Positions 1-64,000 of a stretch of 64,000 bases of DNA are shown piece by piece. How positions within the stretch are numbered: the first letter of the stretch is position 1; each line of letters opens with the position of its first letter. Made by a program: the position numbers and the translations under genes. The notes beneath the pieces were generated by a model. It saw only the letters and a list, made by a program, of their open reading frames with translations. It was not told the DNA's origin and made no database searches. This DNA comes from Salisapilia sapeloensis CBS 127946. Its lineage: Eukaryota; Protista; Oomycota. Location: positions 1-64,000 of the forward strand of contig JAADVB010000014.1 in NCBI GenBank assembly GCA_023334545.1, read 5' to 3'.

Positions 1-351
1 CATCAACCACCAGAAGAGATAAGCTCGACGCGACGCCTATCTACTCTACCAGCTACACAACTAGAACCATTTTGTGATAAAGAACACATAATACCAATAC
101 ACAAGATAATATCTTAACTACATCCATTCAGTTTCTTCTTTACTACTGTTCTATCGTGTATGCTTGCCTTGCTTATGAGTTTGCTTGCCTCTGTTATAAA
201 TAGACTGGCCATTCCTGTGAGTGGTGCTTTTCTTGCTGCATCGGTATTTCTTTTTATTTACGTCTTGAAACGTTTGATCAAAGCTGTAGTTCCTCTATCC
301 GCCGCATTGAGCAAGACAGGCGTGTCGTGATCGATATATTTACTAAGAGAG

Positions 352-2065
352 ATGCTACCGTCACTGACATCAAAACCGAAGAACACTCCTAGACAAATGG
401 CGGGCTTGTCGAACGATACCATTGACGCCTACTCTGCGTCTGCAGGCCAAAGTGTCTATTTTGTCGACTACACTGATCAATCTTTGCAATCACCTCGATC
501 TGTGGCAAATGGCAGTGGGGTAAATGATTTATCTTATGCGCGAGTACTTCGAGAACGAAAGGGTACTGGTGAAGATGAATTAAGTTTGAAGGCTGGTGAT
601 GTGGTTAAAGTTCTTTCAGCTAAGCGCACTGGTTACTTAAAATGTGAGAGCAACGGGAAGTTGGGATACGTTCCGTCATCCTATCTGGAGTTTTTGGAAC
701 AACCTCCGTCGACACCGGAGGATGCCCCCGTGGATAGCAAAGCAGAGCGCAAGAAGAAGCGTAAGGCAGAGCGAGCTCACACAGCCCGCAATGAACAGGG
801 TGAAAATGACGCTATGGATGAATCCCCTCGAAAAGCGAAGAGCCCACGAAAGAATCGAAAGGACGATGACGAAATCATCGCTAGCTCCAGAAAGAGTGCT
901 CGAGACAAGAAAGATGTAGACAGTAGCGACACTGATGAAGGGGTTACGCACCGATCGAAATCTCGAAAGAAGCATAAAAGTAAGAAGCGAAAAGATGCAA
1001 GTAGTGACGAATACTCGAGCGACGATTATGCTGAAGAAGTAAGCCCACGTCGGCGACGCAAGCATCGATCTGGAAAAAAGTCTCGTCGTCGCCGCCGGCA
1101 TCGCAAAGCTCACACCTCAGAATCATCTGACTCCGATAGTAGCTCTGACAGTGACCGTGACTCTGATTATCATCGCAGGCATCGTCGTCACCGCCGTCAT
1201 CGTCGCCGTAGTTACGAAGAAGACCCCAGCGAAGACGATTTACAATCAGGAAGGAAATCAGATCGTAAGGACCGCTCGAAAGATGCCAAGGATGTAAAAG
1301 AATTCGATTCTAAAGCAGCATCGATTAACGAACAAGAGGATATACCAAAAGACGATGTTAAGGCAGTGGAATCGGGAGTTGGTGATTTGAGCGTCAAAGA
1401 AGGACAAGACCCAGCTTCTGTCATGCCCTCTGACCTAAAGGACAATGTCGCAGCGACAGATCATGATAATGCTGCTTCTGGCCAATCTGCTCGTAAAGCC
1501 GACGAAGAAAGAGCGGAGACTACGGCAGAGTCTTCTAAAAAAGATGACAAAGGTCAAAAGTCTACCTTCGGTATGCAAATTGGAGCTAAAGTACGATCAC
1601 TACTTGGTGGAGGGAGGAAATCAGATAAGAAGGATGAGGCTGGTGGTGTGTTAAGTGCATGCCCAGGTACAGTCCAAGGCGAAGAAGGATGGTATGAGCA
1701 TGGTGTGCATGAAAGGTACTACTTTGTTTTGGTCGACTATAAATGGACATTGCTCTACGGACCGATATCGCACCAGGACTTTGAGACGTACGCCCGAGAG
1801 GTAGTTTTCTATGGTAGCTCTTTGTGAGCTCCAGGCATATAACTCTGTTTAATGTTGAAAGGTGAAAACGCGAGGGAAGATGATCGAGCTACCACACACA
1901 TATCTGCACAAGGAGGGCTACTATCTCGATACACGCTTGCGAGTGAAAAAAGTATCACAATTATTGCTTCGATATATACCACATTTGTCCTCTAGACTAA
2001 TTTATAATCCGTCTTGCGCTGCTGTACAGGTCGGTGCGGTTCCAGATGTGGCGATGCATTTTTAA
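352..2065 (+). CDS. SH3-domain protein with long basic/Ser-Asp-His-Arg low-complexity region
   Basis: SH3 motif YARVL..EDELSLKAGDVV..GYLK..GYVPSSYLEF. Likely intron 1801-1861 (GTAGTT..AAAG, 61 nt) joins FETYARE in frame to VKTRGKMIELPHTYLHKEGYY. The 3' end is uncertain. Confidence 0.75.
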
Positions 2066-2897
2066 ATCGCTTTCCACAACTACAGTTCATCATTTGCTTA
2101 ATAAAGAATGGAAGTTTATATAATTATTGTTTCATGAAAATTCGATCTCACCCACTAAAGTGGTGGTTCCCCCAAGGCTAACACAACCATAGGCTAGAGA
2201 AGACTCATGGTGTTTCTACGTGGTAATAACAGTTAGACAAAGATCGTGGCGTTTACAAGATCAAGATTCTAGATAGGCATGCACTCATCGAGGATTGAAT
2301 CCCTATTGTTCTTATAGCACTCGTAGCCATAGTCTAGGTTTCCATTGAACATACAAGCTCTCGGCCACTCGTTCCTATAGCATGTTAGCTTTGAACGAAT
2401 TTAATTTAAACATACACAATACTGGCCCTCAAATGCACATGTCGATCTTCAGTTTAGTCGGCTCAGGATCGCAAGTCGATGCCCAGGTTCCATATCAACT
2501 TACTCATTCTCTTTCAGCCATGGGAATAGGTCGCTTGTATCGTTTTATGATTTATAGAAAAGTAGAGCTGAAGTTTTAAACCCGTTATCTCATCGAAGAG
2601 GTACAAGTGCCAGAGCCTACTACAGCAGGAGCATTCTTTCATATCAGCCTTATTTTAAGAGTCGAATGCTGGAGGAAGAGATGACCTTGCTCCTAATAAA
2701 CAAGATAATTTAAGTAGATCAAGTGCATCCTTCGTATAAAGAATCAAAGGACCGTTAACTCTCGAGCAGCGCTGCTCGCACTCACCAGCGCTTACGACGT
2801 TTCAAGCTCATTCGACAGCAGCTTTGGGCCGCAAATCACCAAAACCGATTTATTACGGCTTTGACACTCTTCTTCTCGTCTTTTGCTGCAGTTAGAG

Positions 2898-4600
2898 ATG
2901 CTTCGTCGCTTCCTAAGCTCCGTATCGAAAGCACAGTCTGCCCACCAATTGGTGCAGCAGCGTGTACAGCCTAGTGTATCTTTGCTGTCGCCGGATGCTG
3001 CGGCTTCATTGCCCAGCACGAGAGTGCTGTTCGTCTCTCAGTCCGCTGCTGCAGATGTTGATTCGTTGCAATCGGTTCTGCCGTACCAGGTAGCTCGCTC
3101 GTCCTTGCAGGACTTCCGTGGTAAGTCGCAGGAGACCATGGAGCTTTACCCGGTCGAAGATAACGTGAAAGAACGCGTTGTGCTCGTCGGTCTCGGCTCC
3201 GAGGACAAAATCGACGAGCTTGGTGTGCGCAACGCCACTCATGCTGCTCTGACAAAACTTCGGAGCAAGAAGACGATCAGAGATGTCGTCCTGCAGGTTC
3301 CTCATTTATCTTCTTCCAACCTCCAGCCGTCTCGTGTCGTGGAACTCGTCTCCCAAGCGTCGATGCTGTCCAACTACCAGTTCGACCAGTACCTTGACAC
3401 TGGTAAATCGGACGACGGAGAGCCAAAGCTACAGCTACCTCTGGAAAAGATCTTGGTGGACGCGTCGACGGAATTTAAGGAAAACGTGGCTGAGCAGATC
3501 ACGGTGGGTGAAGAAACGATCTTTGCTCGCAATCTTGGCAACGAGCGATCGGACGTGATCAACCCAGAGTTCATGGAGAAAGTGGCTAGGGAGTCTGCTG
3601 ACCTACCCAACATGTCATTCGAAGTCCTGCAGCAAGAAGACCTAGAAAAGGAAGGCATGAACATGTTCCTAAGCGTCGGCCAAGCTGCAACCGTCGCACC
3701 GCGTCTTGCCATCCTAAAGTACGAAGGCAATCCAGATGCTCCGGACGATGTCGTCGCTCTTGTTGGCAAAGGCATCACGTTCGACACGGGTGGACTCAAT
3801 TTAAAACCTTCTGGCTTCATTGAAGAGATGCACACGGACATGTGCGGCTCTGCTGCCGTGCTTGGTGCTGTCCGTGCTGCCTCTCGCCAGGGTCTGAAAG
3901 TGAACATCGTATGCGCTCTCGGTCTAGCGGAGAATGCGATCGGTTCCAAGGCCGTGAAACCCCACACGATCGTCAAGTCGCACAAGGGCATCACAGTGGA
4001 AAATAACAACACGGATGCAGAAGGCAGACTTGTGCTTGGAGACACGATGTCGTACATCCAAGAGACGTACAAGCCTCGCAAACTTATCGATATTGCAACC
4101 CTCACTGGAGCTTGTCTAGGTATGTACTATCATTTCTATCCCTTCCGGCAATCATATTGATGATTCCTTTGTAGTGGCTTTGGGTGAACACTGTGCTGGC
4201 GTGTTCTCTAACTCGGATCAATTCGCCAAGGACCTTCAGGTAGATACTAGTTCCCACGCTCAAGGACGATGTATAAAACGTACTTATACTTGTGGTGCTG
4301 TAGGATGCTGGTACGACATGCTATGAGCGCTGCTGGCACCTACCTATTCTGCCGGAGCACACGGAAGATTTGAAGGGTTCACAGTCGGACTCGCGTAGCA
4401 TTGGTCCTGGACGCTTTGGTGGCGCCAGTCACGCTGCTGCGTTCTTACAGCAATTTGTGGACAAGGATGTCGACTGGGCGCACATTGATATCGCTGGACC
4501 TGCCAACTACAGCGCGCCCAAGTCATACTTCCCAAAAGGTGCCACTGGATTTGGTGTTCAACTACTGTACACGTATTTGAAAGAGCATGAACACAAGTGA
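2898..4600 (+). CDS. LAP: M17 leucyl aminopeptidase, probably mitochondrial (MLRRFLSS presequence)
   Basis: Motifs VGKGITFDTGG, DMCGSAA, NTDAEGRL, DIATLTGAC, WAHIDIAG. Introns 4120-4174 and 4240-4303 give a continuous frame to TGA at 4600. Confidence 0.95.
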
Positions 4601-4697
4601 AGGGATGGAGGCATAGACTAAGAAGCTAGTGGTAATGAGCAACACGATGGAAGCTATCCACCGCTGTCTTTCTATTCTCTTATCGTACTCGTTCCTT

Positions 4698-6773
4698 TTA
4701 TTCTGTGTAGAGGTTCCAGACAATAATACAGCCATCTTCACCAACGGATACGAGCTGTCTGTCATCCGGACTGAAGTGCACATCACGAACGTTGCCAGAG
4801 TGACCAATACCATCCATGACGAGCTTGCCGGAATCTAGATCCCACAGCTTGATCAGTCTGTCATTGCCACCAGTAGCAAAGATCGGTAGTGAGTTCGCTA
4901 CAGCGATGCAAGTAGCTTCTGCGGCGTGGGCAGTCGAGATGACTCGCACGGGCGTATCAATCCTCAAGTCCCAGTATGATATTCGCTTTTCCTGCCCAGC
5001 ACTCAAAACGATCCTCTCTCCAGACGCCAGTGCGACCGTGTTGATACCTCCCATACGTTGTGCATGGCTTGATACGCGTCGTTCTAGTTTCAAGTCCCAG
5101 CAAAGAATGCTTCGATCGCGGCTACAAGAGATGACATGCATGTCATCCTTGTATAGCGCTAGCGATGTCACGGGCATGGAATGCTCTTTCAGATGAGAGA
5201 CGAGATCTCGTTTTCTAAGGTCCCAGACTCGAACTTCACCAGTATATCCTCCAGATACAAGGAATCGCTGGTTGTGGCTTAGTGCTAACGCTGTCACGCC
5301 TCCACCTACATGGGCGTCAGTGATTTGCCATAACATCTGACCGTTATCGCAGGCATGGCACCGGACTGTGCCATCGGTCCAGCCAGAGAGAAGGATGTCT
5401 AGCGAGAACTGAAGGCAGAGAGGAGCGCCACCATCGATGACAACACATTTAACGGAAGTCGTGTAGTCGGACGCATCCCAAATGCGGATAGTAGAGTCTT
5501 TGGAGATCGTAGCAAACTTGTCGGATGGAACGCCACCTCGAGATATAGACTTTGGATATTGTACTTGGATGACACCACCAGCATGACTTTCGCCTACCAT
5601 TGTCTTGATCTGCATCCACTTGCTCGACGAAGAAGCGGAAAGCTGAAGAGCATAGATCGACCCAGCCTGTGTACCGGCGACAACTTCGTCATACGCTCTT
5701 GCAGGGTGGCTGCTATCAGCGTGGAGCGATGGCTGGACTGCTACACCAAAGACAGCACCATTTAAGGTTACGTGGGAAGCATCTACGTAAGCTTCATCGA
5801 ACAGAATTACTGTGCCGTCTCCACCTCCAACGACAAGCAGACCTTCCGGTGTTGGTGCAGTAGGTAGGAACTGCAGTGAGTAGATTCCACCAGAGCACGC
5901 TGGCACCATTTTGATGAGTCGTCGTGTTTTCACACCGACGACGGCAAAGTCACCACTTGTGGTACCAGCGACCAATGTCTCTCGATCCCGAGAGAAGTCA
6001 ATGCATGTATAGTCTCGAATAACCGTCTGCTCCACTTTAGAAGGAGACAACTGTCCTGTAACAGGATCAAGTACCCAGAGAAGTAGGGACCGATGGCCTG
6101 CGGTTGCAAATTGGTAGCAACGTGTATCTCGTCGCTTGATATCGCGCGCCATGCCTCCGAACGTCATAGCCGAAATCGTTGCAGAGAGCTTTTGATGCGT
6201 AGCACATATCTGACCACTCTGGACGTCCCACACGAACAATCTACCGTCTTCAGGAATACCAACAGACGCAAGTAGCCGTTCATCATCGGAGAAAGCAAGA
6301 GCAGCGATACCAGCATCGTGTTCAGATAGTCGAAGAAATGGTCGACCAGAGTTATACTCCCACACGATTACATCCGCTCGCTGCCCACGTTCACCAGAAG
6401 CAAGGTACGTTCCAGAAGAGCTCATTGCAAGACAAGAAATAGACGCATCATGTCCTTGTAGACACCTTTGTGTGTGAATGTCCTGTGCCGATGAAAGGAC
6501 AATGGCTCCACCAACTGGATAGACGTAGTCTTGAGTATACGGATGCCAGTGAAGAGCATTAGGAATAGCAGAGTAGCCTATGATCCTTTCGAGTTCAATA
6601 GCTGAAGTCGATGTGGCACTAGGTGCTGCGGAAGATCTAGATGATTCACTGTAGACACTCGGCGTCGCGAGAGATCCATCTCGTATATCTTCCGGTGTTT
6701 CATGCCTCCAGCTGCCACGGGAAGATGGTTTGGCACTCGTGTTCGCTTCATCCCAATTGTTTGATGCCTGCAT
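4698..6773 (-). CDS. CFAP52: WD40-repeat cilia/flagella-associated protein 52-like (WDR16 family)
   Basis: 691-aa ORF with many WD repeats. N-terminal ELERIIGY..WHP..YVYPVG..LQGH..ISCLAMS.SG.YLASG resembles CFAP52. It could be a paralogue. Confidence 0.75.
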   Translation of the reverse strand: MQASNNWDEANTSAKPSSRGSWRHETPEDIRDGSLATPSVYSESSRSSAAPSATSTSAIELERIIGYSAIPNALHWHPYTQDYVYPVGGAIVLSSAQDIHTQRCLQGHDASISCLAMSSSGTYLASGERGQRADVIVWEYNSGRPFLRLSEHDAGIAALAFSDDERLLASVGIPEDGRLFVWDVQSGQICATHQKLSATISAMTFGGMARDIKRRDTRCYQFATAGHRSLLLWVLDPVTGQLSPSKVEQTVIRDYTCIDFSRDRETLVAGTTSGDFAVVGVKTRRLIKMVPACSGGIYSLQFLPTAPTPEGLLVVGGGDGTVILFDEAYVDASHVTLNGAVFGVAVQPSLHADSSHPARAYDEVVAGTQAGSIYALQLSASSSSKWMQIKTMVGESHAGGVIQVQYPKSISRGGVPSDKFATISKDSTIRIWDASDYTTSVKCVVIDGGAPLCLQFSLDILLSGWTDGTVRCHACDNGQMLWQITDAHVGGGVTALALSHNQRFLVSGGYTGEVRVWDLRKRDLVSHLKEHSMPVTSLALYKDDMHVISCSRDRSILCWDLKLERRVSSHAQRMGGINTVALASGERIVLSAGQEKRISYWDLRIDTPVRVISTAHAAEATCIAVANSLPIFATGGNDRLIKLWDLDSGKLVMDGIGHSGNVRDVHFSPDDRQLVSVGEDGCIIVWNLYTE

Positions 6774-6865
6774 CCTCCTGTTCTTCCTATATCTTGTTTA
6801 ACGGCAGGTATAAATGGAGCATGAAACGGATGGATTCGTACGTTGAGCAAACAAGCACTTCATTT

Positions 6866-7928
6866 TTAGTTATCTGTCTCTGTCGGTTGTTCTCGGCCAA
6901 CAGCACCAACGTACGTCAAGCACACATAGTATGGCGGCATGTTATGCCGCTCCATTAGCGTCAGCGTCTCCACTCCGATATCGGTGCGTCTGCCAATCAG
7001 ATTGATACGCATAATACCATTAGCCAAGTACACTGGCATAGGTAGTCGGAACTCCTGGCGCTCCATGTCCGCTATCACGTCGTACTCGGGAGATTCGTAC
7101 ACGTTGTCTTGAGGCGATTCTTCGTTGGTAGTGTGTTCTCGAAAGGTGAATGAGACGCGGACAGGAGCAAAGCATGAAGTACTTGGATACCAAAAGACAC
7201 GATAAGGGACAATTTGCGTCTTGAAGATGATCGTAGAAGGTTTCAAGATGTAGTCGATCCAGTCATTTACATTCGCAGACCACGAGGCATTTCTATGCGT
7301 TTGTTTAGTCGATAAAGAAAGTATATAAGACTACTCGTAGAATGCATACGAGCTGTAATAGCAAGGTTGTCCACTGGCACATCCACAATGCATTTGAGCT
7401 CGCTCCAGTAGATGTCGAACGTGGTGAGAGGAGGTGTCAATAATGTAATCTTCATCCAGTCGTTCTCTCTCCTGCTTTATATGTTCAAGCAATTCTTCGC
7501 ATTGTGAATGCTGGAGAGTATTGGACGGACTTTCATTAAAATGGTCGACGCTGGAGCATTCTAACACATAAGGTTATTTAGTCCGGTGGAGAATGTGAGC
7601 TTGATGGTGATGACGCTACCTCGTACGCTGGATAAGAGATTATGATCCATCAAAGGTCGACTTTGAGCACACCCGAGTAGTTTCCACTGCGTCTGTTTAA
7701 GATCTACTGTCTTTCCATCCATAGCAACGCCTCGGCGAGTGCTATCCTGCCATAAATCTGCATACCTCCAATTAATTTATGCCAAGTAGGGACAAATCCA
7801 TGCATACTGTAATCCTGGACGATATTGAAGAAGGTCTTGGATACAAGCTCGATAGCATGCACAGTCGCGTGGTCACTCCAAGACACAATGTCCGTGAGTA
7901 CGCCTACTGGAAGCGTGGATAGATCCAT
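6866..7928 (-). CDS. F-box protein with C-terminal domain resembling plant At4g00755-type F-box proteins
   Basis: N-terminal F-box (LSTLPVGVLTDIVSWSD). Three short introns join the ORF fragments into one frame carrying SSVDHFNESPSNTL, CYYSS, VYESPEY..QEFRLPMPV and YYVCLTYVGAVGR. Confidence 0.75.
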
Positions 7929-8704
7929 GGCGATTAGTTGTATCCAAGTTTGTCACTGGCTTTATCTCATTTTACAAGTGTCACTTTTATTGATGATTTA
8001 TTCTGAGTTTGCAACTTTTCCGGATTCAGATCTTGAATATGGCCACTTGATCCGCGGTTATAGGTGCGAGCTTTCCAGCGACCTCCTGGCCGGATGTACT
8101 GCATACTTAGCGAGCTTCCGATTTATGAAAATAAAGTTGATTGCGAAGGCTGTGATTGTACAAGAATGTTAAAGGTATTGGGCTGAGAAGATTTTTTTCA
8201 ATTTTGCAAGTGATCTAGCTCGATTGGACGGTCATGAGCTTTGACATGTAGACAGAGTTGATCCAAGCTAATATTGCTAGATGCGGATACCTTTGCAATC
8301 CTGCACTAGAAGGGTAGAAGCAAATACACTGCATGTAGTCATTATCTCACTTCTTTGCCGACCCCGTTTTGCTACTCGGTTGAATCGCTGCCATCAGCAC
8401 TTTTATCATTTCCTTGGTTACTCTGACAGATATCCAGATCCAACTGCGCTTTCTCGCTAATAAATTTCCGTATCGAAGGCATGCGAATGTATAGTGCTGG
8501 AGCAATTCAACCGCCTTCTATGTAGTCGTAGCTGTACAAAGCCACCACTTTGTCATGGGCAAGAAGAGGCCTACCATCATCATAAGGACTACAAGCTCTT
8601 CATACCAAGTACGAACTTGAAGACGAATACCAGTGCAATATCGTTTCGACAGACCAACCAAACCAGATCGTAGTCACATATAAATCCTCCTTGTATTCTC
8701 GATC

Positions 8705-11700
8705 CTACATTTCTTGGTCGGGTCCATCCCATCGATAGAGTTGATCCCTAAGGTACCGACGGTAATCAGTGGTCACAGCTCGCTCCCGAGCGATTTTCTC
8801 ATTCAGTTGTCGAAGTCGCTCCTTGCGTTCTCTCGACTCAGGCTTCTTTTTCAAATCTTTCACAAGAGCCTTCGCAATCGACTGATTCCGTCGCTCTCGT
8901 TCCTGTTGATCAATTACAGTATCAACATCATCGTCTTGTTCCGTTGTCTCCACTCGCGTAGCGGTCAGCTGCCAAGACAGAGGAACGTAGATCGAAAACT
9001 CTCCACTCGCTTCCAAGTACACCGAGTAGATCTGACGCAGCAAGTGGCTCCACGGGATCAACACTTCATCGTCCGTTTGCACAAGCTTCTCATGCACCGG
9101 CACCAGGTCTTTGTACACAAGTCTCTTCAACTCCTTTGTCGACACTTGCCTGTCGTCTAGGCCGAATAGACGGTCGATAAACGTCATCAGCCTCTGCAGA
9201 CAGACGTCACACCTTTCCTGTCGACTAACTGCTTCCAAACTTGAATCTTCCACTTGCGTTTCTTTTAAACTCCTTAAAAAGGTCTTCAGCAGACGCTGCG
9301 GCTCTGGTGCATTCCATCCGTACGGTGGTTCTATTACGAATTGCTGCAGTTCAAACGGTGGAAAGTCATTTTGCGATGCACCTGCCACATCCGACGCAAC
9401 GTCTTCCATGATAGACTTGATAGCCGACTGAATCGTACTTAAGGAAGACTTTTTGTGTCCAGCCAGCACTTGCTCCATCTTCTTCTCCACAACCTCCTTT
9501 ACGTCTACTCGCTTGACTTTACTAGGAGGTGACGACTGGATCGCCAAGCTCGTCAACGCTTTCTTCATCTTGGTGTCCACTTGTGCTATCATGTCTTCTT
9601 CCGTCACGATGAGCTGGCTGTCGACTGATGAGATCTTGATGGGGTAGTGCTCCTGGAGGGACCGTACGACAGTCTCCACTTGCGACAACAGATTGGAATA
9701 GATCAGTTCGGATGGTCCGACGACCAGCAGGAACAACGACAGCTTGGTCGTCGACAGAGCATCCAGTAGCGTCTTAACATTCGCCTCCCAGCGCGAAACA
9801 TTACCAGGGTTCGATAAGGTTGACAGCGCAAGAGGAAGTAGCACAGATGATGTCCCTGACAGTGCCTCTCTCGACATGGAACTCGACGCGTCCACGTACC
9901 GACAGCAGACGCCGATACTCTGCTGCGTCGACTGGTCTCCCAGGACAACGTACGGCTCTTCTGATTCCTTGCTAATATCCGAGACACCTATCTTGGAAGC
10001 ACACCACGTGCCAAACACAGACGCACAATCGTCCTGTACGTCTGCAACCAGCATCTTCCACGCAACACTCGTGCGACCGACGTATACCATCTTGAGTTTC
10101 CCACAAACGACCGCCATGACATCCACAGGTGCCCACAACTCTCGCGCCGTGTCCTCTAGTTTCCGTCGCTTTCCACCCCCTACTTCATCCTCCCGAGACC
10201 TCTTGCCAAGTCGAGTAGGGAAGAGCCATTGCACCATCACTTTCGACCGCTGCAATCGCTTGCGCCATTGATACAGACGTAGCTGGAGCATCGCTCGACG
10301 CATCTTGGCTGCACGACGCTGCGCTTTCGCACGCACGAGCTGCAGCTGCCTCTGCCTCTCTTCCTCTTGCTGACGCTCTCGTTCACGCTGCTCCGCCTGC
10401 AGTCGCTGTCTCTCTCGCTCCTTGGCTAGCTCCTCCTGCCGATGTCGTTCACGCTCTTCCGCCAGTTTCTGCTGTCGCTGACGTTCCATTTCGTCTGCCC
10501 TCCGCTTTTCTTCCTCCTTCATTTGACGCTCCATCTCCCTCTGACGTTCTTCCTCCATCCGCTGCCGAAGCTCCTCCTTTTTCCGACTTTCCTCCTTCAG
10601 CCGTTCCTCTTCCTTGCGTCGTTCCACCTCTTGCTCTTCCTTCTTCTTACGTTGCTCCTGCTTTCGAGCTTCTTCCTCTTGCTTTCGAGCTTCTTCCTTT
10701 TGCTGCTCTTCCGCTCGCACCTTTTCCTTTCTTTCCGCCTCTAACAGTTGGATCCGACGCATCATCTCCTGTCGCTGAGCATTAATCGCTTCCTGCTTCT
10801 TCAAGAGCGCTTGCTTCTTGGCAGCATCCACTTGCGGAGTTTCTGCTGGTGCCATGGAGTCGTTAAAGACAGAGTACGGATCGTCATACTCTGGACGATC
10901 AGGATACAAGCGCTGCTTCTCCTCTTCCTCCGTCTCTTTAATCAAGACACTCAAGCGCGGATACGTCTCGTACTCGGTAACACCTCGACAAATATCCTTT
11001 CGTAAAAACCCTTCCTTCTTCGCATCCACATACACTTCCGATCGACGCACTTCAATCGGCGTTCCATCCTTTCTTAATTGAACGTCCGTCCAAAAGTCTC
11101 CACCGAAACGAATAAACGTCTCGTCTTCCTTATCGACCATCTCTAATCCATGCTGCTCACAGATCGTACGTGCATGTATGTCGTCATCAAAGCAAAGCAA
11201 CTGCGTCACTTGTGCTAGAGGATACAGACTCTTACTTCCAAACGCTCGATTCATACGCTGGAGACCGACCGAGCGCATGCTGTCGACGTATCGGAAGAGT
11301 AGACAGCTCTGCAAGTACGTCGCACGCTTTAGCAGTTGGAAGAACGCATAGTAGTCGCTCGTATGTCGCGCCACGAATGCTTCCATGGCAAATTTCACGT
11401 GAGGGTGGCTCGCAATGGTCGGTGGGAGGCCTTTGAAGAACTGCAAGACGTCCGACCCTTGGCCATTGTCCAGAGTACACAGCATAAAGTAGGCTCGACA
11501 CTCGGCTTCAAACGGACTCAGCAGCGTTGCATCTCCTTGCTTTCGACTTTCATCGTACAGTTCGTTCAAACTCTTGAGCGTCTGGCCTAGTTGCTCCATG
11601 TTCTGCTGCGCGACAAAGCTCGGTACGTCACATAGTTCATGACCACTCAGGACGTGGTATCGAGCCACTCGTTCATGCACATCTAACGCAATCGGATGCG

Positions 11701-13165
11701 CTCGTCCACCACTGCGAAAGTTCTGAAGAACAAAGTCCTTCCGCAGCATACGACATCGGTCCCAGCAAAAGTTGTACAGCTCAATGCCGTCTGGAGGTCG
11801 AGGTGGGTTGAAGCGAGGATCGTCACCCATCGTGTCTCGGTCCATAATGTGCTGCTCAATGTACAACTGCGTACGTCGAAGCACACCAGGCGGACGGATT
11901 TCCTCTGGAATATCCAATTTGTGGTCGGCAGAGCTACGCTGGAAGCGTTTGATAATCAAGTTCTTCTCCTGGTTCGGATAACCTGGAAAGCATTTTTCAA
12001 AAACACTCAACTCGTCGATACGAATGTGCAGCTCGCGTTCCGTCGGACTGCACATGTCGACGCACGTGCCGTCCAAGTTCTGAGCACTCTTGTACGACGA
12101 CTTGTGAGGCTTCGTGGGTTTCACAGGAGCATTCTCATCCGCCGCTTTCGGAGGTTTCTTCATTTGAAAGCGTTGCTTTCGCTCTTCGTCTCGAGATGGA
12201 CTTTGAGAGGGGGAGCGGTCTGGTAGAGCTTCGAGACTTTGCATTGCAGATGGTGCTGGCGTCTGTTGTGAACGAACGACCTTGGGCTTGACTTTCTTCA
12301 TCATACCCTGCTTGCTCTGCTTCTTGGCAACTGCTGGCGGACCAGTCTTGTGAGAGTAGGATTGCATCGGAGGCTGAGAGGTAGTTGGTGGAAAGCCATT
12401 CGTAGCATCCGGCGTCTTCTTCTTCTTCCGTCCAAATGCGTGCTCGGAATTGTGCGAAGGCTCCGTCGGTGGCTGAAAGGAAGATGCAAACGGATTCAAG
12501 CCAGAGCTACTGGGTGCACTGGCTGGAGGCTGATGGCCAAATGCTTTCTTTGGATGATGACCGTGGTTTGGCTGTCCAAAGGCAGTGGACTTGCCATTGG
12601 ACTGTTCTTGCTGTCCAAAGACAGTAGATGCAGAGGTCGTTTTAGGCTTAGAGGTGCGATTCGATTGAGGAGTCTGGAAGGGATTAAACGCAGTCGAAGT
12701 TGCTGGAAAAGCAGAGGACTGGGCTGGTGCCTGTGATGGTGTCCAGGTCTTATGACCAAAGGTTCCAGGCGCTGACGTCGGCTGCTGTTGCTGTCCGAAT
12801 GATGTCGATGGCTTCGTCTTCTTCTGTCGAGACTTCATTTCGCTTGCTCCTGGTCCGGATGAAAAGCTCTTCTGCTGCTTTGGCTTCCCGAACGTCGTGT
12901 GTGTCGATCCAGTGCCTGTGTTCTGGCCGAAGGTTGTGGCTGGAGACTGGAATGCTGCGGCTTGACCACCCTTGTTTCCTCCGAAAGGATTTCCATTCGA
13001 TCCGTTCGATCCTACAAGGTGCGTTTACTCGAGCACTATAAGGTATCTATCGTAGGCAAAGCTACCTTGAGGCTTCGCAAACGGATTTGCAGCGGGAGCA
13101 CTCGCAGTGCTCGGTCCTAAGAATGCAGTGGCAAGATGTCGAGCCGACGTGAGAAGTCCGGACAT
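8705..13165 (-). CDS. SAC3: SAC3/GANP (TREX-2 mRNA export scaffold) with FG-rich N-terminus and central coiled coil
   Basis: LDGTCVDMCS.TER, FQRSSAD..IRPP.VL..T, R..RKDF.LQN, E.VAR.H motifs. An upstream exon (ATG 13165) and a 54-nt intron 13012-13065 extend the ORF in frame. Confidence 0.9.
10660..10701. repeat. 21-bp near-perfect tandem duplication within the SAC3 coiled coil (EEARKQ x2)
   Basis: gctttcgagcttcttcctctt followed by gctttcgagcttcttcctttt. Confidence 0.8.
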
Positions 13166-13769
13166 TTATGAGGAAAACGTTTGCTGGGGCTACTAAGATA
13201 CTAGGGTGGTAGTGGATGAGGGAGAAGGAGGTGCAGTCAATATATCGTTTATCATCCTCCGTAGAAATGGTATAAATGAAAAATCTTCTGCCCACCCTTC
13301 TCCCGTCCATGTCGTTTGATATCGATTTTAGGATATACAAGAGTGAACGTGATGGTTTGAATCACATCCTCGACCTTCCCACTCGTCCACACTAGCCAAG
13401 GAGACACACAAAGAAAATTAAAAGATTAAAACGTCTACGATACCTCCAAACATGCCTTCGCCTCCTTCACTCTGAGCGACGTGCTTTCGTGGAATGGACG
13501 AAGGCGTTATTTTTTATTGTTTCTTACATGTTTTCCGAACAAAACCCACTTCATGTGGACCACATTACCTGATTTTGGCGGGGTATAGTGAAAGCAAGTG
13601 TGGAGTGCAGGATGAGTTGGCCACCAGTCGATTTCGATTCCATTTTCGACCTCTGCTCACGTTCCAATTTGACAGCGACTTTGCCGCCGCGTTATATCGG
13701 AGGTAGTCCATCCATCCTTACTCTGCTTTAGCTAGCTTCACTCATCCGCCTCTTCCTAGTTGAGAAACA

Positions 13770-14448
13770 ATGGTGAAGCACAACAACGTCATCCCCAACG
13801 GCCACTTCCACAAGGACTGGCAGAACCGCATTAAGACGTGGTTCGACCAGGTATAGCTCACGCGTGCACGAGTCCACGGCAATATGTGTACTCACGATGA
13901 ATATATAGGCTGCCAAGAAGAAGAACCGTCGTCTTAAGCGCAAGGAGAAGGCTGCTGCCGTCGCTCCTCGCCCGGCCGATGGTCTCCTCCGCCCGGCTGT
14001 CCACTGCCCGACGGTCAAGTACGCCAGCAAGGTCCGTGCTGGTCGTGGTTTCACCCTTGAGGAGCTCAAGGCTGCTGGCATCCCTCGTAAGCAGGCCCTG
14101 AGCATCGGCATTGCCGTCGACCCTCGCCGTGTCAACCGCTCGGTCGAGTCGCTCCAGGCCAATGTCCAGCGTCTCAAGGCGTACAAGGCCAAGCTCGTCA
14201 TCTTCCCGCGCAAGGGCTTGAACAAGCCCAAGCACGGTGACTCCTCTCCGGAAGAGACGAAGAACGCCGTCCAGCACACGGGCCCGATTCTTCCGATCGA
14301 GCGCTCGCAGAAGCCGCTCAACGAGATGGCTGCGATCACGGACGACATGAAGAACTTCGAGGCTTACAAGACGCTCCGTGTCGCTCGTGCTGACGCTCGT
14401 ATCGTTGGCAAGCAGGCCAAGCGCCTCAAGGAGAAGAACGCCAAGTAA
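13770..14448 (+). CDS. RPL13: 60S ribosomal protein L13 (eL13)
   Basis: [27 protein letters not shown], then intron 13851-13908, then [48 protein letters not shown]. Strong codon bias. Confidence 0.98.
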
Positions 14449-14712
14449 TCTTGACCAGATGAGGTTGCTAAAGTGGAATACGACTGTCCTTGGAACACAT
14501 TGGGGATACTCCGAAAAATTCGTTTTTTGTTCTACTTGATCGTAATTTCCATATCTAGGACGCATGACCGAGCAGCTAATTATAGTGTGAAACGCAGGAC
14601 GGATGAAGACGTCACTTTCACCGGGCGCTTACAATAGCCTTCGCACGAGAGCACATTGCGTAGGTAGTTGAACCTCTGTCACTGCTGTGCTTGAACGGGA
14701 AGGATAGACGTC

Positions 14713-15769
14713 ATGGGCGGTGGTAATAACGACAGCTTTGAAGCTTTCCAAGCTTGTCTTGATGACCTCGGTATCGAGTTGGACGATCCGATGGAAACAG
14801 AGGAAGACTTTGAAGAGCTGGAAGAGCTAGACCTCTCTGACAAGCAACTGGCAGAGATTCCCCAGTCACTACTAGTAGTCTTCCCACCCAACGTAAAGAT
14901 GCTTGCGCTTGAGAAGAATAACTTGACGGAGTTGCCATTGGATGGATTAGATGCGATGGCATCCGTGGTCGAGATATACTTGCGCGAAAATGCACTCACG
15001 AGTCTGCCAGTGACGATCTACGAGATGATCAACCTAGAAAACATATATTTGGAAGATAATCGTCTTACTACTGACGGCATTCCCGACAGCATCGGTAGAC
15101 TAGCTCAAACTTTGACTGGTTTGTGTCTGCATCGAAACTTGTTAACGGTATTAGCATACTAGAGAACTCTTGGCAGCACTACTAACTGACGGCTTCGTAT
15201 GAGACTTATAGACATTGCCAAGCAGCATCTGCAAACTGACAAATCTGGAAGAGCTGTATCTGAACGATAACAAGCTTGTGTCGTTACCGGAAGAACTGGG
15301 GCAGCTTACAAATTTGAAAGCACTAGACATACCTGACAATGATCTCGAAATACTGCCAGATTCATTGGTAGAGCTGTCGAAATTGGAAATCTTTCACGCC
15401 GAGCGCAATAAGATCACAAAACTTCCGAAGGCCTTAGGAGGATTGGTGTCGCTAAAAAAGGTGTACTTGCAAAACAATTGTTTGACCAAGCTTCACGCAT
15501 CTTTGGGCCGATGTGTTAAGCTAGAAGTTTTAAACGTTGAAGACAATAAGCTCGCTAAAGTCGCAAAGAGGATTGGTGATCTGCCGAATCTTAAATACCT
15601 ACTCCTTGCAAACAATGCCATTACAAGCATACCATTCAACCCTACGGAAAAGCATCTCGATCTTCGCAGACTTACTCTAAGTGGAAACCAACTTTCTCGC
15701 GAGATGCTCGACTTGGAAGCCAAGGTCCACCTTGAGGGAGTTAGCGAAGATATAGATGAGAACGAATGA
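14713..15769 (+). CDS. Leucine-rich repeat protein (LxxLxLxxNxL..LP type)
   Basis: About 10 LRRs. Intron 15148-15211 with ACTAAC branch site joins NLLT to TLPSSICK. Confidence 0.9.
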
Positions 15770-15978
15770 AACAAAAGGTACTGCTTTCCAGATCATTTCC
15801 GTTTATAAAGGAGTGCGACTAGTACATGTGAGCTTCTGTATAATCATACTCGCTTACCAGCTTCTATTCTATTTACTTAAGTATCATGCATACAGCTTCT
15901 ATAGTTCATCATGTCTCCGCATGGGTGTATCTTCATCTAGTTTTCGACAGCAACCAAATACATTGGAAGTATTGCATA

Positions 15979-17267
15979 TCACGTAAAGAACGCGTGGGTA
16001 TCTAGCTCCGTCTTTATTGGTGAGAGGAGATCAAGGGGTGGATCTCCAGAGTCTCCGTGGAGCTCACCAAAGTCAAACCCATCGGAAGTCGTAGCTTGAA
16101 TGGATGAAGCGCCTTCACGTTGTTTACCTTTTTTAGACGCTCGCCCTTTAGACCTCTTCTTACCGGATTTTGTCATACTTGACTTGGCTACTTCTTGACC
16201 TGCTTGCATGAAGGCAGGAAGACTTCCATCAGGCGAGAGTGCTGGAATACCAAATGAAGGCAAAGCATCATCTCCAATTGAAGCGGCCCCACCTCCAAGT
16301 AACTGTAGCACACGATCATTACCAGCTAACGCATCCTTTTGTCTTCCAATCTGTCCATGAAATGCATATGAGATATGAGATACTTGTCAACCAAAGGTGC
16401 TGCGCCGTGTGTACTTACAAGGTAGTTAAACGCGATGACTTGCTCTTTCAGCTGTAGTTGCATGTAGTATGCTCGAAAGAAAGCTGGATTCTGTTCCTCT
16501 AGTTTATGCCAGACAATGGAGGCAAACTCTGGCTCGATCTGTGCTTGCACCTTTAACGTCATGAGTACCTCGGACTACAAAAGCACATCAATTGGTGAAT
16601 TGAAAGGGAGAATGCAGATGATAAGCTGCTGTTAATAGCGTACCTTAGTCAAGTACTGCTGAAGACACCTTTCGATAAGGTTTTGGACTTTTAAAACATC
16701 TTCCCACGTAAAATTAAATTGGTTCGAAGCTTCCACTTCATATTCCTGCTCTTCAGATGATCTTAACTCCTTTTTGTTTTTTGCTGTCTTCGTGCTAATA
16801 CTCGGTAAGTGAGGAGGTGCTTTATTTTGCATCGGTTGTTCGCTTAAATTATTAGCGCTGTCGGAAGCTTGGTGCTTGGTGTCTCTTGAACTTTGTTCAT
16901 CATCGTCAAAAGTAAGCTCACTGTGATGAAAGTCAAGATCGTGAGATTCCATTTTGTCATCGTCATCTTGCGATGCTTTCCAGTCTCTACTTTCATCCGC
17001 ATCTTGATAGTGCATACTTCGATCTAGAGCTTCAATCGACTCGTCCAATGCCTCTGGATCGACATCGCTACTGAGATGGTCGTAGTACATTGTCTTATCA
17101 TTCCGACGGTTCATACAAACATCGCTTTCACTGTTGTTCATATCAGCGTCTAAAGAGTCTTCTGTGTGTGATGTAGCTTTCTGCTCTTCAAACGGCTTGT
17201 CCTCGTCTTGATTCGATAGTACAGCAGCTCGTTTTCCCAGCTTCTTCGTCTTCATCCTTGTATCCAT
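15979..17267 (-). CDS. A_thal_3526 / TIGR01589-like domain protein (multi-exon; 3' end uncertain)
   Basis: Spliced VQNLIERCLQQYLTK|SEVLMTLKVQAQIEPEFASIVWHKLEEQNPAFFRAYY matches the VQ.LIE.C..KEE..L..A.I.P..T..VW..LE.EN..FF.AY signature. Confidence 0.75.
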
Positions 17268-17911
17268 AGTGCACGAACACGAAATGTCCACTCCAAAGAC
17301 GCCTTTGCGACTGCACGATAGGAGTTGAATGAAAAGACACAAACGATGAACCTGTAGGCAGTTTATGCGATCAAGAATGGGTTTCACCTTGGCATGAAAA
17401 GACGCAAAAGAGATTATACATAAACTAAGCCCATAAAACGTAGCAACGGTCAGTCAACCGTCAATAAGAGCGTTGGATCTTGTTTTTACTAAATCTTTGT
17501 CGATCGGGCATACCCACTCCCATTTCTGCAGTGGCGGAAAGTGGCGATTCAATAATCCAAGTTACTACTGTGATCTCTACATCCCATAAATGACCAAAAG
17601 CGCATCAAAGTCTCACGTGTAACAAGTAACACCTTCACGATGTTGTCATAAATTGCACGATGCGCACAATGGATAGATAAAGCACTCTTTTCTTTAGTGT
17701 TGCTTGGGCATACATGGTGTGAAACTGAGCATTTTGCATCGTATTTTATTCTGCCTACACACTATTTATTCGCAGTAGAAACCATAGCAACCGAGAAGCT
17801 GCACCAGACAGCAAACCCTCTAAGTTTCCAAGCTATGAATAGAAGCATGAAACTGGTGCATCTTCTGCATTTAGGCTTTGTGATCGACAATTAAACACAG
17901 CAATCACAGTC

Positions 17912-20900
17912 ATGACCTATGATTTATTGCAGAAGGTCGAATTGGATGAAGATTCATTATCCACTTCAAACACCATGGATGAAGGAGTAGAAGACTTGTT
18001 AAGACTCGATATTGCGTCTAATTGCTCTTCACCAATACGTACTCCGATGAGTCCGCTTTCTCCTATAGACAGCAAATACGAGCAAGAATTGATCGCTTCG
18101 GCCTGTGGTGGGCACACTCGGCCTGAAGAAGTGAAGGAAATGGATATTAGCAAGACTATAGAGCAGAGAAAGAAGTCTTTGAAAAGTCTCTATTCGTTAA
18201 GCCAGTATTCCTTTCTAATGAAAGTGAATTTATCCAATAATGCAATTCGCACAATGGCTGGTCTTGAGTCATTTCCAAACCTCGAAGAGTGTATCCTCGC
18301 CAGAAATCAATTGAAACGTATTGATGCACCTTTCAGCCAGCTCCCGAAGTTGAGAAGACTTAATCTAGCCGGTAATTTTATTTCTCATCTACCAGAAGAA
18401 ATCTCTCAGCTCGATTCTCTCGAAGAGCTGGATATCTCAGGTAATAATTTGAAAGTACTTAAGGAAATGCGTGTTCTAGCTTCGCTCTCTCAGCTTCATC
18501 AGTGCAATTTCTCCGCTAACCCCATGTGCCGACTGCCAACTTATCGACAGTACATTGTCTATCATCTCCCAACGCTCGAAAAATTGGATGGAATCTTCAT
18601 TAGCGAACAATTGAGGGATGATAGTCGGCATCGATATCAAGATCCTACGTTTGCGAGAGAGAGGTATATAAAGGAGACGAATGAAGCATTCATGCGAGAG
18701 CAGCAAAGGTTGTGCGATGCTCGTAATGAATTAGAAGTCGAGAATCAACGACTTAAAAAGGAATTGGAAATTAAGTCGAAATTACTTCAAAACAAGACAA
18801 AGGCCTGGTCAGCAGCAACGGAACAACTCGCTGAGTTACAGAAAGATGTAGCTATGATGAATCTCGATACCAGATTACCTTCGAGAATTGTACAAGAACA
18901 GAGTCGGCCTATCTCTGCTAATCAAAGTCTATTTCTGGGCAAAAAACCAAAAGATGGTTCATTACCCTTATTAAGACGTCATAGTGCCTCCAACTTGGTA
19001 GTTCAACAAACACGTGCAGATGACACGCTACCTCCAAGCAAACCCGTAGAATTCAGCAATAGGTCATACTCTTCTTTTGGAGCCAAAGAATGGATCCATG
19101 AAAAGCAAGACTCTTTAGGAGCCGTTGACCTCAAGCCAAACAATTGTTCGACTCCCACAGAGGCTCCCTATGGTACTGACATGGGTTACAAGCGTACTGT
19201 TGCATCTCGAACTAGAGTGCATGGTTCAGCTGTAAACGTATCCCCAATGGACCTAAAATCAAACAGACAAAATGGAAACCCAACATCCAAAAATTCTTTG
19301 CAACCTAAACTCGAAAGGCAATGCTCGTCAAAAAGGAATGAAATATCGAAAACTGCAACCGATGCATGCTCACAATTGACTGATGCAAAGGAAAATAAGC
19401 TTAATAATTCTACACCCTCAGAACCACTTTATGCGGAAAATCAGCCACAAGTAGATGCCGATAGGCAACGAAAGCTAGTTTTAACGCTCCATTCTTATCA
19501 GCAGACCTTATTAAGCGATATAGCTCAAGAAGAAGATGAATTGCACAAATTAAAGAGCAATGAGAAACATTTGACCCGTGAGAAATGTTTTATTAATGCG
19601 AAGCTTGAAGACAGTGAGGAAGCGTACGAATATAATCGATGGTCTGATAATCATCCCGATGCCTGTTTGCAAGCAAGTGATACCTTTGGGATTAAGAAAA
19701 GGGATTTAGAGTACCGCAGTCAAATTGATGCGCTCCGCGAGAAGCTTCAATCCGTCGAGAATAAAGAGAAAAGCATTGAATTTACCTTGATGGAACTTAC
19801 AAAGCAAGCACTGAAGGATGATAGTGGCACGCATGGTCATAGTCTGCCATTGATGAGTGCACCTTGCATCCCTGACGCATTCTCAAAGGAAATTAGTGAT
19901 GCAACTAATGACCTCGAGGTTATAGTAACTGAAAAAGAGGAGATCTGCTCGGAATTAAACCGCATTATGCGAGCGCAGCAGAGTGCTTTAGCATATTTAA
20001 GTCAACAACACACTAAGCAGGACGAAAAAGCACATCTTCGAAAGTCTCTTAAAAAGTTGGAAACAGAGTTGAAAGACATACACGCGAAGATAAGGAAGAA
20101 AGAGAAAATAATTAAAGGCTTGAAAGAGAAATTACAAAGTACTGAATCTCAATTTGCCGACGTGAATAAGCCACTTTCTCCAGCAAAAACTCCCCCACAA
20201 ATGCAGTATTCCACGCCGACGTTTTTTAATTCGCCTACTCGGCCAATTAAACCAAAGTCGGAGATGAAAGATGTTTTAAAGAAGGTAAGGAAAACAGGAG
20301 ACTTACAGCCCAAGCTACATGATGAAGATCATGCGGACACTAGCGCAATTACAGACTCTGCAACAAACACGATCTTGGAAGAGCTTAAGCAAGATATATA
20401 CGTGCGCTTAGCTCAGCAATTGGCTACTCGGGCATCGGCTACTTCGAAACGTGCTTCGAGCACACACCTATCACCTCTGGAGATTAACGAAGCCATTAAA
20501 GACGAATTAAGCAATCAGATAAAGCTAGCCATGGACAATTATAAGCCATCTAAGTGTGGGACTGACATGAAGAGAACTGAGGTTCAAGATATCCGCCACT
20601 TGGATAACGATTTTTTTGAAACGATAGCATGTCCAAGTGTTCACTTGGAATATACCGATAGCCCGAAAATAGAATCGAGAAAAGATGTTGAGAACGACAT
20701 AAGCTATATGCTTTCTTGCACTCTCGATGCTGACAGCGTAAACTATACCATGAAGTATCATGTCGTGAAAGATTTACTGGCATCCACGCATGCAAACCAG
20801 CAAGATGTGCAGACCGCTGCACGGACATCAGCCTTATATCGTGTACGGAAGACATACGAACGATTACTATCTGTGCAACAGGTAAGTAATATTGATCCCA

Positions 20901-22435
20901 GTACATTTATCGAAATGGACAGTATGGGAAACAAACGAAGCTTTTTGAAAGTGGTTCTACACGCTGCACGGGATCTACCGACAGCACATTTACGAACACA
21001 GAATTTGGACCCTTATGTGTTGATGGAAATAGTGTACTCAAGAGATCGGGACTTGAAAAATAATGCGACAAAGGTCACAACAAATTTTACAAGCAGATCA
21101 CAGCTTAAAAAGGAATCAGCGAGTACTTTTCGGGCACGTAGCTGTACTCAGAAGCAAACTTTGTACCCAAGTTGGGATGAAGAGTTTATGTTTTCACCCG
21201 TAGAGTCTCTGAGTGGCTACCTTGATGTCCGTGTGATGAACGACCGTCGTACTAGTGAAGGCCAAACTGTGTGCGAGACAAAGATACCGTTGATCACTTT
21301 AATCCACCAAAGATGTACGAGCAAGTGGTATAAGCTACGTATACCCGCAGTTACGCCGAGCAGCTCTATATCCCCGCGATCAGGTTGTAGCTGGAATGGT
21401 CAAATGTTTAACAGAGATGCTAAATGCGAGCCTGCGATTCACTTGCAGCTTCAACTAACATTTTCACGGGTGGAACAACTGAAGAGAGCGTTAGATGAAC
21501 TGATAGGCAAATATATTCAAGTCCATGGTGAATTGCCGCCATTTGTACAACCACTAAAGGATGATGCATTGCCAGCAGTGATCATACCGACATGTAAAGC
21601 CTCCAATGCAAACTTATCAACTACTTGTCATGGTCTATCGAACAATGAAGATGATGTTGAGGATGCAGAGGAAAAGAGAGAGCCATCTCCTACACCTTGC
21701 AACGCTTCGAAATTGGCCAAGCATACAGAACATACTGCGAAAGATTGCCAAAGCAGTTCAAGGGATACAAAAGAGCATGAACGTATAGAGCAGGGTTTCA
21801 CATGCAAAGCAAGCAAAGGAAATGTTGTAAAAAGCTGTAATCGTATGCATGACAAGAATCAAATTGATACCTTGCAGCCTAGTATGATGTACAACAAGCG
21901 GAAGCCAGTTTCATCGTCTAATAACGTTAAGTTTCGTAGTACTCATCGCGATGATAATCAGAACACGCATGATGTGACGCAAGCTTCTCACCGAGTGCGG
22001 ATGTCATCGCCTCCAAAGGAAAAAGTCGCTCGAGCCAACTCCATGTACACATCTTTCAGTAACAGAGGCTATGCAGCTCAGAGCTCAGTATTGGATAGCT
22101 TCCAATCAGCAAGGTCATCATCTTCATTGGCAAACAAAGAATGTTTTGATGAATATAGCCCCTATCATCCATCGGTCAACGGTTTAGATGGCATGGCCAT
22201 CATAAAAACGCCGCTGTATTCAAGCTGTAAACGATCCATACCAAGTAGACTGCTTGGTAAACTAAACAGTCCACGGAAAACGGACCTAAGTATCTTTAAA
22301 AGCCCCGCTTATGCGAAACTTCACTCGACTCCAGTCTATTCAGACCGGTACATTGGCATTGACAACCAAACGAGTGAGCGCATGAAGCGCATATTCGGTC
22401 GTTTCGACAGTCCTAGTGCATATTATTCATACTAG
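17912..22435 (+). CDS. Large LRR + coiled-coil + C2-domain protein (centriolar/ciliary-like architecture)
   Basis: Single 1507-aa ORF. N-terminal SDS22-like LRRs with LRR-cap (NPMCRLPTYRQYIVYHLPTLEKLDG), coiled coils, and a C2 domain (LKVVLHAARDL..DPYV..QTLYPSWDEEF). Confidence 0.85.
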   Translation: MTYDLLQKVELDEDSLSTSNTMDEGVEDLLRLDIASNCSSPIRTPMSPLSPIDSKYEQELIASACGGHTRPEEVKEMDISKTIEQRKKSLKSLYSLSQYSFLMKVNLSNNAIRTMAGLESFPNLEECILARNQLKRIDAPFSQLPKLRRLNLAGNFISHLPEEISQLDSLEELDISGNNLKVLKEMRVLASLSQLHQCNFSANPMCRLPTYRQYIVYHLPTLEKLDGIFISEQLRDDSRHRYQDPTFARERYIKETNEAFMREQQRLCDARNELEVENQRLKKELEIKSKLLQNKTKAWSAATEQLAELQKDVAMMNLDTRLPSRIVQEQSRPISANQSLFLGKKPKDGSLPLLRRHSASNLVVQQTRADDTLPPSKPVEFSNRSYSSFGAKEWIHEKQDSLGAVDLKPNNCSTPTEAPYGTDMGYKRTVASRTRVHGSAVNVSPMDLKSNRQNGNPTSKNSLQPKLERQCSSKRNEISKTATDACSQLTDAKENKLNNSTPSEPLYAENQPQVDADRQRKLVLTLHSYQQTLLSDIAQEEDELHKLKSNEKHLTREKCFINAKLEDSEEAYEYNRWSDNHPDACLQASDTFGIKKRDLEYRSQIDALREKLQSVENKEKSIEFTLMELTKQALKDDSGTHGHSLPLMSAPCIPDAFSKEISDATNDLEVIVTEKEEICSELNRIMRAQQSALAYLSQQHTKQDEKAHLRKSLKKLETELKDIHAKIRKKEKIIKGLKEKLQSTESQFADVNKPLSPAKTPPQMQYSTPTFFNSPTRPIKPKSEMKDVLKKVRKTGDLQPKLHDEDHADTSAITDSATNTILEELKQDIYVRLAQQLATRASATSKRASSTHLSPLEINEAIKDELSNQIKLAMDNYKPSKCGTDMKRTEVQDIRHLDNDFFETIACPSVHLEYTDSPKIESRKDVENDISYMLSCTLDADSVNYTMKYHVVKDLLASTHANQQDVQTAARTSALYRVRKTYERLLSVQQVSNIDPSTFIEMDSMGNKRSFLKVVLHAARDLPTAHLRTQNLDPYVLMEIVYSRDRDLKNNATKVTTNFTSRSQLKKESASTFRARSCTQKQTLYPSWDEEFMFSPVESLSGYLDVRVMNDRRTSEGQTVCETKIPLITLIHQRCTSKWYKLRIPAVTPSSSISPRSGCSWNGQMFNRDAKCEPAIHLQLQLTFSRVEQLKRALDELIGKYIQVHGELPPFVQPLKDDALPAVIIPTCKASNANLSTTCHGLSNNEDDVEDAEEKREPSPTPCNASKLAKHTEHTAKDCQSSSRDTKEHERIEQGFTCKASKGNVVKSCNRMHDKNQIDTLQPSMMYNKRKPVSSSNNVKFRSTHRDDNQNTHDVTQASHRVRMSSPPKEKVARANSMYTSFSNRGYAAQSSVLDSFQSARSSSSLANKECFDEYSPYHPSVNGLDGMAIIKTPLYSSCKRSIPSRLLGKLNSPRKTDLSIFKSPAYAKLHSTPVYSDRYIGIDNQTSERMKRIFGRFDSPSAYYSY

Positions 22436-22666
22436 CTAGCAACTAGCTTATTATTTTGGCAAACAATATTGACGTGTCCTAGATGTCCAGTCATATGTAC
22501 AAACTTTTCTTTTATAAATTAACTTTTACTTGTTCACTACTTATCTTTTATTTTGTATACTATTATTCGCTGTAGACTGTACCAAATGCGTACGTTTGTG
22601 GCATTATGTGTATACTCGATCGACACGAACGCGACAACGAAAAAGGATAAAGCACCGTCGACCACG

Positions 22667-24253
22667 ATGTCTATGCTTCGGCCCGAAATGCTGCAAGTGA
22701 CGGCACAGTCTGTCGGTATCGACAGCCTCAGCGACTCTTGCATTGAAGAGATGCTTCCAGAAGTAGAGTTTCGTGTCCGTGAGCTCGTACAAGACGCTCT
22801 CAAATTCCAACGCCACTCGAAAGCTCCATCCTTAACGCCACAACATATCAATCAAGCCTTAAAGGCACGTAATCTGGAGGAGTTGTATGGTTTCCCGAAT
22901 CAGAGCAGTAGTGTGCATAGCGGCCGAGGCATAAATGGTGCACCAGCCTATCACCAAGCTGAGACCAAGCCATCTCTCTTCTATTTAGAAGACGAAGAGC
23001 TGCAGATTGCTGAGCTTTTGCAAGTGCCACTACCCCAGCTACCACGCCAGCCAAGCGTGAACATACATTGGCTCGCTGTCGATGGAGTTCAGCCTTACAT
23101 ACCTGAAAACGATATCGTCGAGAGCGATAAAAAGATCACTAGAAATAATGAAGATGAAACATCCATTAGTCGCAAACCCCTAGTAAAGCATGCACTGACG
23201 GAAGAGATGCAGCTGTACTATACGAGGGTGACAGAAGCCATGGAGAGCGAGGACGAAGATCTTCAAAATGCAGTCTTTAGCAGCCTTGCACGCGATCCTG
23301 GCATCCATCAACTCTTACCATACCTATCGAGATTTGTCTACGATCAGGTATTTACATTTTATATACACATTCGTGATACACACCACCATATTTATCTTTA
23401 TCCCGATATAGGTGAAAGCAAGTCAGCACGATTTATCGCTTTTATTCTCTCTTGTGCGCATGTCCCGCTGTCTCCTCATCAACCCACATCTTCACGTGGA
23501 ATTATATGTAGGCTCAAACTACAAAATGTCGATGAGATAGATTTATACTAACATATCACGCTTTAATGCAGCTCCATCAACTTGTACCAGCGATGCTCAC
23601 TTGTATCCTCGGAAAGCAACTCTGTGAAAACCCAGCAGACGACCACTGGGTACTTCGTCGACATGCTGCCCAGCTTATCGCTCAGATCTGTGAACGATTT
23701 GGAGACACGTACCTCTCTGTTCAATCTCGGATTGCTAAGACATTCCACAAAGCAGTCACAGATCCAAACTGCGCTTTCACGACTCAATACGGTGCTTTAT
23801 ACGGTACTCATGTTCTGTTATTTTTAATGATGCCGGCTGTTATTGACGCTGTGGTCGAGATAGGTATGATGTACCTTGGTCCTCTCGTCGTTGAGTCGCT
23901 ACTCTTTCCTCAGTTGGCCGAGTACTGTAAGCGATTGGAACCTGCGCTGTCGTCCAGCAACCCGAATCTTGTAGAGCGATTGGAAGCCCAAAGCTGCTTT
24001 GGCATTCTTGTGGTACGTTTCACCAGACACATGGTTTGTTTCGAAGTCGTTAACAACCGCATTGTAGCATGTATCTGGATCCTACTTTTCCACAACGAAG
24101 AACTTGGCCGAACGCTCATCGCCTGCTTCTACGCTATCTGTGTCAACCCTATCGGATGTGATGCAGCTGCTCTATGATAACTTTGGCGAGAGTTTGCTTC
24201 CGTATATCTGTCTCCATCAGCCACGTGACAATCTTTTAGATCTAACGTTATAA
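22667..24253 (+). CDS. TAF6: TFIID subunit 6
   Basis: Histone fold (VTAQSVGI..VEFRVRELVQDALKFQRHSK), NIHWLAVDGVQP.IPEN, KH.LT.EMQLYY, DPGIHQLLPYL, DDHW.LR. Introns 23348-23411, 23508-23571, 23804-23863 and 24013-24067. Confidence 0.95.
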
Positions 24254-24328
24254 AGAAAAGTTGGAAAGAAAAGATTATATTCATTGCCGTCGCGTTCGAT
24301 ACCTTTCAATGCAATAGTGCTAGTTGAT

Positions 24329-25552
24329 TTAGATAAAGACTTTGCGAGGGAGGCATGTGTCGGAAGGCGGAGCGATCACTGCTTCTGCAGCAGAAAGGAA
24401 TTCCTCGGCTTCATCAAGCAGTGGAAACCCAAATTCGTCCAATGGCATGACTGTGACAGACACGCCAGGGGCATTGAGTTCGCCGACTGATTGCGTATTG
24501 GTACTCCTTCTAACTGGATAGTTGCTTCTATCTTTCTCTTTGCGATCGGGTTTAAAGAAGCCAAAGTGCTTCTCAAGTGTTTCGGACATGGTATTATCAT
24601 CGCTTCTGCGATCAAAGAACATGAACCAAAATGCTTCTCCTCCTCCATGATTCGGTTTCCAGCTCTTAAACGCATTGTAGAAATGCTTGGATTCGCTTTT
24701 GCTTGGTTTGTTCTTCTTTGCCCAGCTAGGTGGTGAACCACTCGTAGGCCATCCAATCTCCGTCAAGCGAATTTTATCTTCCGGGTATTTTGCGGTCATT
24801 TTGTTCCACACCCCATCGAGAAGCGCCAATGGTTTACTCCTAACATAGTTCGGGTCGAAGAAAGGATAGATGTTCACACCGATTATATCACATTCACGGG
24901 CCAACCTATCCATTCCAGCCCCGTCCCGCGGTTCTAGCCAATCTGTCGAACGCTGGACGGTCCCAACTTTGACGCTTGAAGGAACTCTACTTTTAAGGTA
25001 TTTAACCTTTTCTTTAACTTCGTCCGGTGTATACGGTCCGACTGGAGGAACGTTTTCGTTGCCAACGATGATGGCGCTAATAGTGTCTGGATATTTATTC
25101 ACTGCTTCCACAGCGTGATCATATTGCGACTTCCACCAATCGTCACGTGTCATGTAGACACCAAGATACAGCTTCACTTTCATCTCATGCGCGATGGGTG
25201 CAACCTGAACGCCGAAATAACTCGAGTAGTAAGTACGGACGACACCGTAATACTTTTTCATGAGTTGAAAGTCCTTTTTAATCGCGCCATAAATGTCACC
25301 AGGTTTCCCTCCGTTTAAAGGGTATTCCTTGTTGTGGAACGGTGAATAACAGACACCAGGAATAACCTTCTTGGAGCTTAGCATACCCACACCACTGGTT
25401 CGCTTAGGGATAGTTTGGTTTGCAGCTGCTTTAGCAATCTCGGCACTTTGTTCTGCGGGTAATGGTAGATTGTCTTCTGGGTTCTCTTGCAGAGCGTGAG
25501 TCAAACTTGCGACACATATACATAAAATGAGTTGCACTAGCACAGCACGCAT
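24329..25552 (-). CDS. Secreted GH17 beta-1,3-glucanase/glucanosyltransferase
   Basis: Signal peptide MRAVLVQLILCICVASLTHA. Motifs GVCYSPF, VRTY, IIVGNE (acid/base), IGVNIYPFF, LTEIGWPT (nucleophile), EKHFG. Confidence 0.92.
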   Translation of the reverse strand: MRAVLVQLILCICVASLTHALQENPEDNLPLPAEQSAEIAKAAANQTIPKRTSGVGMLSSKKVIPGVCYSPFHNKEYPLNGGKPGDIYGAIKKDFQLMKKYYGVVRTYYSSYFGVQVAPIAHEMKVKLYLGVYMTRDDWWKSQYDHAVEAVNKYPDTISAIIVGNENVPPVGPYTPDEVKEKVKYLKSRVPSSVKVGTVQRSTDWLEPRDGAGMDRLARECDIIGVNIYPFFDPNYVRSKPLALLDGVWNKMTAKYPEDKIRLTEIGWPTSGSPPSWAKKNKPSKSESKHFYNAFKSWKPNHGGGEAFWFMFFDRRSDDNTMSETLEKHFGFFKPDRKEKDRSNYPVRRSTNTQSVGELNAPGVSVTVMPLDEFGFPLLDEAEEFLSAAEAVIAPPSDTCLPRKVFI

Positions 25553-25984
25553 CTCGTTGACAGTTCTTCTTATATGCTGAATCGATGAGCAGTTGGATGG
25601 TGCTTTGGAAGGATTTTGGATTGTGGCAATCAACTACATTAAACACTTTGAAGCATCTCATGCTTCTCAATCCGGTAGTTTCAAGCTTCGCATACTTCTT
25701 TCATGATAAATCGTTTTTGATGCACAAGCCCCAATGGAGTAAAATGGGATGATGCTACGGGTAACGTTCCTTGGAAGCTTTAAATGAAGTACTCGGTAAG
25801 CTTAACCTGAAGATCTGATGTGCTTGAGTGAATTTGGAAACCGACGAGGGTCTAGTTTAACCATGAAACGGACTTTCATCTACGCAAAACGGACATCCTT
25901 CTAGTCCACTTCAAGAAGCATGTGGAAACCAATTCGTCTTACAAATCCTAGTGCATAATAGTCAAATAGATATTCAAAGTTATC

Positions 25985-28265
25985 TCAAAGATCCACTTCG
26001 CTCAACGGCATACTGACGACAGCGGAGACTAGAGGCACACAGCTATTTCAAATAAGGATTGAGTAACAATGCGATACTCGTCACGTCGTGACCGTACTAC
26101 ATACCTGTCTTGACCACAGACGAAAATGTAAATGTTATCCGCTGCGCCCGTTTCCAAGACGCTTTCTACTTCCGTCTTGTATGCGTACTGGGCATTCTAC
26201 ATTTGCACGACATAGATCAGAATGAATACGGTTTATAATGCTATATAAAAGTCGTACAGGAATAACGAGTGGAACCTGCAGCACGCTCTTCGTCATTCGA
26301 TACAACGAATGATCGTAGTGGAAAGCGACAATCAAATCTTGCACAGATCGACTACCAGCATTCTATTGGCAGTACGATGAGCTCGTCATATGTATGTACT
26401 CATCCTTTTGTGTCATACTTGTAGATGAAGATTGATGCGGAAGCTTGGACCAAGACCTTGCACTTGAGCGTTTAAGCGCAGAGCAGTTCCGGTCGTGTAT
26501 GACAAGGGCGCCTATGTAAAGATCATGATCAGCCATGTTTTAAAAATGAATACTAGGCAGAAAGTCTTACCTGGCCATCCTTGATAATTTTTACGTATGC
26601 TCTCGCAGTGGTCAAACGCAGTTTGCACAAGTCTCGTTGAAAGTGGCGGTGCATCTCAATCGCATGGTCTCGCTCGCGTTGTGTCTGCTCCACATATAGC
26701 TTTGTTTTCTTAGGAATATCCAGCGGAATGTCTTGCTCCGGCGGAGGTCCAGATGCATCAGATATCGCTTCAAGGTTCGCGACCCGCCGAAGTATTTTAA
26801 TCGACAAAGCTCCTGTCTTTTGCACCAGGACTAAGCTTGCTTCCTCTCTTCCGTACCGGCCGAAGCGTATACCAGTTAGAATACCATCCATTGCCAGTGT
26901 CGAGACTTTAATCTTTTCATTGTACAAGGCAACATTGCCGTTCTTTAGCCCGACAAGAACACCGTGTGTGTCTTTCGTACGCTCGAGGTCGAAGCTTTCT
27001 ATGGCGAGGATATCATCTGGCAATGTCAAGCTCCAGTTCTTCTTTCCTTTAACGTGATACGAAACGAGTTTCCGGTCAGCACATGCGATGATCATGCTTT
27101 TATCGTTTAAAACGAGACCACAAGGTGGCGCTTCTAGTACGATTATCGATCGCTGCAGTTCATTATTCTTTATCGTGTACACAGCACCATGACGGGTGGA
27201 CACAATGATGCGGCTCTCAACATCCAAAACACCCGCAGCGGCGATATCGACCGGAATACCAGGGATCTTGATCTTGATCTTAGCCGTATTACCTTGAGGG
27301 TTAAGTATATATACGTAGTGAGTCTCGGTTGCTACCACCAAACTACTAACTTGTTAGTTTGCTGCATGAAAGGAGGTTCATAGTACAGCGTACCAGCTAG
27401 TAGCGTTTGGAACATCATGTGCTTTGCGCAGATAAGTCATGCAGTTGATGCTCGATGGCTCAACTAGTGGTTCGTCCAGGTACTGTGTCACATACTCTGC
27501 CTGCTCATCAATATCATCAATTGCCATCAGACCTTTCGACCTATCACTTAAGCGTATGCCAAGTTGACGAATGGCGGCGAGCTGATGCATGGCTGCGGGG
27601 ATGTCAATGGTACATTTAAACAGAGATTCCCAAACTTTAACTTCCTCCGCCTCCGTTTCAAGTGCGGGGACAGTGAACTTATAATGCGGACGGAAGTGGC
27701 GATAGATGTATATGTAAGCACCAGCACCAACTGCAATGCATGGAACACGAGGATGGTTGGAGTCTAGCGGACATATACTTGTCAGCAACAGTAATAATTT
27801 GCTTTTTAGCTCTCTTTTACCTGGATAAAAGTGTGTCAGCGACGATGGTCGACCAAGGAGTGCTTGCTCATTGTACAGCGTTGTTCCTACAAGTGAGCGA
27901 AGTAAATGAGTAGGTACTTTAGATTGCCATCGATTGCCTACCTTTGTACATCTTCAACCGTTTGTCAGCATCAGCCACAATCAGCTTATAATCGCCATCT
28001 CCATATACATCCACGAGATCGATGCAGCTACAAACATTTAGTAAGACAAGCTCTGCAGCATCACTGGAGAATGCCAAACTTTGAGTAAGCTTTCACGTCT
28101 GCGACGGGGTTATGATACGCGGACAGCCATGGGCCTACAAGAGCATCAAAGGGTATCTTGTCTACTGCCTCATCCAAAGCAGACTATACCTTTAACCTCT
28201 TTTTCTACGTGCTTGGATGTTGGGCTAGTTGCTTTATCATCTTCTCGTCGAGCTCTTTCTGTCAT
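25985..28265 (-). CDS. BBS1: Bardet-Biedl syndrome 1 protein (BBSome), about 10 exons
   Basis: Spliced PWLSAYHNPVA..DVYGDGDYKLIVAD, LVVATE, RFGRYGREE.SL, PPPEQDIPL.IPKKTKLYVEQTQRER, FQRDLCKLRL, VQGLGP.FR, PLVSAVVSMPLSE. Confidence 0.95.
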
Positions 28266-28527
28266 GATGATGTTGATTGGGAAAAGTCAAAAAGGCACTT
28301 GTGAGCGAACGAAATCGGATGAAACACCTCCATTTCCTTGGCTAATTTTATCCTTCGGAAACAGTTCATGGAAACGAAGACCCTTTTCATGCTTTACAAA
28401 ATGCCTACTCTGCGTTTCGTGCGCACTACATTCGATTCACTCCAGCAGCTGCCTAATAATTGCTCATGCAAAGACGTTCGGCAATCCAATACCTACAACG
28501 TAGATAAGCTACCATTACGAGAGTCTA

Positions 28528-29740
28528 TTAAACGACTAGACGCACCATAAATCGTCCGGAAACCTGCTTATAATGTTTCCAAATAACAGGCTCATCCACA
28601 AACGGAACTCGGACAGTACCATGGTGACTATGGTCTGGGATCAGGGCACATCGACAGGTAGACAAGGAATCACAGCCGCCAGATCGTCTCAACGGAAGCC
28701 ACATGGCATCACAACTAGAAGCATGTCAGTACCGTCCACAGGATTCAATGAGTTGCATCTTACCTTTCAAGTAAATCGGACTCGAAGTCACACCCGGTGC
28801 ACTCGACGTGGACGGAGACGACAGCAAATTCAAACATGCGGAGTGGAAGAAATCGATTGTGCCACGGTTGATGCACACTCGTGCCATTCATTGCCACTAC
28901 TCTCGGTGCCAACTGCTTTTGGGATAAAGTGTTATCTCTATCAGAAAGAATGCGTCCTTTGTGCCCATCTTTGAAGTAGACTTGGATGTTTTCTAGATCC
29001 AATGACACTGGCATCGGCTGCGTGTTCTGAACGATCAACCGGAATTGGACACATGCCAAGTTCTGATCGATCGACAAGACACGGCAATCGGGTTGATGGG
29101 CTACCATGAGCCACGCATCTACGCCTTCCTGTCGATTCTTTCCCCAGATAACCTGTCGCTGTTGCACAAGATGAGCTCAAGTCTACAGTTTATGAAAACA
29201 GAACGTACTTGCGTCGTGTAGCGTCCGCGTGGGATACATCGGTTTTGATGTAGAAACTCGTACAAGTGACGAAAGTCCATAATGTTATATCGACGCAATA
29301 ACGCCTCCGGACGTTCGAGATGCCATCGAGCAATGCAGTATTGTTTCCACAGACGCTCTCGACGACAGACTTGACGCCAAAACGTATTTACACGTCTATC
29401 ATCCTTTTCAGTACGCCGTTTGCAGAGAAATTAATAAAGAACGTACGCAACTTGCGCGACATCGAGCGGTGCCAAGAAGCTTATAATAGTCTCTACCTAT
29501 AGTCCATTCATACGTCAGTTGGAGTACAAATGAGCGTCGATAGAGAAAGGTACGAGTTCGTCCGAGAGCCTGCCATCACTTGTCATTTCGACCGCTTGCT
29601 TCGTTTCAAGGTATGGCCTGCAATCAAGAGCATTACTAGGTCACATTCCTAGCTCCATTCTGTTTGGCTCATTCTCCACGTCGATTCGTCCGTTACAAGA
29701 TGTAGGACTCGGTAGGACTACGATTCCTGTCCCGCGCCAT
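28528..29740 (-). CDS. F-box protein (multi-exon; start at 29586 or 29740)
   Basis: Hand-splicing across 51-57 nt introns gives LSDELVETIISFLAPLDVAQVARVNTFWRQVCRRERLWKQYCIARW (F-box). It continues into ORF 28760-29167 and a last exon ending WKHYKQVSGRFMVRLVV*. Confidence 0.75.
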
Positions 29741-30388
29741 GTTGAAGCTCAAGGATGTAGAGTATCTATTCAGTCAACCGCTCGTATCATGCATGGATGG
29801 CATTGCTCTTGCGTACACTCTCGTGGCGTACATGTCGCGCGACTTGATACATCGGTATCGACTCGTATTTCCGAAGTATTGCGCATAGCGATAAGTCACG
29901 TTACTGCGCCATTCGATGGAGGTTTTCATCTTGTGTAGCTCGTTTCCGCCATATACTTTCGACGGAAAAAGGTTTTTCTCTCCCGACCCGATCCTGCACC
30001 CTCGATGTGAAGGAAGGATCGGCTGATAGTTTGAACGAGCGGGACGGTCGTGACGTTGTGAGCTCTCTTATTCTGTCCTGCGTGCCAGCACCCATCCTCG
30101 CCTGTGCCACATGTCACAATGTGTCATGTACGGTAGTGACGGCCCGACCATCTTGTAAACAGGTTCTGGGCGGTACTCTCGCGCGCCCCCGTCCCTTTCC
30201 ATCCTCTCGTGGCCTTGACTGACCATTTTCACTTCGTTTGCCTTTCCTCCGAGATACCCATTCTTTCGTGCGTTGACAATCGAAAGGGGCGTCGCATTTT
30301 TTGTCGCGATTGAACGCTGACGTCGCGCTCTCCACTAGCAACGGACGTGACACGCCCAGTAGATAACTTTCGACTTTCTTTGTCTTTC

Positions 30389-33300
30389 ATGGGTGAACCG
30401 GCACAAGGACCGACGTTCACACGCTCGCAGGACTGGAGCGAATCGAACAACTCGCATGACGATGACAGCTATGTCGCCAAAGGTCCATCTCTATCTTATG
30501 AACGCAAGATACGCCTACATAAGTATGCTGAGAATCGAGCTCGATCTTGTTTGGGCCTCGTAAGTGACGCTTCGACGGTCCTATGGAAGTTGCACGAAAG
30601 CAAGCACGACACGGCGGTCTTCAAACCATCGTCCGACTGGTCTGAATTCCTATCGGCCAAAGCCGTCGTTCGTGCAGATGCGAGCTTTCCACACGTTCTC
30701 AAAACAGTATATGACTTGAAAACGTCGTCTAAATTCAAACTCTTCCTGCGTAAAGTTTTGGGGGACGCATTCTTAGACGCTGAGGTTCTCGAAGATCTCA
30801 ATGGGACAGGCATGTACTCGGACACGAGTCCATCGGCAAAAGCCCCGGCGTCATTTAAACAAGCCGCCATCAAGTGGTGGGCCATCAAGTCGGGCAGTTT
30901 AGCTAGTAAAGCGTCTGATTTCTACGTCCTCGAGTACGTCGGGAACGAATCAGTTGGAAGTGACATTGTTTCGTGTTATTTGTTTCAGGAAAGTCTAGCA
31001 GAAGTCGGTGGGATGCCACCAATCATGGGTAATAACCTCGAGCGTTCTCAATTCGATGCACTCATTTGTAAGTTTGAACGCCTCCCGGCAAAAGACTATG
31101 GTCGCGAGTGTGTCATGATCTCCGTCGCGTTCCAACGACCTCCACCCATGGTCTCCTTATTTCGGAATAACCCGGCAACGGAGATGGTGTCGCAACTGGC
31201 CAAGGGTTTAAAAGAGTTGTTGGAAGACCCGCCGATTCCGAACGCCATCTCGGTCGTTAAGACGTCTGCTTGGGTCAAAGACAAGGAGCGACAGTATTGC
31301 TACATTTGTGTCCGACGTTTCTCGCCGCTCTTTCGTCGAAAACACCACTGTCGGTCGTGTGGTGAAATCATTTGCTGGCTTTGCAGCTCCACGCTTCGTG
31401 TCCCGTCCATTAGCTTTTCCCATACGAACAGTGGACGACAAGTGCTGTCTCGACACCAACCATCTATCCGAGTGTGCACCAAGTGTGTTGTGTCCCACCA
31501 TCGGATGAAAATCGATCGAGACATGGACAACCAAGAAGATTTTAAAGAATGGATGCAACGAGCGCATAGTGCTCATGCGCATCAAGAGGACCCAGTAGCT
31601 CCAATGAAGAACAGTGCAGACCGCCCGACGGAGGAATCGAATCCGAATGACGATCTGAACTATCCTCGAAGCGTAAGTCTTAGTGAAGACCAGTTACCTC
31701 GCAAGTACATGCGACTAAGTATTGAAGAAGAGGAAGAGGAGAAGGAAGAACCTCAGGAACGACAAGGGAGAAGAGTGCCTCGACGTAGGAAACAGAAACG
31801 TAGTCAAGAGTCGTATCACAATCGATTCTCGCAGACTGAAAGACGATCGTTACATGTTGTCACAGATACGCCAAATCGTCCATCTCAGCAGGGTGCAAAG
31901 AATCCTCCAAAACGTACGAATAAAGGGCATGCGAAAGTCTACGGAAATGGAAAGAAAAGTCCAGTGGATGTGGCAGACGATGGCTTTGACTCGCTATTGT
32001 CACCTGGATGTGTCCATGCGGCGTCTGCCTGGGCGACACATCAAAAGGAGGAAACCGCACTAACTGGAGCCTTTCAAGAGCTCCTGACCAAGCTCAGTGG
32101 TGAAGTCCATTTCCTCGTCATCGGCTTCTCGACTGGCTTCAACGCTGATGTCATTATTGATCGTCTACGTCACTTGGCGCCCGGTGTCCCCTACATTGGC
32201 GGCACGATCGCTCGAGGCATGTGCGATGAAAACGCCTGGGTGTCTGTCAATCGCCACAATGATCAGGGACTATTAACGCTGTGGGGAGTGAACGACCCGA
32301 AAGGCGTGTACACCGTTGCGCATGCCGAGTACGCCCATAGTGACGCAAAATACAAGACTAGCGCTGCGACGAAAGCAGCTTTGACTAAAGTCCGGTCGCA
32401 GATGTACTATCCAGCTCAACCTGCTTTTGCTGCTACCTACGCCTGCCCACTGTTCGTAGATCGAGCGCTGGAAGGCATTCGAGAAGTCGTGTCTTGCCCT
32501 ATCGTCGGTGGCTGTTCGTCTGATGCAGCTCGATACAGAGACGGGCAGGCTGTGGCGAGTTGGATGCAGATTAGCAGTGGTGGTGCGAATGGACGGGAGG
32601 CTCATGGAGAGGCGACGGAGATGGGCATTGCATTTGCCTTGTGCTTCCCGAGTGTTGAGACACACGTGAGTTGGTTTAGTGGATATGATCCTGTTCGAGT
32701 GGGTAATGAGTACTGCATGGGCGTCGTGTCCAAGTCTTCTGGAAAGATGATTGAAGAGATTGATGGACGACCTGCTGCCGATGTTTATCGAGAGTGGCTG
32801 GACGTAGTGTCTGCTCAGCACGGATCGGACTGGAAGAACATTGGCTTCCCGCGTCTCGGTAACCTCCATCCGCTCGGTACGACCATCGACTTTGCGTCCA
32901 AGCACATGGACATTGAACGCAGCCATACATTCACGTCCATGAGCTCGCTGGTGTCGTTGCAGTCCAGCGACTGGTCTCGACTGATTAATCGCACGGCGGT
33001 GATCACTGGGATGCACGATAATGGATCGCTGAACACGACGAGCTCCGTGGCAGTCGGTACGAACGTTGTGCTGATGCAAACGTCTGGAGAAGCGCTCAAG
33101 CAAGCGGTGAACCGGATGGGCGCGCAAGTGATGGAGAGCCGCAAGTTTAGTCTGCACGAGACGATCGGCTGCCTCATGTTCCTCTCTGCTGGTGTCCAAG
33201 CGTTGTTGGGGCACAAGAGTATGGCTGAAATGGTCGGTGCGTATAAAGACTGGTCTGGCGGCGCATCGATGATGGGCATGACGACGTTCGGGGAGGTCGG

Positions 33301-33391
33301 ACACTTGCCTTGTTTTAATGACGCACCACATTATGATTCGCTCATGTTTGGAGCGATTATCTTTTCCAAGCGAAAGCGAAAAGACTTCTAA
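30389..33391 (+). CDS. START-like / FYVE zinc finger / FIST (FIST_N + FIST_C) multidomain protein
   Basis: Intact FYVE (WVKD, RRKHHCRSCGEIIC, RVCTKC). The C-terminal ~450 aa has FIST hallmarks (IGGT, PIVGGCS.D, SGY.P, I.EIDGRPAADVYREW, GMTTFGE). Confidence 0.85.
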   Translation: MGEPAQGPTFTRSQDWSESNNSHDDDSYVAKGPSLSYERKIRLHKYAENRARSCLGLVSDASTVLWKLHESKHDTAVFKPSSDWSEFLSAKAVVRADASFPHVLKTVYDLKTSSKFKLFLRKVLGDAFLDAEVLEDLNGTGMYSDTSPSAKAPASFKQAAIKWWAIKSGSLASKASDFYVLEYVGNESVGSDIVSCYLFQESLAEVGGMPPIMGNNLERSQFDALICKFERLPAKDYGRECVMISVAFQRPPPMVSLFRNNPATEMVSQLAKGLKELLEDPPIPNAISVVKTSAWVKDKERQYCYICVRRFSPLFRRKHHCRSCGEIICWLCSSTLRVPSISFSHTNSGRQVLSRHQPSIRVCTKCVVSHHRMKIDRDMDNQEDFKEWMQRAHSAHAHQEDPVAPMKNSADRPTEESNPNDDLNYPRSVSLSEDQLPRKYMRLSIEEEEEEKEEPQERQGRRVPRRRKQKRSQESYHNRFSQTERRSLHVVTDTPNRPSQQGAKNPPKRTNKGHAKVYGNGKKSPVDVADDGFDSLLSPGCVHAASAWATHQKEETALTGAFQELLTKLSGEVHFLVIGFSTGFNADVIIDRLRHLAPGVPYIGGTIARGMCDENAWVSVNRHNDQGLLTLWGVNDPKGVYTVAHAEYAHSDAKYKTSAATKAALTKVRSQMYYPAQPAFAATYACPLFVDRALEGIREVVSCPIVGGCSSDAARYRDGQAVASWMQISSGGANGREAHGEATEMGIAFALCFPSVETHVSWFSGYDPVRVGNEYCMGVVSKSSGKMIEEIDGRPAADVYREWLDVVSAQHGSDWKNIGFPRLGNLHPLGTTIDFASKHMDIERSHTFTSMSSLVSLQSSDWSRLINRTAVITGMHDNGSLNTTSSVAVGTNVVLMQTSGEALKQAVNRMGAQVMESRKFSLHETIGCLMFLSAGVQALLGHKSMAEMVGAYKDWSGGASMMGMTTFGEVGHLPCFNDAPHYDSLMFGAIIFSKRKRKDF

Positions 33392-33677
33392 TTGATAATT
33401 CATATAAAACTTTATTACAATTGAAGCCGTCTTCGTGTCTATCGACTATTGTGCTTTCCAATTGATATTTCATACGTAGTACTAAATATGAGTCTGCCAA
33501 GGAGCATATACAAACGCCAGGGAACATGAAGTTGGCACATGGATATCCATTGGAAACTTGGCTGTTGGAAGTATGCGAAATGACTGTTTGAGGAGTGTAC
33601 CGCTCGAGTGCCATCTTTTTCCTACCAACGAATTTCAGCACAAGTCGAATCGATCGACAGAGCAGGAAGTGAACGAA

Positions 33678-34004
33678 ATGACGTCGAGTGGATCTAGCTG
33701 CGGTATCAACCGGAAGAAGATTAATGTCCGGAAGATGAAGCGCAAGGAGAGTAAGAACCAGAAGAAAGTGTGGCGGTCCAACCATGGCGACCAGCGTGCT
33801 TTGCGCGACAGCGTCAAGTCCAAGAAGAAGCAGCGCAAGGACTCGAAGCGAAGACGCAATTACGCAGAGGCAGAGAAAGACAAAATGCTTCGAGACGGCT
33901 TGATCACGCAAGAGGACGTGGACAAGCTGGAGAAGGAGGAGAAGGCGAAAGAGGAAGAGGAGGCAGCCAAAGAAGAATCCATGGACGTGGATGAGTCCTT
34001 GTAG
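33678..34004 (+). CDS. Small basic/acidic hypothetical protein, possibly nucleolar
   Basis: 108-aa ORF, K/R-rich N-half and acidic tail, with coding-like codon usage. No family recognised. Confidence 0.7.
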   Translation: MTSSGSSCGINRKKINVRKMKRKESKNQKKVWRSNHGDQRALRDSVKSKKKQRKDSKRRRNYAEAEKDKMLRDGLITQEDVDKLEKEEKAKEEEEAAKEESMDVDESL

Positions 34005-34283
34005 TACATGGAGAGCTAAGGTGAAATAGAATAGCTTTATGTTTGCATTCCTTGTCTTCTTGTCCGTGACCGTCGAACGTGGTCAGGGCGTCGACCGTGA
34101 ATCCTGAAAAGCCACACCCATCTCAACTTCTGTTCATGTCTGCGAGGCAGCATCTTTTCTACATTGCCATCCGTAATGAGGCGAAGTATACGCGTCAAGT
34201 CACTCGAAAGTGTATCAAGAGCGGTAACCCATGTATCGATTACGAGAAAAATAGTTTATTATTAGTCCGTTCAAGCGGTGTAC

Positions 34284-34636
34284 TTATCCGCGTTGCTGTT
34301 TCTCTAGTATACGTCCATATTCAAGGATGAGCACATGCATGACGATGCTCACGACAATCAGCGCCCACCAAATTAATAGTTCGCTTCTTGACGTAGCGAA
34401 GACATACTGCGAGGAGCGTTGCCCATCAATGAGCGGCATTCGGGCGTGGGTGCAACAGGCGCTGTCCGTTCGCCGGACACCGTATAACGTCGACGCTTGT
34501 CGATCTTGGGCATCGAGTGCTTGTGCGTCGTCGCCGTCGGCGTGGAATACCCATCGTTTCCTCCGAACGCCTGGTTATTATTGTTAGGTCGCGGCGAGTC
34601 CAAGCGGACGGACACGTTGATGGCAGGGTGTGGCAT
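34284..34636 (-). CDS. Small hypothetical protein, possibly with C-terminal TM helix
   Basis: ORF from ATG 34636. A possible 74-nt GT..GCAG intron would join it to YVFATSRSELLIWWALIVVSIVMHVLILEYG. The splice and the end coordinate are tentative. Confidence 0.35.
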
Positions 34637-35622
34637 GCTTGGTTCTCTTCTCGGCGATTGGGAAAGTGGTGGCTTGTTTTAGACTGCACGCACCCCTTGA
34701 TGATCAACCTAGCCTTTGTATGCGATCCTAGGTGCATTCCTTCAAGCCGCTGCAGTACTTGACTTAAGTATACAGCTTCTAGAACCAGGTTCTTCCACTA
34801 ATTCGGATCGAACGGTTTCGCGCCGTTTCGCGACATCAAGGGGAGGAGGCACATATCGCATCGAGAGAGGAAGAAAGCAGTAGCGTGCAGGTAAGCACGC
34901 GTGAAATATGTCATGCGAAGCTGTCCTATCGATGGAGGTGTGGCGGTAGAGAAGAGTAGTAAAAATAGGAGCTATAGAAACCTCGTGCTGAAATCATTTT
35001 TATCCCCGTACTTTCGCGACAGACAGTGAAAAGTATCCACGACTCTTGAAGATTGAACCCGCGATCTGGAGTTGAAGAGGATGCGATCCAACCTCATGGC
35101 TTCTATGTGCCTGCCGAAGCGATGGCTTTCTCGTGCCACATCAATCAATTCTCTGGCTACTCAGTCTTATTCCTTTTCTTTCTAGAATTTTTCGTTCCTG
35201 AAATTGTCTATCCAAATCTATAAGTCGATAGGTGTCTGCACACGATCATGCTAGAGAAGCTTAGTTGTACTCCTTACCGAGTACAACGAAAGGTAATCAA
35301 AGTCACGACTTGCTTTTGTACAAACAATTGTATGAAATCTGGACGACAATATATTCCAATGCAAACAGACAAGGAAGAGTTCGAGTAGACATGGCAGATA
35401 GAATGATACGTCGTCTATATCTCCAAGAGATACTGCTACCTCTTGATATGTAAAGCAGAACAAGAAAGGAGGGTGTAAGCGTAACCGTAAGATGAAGTCG
35501 ATGAGATAAAAACAAATGTGGTGTAGTTATATTTATGCTTTAGCTTTTGGCGTTCAAATGATCTTCATGAATCATGTAAGAGGCATAATAATTCTTCGGA
35601 GCATGTGCAGATTCTGTCCGAG

Positions 35623-35943
35623 TTAATCAAAGTAGTTCTCTTTTAGCCATGCAATCGTCGCCGTAGGGATGATGTCCGTGAACGGCAGAAGCTCTTCAAA
35701 GAAGCCAATGTACTTGGCCGCTGGCATCGTATCGTCATACAAGGCTGCAATAGCCGCCGCGGACACTGGTGCCCAGAAAACATCGGCGATTTCCCCCAAT
35801 ATCGGTACCGCCATGGAACAGTTTCCAAGGGCGTCGATCACTATACTGGCGACAAGTTTCCGCCTTGGGTCCGCACGTGCGTAGACGGCCAAGCGATTAA
35901 TAATATCGAGTACTTGCTGATTCGTCGTCTCCTTCCTTGCCAT
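35623..35943 (-). CDS. Small intronless membrane protein resembling a Bacteroidetes-type conserved hypothetical family
   Basis: SIVIDALG..S..VPILGEIADVFWAPVSA....LY......IGFFEELLPFTDIIPTATIAW. Pattern recalled from bacterial and algal hypotheticals, not verified. Confidence 0.7.
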   Translation of the reverse strand: MARKETTNQQVLDIINRLAVYARADPRRKLVASIVIDALGNCSMAVPILGEIADVFWAPVSAAAIAALYDDTMPAAKYIGFFEELLPFTDIIPTATIAWLKENYFD

Positions 35944-36034
35944 CTTGATGAAAAAATTCCGAGTGCTTCCTTCGGAGCTTAAAGGTTCGATTCGACCATT
36001 TTGACATGTGCTCCAGGCGCTGGATTGGTTTAAA

Positions 36035-37546
36035 ATGCCGGATGGAAAATCTACACAAAACAACACGATCGGAGGATGCCGGACGTTGTGTCAGACGGAG
36101 CTCGATTTCAAGACAACTACGAACCCACAGGTGCTGCTTTTGCGTCAGATAGTGTATGTAGACGATAGGCGTATACTGATATGTTTGCTGTGGTGCTTGA
36201 ATTGCTATGCAATACGCTACAGAGCTCCAAACTGTACGATGCCAAGAATGCACTCGAGCGTCAGCCAGTGTGGCTTGTCGAGCTTGCTCGAAAGCGTTCT
36301 GTCGACCGTGCGAAGTAAAGCTTCACAACCAATTGGGTGCGAATTCTAAATCCAAGAAGATTGCCCATCAGTCTCAAATTCAATGGGTCCATCGTACGAT
36401 TCCCATTCCTCCGACGTTTGACTGTGATTGACAATCTACTTGTAGCCTGCAGTATCTGCAACAGCAAGCAGGCTGAAGTCTATTGCGCAGAGTGCACTAC
36501 CTTTAACTGCATGATCTGCTACATGGATACTCATGAGGAGACAATGTTGTCCCATAACTTCTTTGCCATCGAAGGTAGTGCTGCGATGGACAATATCGAT
36601 GATCAACAAGTAAATGTATGGAGATATAGGTGCATCAGCGTCCGTATTTCCGAAATCGACTTGGAACAATGTGTTTCGAGGCATGGTCGAACAGCATTTT
36701 CACAAAATTTTCTTTGGCCAGCAGAATCCGTCTGCTACTTCCACGGACGTACCGATCAAGTCCGAGACACCAGCACCTACAAACGATATGGAGTCTCTTT
36801 CTATTGAGGAAGATGCTCCTCCGTCTGCAGATGAGGTCAAATCAGAGCTTGTTAACCCTGCTGTCCAAGTCAAGCCGGAACCTGTTCAGACTACTACACA
36901 GGCTGCTTCCGATACAGTGATAGACCTGACTGGCAGTGACGACGAGTCTCTTCGAGTCAAGGAAGAGTCGACTGCTTCAAATAGCGCTTGGCCGGATATA
37001 TTGACTACTGGGAATGTGTATGGGGACACGCTGTTGCGCGAGTACAGTCGCCTAGGTATCGAGATCGCAGAGAAAAAGGCCGAGCAGCAGGAATTGAGCA
37101 GTCAGCTATCGTCTTCACCGAGTCCAGCCGAGGCGAATCGGATCATCGAGGCACTGCATTCGGTTCAAAATGCTCTTGTGAAGAAGAATCATGCACGCGA
37201 TGTATCTGTCGGCCATTTGCTCTTGGCTTTTCGATCCGTTCCAGATGCATCCTTAGGAGCACTGAACATTCCATTCGCACAAGAGACTTGTCATAAGAAG
37301 TGTCAGGAGATCGAAGCCAAGTTATTGCAAGTAGGTAGGACAATAGCGAGATTGCAAGACGAAATGCAGCAGGCGCTCGCGTTGAAGTCCAATGATCAAT
37401 TCGCCCAAGTCGCACGCATTGACGAAGAGATGAAGAAGGAGCGGCAGCAAGTGGACGAACTGATGGAAGAGCGTCTGTCCAAGATGCAGAGTCTGTACGT
37501 GTACAGTCCGCACGTCCGGCAAGCTGTGCGGGACTCTACTACTTAA
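36035..37546 (+). CDS. Double B-box zinc-finger protein with C-terminal coiled coil
   Basis: Spliced exons give CQEC..ASVAC.AC.KAFCRPC..KLH and CSIC..AEVYCAEC...C.IC..DTH. They join ORF 36614-37546. The start is uncertain. Confidence 0.7.
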
Positions 37547-37961
37547 TACTACTTCATTTGGTGTCTCTTCGTTCGCTTGTTCTGATTACGTAACGTTTGA
37601 AAGTCAAGCAGCTGTGGATGGACCTCTGTATAAGGACTCGTCGACCCTTTAAAAGCTGTGCGACTTGACGTCCGACTCGTGCCTTTCTTCCGGGTTTTCC
37701 GATTGAGAAAAAGAGGTAGATCGAAGGAGGGAGTATACTCGACGTATCCTTTTGAATCTGGTCTGGAAGTGATCGCTCTGCTTGCATTTGACACAAGTCA
37801 AGACGCTGGAAGAGAGTTTGGAGCCGACGTTGGGTGCTTCAAGCCAAGTGGAAGGCAGGTGAAAGGATTCGGATTGTACTATTAACATCGACGACGAGGA
37901 TGCCTTGTACGGAATCGACGCTATCAGCTCCCGATTTGTCTACTTCGATCCACGCGCGAGC

Positions 37962-39819
37962 ATGCTCTCTCGCGCTGCATTCGCTCACAGAGACGAAGGA
38001 TACGGTACACGAGCTCTTGGAATCTTCCCCACTGTCTTCACTACTTACATCTTGTAATGCGATAGCTGCTGCTTGTATGTGTTGCAGTGCTGGATGCCTT
38101 GGATCGACTGCAAGAGCGTCTGCATCTACCGACGTCGCTCGTGAAGGACGTACGGCGACGGCTTGCGAAGCTCATTGACAAATCTCGCTTCTCCCCGCCG
38201 TCTTCGTCTGAATCATATGACCCGCTGACGGAAGACAAACGGAAGTATCTGGCTTCTCACCTAGCAGAGAGTGACATGTGGGAGAATGCTGATGGAGAAG
38301 AAGTAAAAGGGGTTATCCAATGGCTCATTTCAGGTACCTTTATCTCCTCCATCGACTTCGATATACGCTTAATATCATTCCTAGTTACAAAGTCAGTCAC
38401 TCGACTTGTCACTGGCGGCACAAGGCGAGTGTATCGAGGTATATGCGTGCTTGTCATGATGCTACCAGGCGTATCTACGGCTTGTACGATCGTCCAGGGT
38501 ATCTTTTCGCTAATAGAAAAAGTCATCTCGTGGGGTTCTCGTGCCGCCATGGAAGTGGACACCAAGACAAGTCCTCGCAAAGGACGCGATCGAAGTATGA
38601 ATTATATGGCTGATCCAAGTCGTACGTCTCTTGTGTTTCCTACTATCTATACAAAACTAACTTCGAGACGTTGATAGTGACAGCAGTAGTGCTCGAGTAC
38701 CGAGAGAAGGAGTGCATGGTCCCGTTAAACATTAATCGCCGCATCCAGCGTGTGATGCACTTTCAGATCCCACTCCGGTCTTTTGAAGCCACCGTTCGAA
38801 TACCACCCGAGTCTATGGACGCTACCACGCGGTCGCCAGAGTCTCACCGGCGAGGTCTTACACTAAATAGCTCTGGGAGCAGCGGTGCCATCGCTTCCAC
38901 TTCTCCACGCTCGATTCCAGCGTCTCCAGTAGCTCGAAAGCGCGTGCAACTTGCTTTTTCCAATTTCTCTGACGACGTCCTGTACCAAGCACGAGATCGT
39001 TTGAGACAGGAGAGGACGGCGATGGTGACAGGTGGTGCGGAAGTCCAGATCCCTCGGTTTAGTGTGTACGACTGCCATGATGAAATTTTCTTATCCTGCG
39101 GCCGCCATTGTGCGACCAAGATGGGGTCAGGCATGTATCGTAGTGTCAGGGCGTCTGCGTCTATCCCAAGCGGTCGATTTGTGTATTTTGAAATGGTCTT
39201 GAACGAAATCCGGTCGCCTTTACGACCGAATATAGACACAATGCGAGGCGCAATTGGCGGCTCGTCTCGACCGAATAACATTCCGATAGATGCCAGCGTC
39301 TGCGTTGGTCTATCCACGAGGACGATGCCATTGAATACCCTCACAGGGACGTCGAAGTACTCTGTCGGTCTCTACTCTGCTGGTCATATCCTCGTCGGGT
39401 CCGAAAAGCGTAACTTCATCAATGTTAAGGCACGCTTCGGGTACGAGTCGACTGTCGGCATACTGGTGCGCATCGATCGCCGCAGTTCAGAAGCAACTAC
39501 GACTGCTAGTGTCCGCTTTTGTGTCGACGGACGAGTCCTCGTCGACAGCTCGGACAAGGTCGTGGAAGTGCTGCTTGACTTTCCAATAGATAATGAACTC
39601 TTCCCCACGTTGACGCTCCACTCACAAGATCTGCAGGTGTACGGTATGTTCTCTGCAGCGGACGTACCGTCAGTGTGCCCAAGCGCATTCGATGTCGAGA
39701 GTGAAGACGGTATTTGGGCGTTGGACGGCATGCGTGTGGATCGGACAGCAGCGCATCCGGCTGAACCTGCTACCATAGACGACTCGCCTGCACCCGTCCC
39801 GCCTCGTCTGGACGACTGA
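37962..39819 (+). CDS. SPRY/B30.2-like domain protein (multi-exon; 5' end uncertain, may start further upstream)
   Basis: RSVRAS.SIP..FVYFEM..VCVGLST..LNTL.G..KYSVGLYS.G..FG..STVGILV..LFPTLTL. Several short GT-AG introns link ORFs 38087 and 38671. Confidence 0.7.
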
Positions 39820-39941
39820 TACGATCGCCTTGCCTTGCTTTACTTTTGTAACTGAGATTGAGATTGAAATACAAATTACAGAAACGATTTTTACATACGC
39901 ATCGACTCGATGTCTCAACGCAGAGGCTCAAGTAGGAAGAA

Positions 39942-42900
39942 CTAGACGCTATATTTGCCGTACTTGTCGCCACCCAATCCCACTTGCAACGTCGTCTCGT
40001 TCAAGATACGCTGCAACTCGGCCTTGGCTTCCACCACCGACTGTCGAGTCGGTCCTTCAATCGCCTATAGGTATCCACTAGTTACAATCAAGGTATACGC
40101 ATCGATAACAAAGGTACGTACGAGATAGAGTTTCCGTTCGCCCGGATTCGGCTTGCGTTTCGTCGGCACGTGGCTGCCTCGAGCGATAACTGCAGCGCCA
40201 GTGAGCTCTGCGACGGACTCGGCAGCGTCCTTCTGCGTGACTTTCCAGCGTGCCTGCTGTGGATAGTCATTGATCTCTAGCTCTTCTTCGAAGAAGTTGC
40301 CATTGCCAGACACGGTCGCTTGGTGAGACTGATGCGCGAGCATCATGGCAATCTGCTTGGCCTTCTTGACAGCCGACATGGTTTCAGTGCTCAAGTGCTT
40401 GTCGTCCTTCTTCTCCGTCTCGGTTTCATTCTCCTCCTCCTCCTTCTCTTCCTTCTCCTCGACAAGAATACCCTGGTCCATCTCGTACTGTCGTCGCTCT
40501 GCCTGTGCTGCCTTTTGCGTTTCATTTAGCTCCGACTCGTCAAATGTATATCCTTTGCCTCTAAATCCACTTCCAGGCGCATGTGCTTCCCCTCTCTTGA
40601 CTCTTGCCATGAACCCGTCTGCCATTTGTCTCAATTCGTTCGGCACACTCTGCTTGCCACTTTCTAACGCCTTGACAAGCTCGAGCGAATACGCTTCTTC
40701 TTCCGGTGAAATAAAAGTATACGCCGTTCCTTTCCTCCCCGCTCGACCCGTACGTCCAACGCGATGGACGTAGTCTTCTAAATGATTCGGACAGTGGTAA
40801 TTGATCACGAGCACGAGGTCCTTTACGTCCAGCCCTCTTCCAGCAACAGACGTCGCGACCATGAGCGTACGCACCTTGCGTTTATAGTCATCAATCGTGT
40901 AGTCTCGATCCACTTGGTCCTTGCCGCCATGTAGGGACAGCGCTGGGTACCCTGCTCGCATGAGGTCCTGGAAGATCTGGTCGCAAGCCTGCTGCGTATT
41001 GACAAACACGAGCACATTCCCCTTTTCATACCACTTTCCAAGCAACTGGAGCAGCCGCATGAATTTGTCGTCTTCCTCCCGCACTTCCACATACTGCGTA
41101 ATGTCGCCGGAAGCGGTGCTACGTGCACCAACTGTGATCTCGACAGGTTTCTTCAGCACCTTTCGTGCTAGACCTTCGACACTACGTGGAAATGTCGCGG
41201 AGAACAGAAGTGTCTGTCGATCCGGACGGACGTTCATAAGGATCTTGGTGATCTGCGGCTCGAATCCCATGTCAAACATCCGATCAGCTTCGTCCAGAAC
41301 AACATACGTCACACGTGCCAAGTCTACCAGTTTGCCTGCGCTCATGGTAAGGATATCAATCATCCGGCCTGGCGTACACACGACCAAGTCAGCGCCTCGT
41401 TTCAGATTCGCGATCTGCTCCGAGACAGGAGAACCTCCGTACACGGCAGCAGCACGCATGCCCAGGCCTTTGGCAAACTTGCGTGCCTCGCTGTAGATCT
41501 GTTTCGCCAGCTCTCTTGCTGGTGCCATCACGAGAGCGATCGGTCCTTCGCCTTCCTTTAGTGGAGGTTGCGCCAGGATATGTCGGAACATGGGTAGCAG
41601 GAACGCTAGGGTCTTACCAGAGCCAGTCTTGGCGACTCCGATGACGTCTCGACCGGACATGATGGCAGGGAGCGCTTGACACTGGATTGCAAATGGTTCC
41701 GAGTACTCGAATTTGCGCAAGAGCTGGAGTGTGCGTAGACTAAGGCCGCATTGCGACCATTTGGTGAGTGGTTTCGGAACACTCTTTCCTCGTACGATGA
41801 TCTCTAGATCCTTTCGTAAGGACGCGACCTGTTCCTCCGACATGTCTTTAATCTCCTTGGGTTCGACATAGAATTTCTTTTGAAACGGAATGTAGTCAAT
41901 TTGAGCGTGATCGACTGGTTTTATCTCCTTCTTCTTCTGTGCTTCTTGTAGAATCTCAAGCGCAGATCGATCATCGATTTCATCTGCGTCTTCACCTATC
42001 ACATCTTCTTCAAAGCCTTGGTAGATACGACCAGTCTCACGCTTTACCACAGGCGGCTTCTCTTCAATAGATGGAACCACTTCTTCCGTCGCAGCAGTCG
42101 ACTTTTCATGGAACGCTTGCATAAACTCCTTAAGCTCCTTCTCTTCCCTTGCTTCCTTCTCCTCCTTTGTCTCTTCCTTGACAAAGTCACCAGAACTGTC
42201 GGTTGGGGGGAGGAAGGAGCCGTAGATATTCAACCGACCACCATTTTCTATCTCGTCCTTAGAGATGACACTGTCAGTGGCTTGCTGCATAGCTGCTTGG
42301 TCGGTCAAACCAGCCATGTACGCATCTAGGGGATCCACTTCATCCACTACTTGCTGCATTCGTTCCTTCTGAGCTCTCTCGTCCTCCTCTCTCTTCTTCA
42401 TCTGCTCTTCTGTCTCTTCCTCTGGTGTCCAGATGTGTGGCATCGTCGCCATCTTTTCTTCATTCCCAGCGTCAAACTGCTTCTGAGCCTCCTCCGCCTG
42501 CTTCTGTCGCTGTCGCTCTTTCCACTTCTGTAGCTGTTCCCGTCGACGACGTTTGGCTTGGTCCTCTGGATTCGAATCTTCCTGGTGAAGAGAGATGCCA
42601 CCAAAATGCAAGTCAGTCTTCTTTTCATTCGCCTCTGACTTCTCCACACTCGTGTCCGGCGCTTTCGTTTCCTTGTCGACACGTTGACGCTTGGCATCTC
42701 GATCTAGACTACGTTCCTTTGATCTTCTCGTATATGATGACTCTGTCGGCCTGGACTTGGAGCTAGAACCTTCATGTTTGTCACCGACATTTCGGTCAAC
42801 CGATCGATCAGACCGCTTGCCGTCGCGTTTGGACCGGTCTCGAGACCGAGATCGAGAGTCACGACGTCGACGGCTGGACCGACGCGATTGCGAGTGGCTG

Positions 42901-43034
42901 CGACTGCGTTTATCTCGACGGTGCCGTTTGCTGGACTTGTGACGCTCGCGTGACCGAGACCGCCGTCCACGATCGCGACTGGCTGACTGCGAAGGCGAAT
43001 GGCGGTGTCTCCTTCGAGAATCTTTTTCACCCAT
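39942..43034 (-). CDS. DDX46: DEAD-box helicase DDX46/Prp5 (spliceosome assembly)
   Basis: RS-rich N-terminus, DPLDAYM, AKTGSGKT, LDEADRMFDMGF, SAT, HRVGRTGRAG, ELEINDYPQ.ARWKVT. One 3' intron leads to AIEGPT..KYGKYSV*. Confidence 0.96.
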
Positions 43035-43413
43035 CGTATCAGATAGTAGATGTAAGTTTATACAAGTACTAGAGGTTCGTCAAGTGAGGTACGGACAAAG
43101 TAGATCGGTCGTACTTGATCGCCGGGTAAATGGGCTTTCTGTAAAAGTTGGTCGTACACTTGGTTTTTGTATATAGGGTGACGTAGCGAACGATTCGAGT
43201 GTAGCTACTATGGAAGTGACGCTAACCTCTGCTAGACTACTCATGTACCTCCATTGTCCATATATAGCAATAGAATCTTGCATAGACTACACGTGGCAAC
43301 TACCGTATGATGGAAGAGACTTTAAATGTACTCGAGAAACTAGTCTAAGGAAATGGGTTTATTCCATCGCATCAACGACACAAAAGTTGACACGAAAGCT
43401 TTATTGCCATCGT

Positions 43414-43686
43414 TTACTTCTTTGACCGCTTTCCTGCTCCCTTCTTCGGGATCGACTTGCCTCGACGTTTCATCTGGTCAATCTTGCCCAGTCGGTCCAT
43501 GCGGTTCAGCTCGTAGCTTGGGTCGTTACCACCCATGCGCAGCGCCAAAGGTTTCTGGAACCATGAAGCAATTTTCTCTCCTTTCAGTGCCTTGCTAATG
43601 ACTTTATTGCCCGACCGAGTCTGGTTCTGCGGCAGGCGCTGGAAGATTTTCCGGCTCACGTCTGCGATCGACGCCGTGGAGGCCAT
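43414..43686 (-). CDS. MRPS33: Mitochondrial small-subunit ribosomal protein mS33
   Basis: SRKIF...RSGNKVISKALKGEKIASW...KRRGK.IPKKG.GKRS signature. Confidence 0.88.
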   Translation of the reverse strand: MASTASIADVSRKIFQRLPQNQTRSGNKVISKALKGEKIASWFQKPLALRMGGNDPSYELNRMDRLGKIDQMKRRGKSIPKKGAGKRSKK

Positions 43687-43804
43687 TTTTCTCGAGTTGT
43701 GTTCACATTCGAGTCCATAGACTTTTTGACCAATGGTCTTCTCGAAATTTCGATTTCCACCAATCCAAATCTTCTTTCTATTCGCCTAACTGCCATTTTC
43801 GAAG
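43687..43804. promoter_or_regulatory. Bidirectional promoter mS33/RPE
   Basis: 118 bp between divergent ATGs. CCAAT at 43730 and 43760; Inr-like GCCATTTT just before the RPE ATG. Confidence 0.6.
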
Positions 43805-44503
43805 ATGTGTCATTCGTGCACCTGTAAGATCGGTCCTTCGCTCCTCGCGAGCGACTTGTCCTGCCTCAAGGACGAAGCTCAGCGTGTTGTGAATGCTGGA
43901 GCAGACTATCTTCACTTGGACGTGATGGACGGACACTTTGTACCAAACATTAGCTGGGGTCCGCCCGTCATTGCTTCCCTCCGAAAGCACTCGAAAGCCT
44001 TCTTCGATTGCCACATGATGGTTTCCAAGCCAGAGCAGTGGGTCGAAGACATTGCAAAGGCCGGAGGGGATCAATTCACCTTTCACTTGGAAGCAACGTC
44101 CGAGCCGCTTGCTCTGATTCAACAGATTCGTGATGCGAACATGAAGGTCGGCATCGCGATCAAACCCAATACGAAAGTGGAGGATGTTTTCCAGTTTGTT
44201 GACAAGGTGGATATGGTGCTCATCATGACCGTGGAACCTGGCTTTGGCGGACAAAAGTTCATGGAAAGCATGATGCCAAAGGTCGAGACTTTACGCAGTA
44301 ACTACCCGACGCTAGACATCGAAGTTGATGGCGGCCTCGGACCGTCGACGATTGACGCTGCTGCAAAAGCAGGCGCCAATATGATCGTCGCAGGCAGTTC
44401 CGTCTTTAAAGCGGAGGACCCTACCGAACCAATTCTAGAGATGCGTCATAGCGTCGAGAAGCATGGCAACGGCCTTGAAGATGACAAGTTGACCAAGCTT
44501 TAA
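43805..44503 (+). CDS. RPE: Ribulose-phosphate 3-epimerase
   Basis: [49 protein letters not shown]. Confidence 0.98.
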
Positions 44504-44532
44504 GAAACAATGGATTGCGAATACAAAAAAAT

Positions 44533-45260
44533 CTACATGTCTTCATCTTCCTGATCTAGGCGTTTGTAGGTACCTTCGGACCAGACACTAACTAGGCGCA
44601 GGCGGAACTCGGCCATCTTCCTGTCAAAGTGCTTCAGCAGTTGGGCTTGCTCCGGCGTCAGCGTCTGCCCTTGCTTGCAGATGACGTGGTCGCGCGTCAA
44701 GACGATTTTGCCCTTCTTCAAGTCCACTGGCAGGCCGAGCGCACGGAGGGACTCGACCATGCTGCCGATGAACTGCGGCAGCTCTCCTTCCTCCACTTTC
44801 ACCGTGTCCGTCGCAACGAAGCCGGAGCGAGGGTAGTCCTGTCGCACGAGCGTACCAAAGACTTGCTCGACTTCTTCCCGAGGCTTGTTGGTGAAAAGCA
44901 GACCGACATTGCCGCTCAAGTCGGACGCCAGACGGCACAATTCGTCCGCGTACTCCTCTTCTTTCGACCGTCCCAGCGCGACTTTCATCACTTTATTCTT
45001 ACCCAAGAAGAAGCTATATGCACACATTAGTACTTGCATGACACGGTGTTCATATCATCGTGAACGTACCGAGAATCACGGAACTCGAGACGCACTTCCT
45101 TGAAGTGGTTGGTGCGCATGTTCTCAAACGAAAAGGCATAGACCGTGCTGTAATTGTCGACGGCATCTCTCACTGCTGCAACGACATTTTGCTTCAAGTC
45201 ACTCCCCTTCTTCTGTGACTGGGTCAACGGCTTCGTACGCTGGCGCTTGGACTTGGGCAT
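44533..45260 (-). CDS. MRT4: mRNA turnover protein 4 (60S assembly factor)
   Basis: MPKSKR..LT..KKG, NMRTNHFKEVR, then intron 45014-45069, then FFLGKNKVMKVALG, GNVGLLFTN, LTPEQAQLLK.F. Confidence 0.96.
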
Positions 45261-45416
45261 ACTTCCGACTGAGGTGAATGAGCTAAGGAATAATCAGGTC
45301 GTCGTCGTGCTCACCAATCGAATTAGTCTTCATGTCATTGGGTTAAAAACGAATGTAGCCATCTGCGATTGGCTGATACTCGACCAAGTCTCCTCCACTC
45401 TTTCGAATAGCAAAAT
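45261..45416. promoter_or_regulatory. Bidirectional promoter MRT4/eIF3h
   Basis: 156 bp between divergent ATGs. CCAAT at 45314 and ATTGG at 45337 and 45368. Confidence 0.6.
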
Positions 45417-46575
45417 ATGGCGTGGGGTCTACCAACACCGCAGCCGGCGTCTACGCCTGCCCCCGCGGCACCAGCACCTTCTGCATGGGGTCCTCCGGCC
45501 TCTTCTACGCCGACCGTCCTTCCTCCCGAACCATCGGACTCGATCGACCTCTTTGAAGGCGTCGAGCCTGTAGAAACCGTGGAACTCGAAGGCGTTGCGC
45601 TACTCCAGATTCTCAAGCATTGTCATGAAAGTCTTCCGTCTACAGCTTCTGGCACGCTCCTCGGTCTCGCCAACGATGAAACGAAAGCTTTAGAAATCAC
45701 CAACAGCTTCCCATCTCCGTCCAACGCGATTGAGCGCCGACGAAAGGATGCGAGTGACGAGTATCAGCAGGAGATGATGAAAGGATTGCGTGAAGTCGGT
45801 GCAGATAACAACAAGGTCGGATGGTACACTTCTGCTTCTCTAGGCACTTTCATCACACCTTCCATCATCGACACGTGCATGCAGCACCAGCAAGCGCTCG
45901 GACCAAACGCCCTCTTCTTGGTCTACGACACTGCCGAGACGAGCAAAGGCAGCTTGAAGCTACGCGCGTTCAGGTTGAAGCAGTCGTTCTCCGAAGCGTA
46001 CAAGGCCGGAGCGTTTGCCAAGGATGGCAAGGACAAAGCAAAGGCCAACACGATCTTCGAAGAGCTATCGCTATCGCTTCACAACTCCGAGCTGATCGAG
46101 TGCTGGCTGCAGGGTATTGTCCAAACACAGGAGAGTGTCCTCGCGAACGGCTTCGACCGCCTCGACCTAGCCACTAACGCCTACTTGGTACATGCACTTG
46201 ACAACGTATCTTCCCACGCGTGTCGCTAACTTTATGATGTAGGAAAACAACTTGAAACAATTGAGTTCGTACGCGGACGAGTTGTCCCAAGAGCAGTACA
46301 AGTTCCAAGGGTATGAACGCGCCATGTCCAAGCAGCGTGCTTCGTACCAACAGTGGCAGAAGCGCCAACGGGAAGAGAACAAAGTGCGTCGTGAGAACGG
46401 CGAAAGTTTATTACCGGAGGAGGACCCAGACTATTTCAAGTCGTTGCATCAGCCGCCACGATTAGAGTCATTGCTCTTGACGAAGCAGATGAACGCGTAC
46501 TGCGAACAGGTCAACCGTTACGCCGGGAAATCGTTCCAGAAACTCTTCCTTGCTGCTAAGTTTCACCAGGAATAA
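45417..46575 (+). CDS. EIF3H: Translation initiation factor 3 subunit H
   Basis: MPN domain (V.LEG.ALLQILKHC..G.LLGL..LEITNSFP, D.N.VGWY.S). Intron 46188-46242 gives NAYLENNLK. PPRLESLL..QMNAYC. Confidence 0.95.
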
Positions 46576-46616
46576 AACCTTGCGCTTGGACAATACATGA
46601 TTCGTTTTGCGACCAG

Positions 46617-49346
46617 TTACTTGTGCACTTTGTTTCCACTGTAGATATTGTGCAGGTGAGCATTTGCTTTCAACTGCTTCGTCTCGTCCTTCATCTCGAC
46701 AGCGCGACGTAGTAACCTCTCCTTTAACGACATGAGACGCTCCGGCGTGAACGTCAGCGATATGCCATGCAAGAAGTCCTTCCACGAGTCAGCGGATTCG
46801 AGTGCGTCCTCTAAACGAACACTTTGTTGGTTGCTCAAGTAGTTGTCGTCACCTCTACCTTCAAATGCGATCGCTGGGCGATTGACTACTGTCAGTCCGT
46901 CGGTGGACGCATCTCGAATGAATTCGAACAGAGCACAGAGTTGGTGGACGGTCGACAGAGGCGCTGTTTCACTACTCCAGAGATCTCGCCGATCTGTCTG
47001 CTGTCTATAGCTCCCAAGGTCTAGTCGAGATAAAACCCATTTGACTCGATGAAGCATCAACTGATCCTCCCTTCGCTGCTCTTTCATGTCCTCACTGACA
47101 GAACTCGCAGCTTGCACTTGTAATTCCAATTCGTCTAAATCTAATTTCTCTAATACCTCTCGTCGCTTCCTTTCATGCACCTCAACAAGCTTCCCCAAGT
47201 CCATTGAAAGCAACGGATTCTTCTGGAAGAAACGTTCGATGCGTGTCACCGTACCTGGATGCACCTGTCGAACTGCCTCAACTAGTCCATGCATCCTGCC
47301 CAAACCTTCTTCCGTTTCATGCAGTCGAACGCGTGTCTCCTTCGTCCTATCATGAAAGCCATCGAGCTCCTTTTGCTTTTCCTCCAACTTGGTCTCGAGC
47401 TGTTCGATGGATCCTTCCAACTTGCTGATCTTCTCTTGATACAACAGAGCATTGGCTTCCAATCCGAGGCACATACGTTTCTGGTCCTCTAGGCTTTGGA
47501 GAAGCTGCAATTGGGAATGGATGCCCTCGACATGCCCAAACAATATCTGATGCTTCCACAGCCGAAAGAACTGGTACTTCATATGCCGCCTCTGACGCTT
47601 GGTGTATGCCTCGCATAGGTGCTTACGTGCGTTTCGAGCCTGCTTCTTGTCACTCGTGTAATTGTACCATGCTCGGAATGGCGTCTGGAAGACTCGACGG
47701 CAGTATCCTCGCCATTGCTCTACTGCATGTTCTCGTAAAGCTCGCTGGTACTTGGCTCGCACCCTCCATCGCCTTACCAGCATCTTACTTGTCTCGCGCG
47801 TACTTCCTTCAAACAGCTTTCGTACTCGACGTAATTGGGCGCAATAGTGATGCCAAGCACGCAAGTGGCGACGCATATTGGCGAAGCGGTAGTGTGCATC
47901 GATCTTCCGAAGATTGAATCGCCGATCAAACTTTTCCAACGTCCGCTTCTCTGTACTTTTGCGTCGGGCTACTGCACGCTCCGCTTGTGATGACTGAAAG
48001 TATGGTAACCAGGCATCCATGACCATTTGTAGTAACTTTCGTCGTAGATGATGCTTTGCCACTTGTGCATTGCGTTTCGCAGGAAGGTAGATGAGGTTAA
48101 CAAGTAGACGGAAATACACTCGAGATAGGTGGTAGTCATGTCGAGATCGGACGATGCGAATGTTCTCGCGCACGAACTCATCGTCGATCATCTCTGGAGT
48201 GATAATGTCGAAGCGACCAAGGGCTTCCAACCGCTGTTTAGCTTTCTGACGTCGACTGCGAACGTCAGCAGCAACAGCTTTGCGGCTTCGACGGCCAAAG
48301 GCACTGCTTTTCCAAGCATTCACAACCATTTTTAGTAGCATAATTTGCTTCTGACGAAAGCATTTCTCCGTCTCTTCTTTCTGTCGACGGCGTAGAGGCA
48401 GGTTGGTTAGTGTGAGGTCTCGGAGCTCACCTATCACTCGCCGAAGTAGGTCATGTGTCCTCAGTCGATGCATTGTACTGATTGTCATGCGAATAACTTC
48501 TTCTCGACGTGAGAATTGTTTCATATGGGACAAGAAGAACTCGCATTTTCGAGCTCTCCATGCACCTAGTGCTGTCTGGCAAAGCTCATACCGTCTACGA
48601 ATAAGTAAACAGCGGTAGAAGATGGCAATCTTGGTTGCTGCTGCATGGCGTCGCTTGTCTTCTGGAGCAACATCGTAGAAGACCTTATCCAGTCGCCGCA
48701 CTGTCGAGCGCAAGTCCCTTACTGTATGCGTGATGTGCGTTCCAGCACTTGTATTTGATTCTAATTTCTTCAAAGTGGCGCTTCTCCCTCTCTCAGTAGC
48801 TTTCGTTCGCTTCGGATGACCGTGTGCGGCGTAAATCTCTTGCATACTTTCATTCAAATATTCTTCAATTTGAACATGATGAGCTCTACGCTCGTGGTTG
48901 AGGCCAGTGGTTGAAGCTCGGTGGGGAATTTCTGCTCTAGGTGCTTCATGAGACTGCTTTCGAGTAGCACGGGCTTCTTGGCCTTGAGTTCGATCTCTTG
49001 TAACGGACGCAGGCGCTGTCTTCGCAGGAGCATCACGCACTGTCGAGCGCATTGATAGTGTAGACGATGACCCTATGATTTATAGGGTAAGCCAATATTA
49101 AAATGGAGTAGACAGCTTTAATAGTTTGCTACGTTGCATGCGCTGAGAAGATATTGACGGTTGTCGAGTTGGATCGTTTGTGGCAGACGCAGCATTGGAT
49201 GCAATGCGATCGACCACTATCTCCTCTATTGACCTAGAATTTGGCAGAAGCTTTCCTACTTTTCGAACCATTATCTGTACCGAATGTGTGTCGAGTAGAA
49301 ACCTTGTCTGCCGTCGGATCACTGTTGACGAGGAGTCGTTTTGCAT
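46617..49346 (-). CDS. Sfi1-like Trp-repeat / coiled-coil protein with IQ-like motif
   Basis: 811-aa ORF plus a probable upstream exon from ATG 49346, spliced in frame. Periodic helical W motifs (NAW, DAW, RAW, RRW, RAW, RLW), IQ-like KIAIFYRCLLIRR, C-terminal coiled coil. Confidence 0.6.
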
Positions 49347-50162
49347 CCTTTTAAGATCCCAACTTCAATGTGCTATTACTGCTGGAATTAATTCTATTTC
49401 AGAGTATATATGAAATAAAAGAATAAAATGGGAGTATCATATCGAAGTGGAGGGAGCGGTGTCCATTCTAGGTTACCAGTAATGCAGCCAATTTGCATCG
49501 ATCGGAAACAGTTCCGAATAAAGTACCCTCTCGATCGACTTAGTACTGGCCATTGCAGCATTGCAGCTCGCTAAGAGTATATCGTTGGGGCGACAGATCT
49601 ACCTTTTTCGTGAAACGCATCGGATCTGACTGTGGATATCGTTCTGTACACCTGACTGTCCTTATGTATGACATGTGCATCCACTCTGTTGTTTCCTGTC
49701 ATTTTACTCCAAACAATATACGAAGGACACGTTTGTATATTGAAAAAAGCGCTTTTAAGGTCTGATAACGTTTTCGTCGTCGTTATCAGCAGTTCGAGGG
49801 GTGGTACTCGATGTTCTTCCCTCGGTATTTGCAAAGACGACTTCAATGGAAGACTTGCATGACGGAGAATGACCAGCGCGCTGCGGATCTGCTTGCTTAC
49901 CACCTTGAGCCATTACCTTTGCATATCTGCGTTCCGAGTATGATCGAACCGTTAGATCCTTCTGGTGTCCAACTCCATCGTTCAATTTCTATCCGAGGTA
50001 TGCTATTATCGCCAGCAGAAGGGATGTTAAATGGGACAAAAGGGAGGTATCCGAAGCACGCAAGCAGTTTTCCCGCTGTATCGTCTTCGCCTAAAGCATT
50101 GGTACTGCGTCTTCTTTTCGTTTCCAAGCTAACACGCATACAATAATTTGTAACTCATGACC

Positions 50163-51723
50163 ATGCAGTGGACAGCAGACGCGTATGAAGGCTTCTCGCT
50201 CTTGGAAGCAAAGAAGGCTGATTGCAAGCGCATCGCATTAATACTTGTTCACGAAGCTCTTTGGCATTATTAAAAGTTTGATCAGTCTGTACCTCGGGAA
50301 ATGAACAGCAAACGTTGGAAATCTATCAAGTCGTCCCGGAATGCGACCATGTACCGAGAGAGGCATCTAACTCGGCGTGTGATCAAAGATTCATACACCA
50401 ACGATGCAGGTTGGCAAATGCCCCGTGTCATTGTCGGGAACGGGACGATCTCAAGCAATATGGATGATCTCTTGTAAGGTCTGGCGTACGGTGACGAGCC
50501 AGCGGGTCTGCAAGGTGTAAACTACGCCGGAGCGCCACTGAGTAATTCTCAGATTCTCGCGGCAATTGAGAAGCCAGCTTTAGAACACCCATATCGCTCT
50601 ACTGTTCTCCAATGGCATGCTGGTAATTTAAGTTCACCACTTGGAGGAATTGTCAAAGACTGAGACTGCGTTTACATTCGAGCGAATAGAGTATTCCAGG
50701 TCGTCAAAGACGAGCGGATTAAGTACAATCTCATTCACTCAGTCGACTTATCGTCAACCCATCAGCTTATAAACGAGACATCATCCGATCCCATTGTTCA
50801 TCTTGAGTTATTTTCAAGCCAGTTGGGGATCAATCGGTCAAAGTGTTCTCCAAAGCATACTATAAAGTGTTTGGAAACAACCTCCTTGACTCCGTCAGTG
50901 TCGTCGTCTTGGTCAGTGCACTTATGACTAACTGGACGTCTGCCTACTGCGCGAACAAAAAAAACTTTCCTGGCTCCTTCAAGAAAATGAATAAGGACGA
51001 TATCATGCGCTTTATTGGCATGGACGAAGCTGAAAAGAAGTCGAAATGTCGTTCCTGCGAAAAGCAGTTTGCCCCTTTGCTCAAAGTTTACGTCTGTGAC
51101 TTGTGTGAGTCTCTCGTCTGTGGAAAATGCGCTCTTCCCATAGAACTACTTGACGTCGGTTCCAAACTAAAGCTCACGGCAAAGAAGATTTGCCTCTGCT
51201 CTACTCGCGATCAATTCCTTAACCAAGCCAATTCCTATAAAGTTGCTCGACAAGAAATTCAAGCCGAACGGTATGAAAAGTTGGAAGTGGGTCCACCATC
51301 GTCGAGCCGTCCAGGATCTCTCAGCTGACTGAAGAAACGAGTGATTAGTCAGGAAAAGAATCCTGTGCTGGCGAAGTATACGAATTCGACTCGAACCAGC
51401 TTAGCCCTTCGACTAAAGAGTCACTGAGTGCGTTTGTCCAGTTGACATCATCTAGTGACGATGCGCAGGTCTTGGAGTCCAGGAAGAAGTCCTTCAATAA
51501 AGACTCTGTTGATAAATGCGATGATAATGAGGAAGAGGAGTTGGAAATTCTGATTGAAAACGTATGGAGAGGTAGCATTTCGGACCTTAACTTGGACAAC
51601 CCAGAGCGTGATCGACAGCTAGCACGTCTAAAAATGACTGAGATGAGACTCCAGCAGAGTGATTCGACTGCTCAAGTGCTCGGGCTTGTCGAGTGTGAAT
51701 TTCGTGACTATTTGATCACGTAA
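50163..51723 (+). pseudogene. Disrupted START-like/FYVE family gene
   Basis: One frame from ATG 50163 gives KRWKSIKS..TMYRER..WQMP..GTI..MDDLL*G..LAAIEKP..HPYR..KD*DCVY..YNLIHSVDL, with in-frame stops at 50271, 50475 and 50661. A frameshift then leads to a degenerate FYVE (CRSCEK..CDLC..VCGKC). Confidence 0.8.
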
Positions 51724-51899
51724 GTCTGCCTTAGCAAAGGATTTGAATTTATGCAGTATCAAACAAGTATACGGCGCTCAATACCAACAGATGCATTTTG
51801 AATTGATTCAAAATTATCCTTACGACGCCTTTGTCACTAGCATATAGCACCGTGTTCGTTCATAGAGCAAAATGTGTTTCAAATGAGCCAAACACCCAA

Positions 51900-53208
51900 T
51901 TAGCATTCGCTTCCAGCACTTCCATCCTGAGGAACTTTGTAGCAGTAGGACACTTCCCTCGCTTCAGCCTGCTCGCCCGTCTTCCATCCACTTCCGGTCG
52001 AGATGAACTGCAGCCTTGCCTCATCCGCGTTAAAAGACAGCTCAAAGTATCCATACGGAGCACCAGGCGCAGACCAGACACCTTCCACACCGACGGAACT
52101 AGTCGCATGAGGGGGCGGATTGCCGATACCTTCACTCTGCACACCACCGCCAGCGCCATTCGTCACGAAGTGGACGTTGTAGTCTCCACTGTAGTCGATA
52201 CTCTCCGCATGCGTGTGCCCATTCAAGAACAGCTGCACGCCACCCTCTTTCAACGCATCGTACCAATCCTGCCACATCTCTGGCGTCATGTGATGATGGG
52301 GCGAGTAGTGCGAGTTCACGACCTTCCAATCCGCATCCGACTCCTTTGAATCCTTCTTCATACCATCCAACGATTCGACGTACCATTTTTGGATTTCGTC
52401 CATGCAACTTTGGAACATGTCGTCGTTGCCTCCAGCACAATTCTCCCCTGTCGGGTTTCCACACACTCCGTCATTTCCGTTAGAGTAGCCGTAGCACTGG
52501 CAACAGATCTGACGAGCACCGTGGACCGTCGCAAAGTTCGTGTCGACATTGTAAATGTCAATCTTTAGACCATTCTCTTCAAGCGTTGTCTTGTAGTAGT
52601 GGCCATCAAGATGCCAGCGGTCATTGTTGAAGCTCTTGTATGTTTTCTGTTGCTCAAACTTGTCTCGAAGCTTCTCCAGCATCTCGTCTGTCGAAGAACA
52701 CTCGTGCCCACAGATGTAGCTGGCTCCACCATAGTCGTGGTTTCCTAGCACATTGTACCACGGGACATCTAGCAACGACTCAGCGTTATACTTTTCTTCA
52801 AATGTCGCGTAGAATCGATCCCCCTGGTCGTCCAAGATGCCCTGCCAGTAAAAGTTGTCGCCATGACCGATGATCGCTTTGGGAGACAGGAGCTCAGCTG
52901 ACTCAGCCAACAGATTCGCAACGTTCTCCTGCGCGTATCGATGGCGATAGTACGAAGGACTGTTCTGGTCACCGTTGTAGTGACTGCAGCACGAATCCGC
53001 GGGGTTGTACGTGACGCCCCAGTCACCCACAGCAAGTAGGTGGAGATCATACGAATCGTCTACATTGAAAGTGAGTAATTAAACGACGATGAGGATGTCG
53101 ATTAAACGGACCAACGTTAGGAGCGTGCGCTTTGCCGAGGACATCTGACGTGCCTTCCGCATTGATGGCGGTCATAGACATGAGCGCGGTAATCGTCGGG
53201 AGCTTCAT
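51900..53208 (-). CDS. Secreted calcineurin-like metallophosphoesterase (purple/tartrate-resistant acid phosphatase type)
   Basis: Signal-peptide exon MKLPTITALMSMTAINAEG and one intron. Metal motifs GDWG, GDNFY, LGNHDY, SHY, GHTH. Confidence 0.92.
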
Positions 53209-53446
53209 GGTCTTTTCGGCGAATTGGAGAATGGATGCGTCAGAGGAGCTGGATTAAAGCAGCTTCGAATATCCACGTCAGGCGCCATCTGACCCACGAG
53301 TGTATCATCATGTCGAGATTAATACAAAAGTCAAGTCAGTTTTCGGCGGTCGAGATCTTGGAGGATCAACTCAGACTGACGCACTTTTTGTATACTTTCG
53401 ACAGCACTTTGCTTCCAGTCAAACACAAGCACTCGAACAATAGAAG

Positions 53447-54886
53447 ATGAAATCGATCCTGAAGGGGTCTACGCTCTCTTGGGCAAAGTCGACTGCCTTG
53501 CAGCGAACGGCTAGAGCGACAGCATCTCTCTCTCAGCGCTCCTTATCCGATGCACCAAAAGCGCCAGTTAAAAAGAGCACGTGGAGTGACTTTGTCGACT
53601 CGGTCCAAGTGGTGAATGACATTGAGCAAATCTCTCGAAGTGAACTTCGTACCACGGTGTGCATGCCAGAGTCACTGCTTGAGCGTGTCACTTCCGTAGT
53701 CCAAAACAGAACACATACACAACTGGAAAAGCTGCGCAACCAGCAGCGTGAGCTTGATAAGCAAAATGCCGCTCGTGCGCCAACGAAAATGCACGAGCAC
53801 CAAGCGATTGGATGGGTATTGCAGGACGCAGAGGAGGCGCCGTCTCAAATATACGGACCGTCAGAGACCATCAAGTATTTGGCGTACGATATGGAAGCCT
53901 CGTACGCCTGCCTTCATCACGTTTTCGACCAAATCCGTCGAAAGAATGACAGCTTTCAACCAAAGTCCGTTTTAGATTTCGGTGCAGGGCCTGGGACAGC
54001 TTCGTGGGTAGCGAAACAATTCTATGAAGACAGTATTTCTTCCTACCGAGTGGTGGAGCCCAGTCAGTCGATGCAAGATGCAGCTGGAGTCGTCTTGGAA
54101 GAATTTCCCGGACTCAGTGTACGGAGAAGTTTATCGGAAATGAGCAAAGAGATTGGTCCGAAAGGTGCAAAGTATGATCTTGTCGTGGTGAACCGAGTGC
54201 TATCAGAGCTGCGGAGTGATGTGGAGCGAGTCGCCGTCATGAGTGCGTTGTGGGAGCTTGTGAGCGACGACGGAATGGTCGTCATCGTCGATCGTGGCAG
54301 TCCACTGGGCTCCCATCATGTCCGATCCGCTCGTCAGTTCATTCTCGACGTTGTGGAAGAAGAAGAGGAGCAAGACGCCCGTATTGTTGCCCCATGCCCG
54401 CATCATAAGGCGGTACGTATACCATACATATTTATCCTTGGGCAGTGTCTTACTAGATATTCCTGTTGATAGTGTCCAGCAGTGGGGGGTACTTGGTGCC
54501 ACTTCGTGCAGCGAGCACCAACGGTGCAACGACCGCGAGAAGCAAGTGCAAAACGTTGGACTGGTCAACGTGGATCGAAGTTTTCATACGTTGCAATGGA
54601 AAAGAAGGCACAAAAGGAAGAAAAGGACATTCCACATCTAGGCCGATTGATTCGAAACCCTTTACTCGCCCCTCGACACGTTCATATGGACATGTGCACA
54701 CCAGAGGCAAGTGCTCCATTAAGTATTGTAGTTAAGACTATATGCTGACGATATGTGATACAGGGTCAAGTGGAGCGTCGGACTGTTACTCGGGGCAAGT
54801 CGATTCGAGAAGTGTACCGAGCGGCGCGTAAGGCTCATTGGGGTGCAGAATGGCCTGCAGATGCGAGTGTGTATCGTAAGGAGTAG
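53447..54886 (+). CDS. METTL17: Mitochondrial small-subunit assembly methyltransferase-like RSM22/METTL17
   Basis: VLDFGAGPG, DRGSP.G..VRSARQFIL, APCPH..CP..WCHF.QR, KFSYV, GRLIR.PL..HV.MD.CT, YRAARKAHWG. One GT-AG intron and one GC-AG intron (54707-54763). Confidence 0.93.
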
Positions 54887-56439
54887 TAGAAACCAGGATC
54901 AAATAAAAGCTTTGGCTATAGAGACACTATCGGGAGAGTGCGTTGTAAAGAGTGGGATCTCAGCCGGAACGCCATCGCCATATTAAAGATCTGTAATCGT
55001 CATCAGTAGCACCATTCAGTTTCCTTACGCGCATGGAGACCAAAGTGAAGTGACTAGGGGCGTTTCGCAAGGGATTATCTTTGCATGGATAGTGATATGG
55101 ATATTATTGTGCAGCACAGAAACGGATCGCAATGTCCACGATCAAAAGCAAAGACGAGTCTATGGAATATAAATCGAATGTGAACCGGCTGGAAAACGTC
55201 GGGCTCGAATCACTTTCGCGTCCAAGGTGATGAACGATAGCTGCTTGACCCTCGTCTGCCCAGTTCAATCAATCCGGTGCCTGGTTGCTGTTTCAAAGCA
55301 AGGACAACGCCTTAAGCATCCCACATCACGCGAGTGCATTGCCAGTACTTGGAACTCGAGCGTAGAAATGCGATCTTTTGCTTGGAAGGGAAGCAAGGTA
55401 TATTCGGCTGGTTCTTTGGAAAGTCAGGCAACAGATCTGTCGGCAAAATCAAGTTGGCGAGCTCTTCTTGGCCAAAGGTATCGCCATCCTGCCATTACTC
55501 TCTTCGGAACCAAAAGAAATCTTGTAGTCGCAGCTGCTTTGAAACTGATCAGCGCAGCAGAAACAGGGCTGCCATCAACGAATTTACAAACAAAGCCGAG
55601 TGATGGCCGCTCTTTAGCCACCGATATACATTGTCGATGCAGTCCGTAGGATCTCTTACACTCCTACCGTCCGTTTCGTTTAGCATCAAGTAGCATCCGT
55701 ACCCGCGGCTATACGATTCTGTAGCAGCGAGTTCGCCGCGTTTGATGAGTGTTTGCTCGTACTGAAATTCGGCGCATCCGCGCCAGCTCATCCAATAATA
55801 GCCTGTCCTTTTTATATGCTCATCTTTGAAGTGACATCACGCGTGACTATCATCTTGATACTCTCGTCAAACTCTCGTTGACAGCAAGTTCTCGTGCAAA
55901 ATGTGCTAGTGTACCGTTCGAGTGGTCAGTGTAGACAGTCCTGCGACGATGGACGCGTGTCCGTCGCATTAAAAGGCGCTTATCACGTGGAGAGTCGAAA
56001 AATCGACTGCAAATACGATCCACACGCTCGTAAACAGTTGGGTTTCAAGTTCAACATAAAAAGACGAGATCGATCACGTAAGCCTTTTTTCGCTTGCTCT
56101 TCTTGTCGTGCTTGACCTAACTATCCTTGAATTGGACGTCGGTCGCTCAAACCTAGAGTTTCCTGCTCGAATGCAGTCACGAAGCAACCCGTGTGAAGCG
56201 TGCAAGTGCTGCCAGACAGCAAGATGCGACATGTTGCATGAACCGGCTCTTAACGCCAAGTTTCATTGGATGAAATGGTGTCTTCTTGTTTAACCAGACA
56301 TACGCTATGTTATATTAGACAGCGATGGGGAGAGAGAACAGCCCACGATTTCCATTTGTCGTTTCTGCACGCCTCGCACAAAGATAGGCAAAATACCGTA
56401 GAATAGACGATAGGTCGCTCCATCCTCTTTAGCGCAATA

Positions 56440-57696
56440 ATGTCCATGCAAACAGAGCTACCGCCGCCGTTGCCGTTGGAGCCGATGGCCGACCAAAAGG
56501 CCGAGGCACGGAACGACGCGCTCAAGTCCAATCGACTCTGTACCATCCCCGGATGCGAAAAACGGGTGCGCTCCAAAGGACTGTGCAAGGCCCACGGCGG
56601 TGGTCGACGGTGCATGGTCGAAGGCTGCGAGCGCAGTAGTCAAGGTCAAGGCCTCTGCATTCGGCACGGAGGAGGAAAGAGGTGCACGCGCGACGGCTGC
56701 ACCAAAGCGTCCCAGTCCAACGGTCTTTGCAAAGCTCACGGCGGTGGCTTGCGTTGCCAGGCGCCCAATTGCACCAAGAGCAGCCAAGGAGGCGGATACT
56801 GTCGTGCGCATGGCGGAGGACAGCGCTGCGAGAAGGAAGGCTGTACGAAAGGCGCGCAACGCGGCGGTAGGTGCGCTGGGCACGGTGGATCTCGCTTCTG
56901 CCAGCACCCAGACTGCACCAAAAATGACCGTGGCGGAGGGTTCTGCGCAGAACACGGCGGCGGCAAGCGTTGTGATGCCGAGGGATGCAATAAACCTGCG
57001 AGGAAGCGAGGCAAGTGCAGTTACCATGCCAATTCCACCAAGGGCAAGCCCCCGAAGGGAGAAATGAGTGGGATGGAGATGCCCAGTGGACCTCCGAACG
57101 GCGGAGTGCCAATGGGCCAACCGAACCACATGATGGACATGCGGCCAATTGCTGCGCCGCACTTCAACTCGATGAATGCCATGAGAGACCAAGGCGCGGC
57201 CTTGGCAGCTCTGGACAGAGGCAGTTTCCTGCCTCCTCCGCAACTAGGAGCGTCGCCGTATCAACGCCAAGAGGTGGATCCACCTAGATTCAATAAAGGA
57301 TTCGAGAACGTGCCGACGACGCAGTACTTGCAGATCCATACCGACCAGCGATCGTATGAGCCGATTCGACACCCGTACCCGATGCCGATGGAGCGAGGGT
57401 ACCGAGACTATGTTAAGTCTTCTCCGCACCAATGGCGGGAGGATCGGCATGACATGGAGGGGTACGTGGAAGATGTCAAGGAGCCGCCGCACATGCCTTC
57501 GTTCCCGTATGGTCCGCAGAGCCACTTGTCCGCAGCGGACTCTGCGGCCATGGCGCCAGCAGCATATGAGGCGCCTGGTCGGCCGCCGTACTATCAGCAA
57601 GTGCCACAGGAAAGCAACATGGCGTACTACGCGAGCTACTCACAGCCGAACCAGATGCAGCACATGCATGGCATGGACCCGTCCATCTTTTCCTAG
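56440..57696 (+). CDS. WRKY19-like C-X4-C-X9-C-X2-H repeat zinc-finger protein
   Basis: Seven tandem ~24-aa C...GC.K..Q.GG.C..HGGG units, followed by a P/M/Q/Y-rich tail. No WRKYGQK motif. Confidence 0.9.
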   Translation: MSMQTELPPPLPLEPMADQKAEARNDALKSNRLCTIPGCEKRVRSKGLCKAHGGGRRCMVEGCERSSQGQGLCIRHGGGKRCTRDGCTKASQSNGLCKAHGGGLRCQAPNCTKSSQGGGYCRAHGGGQRCEKEGCTKGAQRGGRCAGHGGSRFCQHPDCTKNDRGGGFCAEHGGGKRCDAEGCNKPARKRGKCSYHANSTKGKPPKGEMSGMEMPSGPPNGGVPMGQPNHMMDMRPIAAPHFNSMNAMRDQGAALAALDRGSFLPPPQLGASPYQRQEVDPPRFNKGFENVPTTQYLQIHTDQRSYEPIRHPYPMPMERGYRDYVKSSPHQWREDRHDMEGYVEDVKEPPHMPSFPYGPQSHLSAADSAAMAPAAYEAPGRPPYYQQVPQESNMAYYASYSQPNQMQHMHGMDPSIFS

Positions 57697-57767
57697 GGCA
57701 CTGTTTTTAGACTAATGCGTTTTTGCAGCGTGAAAATTTTAACAAAGCGTGGGGCAAAGTCAGCGTC

Positions 57768-58702
57768 TTATATGTCTTTCTCAAGTTGTTTCAAGATGCT
57801 GAGGATCGTCGCAAGGCCTTTGCGGACGCCGTCGTCTTTCTTCCTGTCTCCTGATGGGTGCTCCTGGACGTGGGCGAAGTCGATGAGCCGAATGTCCGGA
57901 CGTGTGTCGTTCGAGTCGTGGCTGTAGATGAACAGGAGAGAGCTTGCGATGAACTGAAAGTCTTCCTGTTCATCAAATACTTTTGCAAACGCCTCGAGCT
58001 GATCGATGAAAGATAAAAGTAGAGAGCGACGGAGCGTCGTGTCGGACGGAAAAAAGACGTCGAATGCTTTCGGTAGATCGGCAGCTTCCGAGATATTTCG
58101 ACCAAAGTACTTATCCTTCGTAAAGTAGTTTTGCGCTTTTGAATCGAACACTTTCATGCCTTGGAGACGAAAGCCAACGGTTTCTTGCAGTGGACACTTG
58201 CTACGCTCGTACTCGATCTTTTCTAACGACGCTCCGTCTTCATATGATCTCGTACCTACCTTGACATCCATGATGCATGGATGATTGCGATCTCTTGTAA
58301 GGTCTTCCAAAGCGAGGTACTCTGTGTATAGCGTGTCAGTGCGTGGCTGAGCTAGGGTATGACGTGAAGCGTACGCCTAGATGAATCCTCTTCCGGTCCA
58401 GCAGGAACGAGACCAAAGTAGGATGGTAGTAGAGGGCGAAAGTGGAGGTACTGGTCGTCATGGAACACTTTTTCGTAGAAAGCATGCTCCCTCTCACCAC
58501 GACGACCGCTTTGAAACGGCTTGAGCACACGATCTCCAGCTAGTTTCAGCTCTTGTGTTTCATATATAACAGAAGATAGTCCATGAGCATCGTTTTTTAA
58601 ATACATGTATGCATGCAGTATTGCAAGAGAAAATGTACCGCTAGTAGAGGCTGCATGTCCACCTACTTGATGCGCAAAGGGTTGCTCTGATACTTGGCTC
58701 AT
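57768..58702 (-). CDS. IPMK: Inositol polyphosphate multikinase (IPK family)
   Basis: HQVGGH, RG.RE..FY, LEDLT, PCIMDVKVG (PxxxDxKxG), SSLLFIY, IRLIDFAH. Two introns. Confidence 0.93.
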
Positions 58703-58931
58703 CCTACCAAAGCGTTCTCGTGTTGAAATGGCTACAGGATAGATAAGCTTGAAATATCCGAAATCGATACGAACAGCTCGTTAATCTGGTGCAACGAGTG
58801 GTACATTTTATCTAAACCAGTTGTTTTAGGAAGAAGAAACGGCTAAATTTACCCATTGAAGTACAACGGCACTAAGCACACGCCCAATGAAAACGCCACA
58901 CAAACCAAAAGATCTTGAAGAGTGAAGAAGA

Positions 58932-61617
58932 ATGCGCTTGGCGACGCTACTTGGTGCGCTCGCGTGTGCTTCCCCAAGTCTCGTAGCTGCCGAAGGTCAG
59001 GAGGATGGAGACGATACGTTATTCCAGGCGCTCCAGGACCAGTTCCAGCGCTCGAATGAACTCTTGACGCAGTTCTTCAACGACGCTTCTTTCCCATCGT
59101 TGGATGCCTTTTGGGCGAGTGAAGACGCGGAGAACGAGTTGGCTGATGCCAAAGAGGATGTCGCTTGTCATACGGCCATCTCGGTCCTCCGGAACTCGGC
59201 CAAGTGGCAGAAAGAAGCGGAAGAACCGGGAAAAACATTGCGCGAAGGCATTCGAGTCGAGTCCTATGAGCACCCAACGTCTGTCCAGTGTGAAGAGCTG
59301 TCGTCAGATGAACTCGTTCAAAAGGTATGTTATGTTTTGTATCCGTTGAAACGTTTTTATTAATACATGGAGGGTATGTTAGTGTCGGGCGATTCTCGAG
59401 CAAAAGGACCAGTTGGGAGCGCTTCTAGCGACGCATCAAACTGAGGAAGAGATCTGTGCGCAGCTACAGGATGCTCCGGTTGTCCAAGAACCATTGATGC
59501 CGACCGCAGACGAAAATATGAGTTGTCGTCTCTGCAAGCGTTTCGTGCAAATCGTGGACGACTACGTCGAGGACGACCTCAAGCAAGTGGAGCAAGCAAG
59601 GCTGATCATCGGCGATATTTGCGACGCCCTATCTCCGGATTCCATGTGCCACGTGTTCTTACAAAAGTTTGACCTCGTCGTTGCTTGGGTCAGGCATGGC
59701 ATGGATCCGCAAGTGGTGTGCATGCAAATTGCCATGTGTGATGGTCCAAAGTTGATCGAAGACAAGCCAGGGGCTGCGATGCTCATGTTGGAAGAAACTC
59801 CGACGACGGAAGTGGAACCAGGAAATGCGCCGTGCTTCTTCTGCACGTATGTCGCCTTCATCATCCACTTCTTCGACCGCCACATGCCGAACCAGCTTCC
59901 TGCATTGGAAATGGTGCTCCAGATGAGCTGCCAAATGATGCCGCACAAGTTTTCGTGTGAAAACGTTGAAAGTCACTTTGACAAGATCGTCAAGCTGCTT
60001 CGTGAAGGAAAAGAGTACACAGACGCTTGCAGAGAGATTTCAAGCTGCCCGAAGGATGCGCTTAGTCTACCAGTGAGTGTGGACGACCCTGCCTCGTTAT
60101 CGTCTGCGATCTCGGAACTCGTGTTGGCAGTCGAGAACGAGAAAGCCGTGGCGGGAGATGCGACGGAGTGCTACTACTGTGACTTTGTCGTGACGCTGGT
60201 GGAGATCGCGATGCAAGAGAAACCAGAATATGTGCAGCAGCTCCGAGGTGTCCTCGACATGGTCTGCACAATGCTCGGCTCGGAAGACCAGTGCCACACG
60301 TACCTGAAGCAGCTCGATTCTGTCATGGATGCGCTGCAGCAGAAGCAGACGCCGCGTCAGATCTGCACCACTCAGCTCCACTACTGCAAAAGCCAGTCGT
60401 TGCAATCGCTCATGCTCGGCGAAACTCTCGGTGTAGCCATGGAAGAGCTCATGCAGACAGTGAACATTGATTCGTGCTTCCTTTGCACGCAAATGGGCAC
60501 CATCTTCAAGATCGCGTTGGCACAGGATCCGGACCAGATCGCGCAGCTTCGTCAAGTCGCGGATCTCGTGTGTGACTTTTTGCCTCCAGACAGCAAGTGT
60601 CATCCGATCGTCAAGATGTTGGACCAGGAGATTGACTCGCTGAAGAGAGGAGAAGACCCGAAAGAGATCTGTAAGGACATGAAGTTCTGCCCTGCATCGA
60701 CCATGTACGAGGACCTCATGTCGCTTCACACAGAAGGTGTGGAGGCACCTGCACCGAGTCCGACGGACCACTCCAAGTGCGCCTACTGCAGTGGTGTGCT
60801 GACGGTGTTGGAAGTGGCGCTTCACATGCGTCCAGACCAAGTGAACCAGGTGCGACAGGCTGCTGGCGTGGTCTGTGACATGCTTCCGGCGGATGACGAG
60901 TGCCACGACGACTTGAGGATGTTCGACGAGGCGGTGACGCTTCTGCAAAAGGGAGAAGGACCACACGACGTTTGCGTTAAGCTTCAGTACTGCGGTCGTA
61001 GTGAGAACGTCGGAGCCAAGGTCATGGACTTAGCGATTCTCGACGCCAAGACGAACTACAAGGACGAGTGCGCCGTGTGCAAGAGCAACTCGCTCTTGCT
61101 GGCGTCTTTGTCTGCTGGAGACGACTCAATCCGTGCGTTCAAGGATATGATGAACAACGTTTGTCGGTTGGTGCCAGACACGCCCGAGTGCACGCTTGTG
61201 CTGAACTACCACGACGATATTCTCCGCTCGATTGAGCAAGATAAGTCCGTCGAAGAGATTTGTGAGGACTTGTCGTACTGCCAAGATACGCAAGATGAAG
61301 GAGCGATGAGCTGCATGCTGTGTGAGTACACTGGCGAGATCGTCAAGCACACCAAGGACAACCAAGAAGCGCTGCGTGTGTCCAAGCAGGCGCTCGAGAC
61401 GCTGTGCACGGTGCTTCCGCCAGCAGCTCACTGCGATCTCCTCTCGGCGTCCTTTGACTCGATAGTGAATAAGGTGAAGAATGGAGAGAGTGTGGCGCAA
61501 GTGTGCGATGAAGTCAAGATGTGCGGACGTGAGCGTGGAGATATGACGATGGAGGAGGATGAGGTCAAGCAAGTGGTGGAGCAGTGGAAGCAAGTGATGG
61601 CGACAGAACGCAACTAG
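58932..61617 (+). CDS. Secreted prosaposin-like precursor with 7 complete plus 1 degenerate saposin-B domains
   Basis: Signal peptide MRLATLLGALACASPSLVAA and intron 59326-59412. Repeated CxxC..vC..lp...C..........iC....C units. Confidence 0.9.
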
Positions 61618-61702
61618 TCTCACGCCACCAACGTAAGCTTTGCTTTTAACTTTTCGAAATGAACATGACTTGAAGGTCAGAATGATACGTGGAAATTATT
61701 TT

Positions 61703-64000
61703 TTATCCAAACCATCTCTTGGGCGCCTTGGACTTGCGACGACTATACACCGCTGCGGCACGTCGACCTCGGCGAGATATCGTCAGAGAGGTAAGTGCGG
61801 CACTACTACCTGATGCGACTGTACTCGGTGGCTTCCACGATCCTGCGATGAGCGATAGCCTGCGAGAGCTGGTGCCACTCACGCCGCTCATACCGCTGTA
61901 CACAGACGTCATGTCGGAACCTCTGGTGTCATCGAACATTTGACTGCTGAAACCTGTGTCTCGACTCGTCAGGTAGCCACTCGTGGGCACACTCGAGAGA
62001 GCTCCGACGCTATCGTATCGTTCGCTACCTTCTACGCTATTGCGTCGAGGCGCAGACTTGCGCTGTTGCTCCTTTTCTTCCTTCTTATACTCCTTTGCTT
62101 TCTTCGAATGGTATTGCGTATCCATCGGTTCGAACTGAGCTCGGATAGTCGAATGCCGAAGTGACTTTGGAGGCGCGTGGACGACTGGCATGCGCACAGA
62201 TGGAGGCAGTGCCACTTCGGACTTTTCTTCCTCCTCTTCCTCGTTAATCGGAGAGCCCTCGTATCGGAAGCTCTTGGGCGGAGCAGTCACTTCCTCCACC
62301 TCTAGCTCACCGTCTTCGAACTTGATACTCTTCGGTGGAGCGCCAACCGATTCAAACACATTCACATCGTCCCGCTCGCTATCAATGTCATATTCGCTGT
62401 CATGGAGCGACATGTTCCGTTCATTGTCCACATCAAAGCTGCGTCCACTATCTCGGATGCTTGGAGGTGCATCCAGTGGGTAGTCATCTGGCGATTGCAA
62501 CGTCTCCGGTACAATGTCTTCTTCCTCGAGCTTACTTTCCTCGGTCGTGTCTTCTGCAGGAGCTTTGACTGTTTCTGCGAGTGTAAAGTTGTGCCACCTC
62601 GCACTCGCTCTGTCCATAAAGCTTCTAGCCAAGATCCCCGAGTTCTCCTTTGTCGTCGTCGTCTTCTCCGACTTGATGATACGTAGCACCCGATTAACAT
62701 TCGACCACGTCGTGTTCTCCATCTTGCCCTTATTCTCCGACATACCTTCGAGGAACTTGACCACATCCTTGTAGTACTTTACGTCCTGTAGCATATAGTC
62801 ATTCTTTTGCTTCTCTTCTTCCTTTGCAGCACTTCGTGTTTCGAGGATACGTCGTACTAGCTTTAATAACGCAGGAATGTCCGAGTGCTGCATCGTCATG
62901 CGGCAGAAGAGCAGCTCGAGACAGTCTTTCGACGTAATCTCACTAAACTGCACGAGACGTCTCGCGAGACGAAGGACACATCTGTACGGAAAGCTCGTGA
63001 CGAGCTGCTTATTGCACTGCCGTATCAGCGTCACAATCTGTGCAGGCATGCCACTGCTACCTATACTCTCTTCGATCGGCACGTCTGCACGTAGGATGTA
63101 CGTTGTTGCTGTTGTTAGCTTCTCGACTTCATCTGCTGCTTCCTTGAGATGTGGTGGCGGTTGAGTCAAGTCAAAGCCCATGAGCTCCTGCAAGCGTTCC
63201 GACCAGAGTTGGAAGAGGAGTTCCAAGTTGTAAGCTGCGTTCGTCAGTTTCTCCGGATCCGGACGAGATAAGAACCGGTCGAGGTACAGCCCGGCAACAA
63301 AGTTATCTGGGTATCGAACGTAATCCGTTTCGTCATTCAGCTCGACGCTATCACGCTTGGCACTCGATCGCTCGAGTCGATTGCGACAGATGATCTCATC
63401 CACCTTCTTCCGCACGGTCGTTCGCCAGTGGGAGTTCCAGATTAAGTCACTCTTGTCATGATTGTCGTCAAAGAACTTGGGCGCGAGCATCGGGTCCAAG
63501 TGCACTTGATACACGATCGGGTACGGTAAGAAGCGGCACAGTCCGCTGTACATTTTCTCTCGCAAGGCAAAGTCCTTGACAAGGAGAGCGTACAACACTT
63601 CAAACGCTGGTTCACGCAAAGCTTCTGCACGCAAATAGTGTTCATGCAGCACATACTGGCGGCTTTGGATGGCTGTACCGAGGATCTCTACCCATAAGCC
63701 ACTGCTCTGGACGTACTGCGCGACCACGAGACAAGTATCACAGATTTCAGCCAAGCACGCGAGCGCGTAGTATGCTTGCTCGTAGTCCAAGTGGTCCGTG
63801 ATGACCTGCAAGCTCCATGTGTATTGACAGAAGGGCGACAGCATGCGTTCGAGATTTTCTTCAAAGCCGCAGATTTTGTTCAGAATCAACAGAGCGAGTT
63901 CTTGACGACCGAGGTACTCTCGATCACCAAACGCGCGCTCCATCTCGGACGACATGCCGTCTGAATTCACTTGTTCTTGCTGGGTCTTGAACCCATACGC
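61703..64000 (-). CDS. RME-8/DNAJC13-like protein, C-terminal part (gene runs off the window end)
   Basis: Frame is open to 64000. FDDNHDKSDLIWN and FVAGLYLDRFLSRP resemble the RME-8 FD..HENPELIWN and VGGVFLR.F..QP motifs. Long acidic tail. Confidence 0.7.
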   Translation of the reverse strand, partial: AYGFKTQQEQVNSDGMSSEMERAFGDREYLGRQELALLILNKICGFEENLERMLSPFCQYTWSLQVITDHLDYEQAYYALACLAEICDTCLVVAQYVQSSGLWVEILGTAIQSRQYVLHEHYLRAEALREPAFEVLYALLVKDFALREKMYSGLCRFLPYPIVYQVHLDPMLAPKFFDDNHDKSDLIWNSHWRTTVRKKVDEIICRNRLERSSAKRDSVELNDETDYVRYPDNFVAGLYLDRFLSRPDPEKLTNAAYNLELLFQLWSERLQELMGFDLTQPPPHLKEAADEVEKLTTATTYILRADVPIEESIGSSGMPAQIVTLIRQCNKQLVTSFPYRCVLRLARRLVQFSEITSKDCLELLFCRMTMQHSDIPALLKLVRRILETRSAAKEEEKQKNDYMLQDVKYYKDVVKFLEGMSENKGKMENTTWSNVNRVLRIIKSEKTTTTKENSGILARSFMDRASARWHNFTLAETVKAPAEDTTEESKLEEEDIVPETLQSPDDYPLDAPPSIRDSGRSFDVDNERNMSLHDSEYDIDSERDDVNVFESVGAPPKSIKFEDGELEVEEVTAPPKSFRYEGSPINEEEEEEKSEVALPPSVRMPVVHAPPKSLRHSTIRAQFEPMDTQYHSKKAKEYKKEEKEQQRKSAPRRNSVEGSERYDSVGALSSVPTSGYLTSRDTGFSSQMFDDTRGSDMTSVYSGMSGVSGTSSRRLSLIAGSWKPPSTVASGSSAALTSLTISRRGRRAAAVYSRRKSKAPKRWFG

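What the first reader, a model, noticed from the sequence alone, without database searches (positions are those of the whole stretch)
30389..33391. FYVE-FIST fusion: candidate endosome-anchored NosP-like (heme/NO) sensor in a eukaryote
Seen: an intronless ~1000-aa ORF with a START-like N-terminus, an intact PI3P-binding FYVE signature (WxxD, RRKHHCR, RVC), a disordered linker, and a full FIST_N+FIST_C region (~32015-33375). Known: FIST domains are mostly bacterial sensory modules, and NosP proteins are FIST hemoproteins that sense nitric oxide and control kinases or c-di-GMP enzymes. Inference: a bacterial-type sensor grafted onto a eukaryotic lipid-binding scaffold, with no output enzyme domain. 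It could link a small-molecule or gas signal to endosomal membranes. Candidate heme ligands are His in GNLHPLG, GHLP or PHYDSLM. Similar fusions may already be annotated as hypotheticals in other oomycetes, but I know of no functional work.
Basis: partly seen in the sequence, partly recalled or inferred. Interest (0 to 1): 0.75.

Follow-up and report, generated by a model that had tools for sequence, protein, structure and literature searches.

The report
Oomycete START-FYVE-FIST protein, PsFYVE1 family
This is a real, expressed, intronless oomycete gene for a lipid-pocket (START-like) + PI3P-binding (FYVE) + FIST protein, but it belongs to a family found in all oomycetes that has already been studied (PsFYVE1), and its FIST part has lost the residues that bacterial NosP-type sensors keep, so a heme/NO sensor is unlikely.

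Summary
Window 30389-33391 (+) encodes a 1000-aa soluble protein with four parts:
- a START-like fold, seen by structure only
- a canonical FYVE finger
- a disordered linker
- a complete FIST_N+FIST_C module, with Pfam hits above threshold

RNA-derived contigs cover it as one unspliced transcript of about 3.3 kb.

1. The same architecture occurs in Phytophthora, Pythium, downy mildews and Saprolegniales, so the fusion dates back to their common ancestor.
2. A member of the family, P. sojae PsFYVE1, has been studied. A preprint reports PI3P binding and FIST_C-dependent binding of a plant RNA-binding protein.
3. In three trees the oomycete FIST groups with FIST proteins of other protists (Cafeteria, Polykrikos, Rozella), not with the bacterial NosP-type clade. 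Support is moderate (AU p = 0.054).
4. Residues nearly invariant in 82 bacterial and 26 protist relatives are replaced in oomycete members. They include two Cys, the only conserved His, Glu, two Arg, Asn and Gln.

My best reading is a PI3P-anchored lipid-binding scaffold whose remodelled FIST acts as a protein-interaction or regulatory module.

This scan noted START-FYVE arrays elsewhere in this genome, but not this FIST fusion.

The parts
30075..33422 (+). Transcript: outermost limits of the unspliced RNA contigs covering the gene
   Evidence: contigs 30125-33422 (X1), 30152-33416 (X3) and 30075-33416 (X4), each with 0 gaps and 0 differences. The neighbouring contig shows a spliced 57-nt intron, so the runs are RNA.
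30389..33391 (+). Coding sequence, 1000 aa plus stop, no intron
   Evidence: ORF; collinear with orthologues from aa 15 to the end; 20 of the 24 listed differences to a related organism inside the ORF fall on third codon positions.
30497..31225 (+). START-like helix-grip domain (aa ~37-279)
   Evidence: AF2 model m1e4cd3f71dbd. The top 50 Foldseek PDB hits are all START domains (StarD13, CERT, BmCBP, STARD4; E about 1e-8). No Pfam START hit. This region is 72-77% identical to Phytophthora and most Pythium orthologues (64-67% in a few) and about 34% to Saprolegniales.
31271..31495 (+). FYVE zinc finger of the PI3P-binding type (aa 295-369)
   Evidence: Pfam PF01363, E 4e-13. PDB FYVE domains match at E 8e-10. 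WVKD, RRKHHCR, RVC and 8 Cys are conserved in alignment A2.
31544..31993 (+). Disordered charged linker (aa 386-535) with basic clusters
   Evidence: Composition R17 E16 S14 P13 K12 out of 150 residues. Poorly conserved: full-length identity is 60% against 72-77% in the domains.
32003..33382 (+). Complete FIST module (aa 539-998), three pseudo-repeats
   Evidence: Profile coverage 1.0. AF2 model m2e812a7ad0e7 has pLDDT 85.6 and pTM 0.86. VIA Z 20.4 to the FBXO22 FIST domain in 8s7d_D, rmsd 3.5 A over 279 residues. Foldseek top 4 hits are FBXO22.
32114..32770 (+). Pfam FIST_N match (aa 576-794)
   Evidence: PF08495, E 6.1e-10, 39.7 bits (cut-off 23.2).
32774..33304 (+). Pfam FIST_C match (aa 796-972)
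   Evidence: PF10442, E 2.8e-9, 37.6 bits (cut-off 28.5).
32894..32965 (+). Oomycete-specific low-confidence insert in FIST_C (aa ~836-859), at the place where relatives have the conserved L-x-H-P motif
   Evidence: pLDDT below 50 at model residues 304-327. The alignment shows the LxHP motif columns gapped in all 21 oomycete rows.

Best explanation
The gene encodes a soluble cytosolic protein of a family found in every oomycete order sampled, the family of P. sojae PsFYVE1. The canonical FYVE finger should dock it on PI3P-rich membranes such as endosomes, vacuoles or autophagic membranes. The N-terminal START-like domain offers a hydrophobic lipid pocket. A long disordered linker carries the FIST module.

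That module belongs to a protist branch of the FIST family. In the oomycete stem lineage it lost almost all of the polar residues that are near-invariant in bacterial NosP-type and protist relatives. It therefore probably no longer binds the ancestral ligand or cofactor. It most likely acts as a protein-recognition or regulatory module, as the FIST domain does in FBXO22 and as reported for the FIST_C part of PsFYVE1.

Shown here: the architecture, expression, family membership and residue replacements. Inferred: PI3P targeting of this particular protein, lipid binding by the START-like domain, and protein binding by FIST.
For: Domains and folds.

Expression as an unspliced mRNA, and purifying selection.

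The same three-part architecture occurs in Phytophthora, Peronospora, Plasmopara, Pythium, Globisporangium and Nothophytophthora, and in Achlya and Aphanomyces, with a FIST-only model in Saprolegnia. The ESM Atlas holds a 119-member oomycete FYVE+FIST cluster.

There is no signal peptide or transmembrane segment: the highest 19-residue hydropathy is 1.37.

Family-invariant residues are replaced in oomycete members:
- PGxEE becomes PLFVE
- GGSSAD becomes GGCSSD
- YCAGC becomes LSAGV
- GEQG becomes GEIG
- HGNLM becomes YDSLM
- two Arg become Lys and Ala

The oomycete stem branch is long, 1.67 substitutions per site.

In the one solved FIST domain, FBXO22, a FIST-C loop binds BACH1 and heme has no effect. 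PsFYVE1 binds PI3P through its FYVE motif residues and needs FIST_C to bind RZ-1A.
Against: No binding partner, ligand or location is known for this protein. The pocket may have been re-lined for a different small ligand rather than lost; oomycete-specific conserved Cys at aa 612, 709 and 928 would fit that. I had no model coordinates, so the claim that the replaced residues cluster at the pseudo-threefold centre rests on their position at strand ends and on the resemblance to Toblerone-fold and chorismatase enzymes. The PsFYVE1 data come from one preprint and from heterologous plant assays.
Confidence: 0.6

Rival explanations
1. One reading: an endosome-anchored NosP-like hemoprotein in which the FIST module binds heme through a His and senses NO or another gas.
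For: The FIST module is 24-29% identical to bacterial standalone FIST proteins. Three of these were checked and each sits directly upstream of a histidine kinase, the NosP-type operon. NosP-type FIST domains are reported to bind heme and NO. Several His residues are conserved within Peronosporales.
Against: The only His that is near-invariant in the bacterial relatives (81 of 82) and common in protist relatives (21 of 26) is Tyr or Cys in all 21 oomycete rows. Both conserved Cys are also lost. The trees place the module with protist proteins, not in the bacterial clade. There is no kinase or c-di-GMP partner domain.
Confidence: 0.07
2. The FIST module is still a small-molecule sensor, but for a new ligand. 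Its central pocket was re-lined in the oomycete ancestor, for example with the lineage-specific cysteines, and ligand binding regulates the START/FYVE part on membranes.
For: The fold is fully kept and confidently modelled (pLDDT 85.6). The new residues are themselves conserved across oomycetes: C612 in 100%, C709 in 95%, C928 in 90%. Glycine and structural positions of all three repeats are retained.
Against: There is no direct evidence for any ligand. Conservation of the new residues fits a protein-binding surface or a structural role equally well.
Confidence: 0.2
3. Like PsFYVE1 as described in the preprint, the protein is secreted and acts inside host cells by binding host RNA-binding proteins.
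For: The PsFYVE1 preprint reports a signal peptide that works in a yeast trap, reduced virulence on silencing, and FIST_C-dependent binding of plant RZ-1A.
Against: The window protein starts with a polar, acidic N-terminus and has no signal peptide. The preprint itself says that only PsFYVE1 among the orthologues has one. The family is also kept in Saprolegniales and in Pythium oligandrum and P. insidiosum, whose lifestyles, from general knowledge, do not involve infecting plants. This argues for an endogenous role.
Confidence: 0.1

Closest known systems
PsFYVE1 (Ps136834) of Phytophthora sojae, and the oomycete 'FYVE-type domain-containing protein' family with FIST_N+FIST_C
   Same: Same FYVE + FIST_N + FIST_C architecture. 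Phytophthora members are about 60% identical over the full length and 70-77% in the domains. The preprint describes PsFYVE1 as highly conserved in other oomycetes.
   Different: PsFYVE1 is described with a signal peptide and as a host-targeting effector. The window protein has no signal peptide. The START-like N-terminal domain and the loss of FIST-invariant residues are not mentioned in the preprint (the word START has 0 occurrences). I could not obtain the PsFYVE1 sequence, so orthology is inferred from the family, not from a direct alignment.
Bacterial NosP (standalone FIST_N+FIST_C protein paired with a histidine kinase)
   Same: Same sequence family: phmmer E 1e-20 to 1e-25 and 24-29% identity.
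   Different: NosP-type proteins are about 400 aa, standalone and encoded in an operon with a kinase. They keep the PGxEE, GGSSAD, YCAGC, GEQG and HGNLM motifs, which oomycete members have lost. They form a separate clade.
FIST domain of human FBXO22 (PDB 8s7d, 8ua3, 8ua6, 8s7e)
   Same: Best solved structural match: Z 20.4, rmsd 3.5 A over 279 residues, spanning all three pseudo-repeats. It is a eukaryotic FIST domain used for protein recognition through a FIST-C loop.
   Different: No detectable sequence similarity: profile A1 finds no FBXO22 chain at E up to 10, and structure-based identity is 8-10%. FBXO22 has an F-box partner domain instead of START-FYVE.
Protist multi-domain FIST proteins (Cafeteria roenbergensis, Polykrikos kofoidii, Rozella allomycis; TIR-FIST proteins)
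   Same: Nearest neighbours of the oomycete FIST in all three trees. Like it, the FIST module sits at the C-terminus of longer proteins.
   Different: They largely keep the canonical FIST motifs. None of the 16 tested carries a FYVE domain.
Oomycete START-like + FYVE family
   Same: Same N-terminal START-like fold followed by a FYVE finger. Earlier notes of this scan report arrays of such genes elsewhere in this genome.
   Different: Those genes lack a FIST module and, according to the notes, have atypical FYVE fingers. Here the FYVE is canonical.

Membership tests
FYVE zinc finger, PI3P-binding type | WxxD, R(R/K)HHCR and RVC motifs plus eight Zn-binding cysteines | tested here: met
   WVKD, RRKHHCR and RVC are present, with C304/307/321/324/329/332/363/366. 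Pfam E 4e-13. PDB FYVE domains match at E 8e-10.
FYVE zinc finger, PI3P-binding type | Binds PI3P and localises to PI3P membranes | not testable with these tools
   Reported only for PsFYVE1 in a preprint.
FIST (Pfam FIST_N + FIST_C) | Both Pfam models above the gathering score, and a complete three-repeat fold | tested here: met
   39.7 bits (cut-off 23.2) and 37.6 bits (cut-off 28.5). AF2 pLDDT 85.6. Z 20.4 to the FBXO22 FIST domain.
NosP (bacterial heme/NO sensor) | Standalone protein of about 400 aa encoded next to a histidine kinase or c-di-GMP enzyme | tested here: not met
   The FIST module is the C-terminal part of a 1000-aa eukaryotic START-FYVE protein. The bacterial relatives do have the adjacent kinase.
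NosP (bacterial heme/NO sensor) | Falls inside the bacterial NosP-type clade | tested here: inconclusive
   Three trees place it with protist FIST proteins. Forcing it together with the bacterial clade costs 33.5 lnL units: AU p 0.054, RELL 0.049. No experimentally characterised NosP sequence could be included.
NosP (bacterial heme/NO sensor) | Keeps the family-invariant candidate ligand residues (His of HGNLM, Cys of YCAGC) | tested here: not met
   His becomes Tyr or Cys, the first Cys becomes Ser in all 21 oomycete rows, and the second Cys becomes Val in 19 of 21 (Met or Ile in the other two). The actual heme ligand of NosP is not named in any paper I could read.
NosP (bacterial heme/NO sensor) | Binds heme b and NO | not testable with these tools
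   Needs UV-vis spectroscopy of the recombinant domain.
START lipid-transfer domain | Sequence-profile match to START | tested here: not met
   No Pfam START hit at E up to 1.
START lipid-transfer domain | Helix-grip fold matching solved START domains | tested here: met
   The top 50 Foldseek PDB hits are all START domains, the best at E about 1e-8 with target TM 0.6-0.7. The model pLDDT is only 71.
Secreted oomycete effector (as claimed for PsFYVE1) | N-terminal signal peptide | tested here: not met
   The N-terminus is polar and acidic, with no hydrophobic core: the highest 15-residue hydropathy in the first 75 aa is 1.13. No dedicated signal-peptide predictor was available.

The most novel reading that the evidence does not exclude
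The oomycete ancestor did not simply disable the FIST pocket but rebuilt it. The lineage-specific, near-invariant cysteines (aa 612, 709, 928) replace the canonical Met, Ser and Ala beside the three repeat motifs. They could form a thiol-based redox, metal or NO-reactive site. The protein would then couple such a signal to lipid handling on PI3P membranes as a non-heme eukaryotic FIST sensor.
Probability: 0.1. Interest if true: 0.7.

Novelty: new member of a known kind. Interest (0 to 1): 0.35.

Why it matters
FIST is one of the least understood sensor folds, and oomycetes are the one eukaryotic group that has tied it to PI3P membranes.

The gene itself is an ordinary orthologue of an annotated family that has been partly studied. 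Three points from this check may still be useful.
1. The family carries an unrecognised START-like domain.
2. Its FIST belongs with protist rather than bacterial proteins.
3. It has lost the residues that define the canonical FIST pocket.

This warns against transferring 'NosP / heme / NO' annotation to it. It also suggests that the published effector story for PsFYVE1 sits on top of an older, endogenous membrane function.

Tried and rejected
- The AU test under the C20 mixture model did not finish in three 300-s calls. Full IQ-TREE runs with bootstraps timed out. I therefore used a 39-row set, LG+F+G4 and fast searches, so the AU value is approximate.
A narrower bacterial alignment, A3, worked.
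- The primary NosP papers (PMC5468770, PMC10478957) are not held. No paper I could read names the heme ligand, so I could not test the 'true' ligand residue.
- No characterised NosP (such as PA1975) or FBXO22 sequence was available by reference, so neither is in the trees.
- Model coordinates are not exposed, so I could not measure whether the replaced residues or the new cysteines cluster in space.
- NCBIfam gave no hit.
- I first suspected conserved synteny from the 'DEAD/DEAH box helicase' names on some orthologues. Some gene models do carry helicase domains, which suggests fused or mislabelled models. In the window the helicase homologue lies about 6.5 kb downstream on the opposite strand.
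- The PsFYVE1 sequence itself could not be retrieved, so I could not check whether its reported signal peptide reflects a truncated gene model.
Full report

Yes. The ORF runs from 30347 to 33391 on the + strand. Its first in-frame ATG is at 30389, which gives 1000 aa.

Pfam finds three domains, all above the curated cut-offs:
- FYVE, aa 295-369, E 4e-13
- FIST_N, aa 576-794, E 6e-10
- FIST_C, aa 796-972, E 2.8e-9

NCBIfam finds nothing. The FYVE finger carries all three PI3P signatures (WVKD, RRKHHCR, RVC) and eight zinc cysteines. It matches solved FYVE domains at E about 1e-9.

The 'START-like N-terminus' has no Pfam hit. However, an AlphaFold2 model of aa 1-390, built on 23 orthologues (mean pLDDT 71), matches only START domains among its top 50 Foldseek hits in the PDB: StarD13, CERT, BmCBP, STARD4 and StAR, at E about 1e-8 and target TM 0.6-0.7.

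The linker aa 386-535 is charged and of low complexity. There is no signal peptide and no hydrophobic segment anywhere in the protein.

**2. Is it a real, expressed gene?**

Yes. Three small runs of one study each hold a single contig collinear with 30075/30125/30152 to 33416/33422, with no gaps or mismatches. That is a transcript-sized piece with a 5' leader of about 240-310 nt and a 3' end of about 25-30 nt.

The contig of the upstream neighbour skips 57 nt (29494-29550). The skipped stretch ends in CT..AC, which is GT..AG on the minus strand, so these assemblies come from spliced RNA.

A related organism (90-95% nucleotide identity) differs inside the ORF mainly at third codon positions: 20 of the 24 listed differences, by my own arithmetic. 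This indicates purifying selection.

**3. What family is it?**

A full-length search finds proteins with the same FYVE+FIST+FIST_C architecture in Phytophthora (many species), Peronospora, Plasmopara, Pythium, Globisporangium and Nothophytophthora. They are about 60% identical over 99% of the length.
- The START-like+FYVE part is 72-77% identical to most Phytophthora and Pythium orthologues, and 64-67% in a few.
- The FIST part is about 70% identical to Phytophthora.

An exhaustive HMMER search with the FIST part adds Achlya, Aphanomyces and Saprolegnia. Their N-terminal domains are homologous too, at about 34% identity. Saprolegniales have two paralogues, and the FYVE motif of the second is degenerate.

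The three-part fusion therefore goes back at least to the common ancestor of the Peronosporales-Pythiales and Saprolegniales lineages sampled here. The ESM Atlas already holds a 119-member oomycete cluster named 'FYVE-type domain-containing protein' with FIST.

In the trees the window protein branches below the Pythium+Phytophthora group and above Saprolegniales. Its own sequence is not in the protein database.

**4. Is there functional work?**

bioRxiv 10.1101/2021.12.02.470886 describes P. sojae PsFYVE1 (Ps136834) as signal peptide + FYVE + FIST_N + FIST_C. It reports the following:
- PsFYVE1 is 'highly conserved in other oomycetes'.
- It binds PI3P through conserved FYVE residues.
- Silenced lines are less virulent but grow normally.
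- It binds the plant RNA-binding proteins RZ-1A/B/C, and this needs FIST_C.

Later papers cite it. The authors themselves note that only PsFYVE1 has a signal peptide among the orthologues. The window protein has none.

The family is also retained in Saprolegniales, in Pythium oligandrum and in P. insidiosum. From general knowledge, the lifestyles of these organisms do not involve infecting plants. I therefore take the endogenous, intracellular role to be the ancestral one.

Some truncated gene models in the database start with a hydrophobic pseudo-leader right before the FYVE finger, for example P0032. This shows how a mis-called start could mimic a signal peptide. I could not test this for Ps136834.

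**5. Is the FIST part bacterial or eukaryotic?**

The exhaustive search gave 339 hits at E up to 1e-3.

A FastTree of 128 FIST regions splits them into two groups:
- a 76-row clade of standalone proteins of about 400 aa
- a 43-row clade (SH-like support 93) of long proteins of 600-1100 aa, which contains the monophyletic oomycetes (support 100)

*The ~400-aa clade is bacterial.* It includes Gammaproteobacteria, Chloroflexota, Desulfobulbales, Myxococcota, Nitrospirota and others. In all three loci I inspected, the FIST gene is followed directly by a histidine kinase gene, which is the NosP/kinase arrangement.

*The long clade contains eukaryotes:*
- Cafeteria roenbergensis, Polykrikos kofoidii, Rozella allomycis and a EukProt transcript with TIR+FIST
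- P0082, whose contig also encodes the nucleolar protein ESF1
- P0174, which lies next to an ankyrin/zf-TRAF giant and a class I cyclic-nucleotide phosphodiesterase

An IQ-TREE PMSF (LG+C20) tree of 64 rows gives the same split: bacterial clade SH-aLRT 90, eukaryote clade 88/93. So does an LG+F+G4 tree of 39 rows.

Forcing oomycetes together with the bacterial clade costs 33.5 log-likelihood units, with AU p = 0.054 and RELL 0.049. The protist affinity is therefore favoured but not proven. The oomycete stem is very long, at 1.67 substitutions per site, and a few columns, such as the G-E of 'GExP', agree with bacteria instead.

Human FBXO22 is the best solved structural match: VIA Z 20.4, rmsd 3.5 A over 279 residues, and the top four Foldseek hits. 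It cannot be detected by sequence profile. The next structural neighbours are chorismatases (Z about 14) and the threefold 'Toblerone' cyanuric acid hydrolases (Z about 11-12).

**6. The heme/NO idea**

I aligned 21 oomycete, 26 protist and 82 bacterial FIST modules and listed the columns that are at least 80% conserved in bacteria.

Structural glycines, prolines and hydrophobic positions are kept in oomycetes. The conserved polar positions are not. In oomycete members:

| Canonical motif or residue | Oomycete members | Change, window numbering |
|---|---|---|
| GGTS | GGTI | S607I |
| PGxEE | PLFVE/D | G688L, E690V |
| GGSSAD | GGCSSD | S709C |
| Arg | Lys | R786K |
| Arg | Ala | R906A |
| YCAGC | LSAGV | C933S, C936V |
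| GEQG | GEIG/GEVG | Q970I/V |
| HGNLM | YDSLM (or C, P variants) | H982Y/C, N984S |

In addition, the L-x-H-P motif region is replaced by a low-confidence insert (aa ~836-859). The protist relatives largely keep the canonical residues.

The three G-G-[S/T] or C-A-G-C motifs sit at the ends of equivalent strands of the three pseudo-repeats: strands 70-74, 173-177 and 393-401 of the model. By analogy with the threefold enzymes above, these positions would line a central cavity. This is an inference, because I had no coordinates.

The replaced His is the only near-invariant His in the bacterial set (81 of 82).

- H827 (GNLHPLG): present in 81% of oomycete members; Tyr in some saprolegnian copies.
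- H972 (GHLP): present in 86%; Gln or Gly in paralogue 2.
- H981 (PHYDSLM): present in 71%; one residue before the canonical His position.

None of the papers I could read names the NosP heme ligand, and the primary papers are not held. Heme binding cannot be excluded on sequence grounds. But binding 'like NosP', through the same conserved site, is contradicted.

**7. Most likely mechanism**

The FYVE finger docks the protein on PI3P membranes. This is shown for PsFYVE1 and inferred here from intact motifs. The START-like domain supplies a lipid pocket, which is supported by fold only.

The flexible linker presents a FIST module whose ancestral pocket was remodelled. I think the module now most probably serves partner recognition or regulation. 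Two observations support this:
- PsFYVE1 needs FIST_C to bind its reported partner.

In the window protein the equivalent loop (aa ~967-985) carries an oomycete-specific conserved sequence.

A re-lined ligand pocket remains a fair alternative, because of the lineage-specific conserved Cys612, Cys709 and Cys928.

**8. Verdict**

- The architecture and the guess that it is shared by other oomycetes are right.
- The 'bacterial graft' and 'NosP-like heme sensor' readings are not supported.
- The 'no functional work' statement is wrong.

The gene is a new orthologue in a known family. The modest new points are the START-like domain, the protist affinity of the FIST module, and the family-wide loss of the canonical FIST residues.

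The gene is intact. I proposed only ordinary tests and nothing that would strengthen a pathogen.

Noticed in passing
window 29494-29550 (minus strand): RNA contigs from three runs skip 57 nt whose ends read GT..AG on the minus strand. This confirms a short intron in the upstream minus-strand gene, which another note of the scan calls an F-box gene.
   Followed up: partly
window ~39945-42371 (minus strand): A homologue of the DEAD-box helicase lies here. In several other oomycetes that helicase appears fused to, or lends its name to, the FYVE-FIST gene model (tblastn 58-75% identity in three pieces). This explains the misleading 'DEAD/DEAH box RNA helicase' names on orthologues.
   Followed up: partly
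window 33650-34047 (+): A small, highly expressed downstream gene encodes a Lys/Glu-rich protein. A related organism's contig ends in a poly(A) run at 34047 and carries a 6-nt insertion after 33948.
   Followed up: no
P0058, P0061, P0072 (protist or metagenome proteins): These proteins have a TIR domain fused to a complete FIST module. One relative, P0169, is labelled as a Ser/Thr kinase. Protists seem to attach canonical FIST modules to varied signalling domains.
   Followed up: partly
P0041, P0042, P0040 (Achlya, Aphanomyces, Saprolegnia): Saprolegniales have a second paralogue. In P0041 and P0042 the FYVE PI3P motif is degenerate (for example KRRVHCR and RRKAACA instead of RRHHCR); P0040 has FIST domains only, with no FYVE hit. 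These copies probably no longer bind PI3P.
   Followed up: no
P0032-P0035, P0209, P0210: These truncated gene models of the family stop right after '...VYQE', and one starts with a hydrophobic pseudo-leader just before the FYVE finger. This suggests that some species have introns at these two places and that automated models can mimic a signal peptide.
   Followed up: no
L058, L005, L054 (bacterial loci): In all three loci the standalone FIST gene is followed directly by a (hybrid) histidine kinase. In Desulfurivibrio a sigma-54 response regulator comes next.
   Followed up: partly
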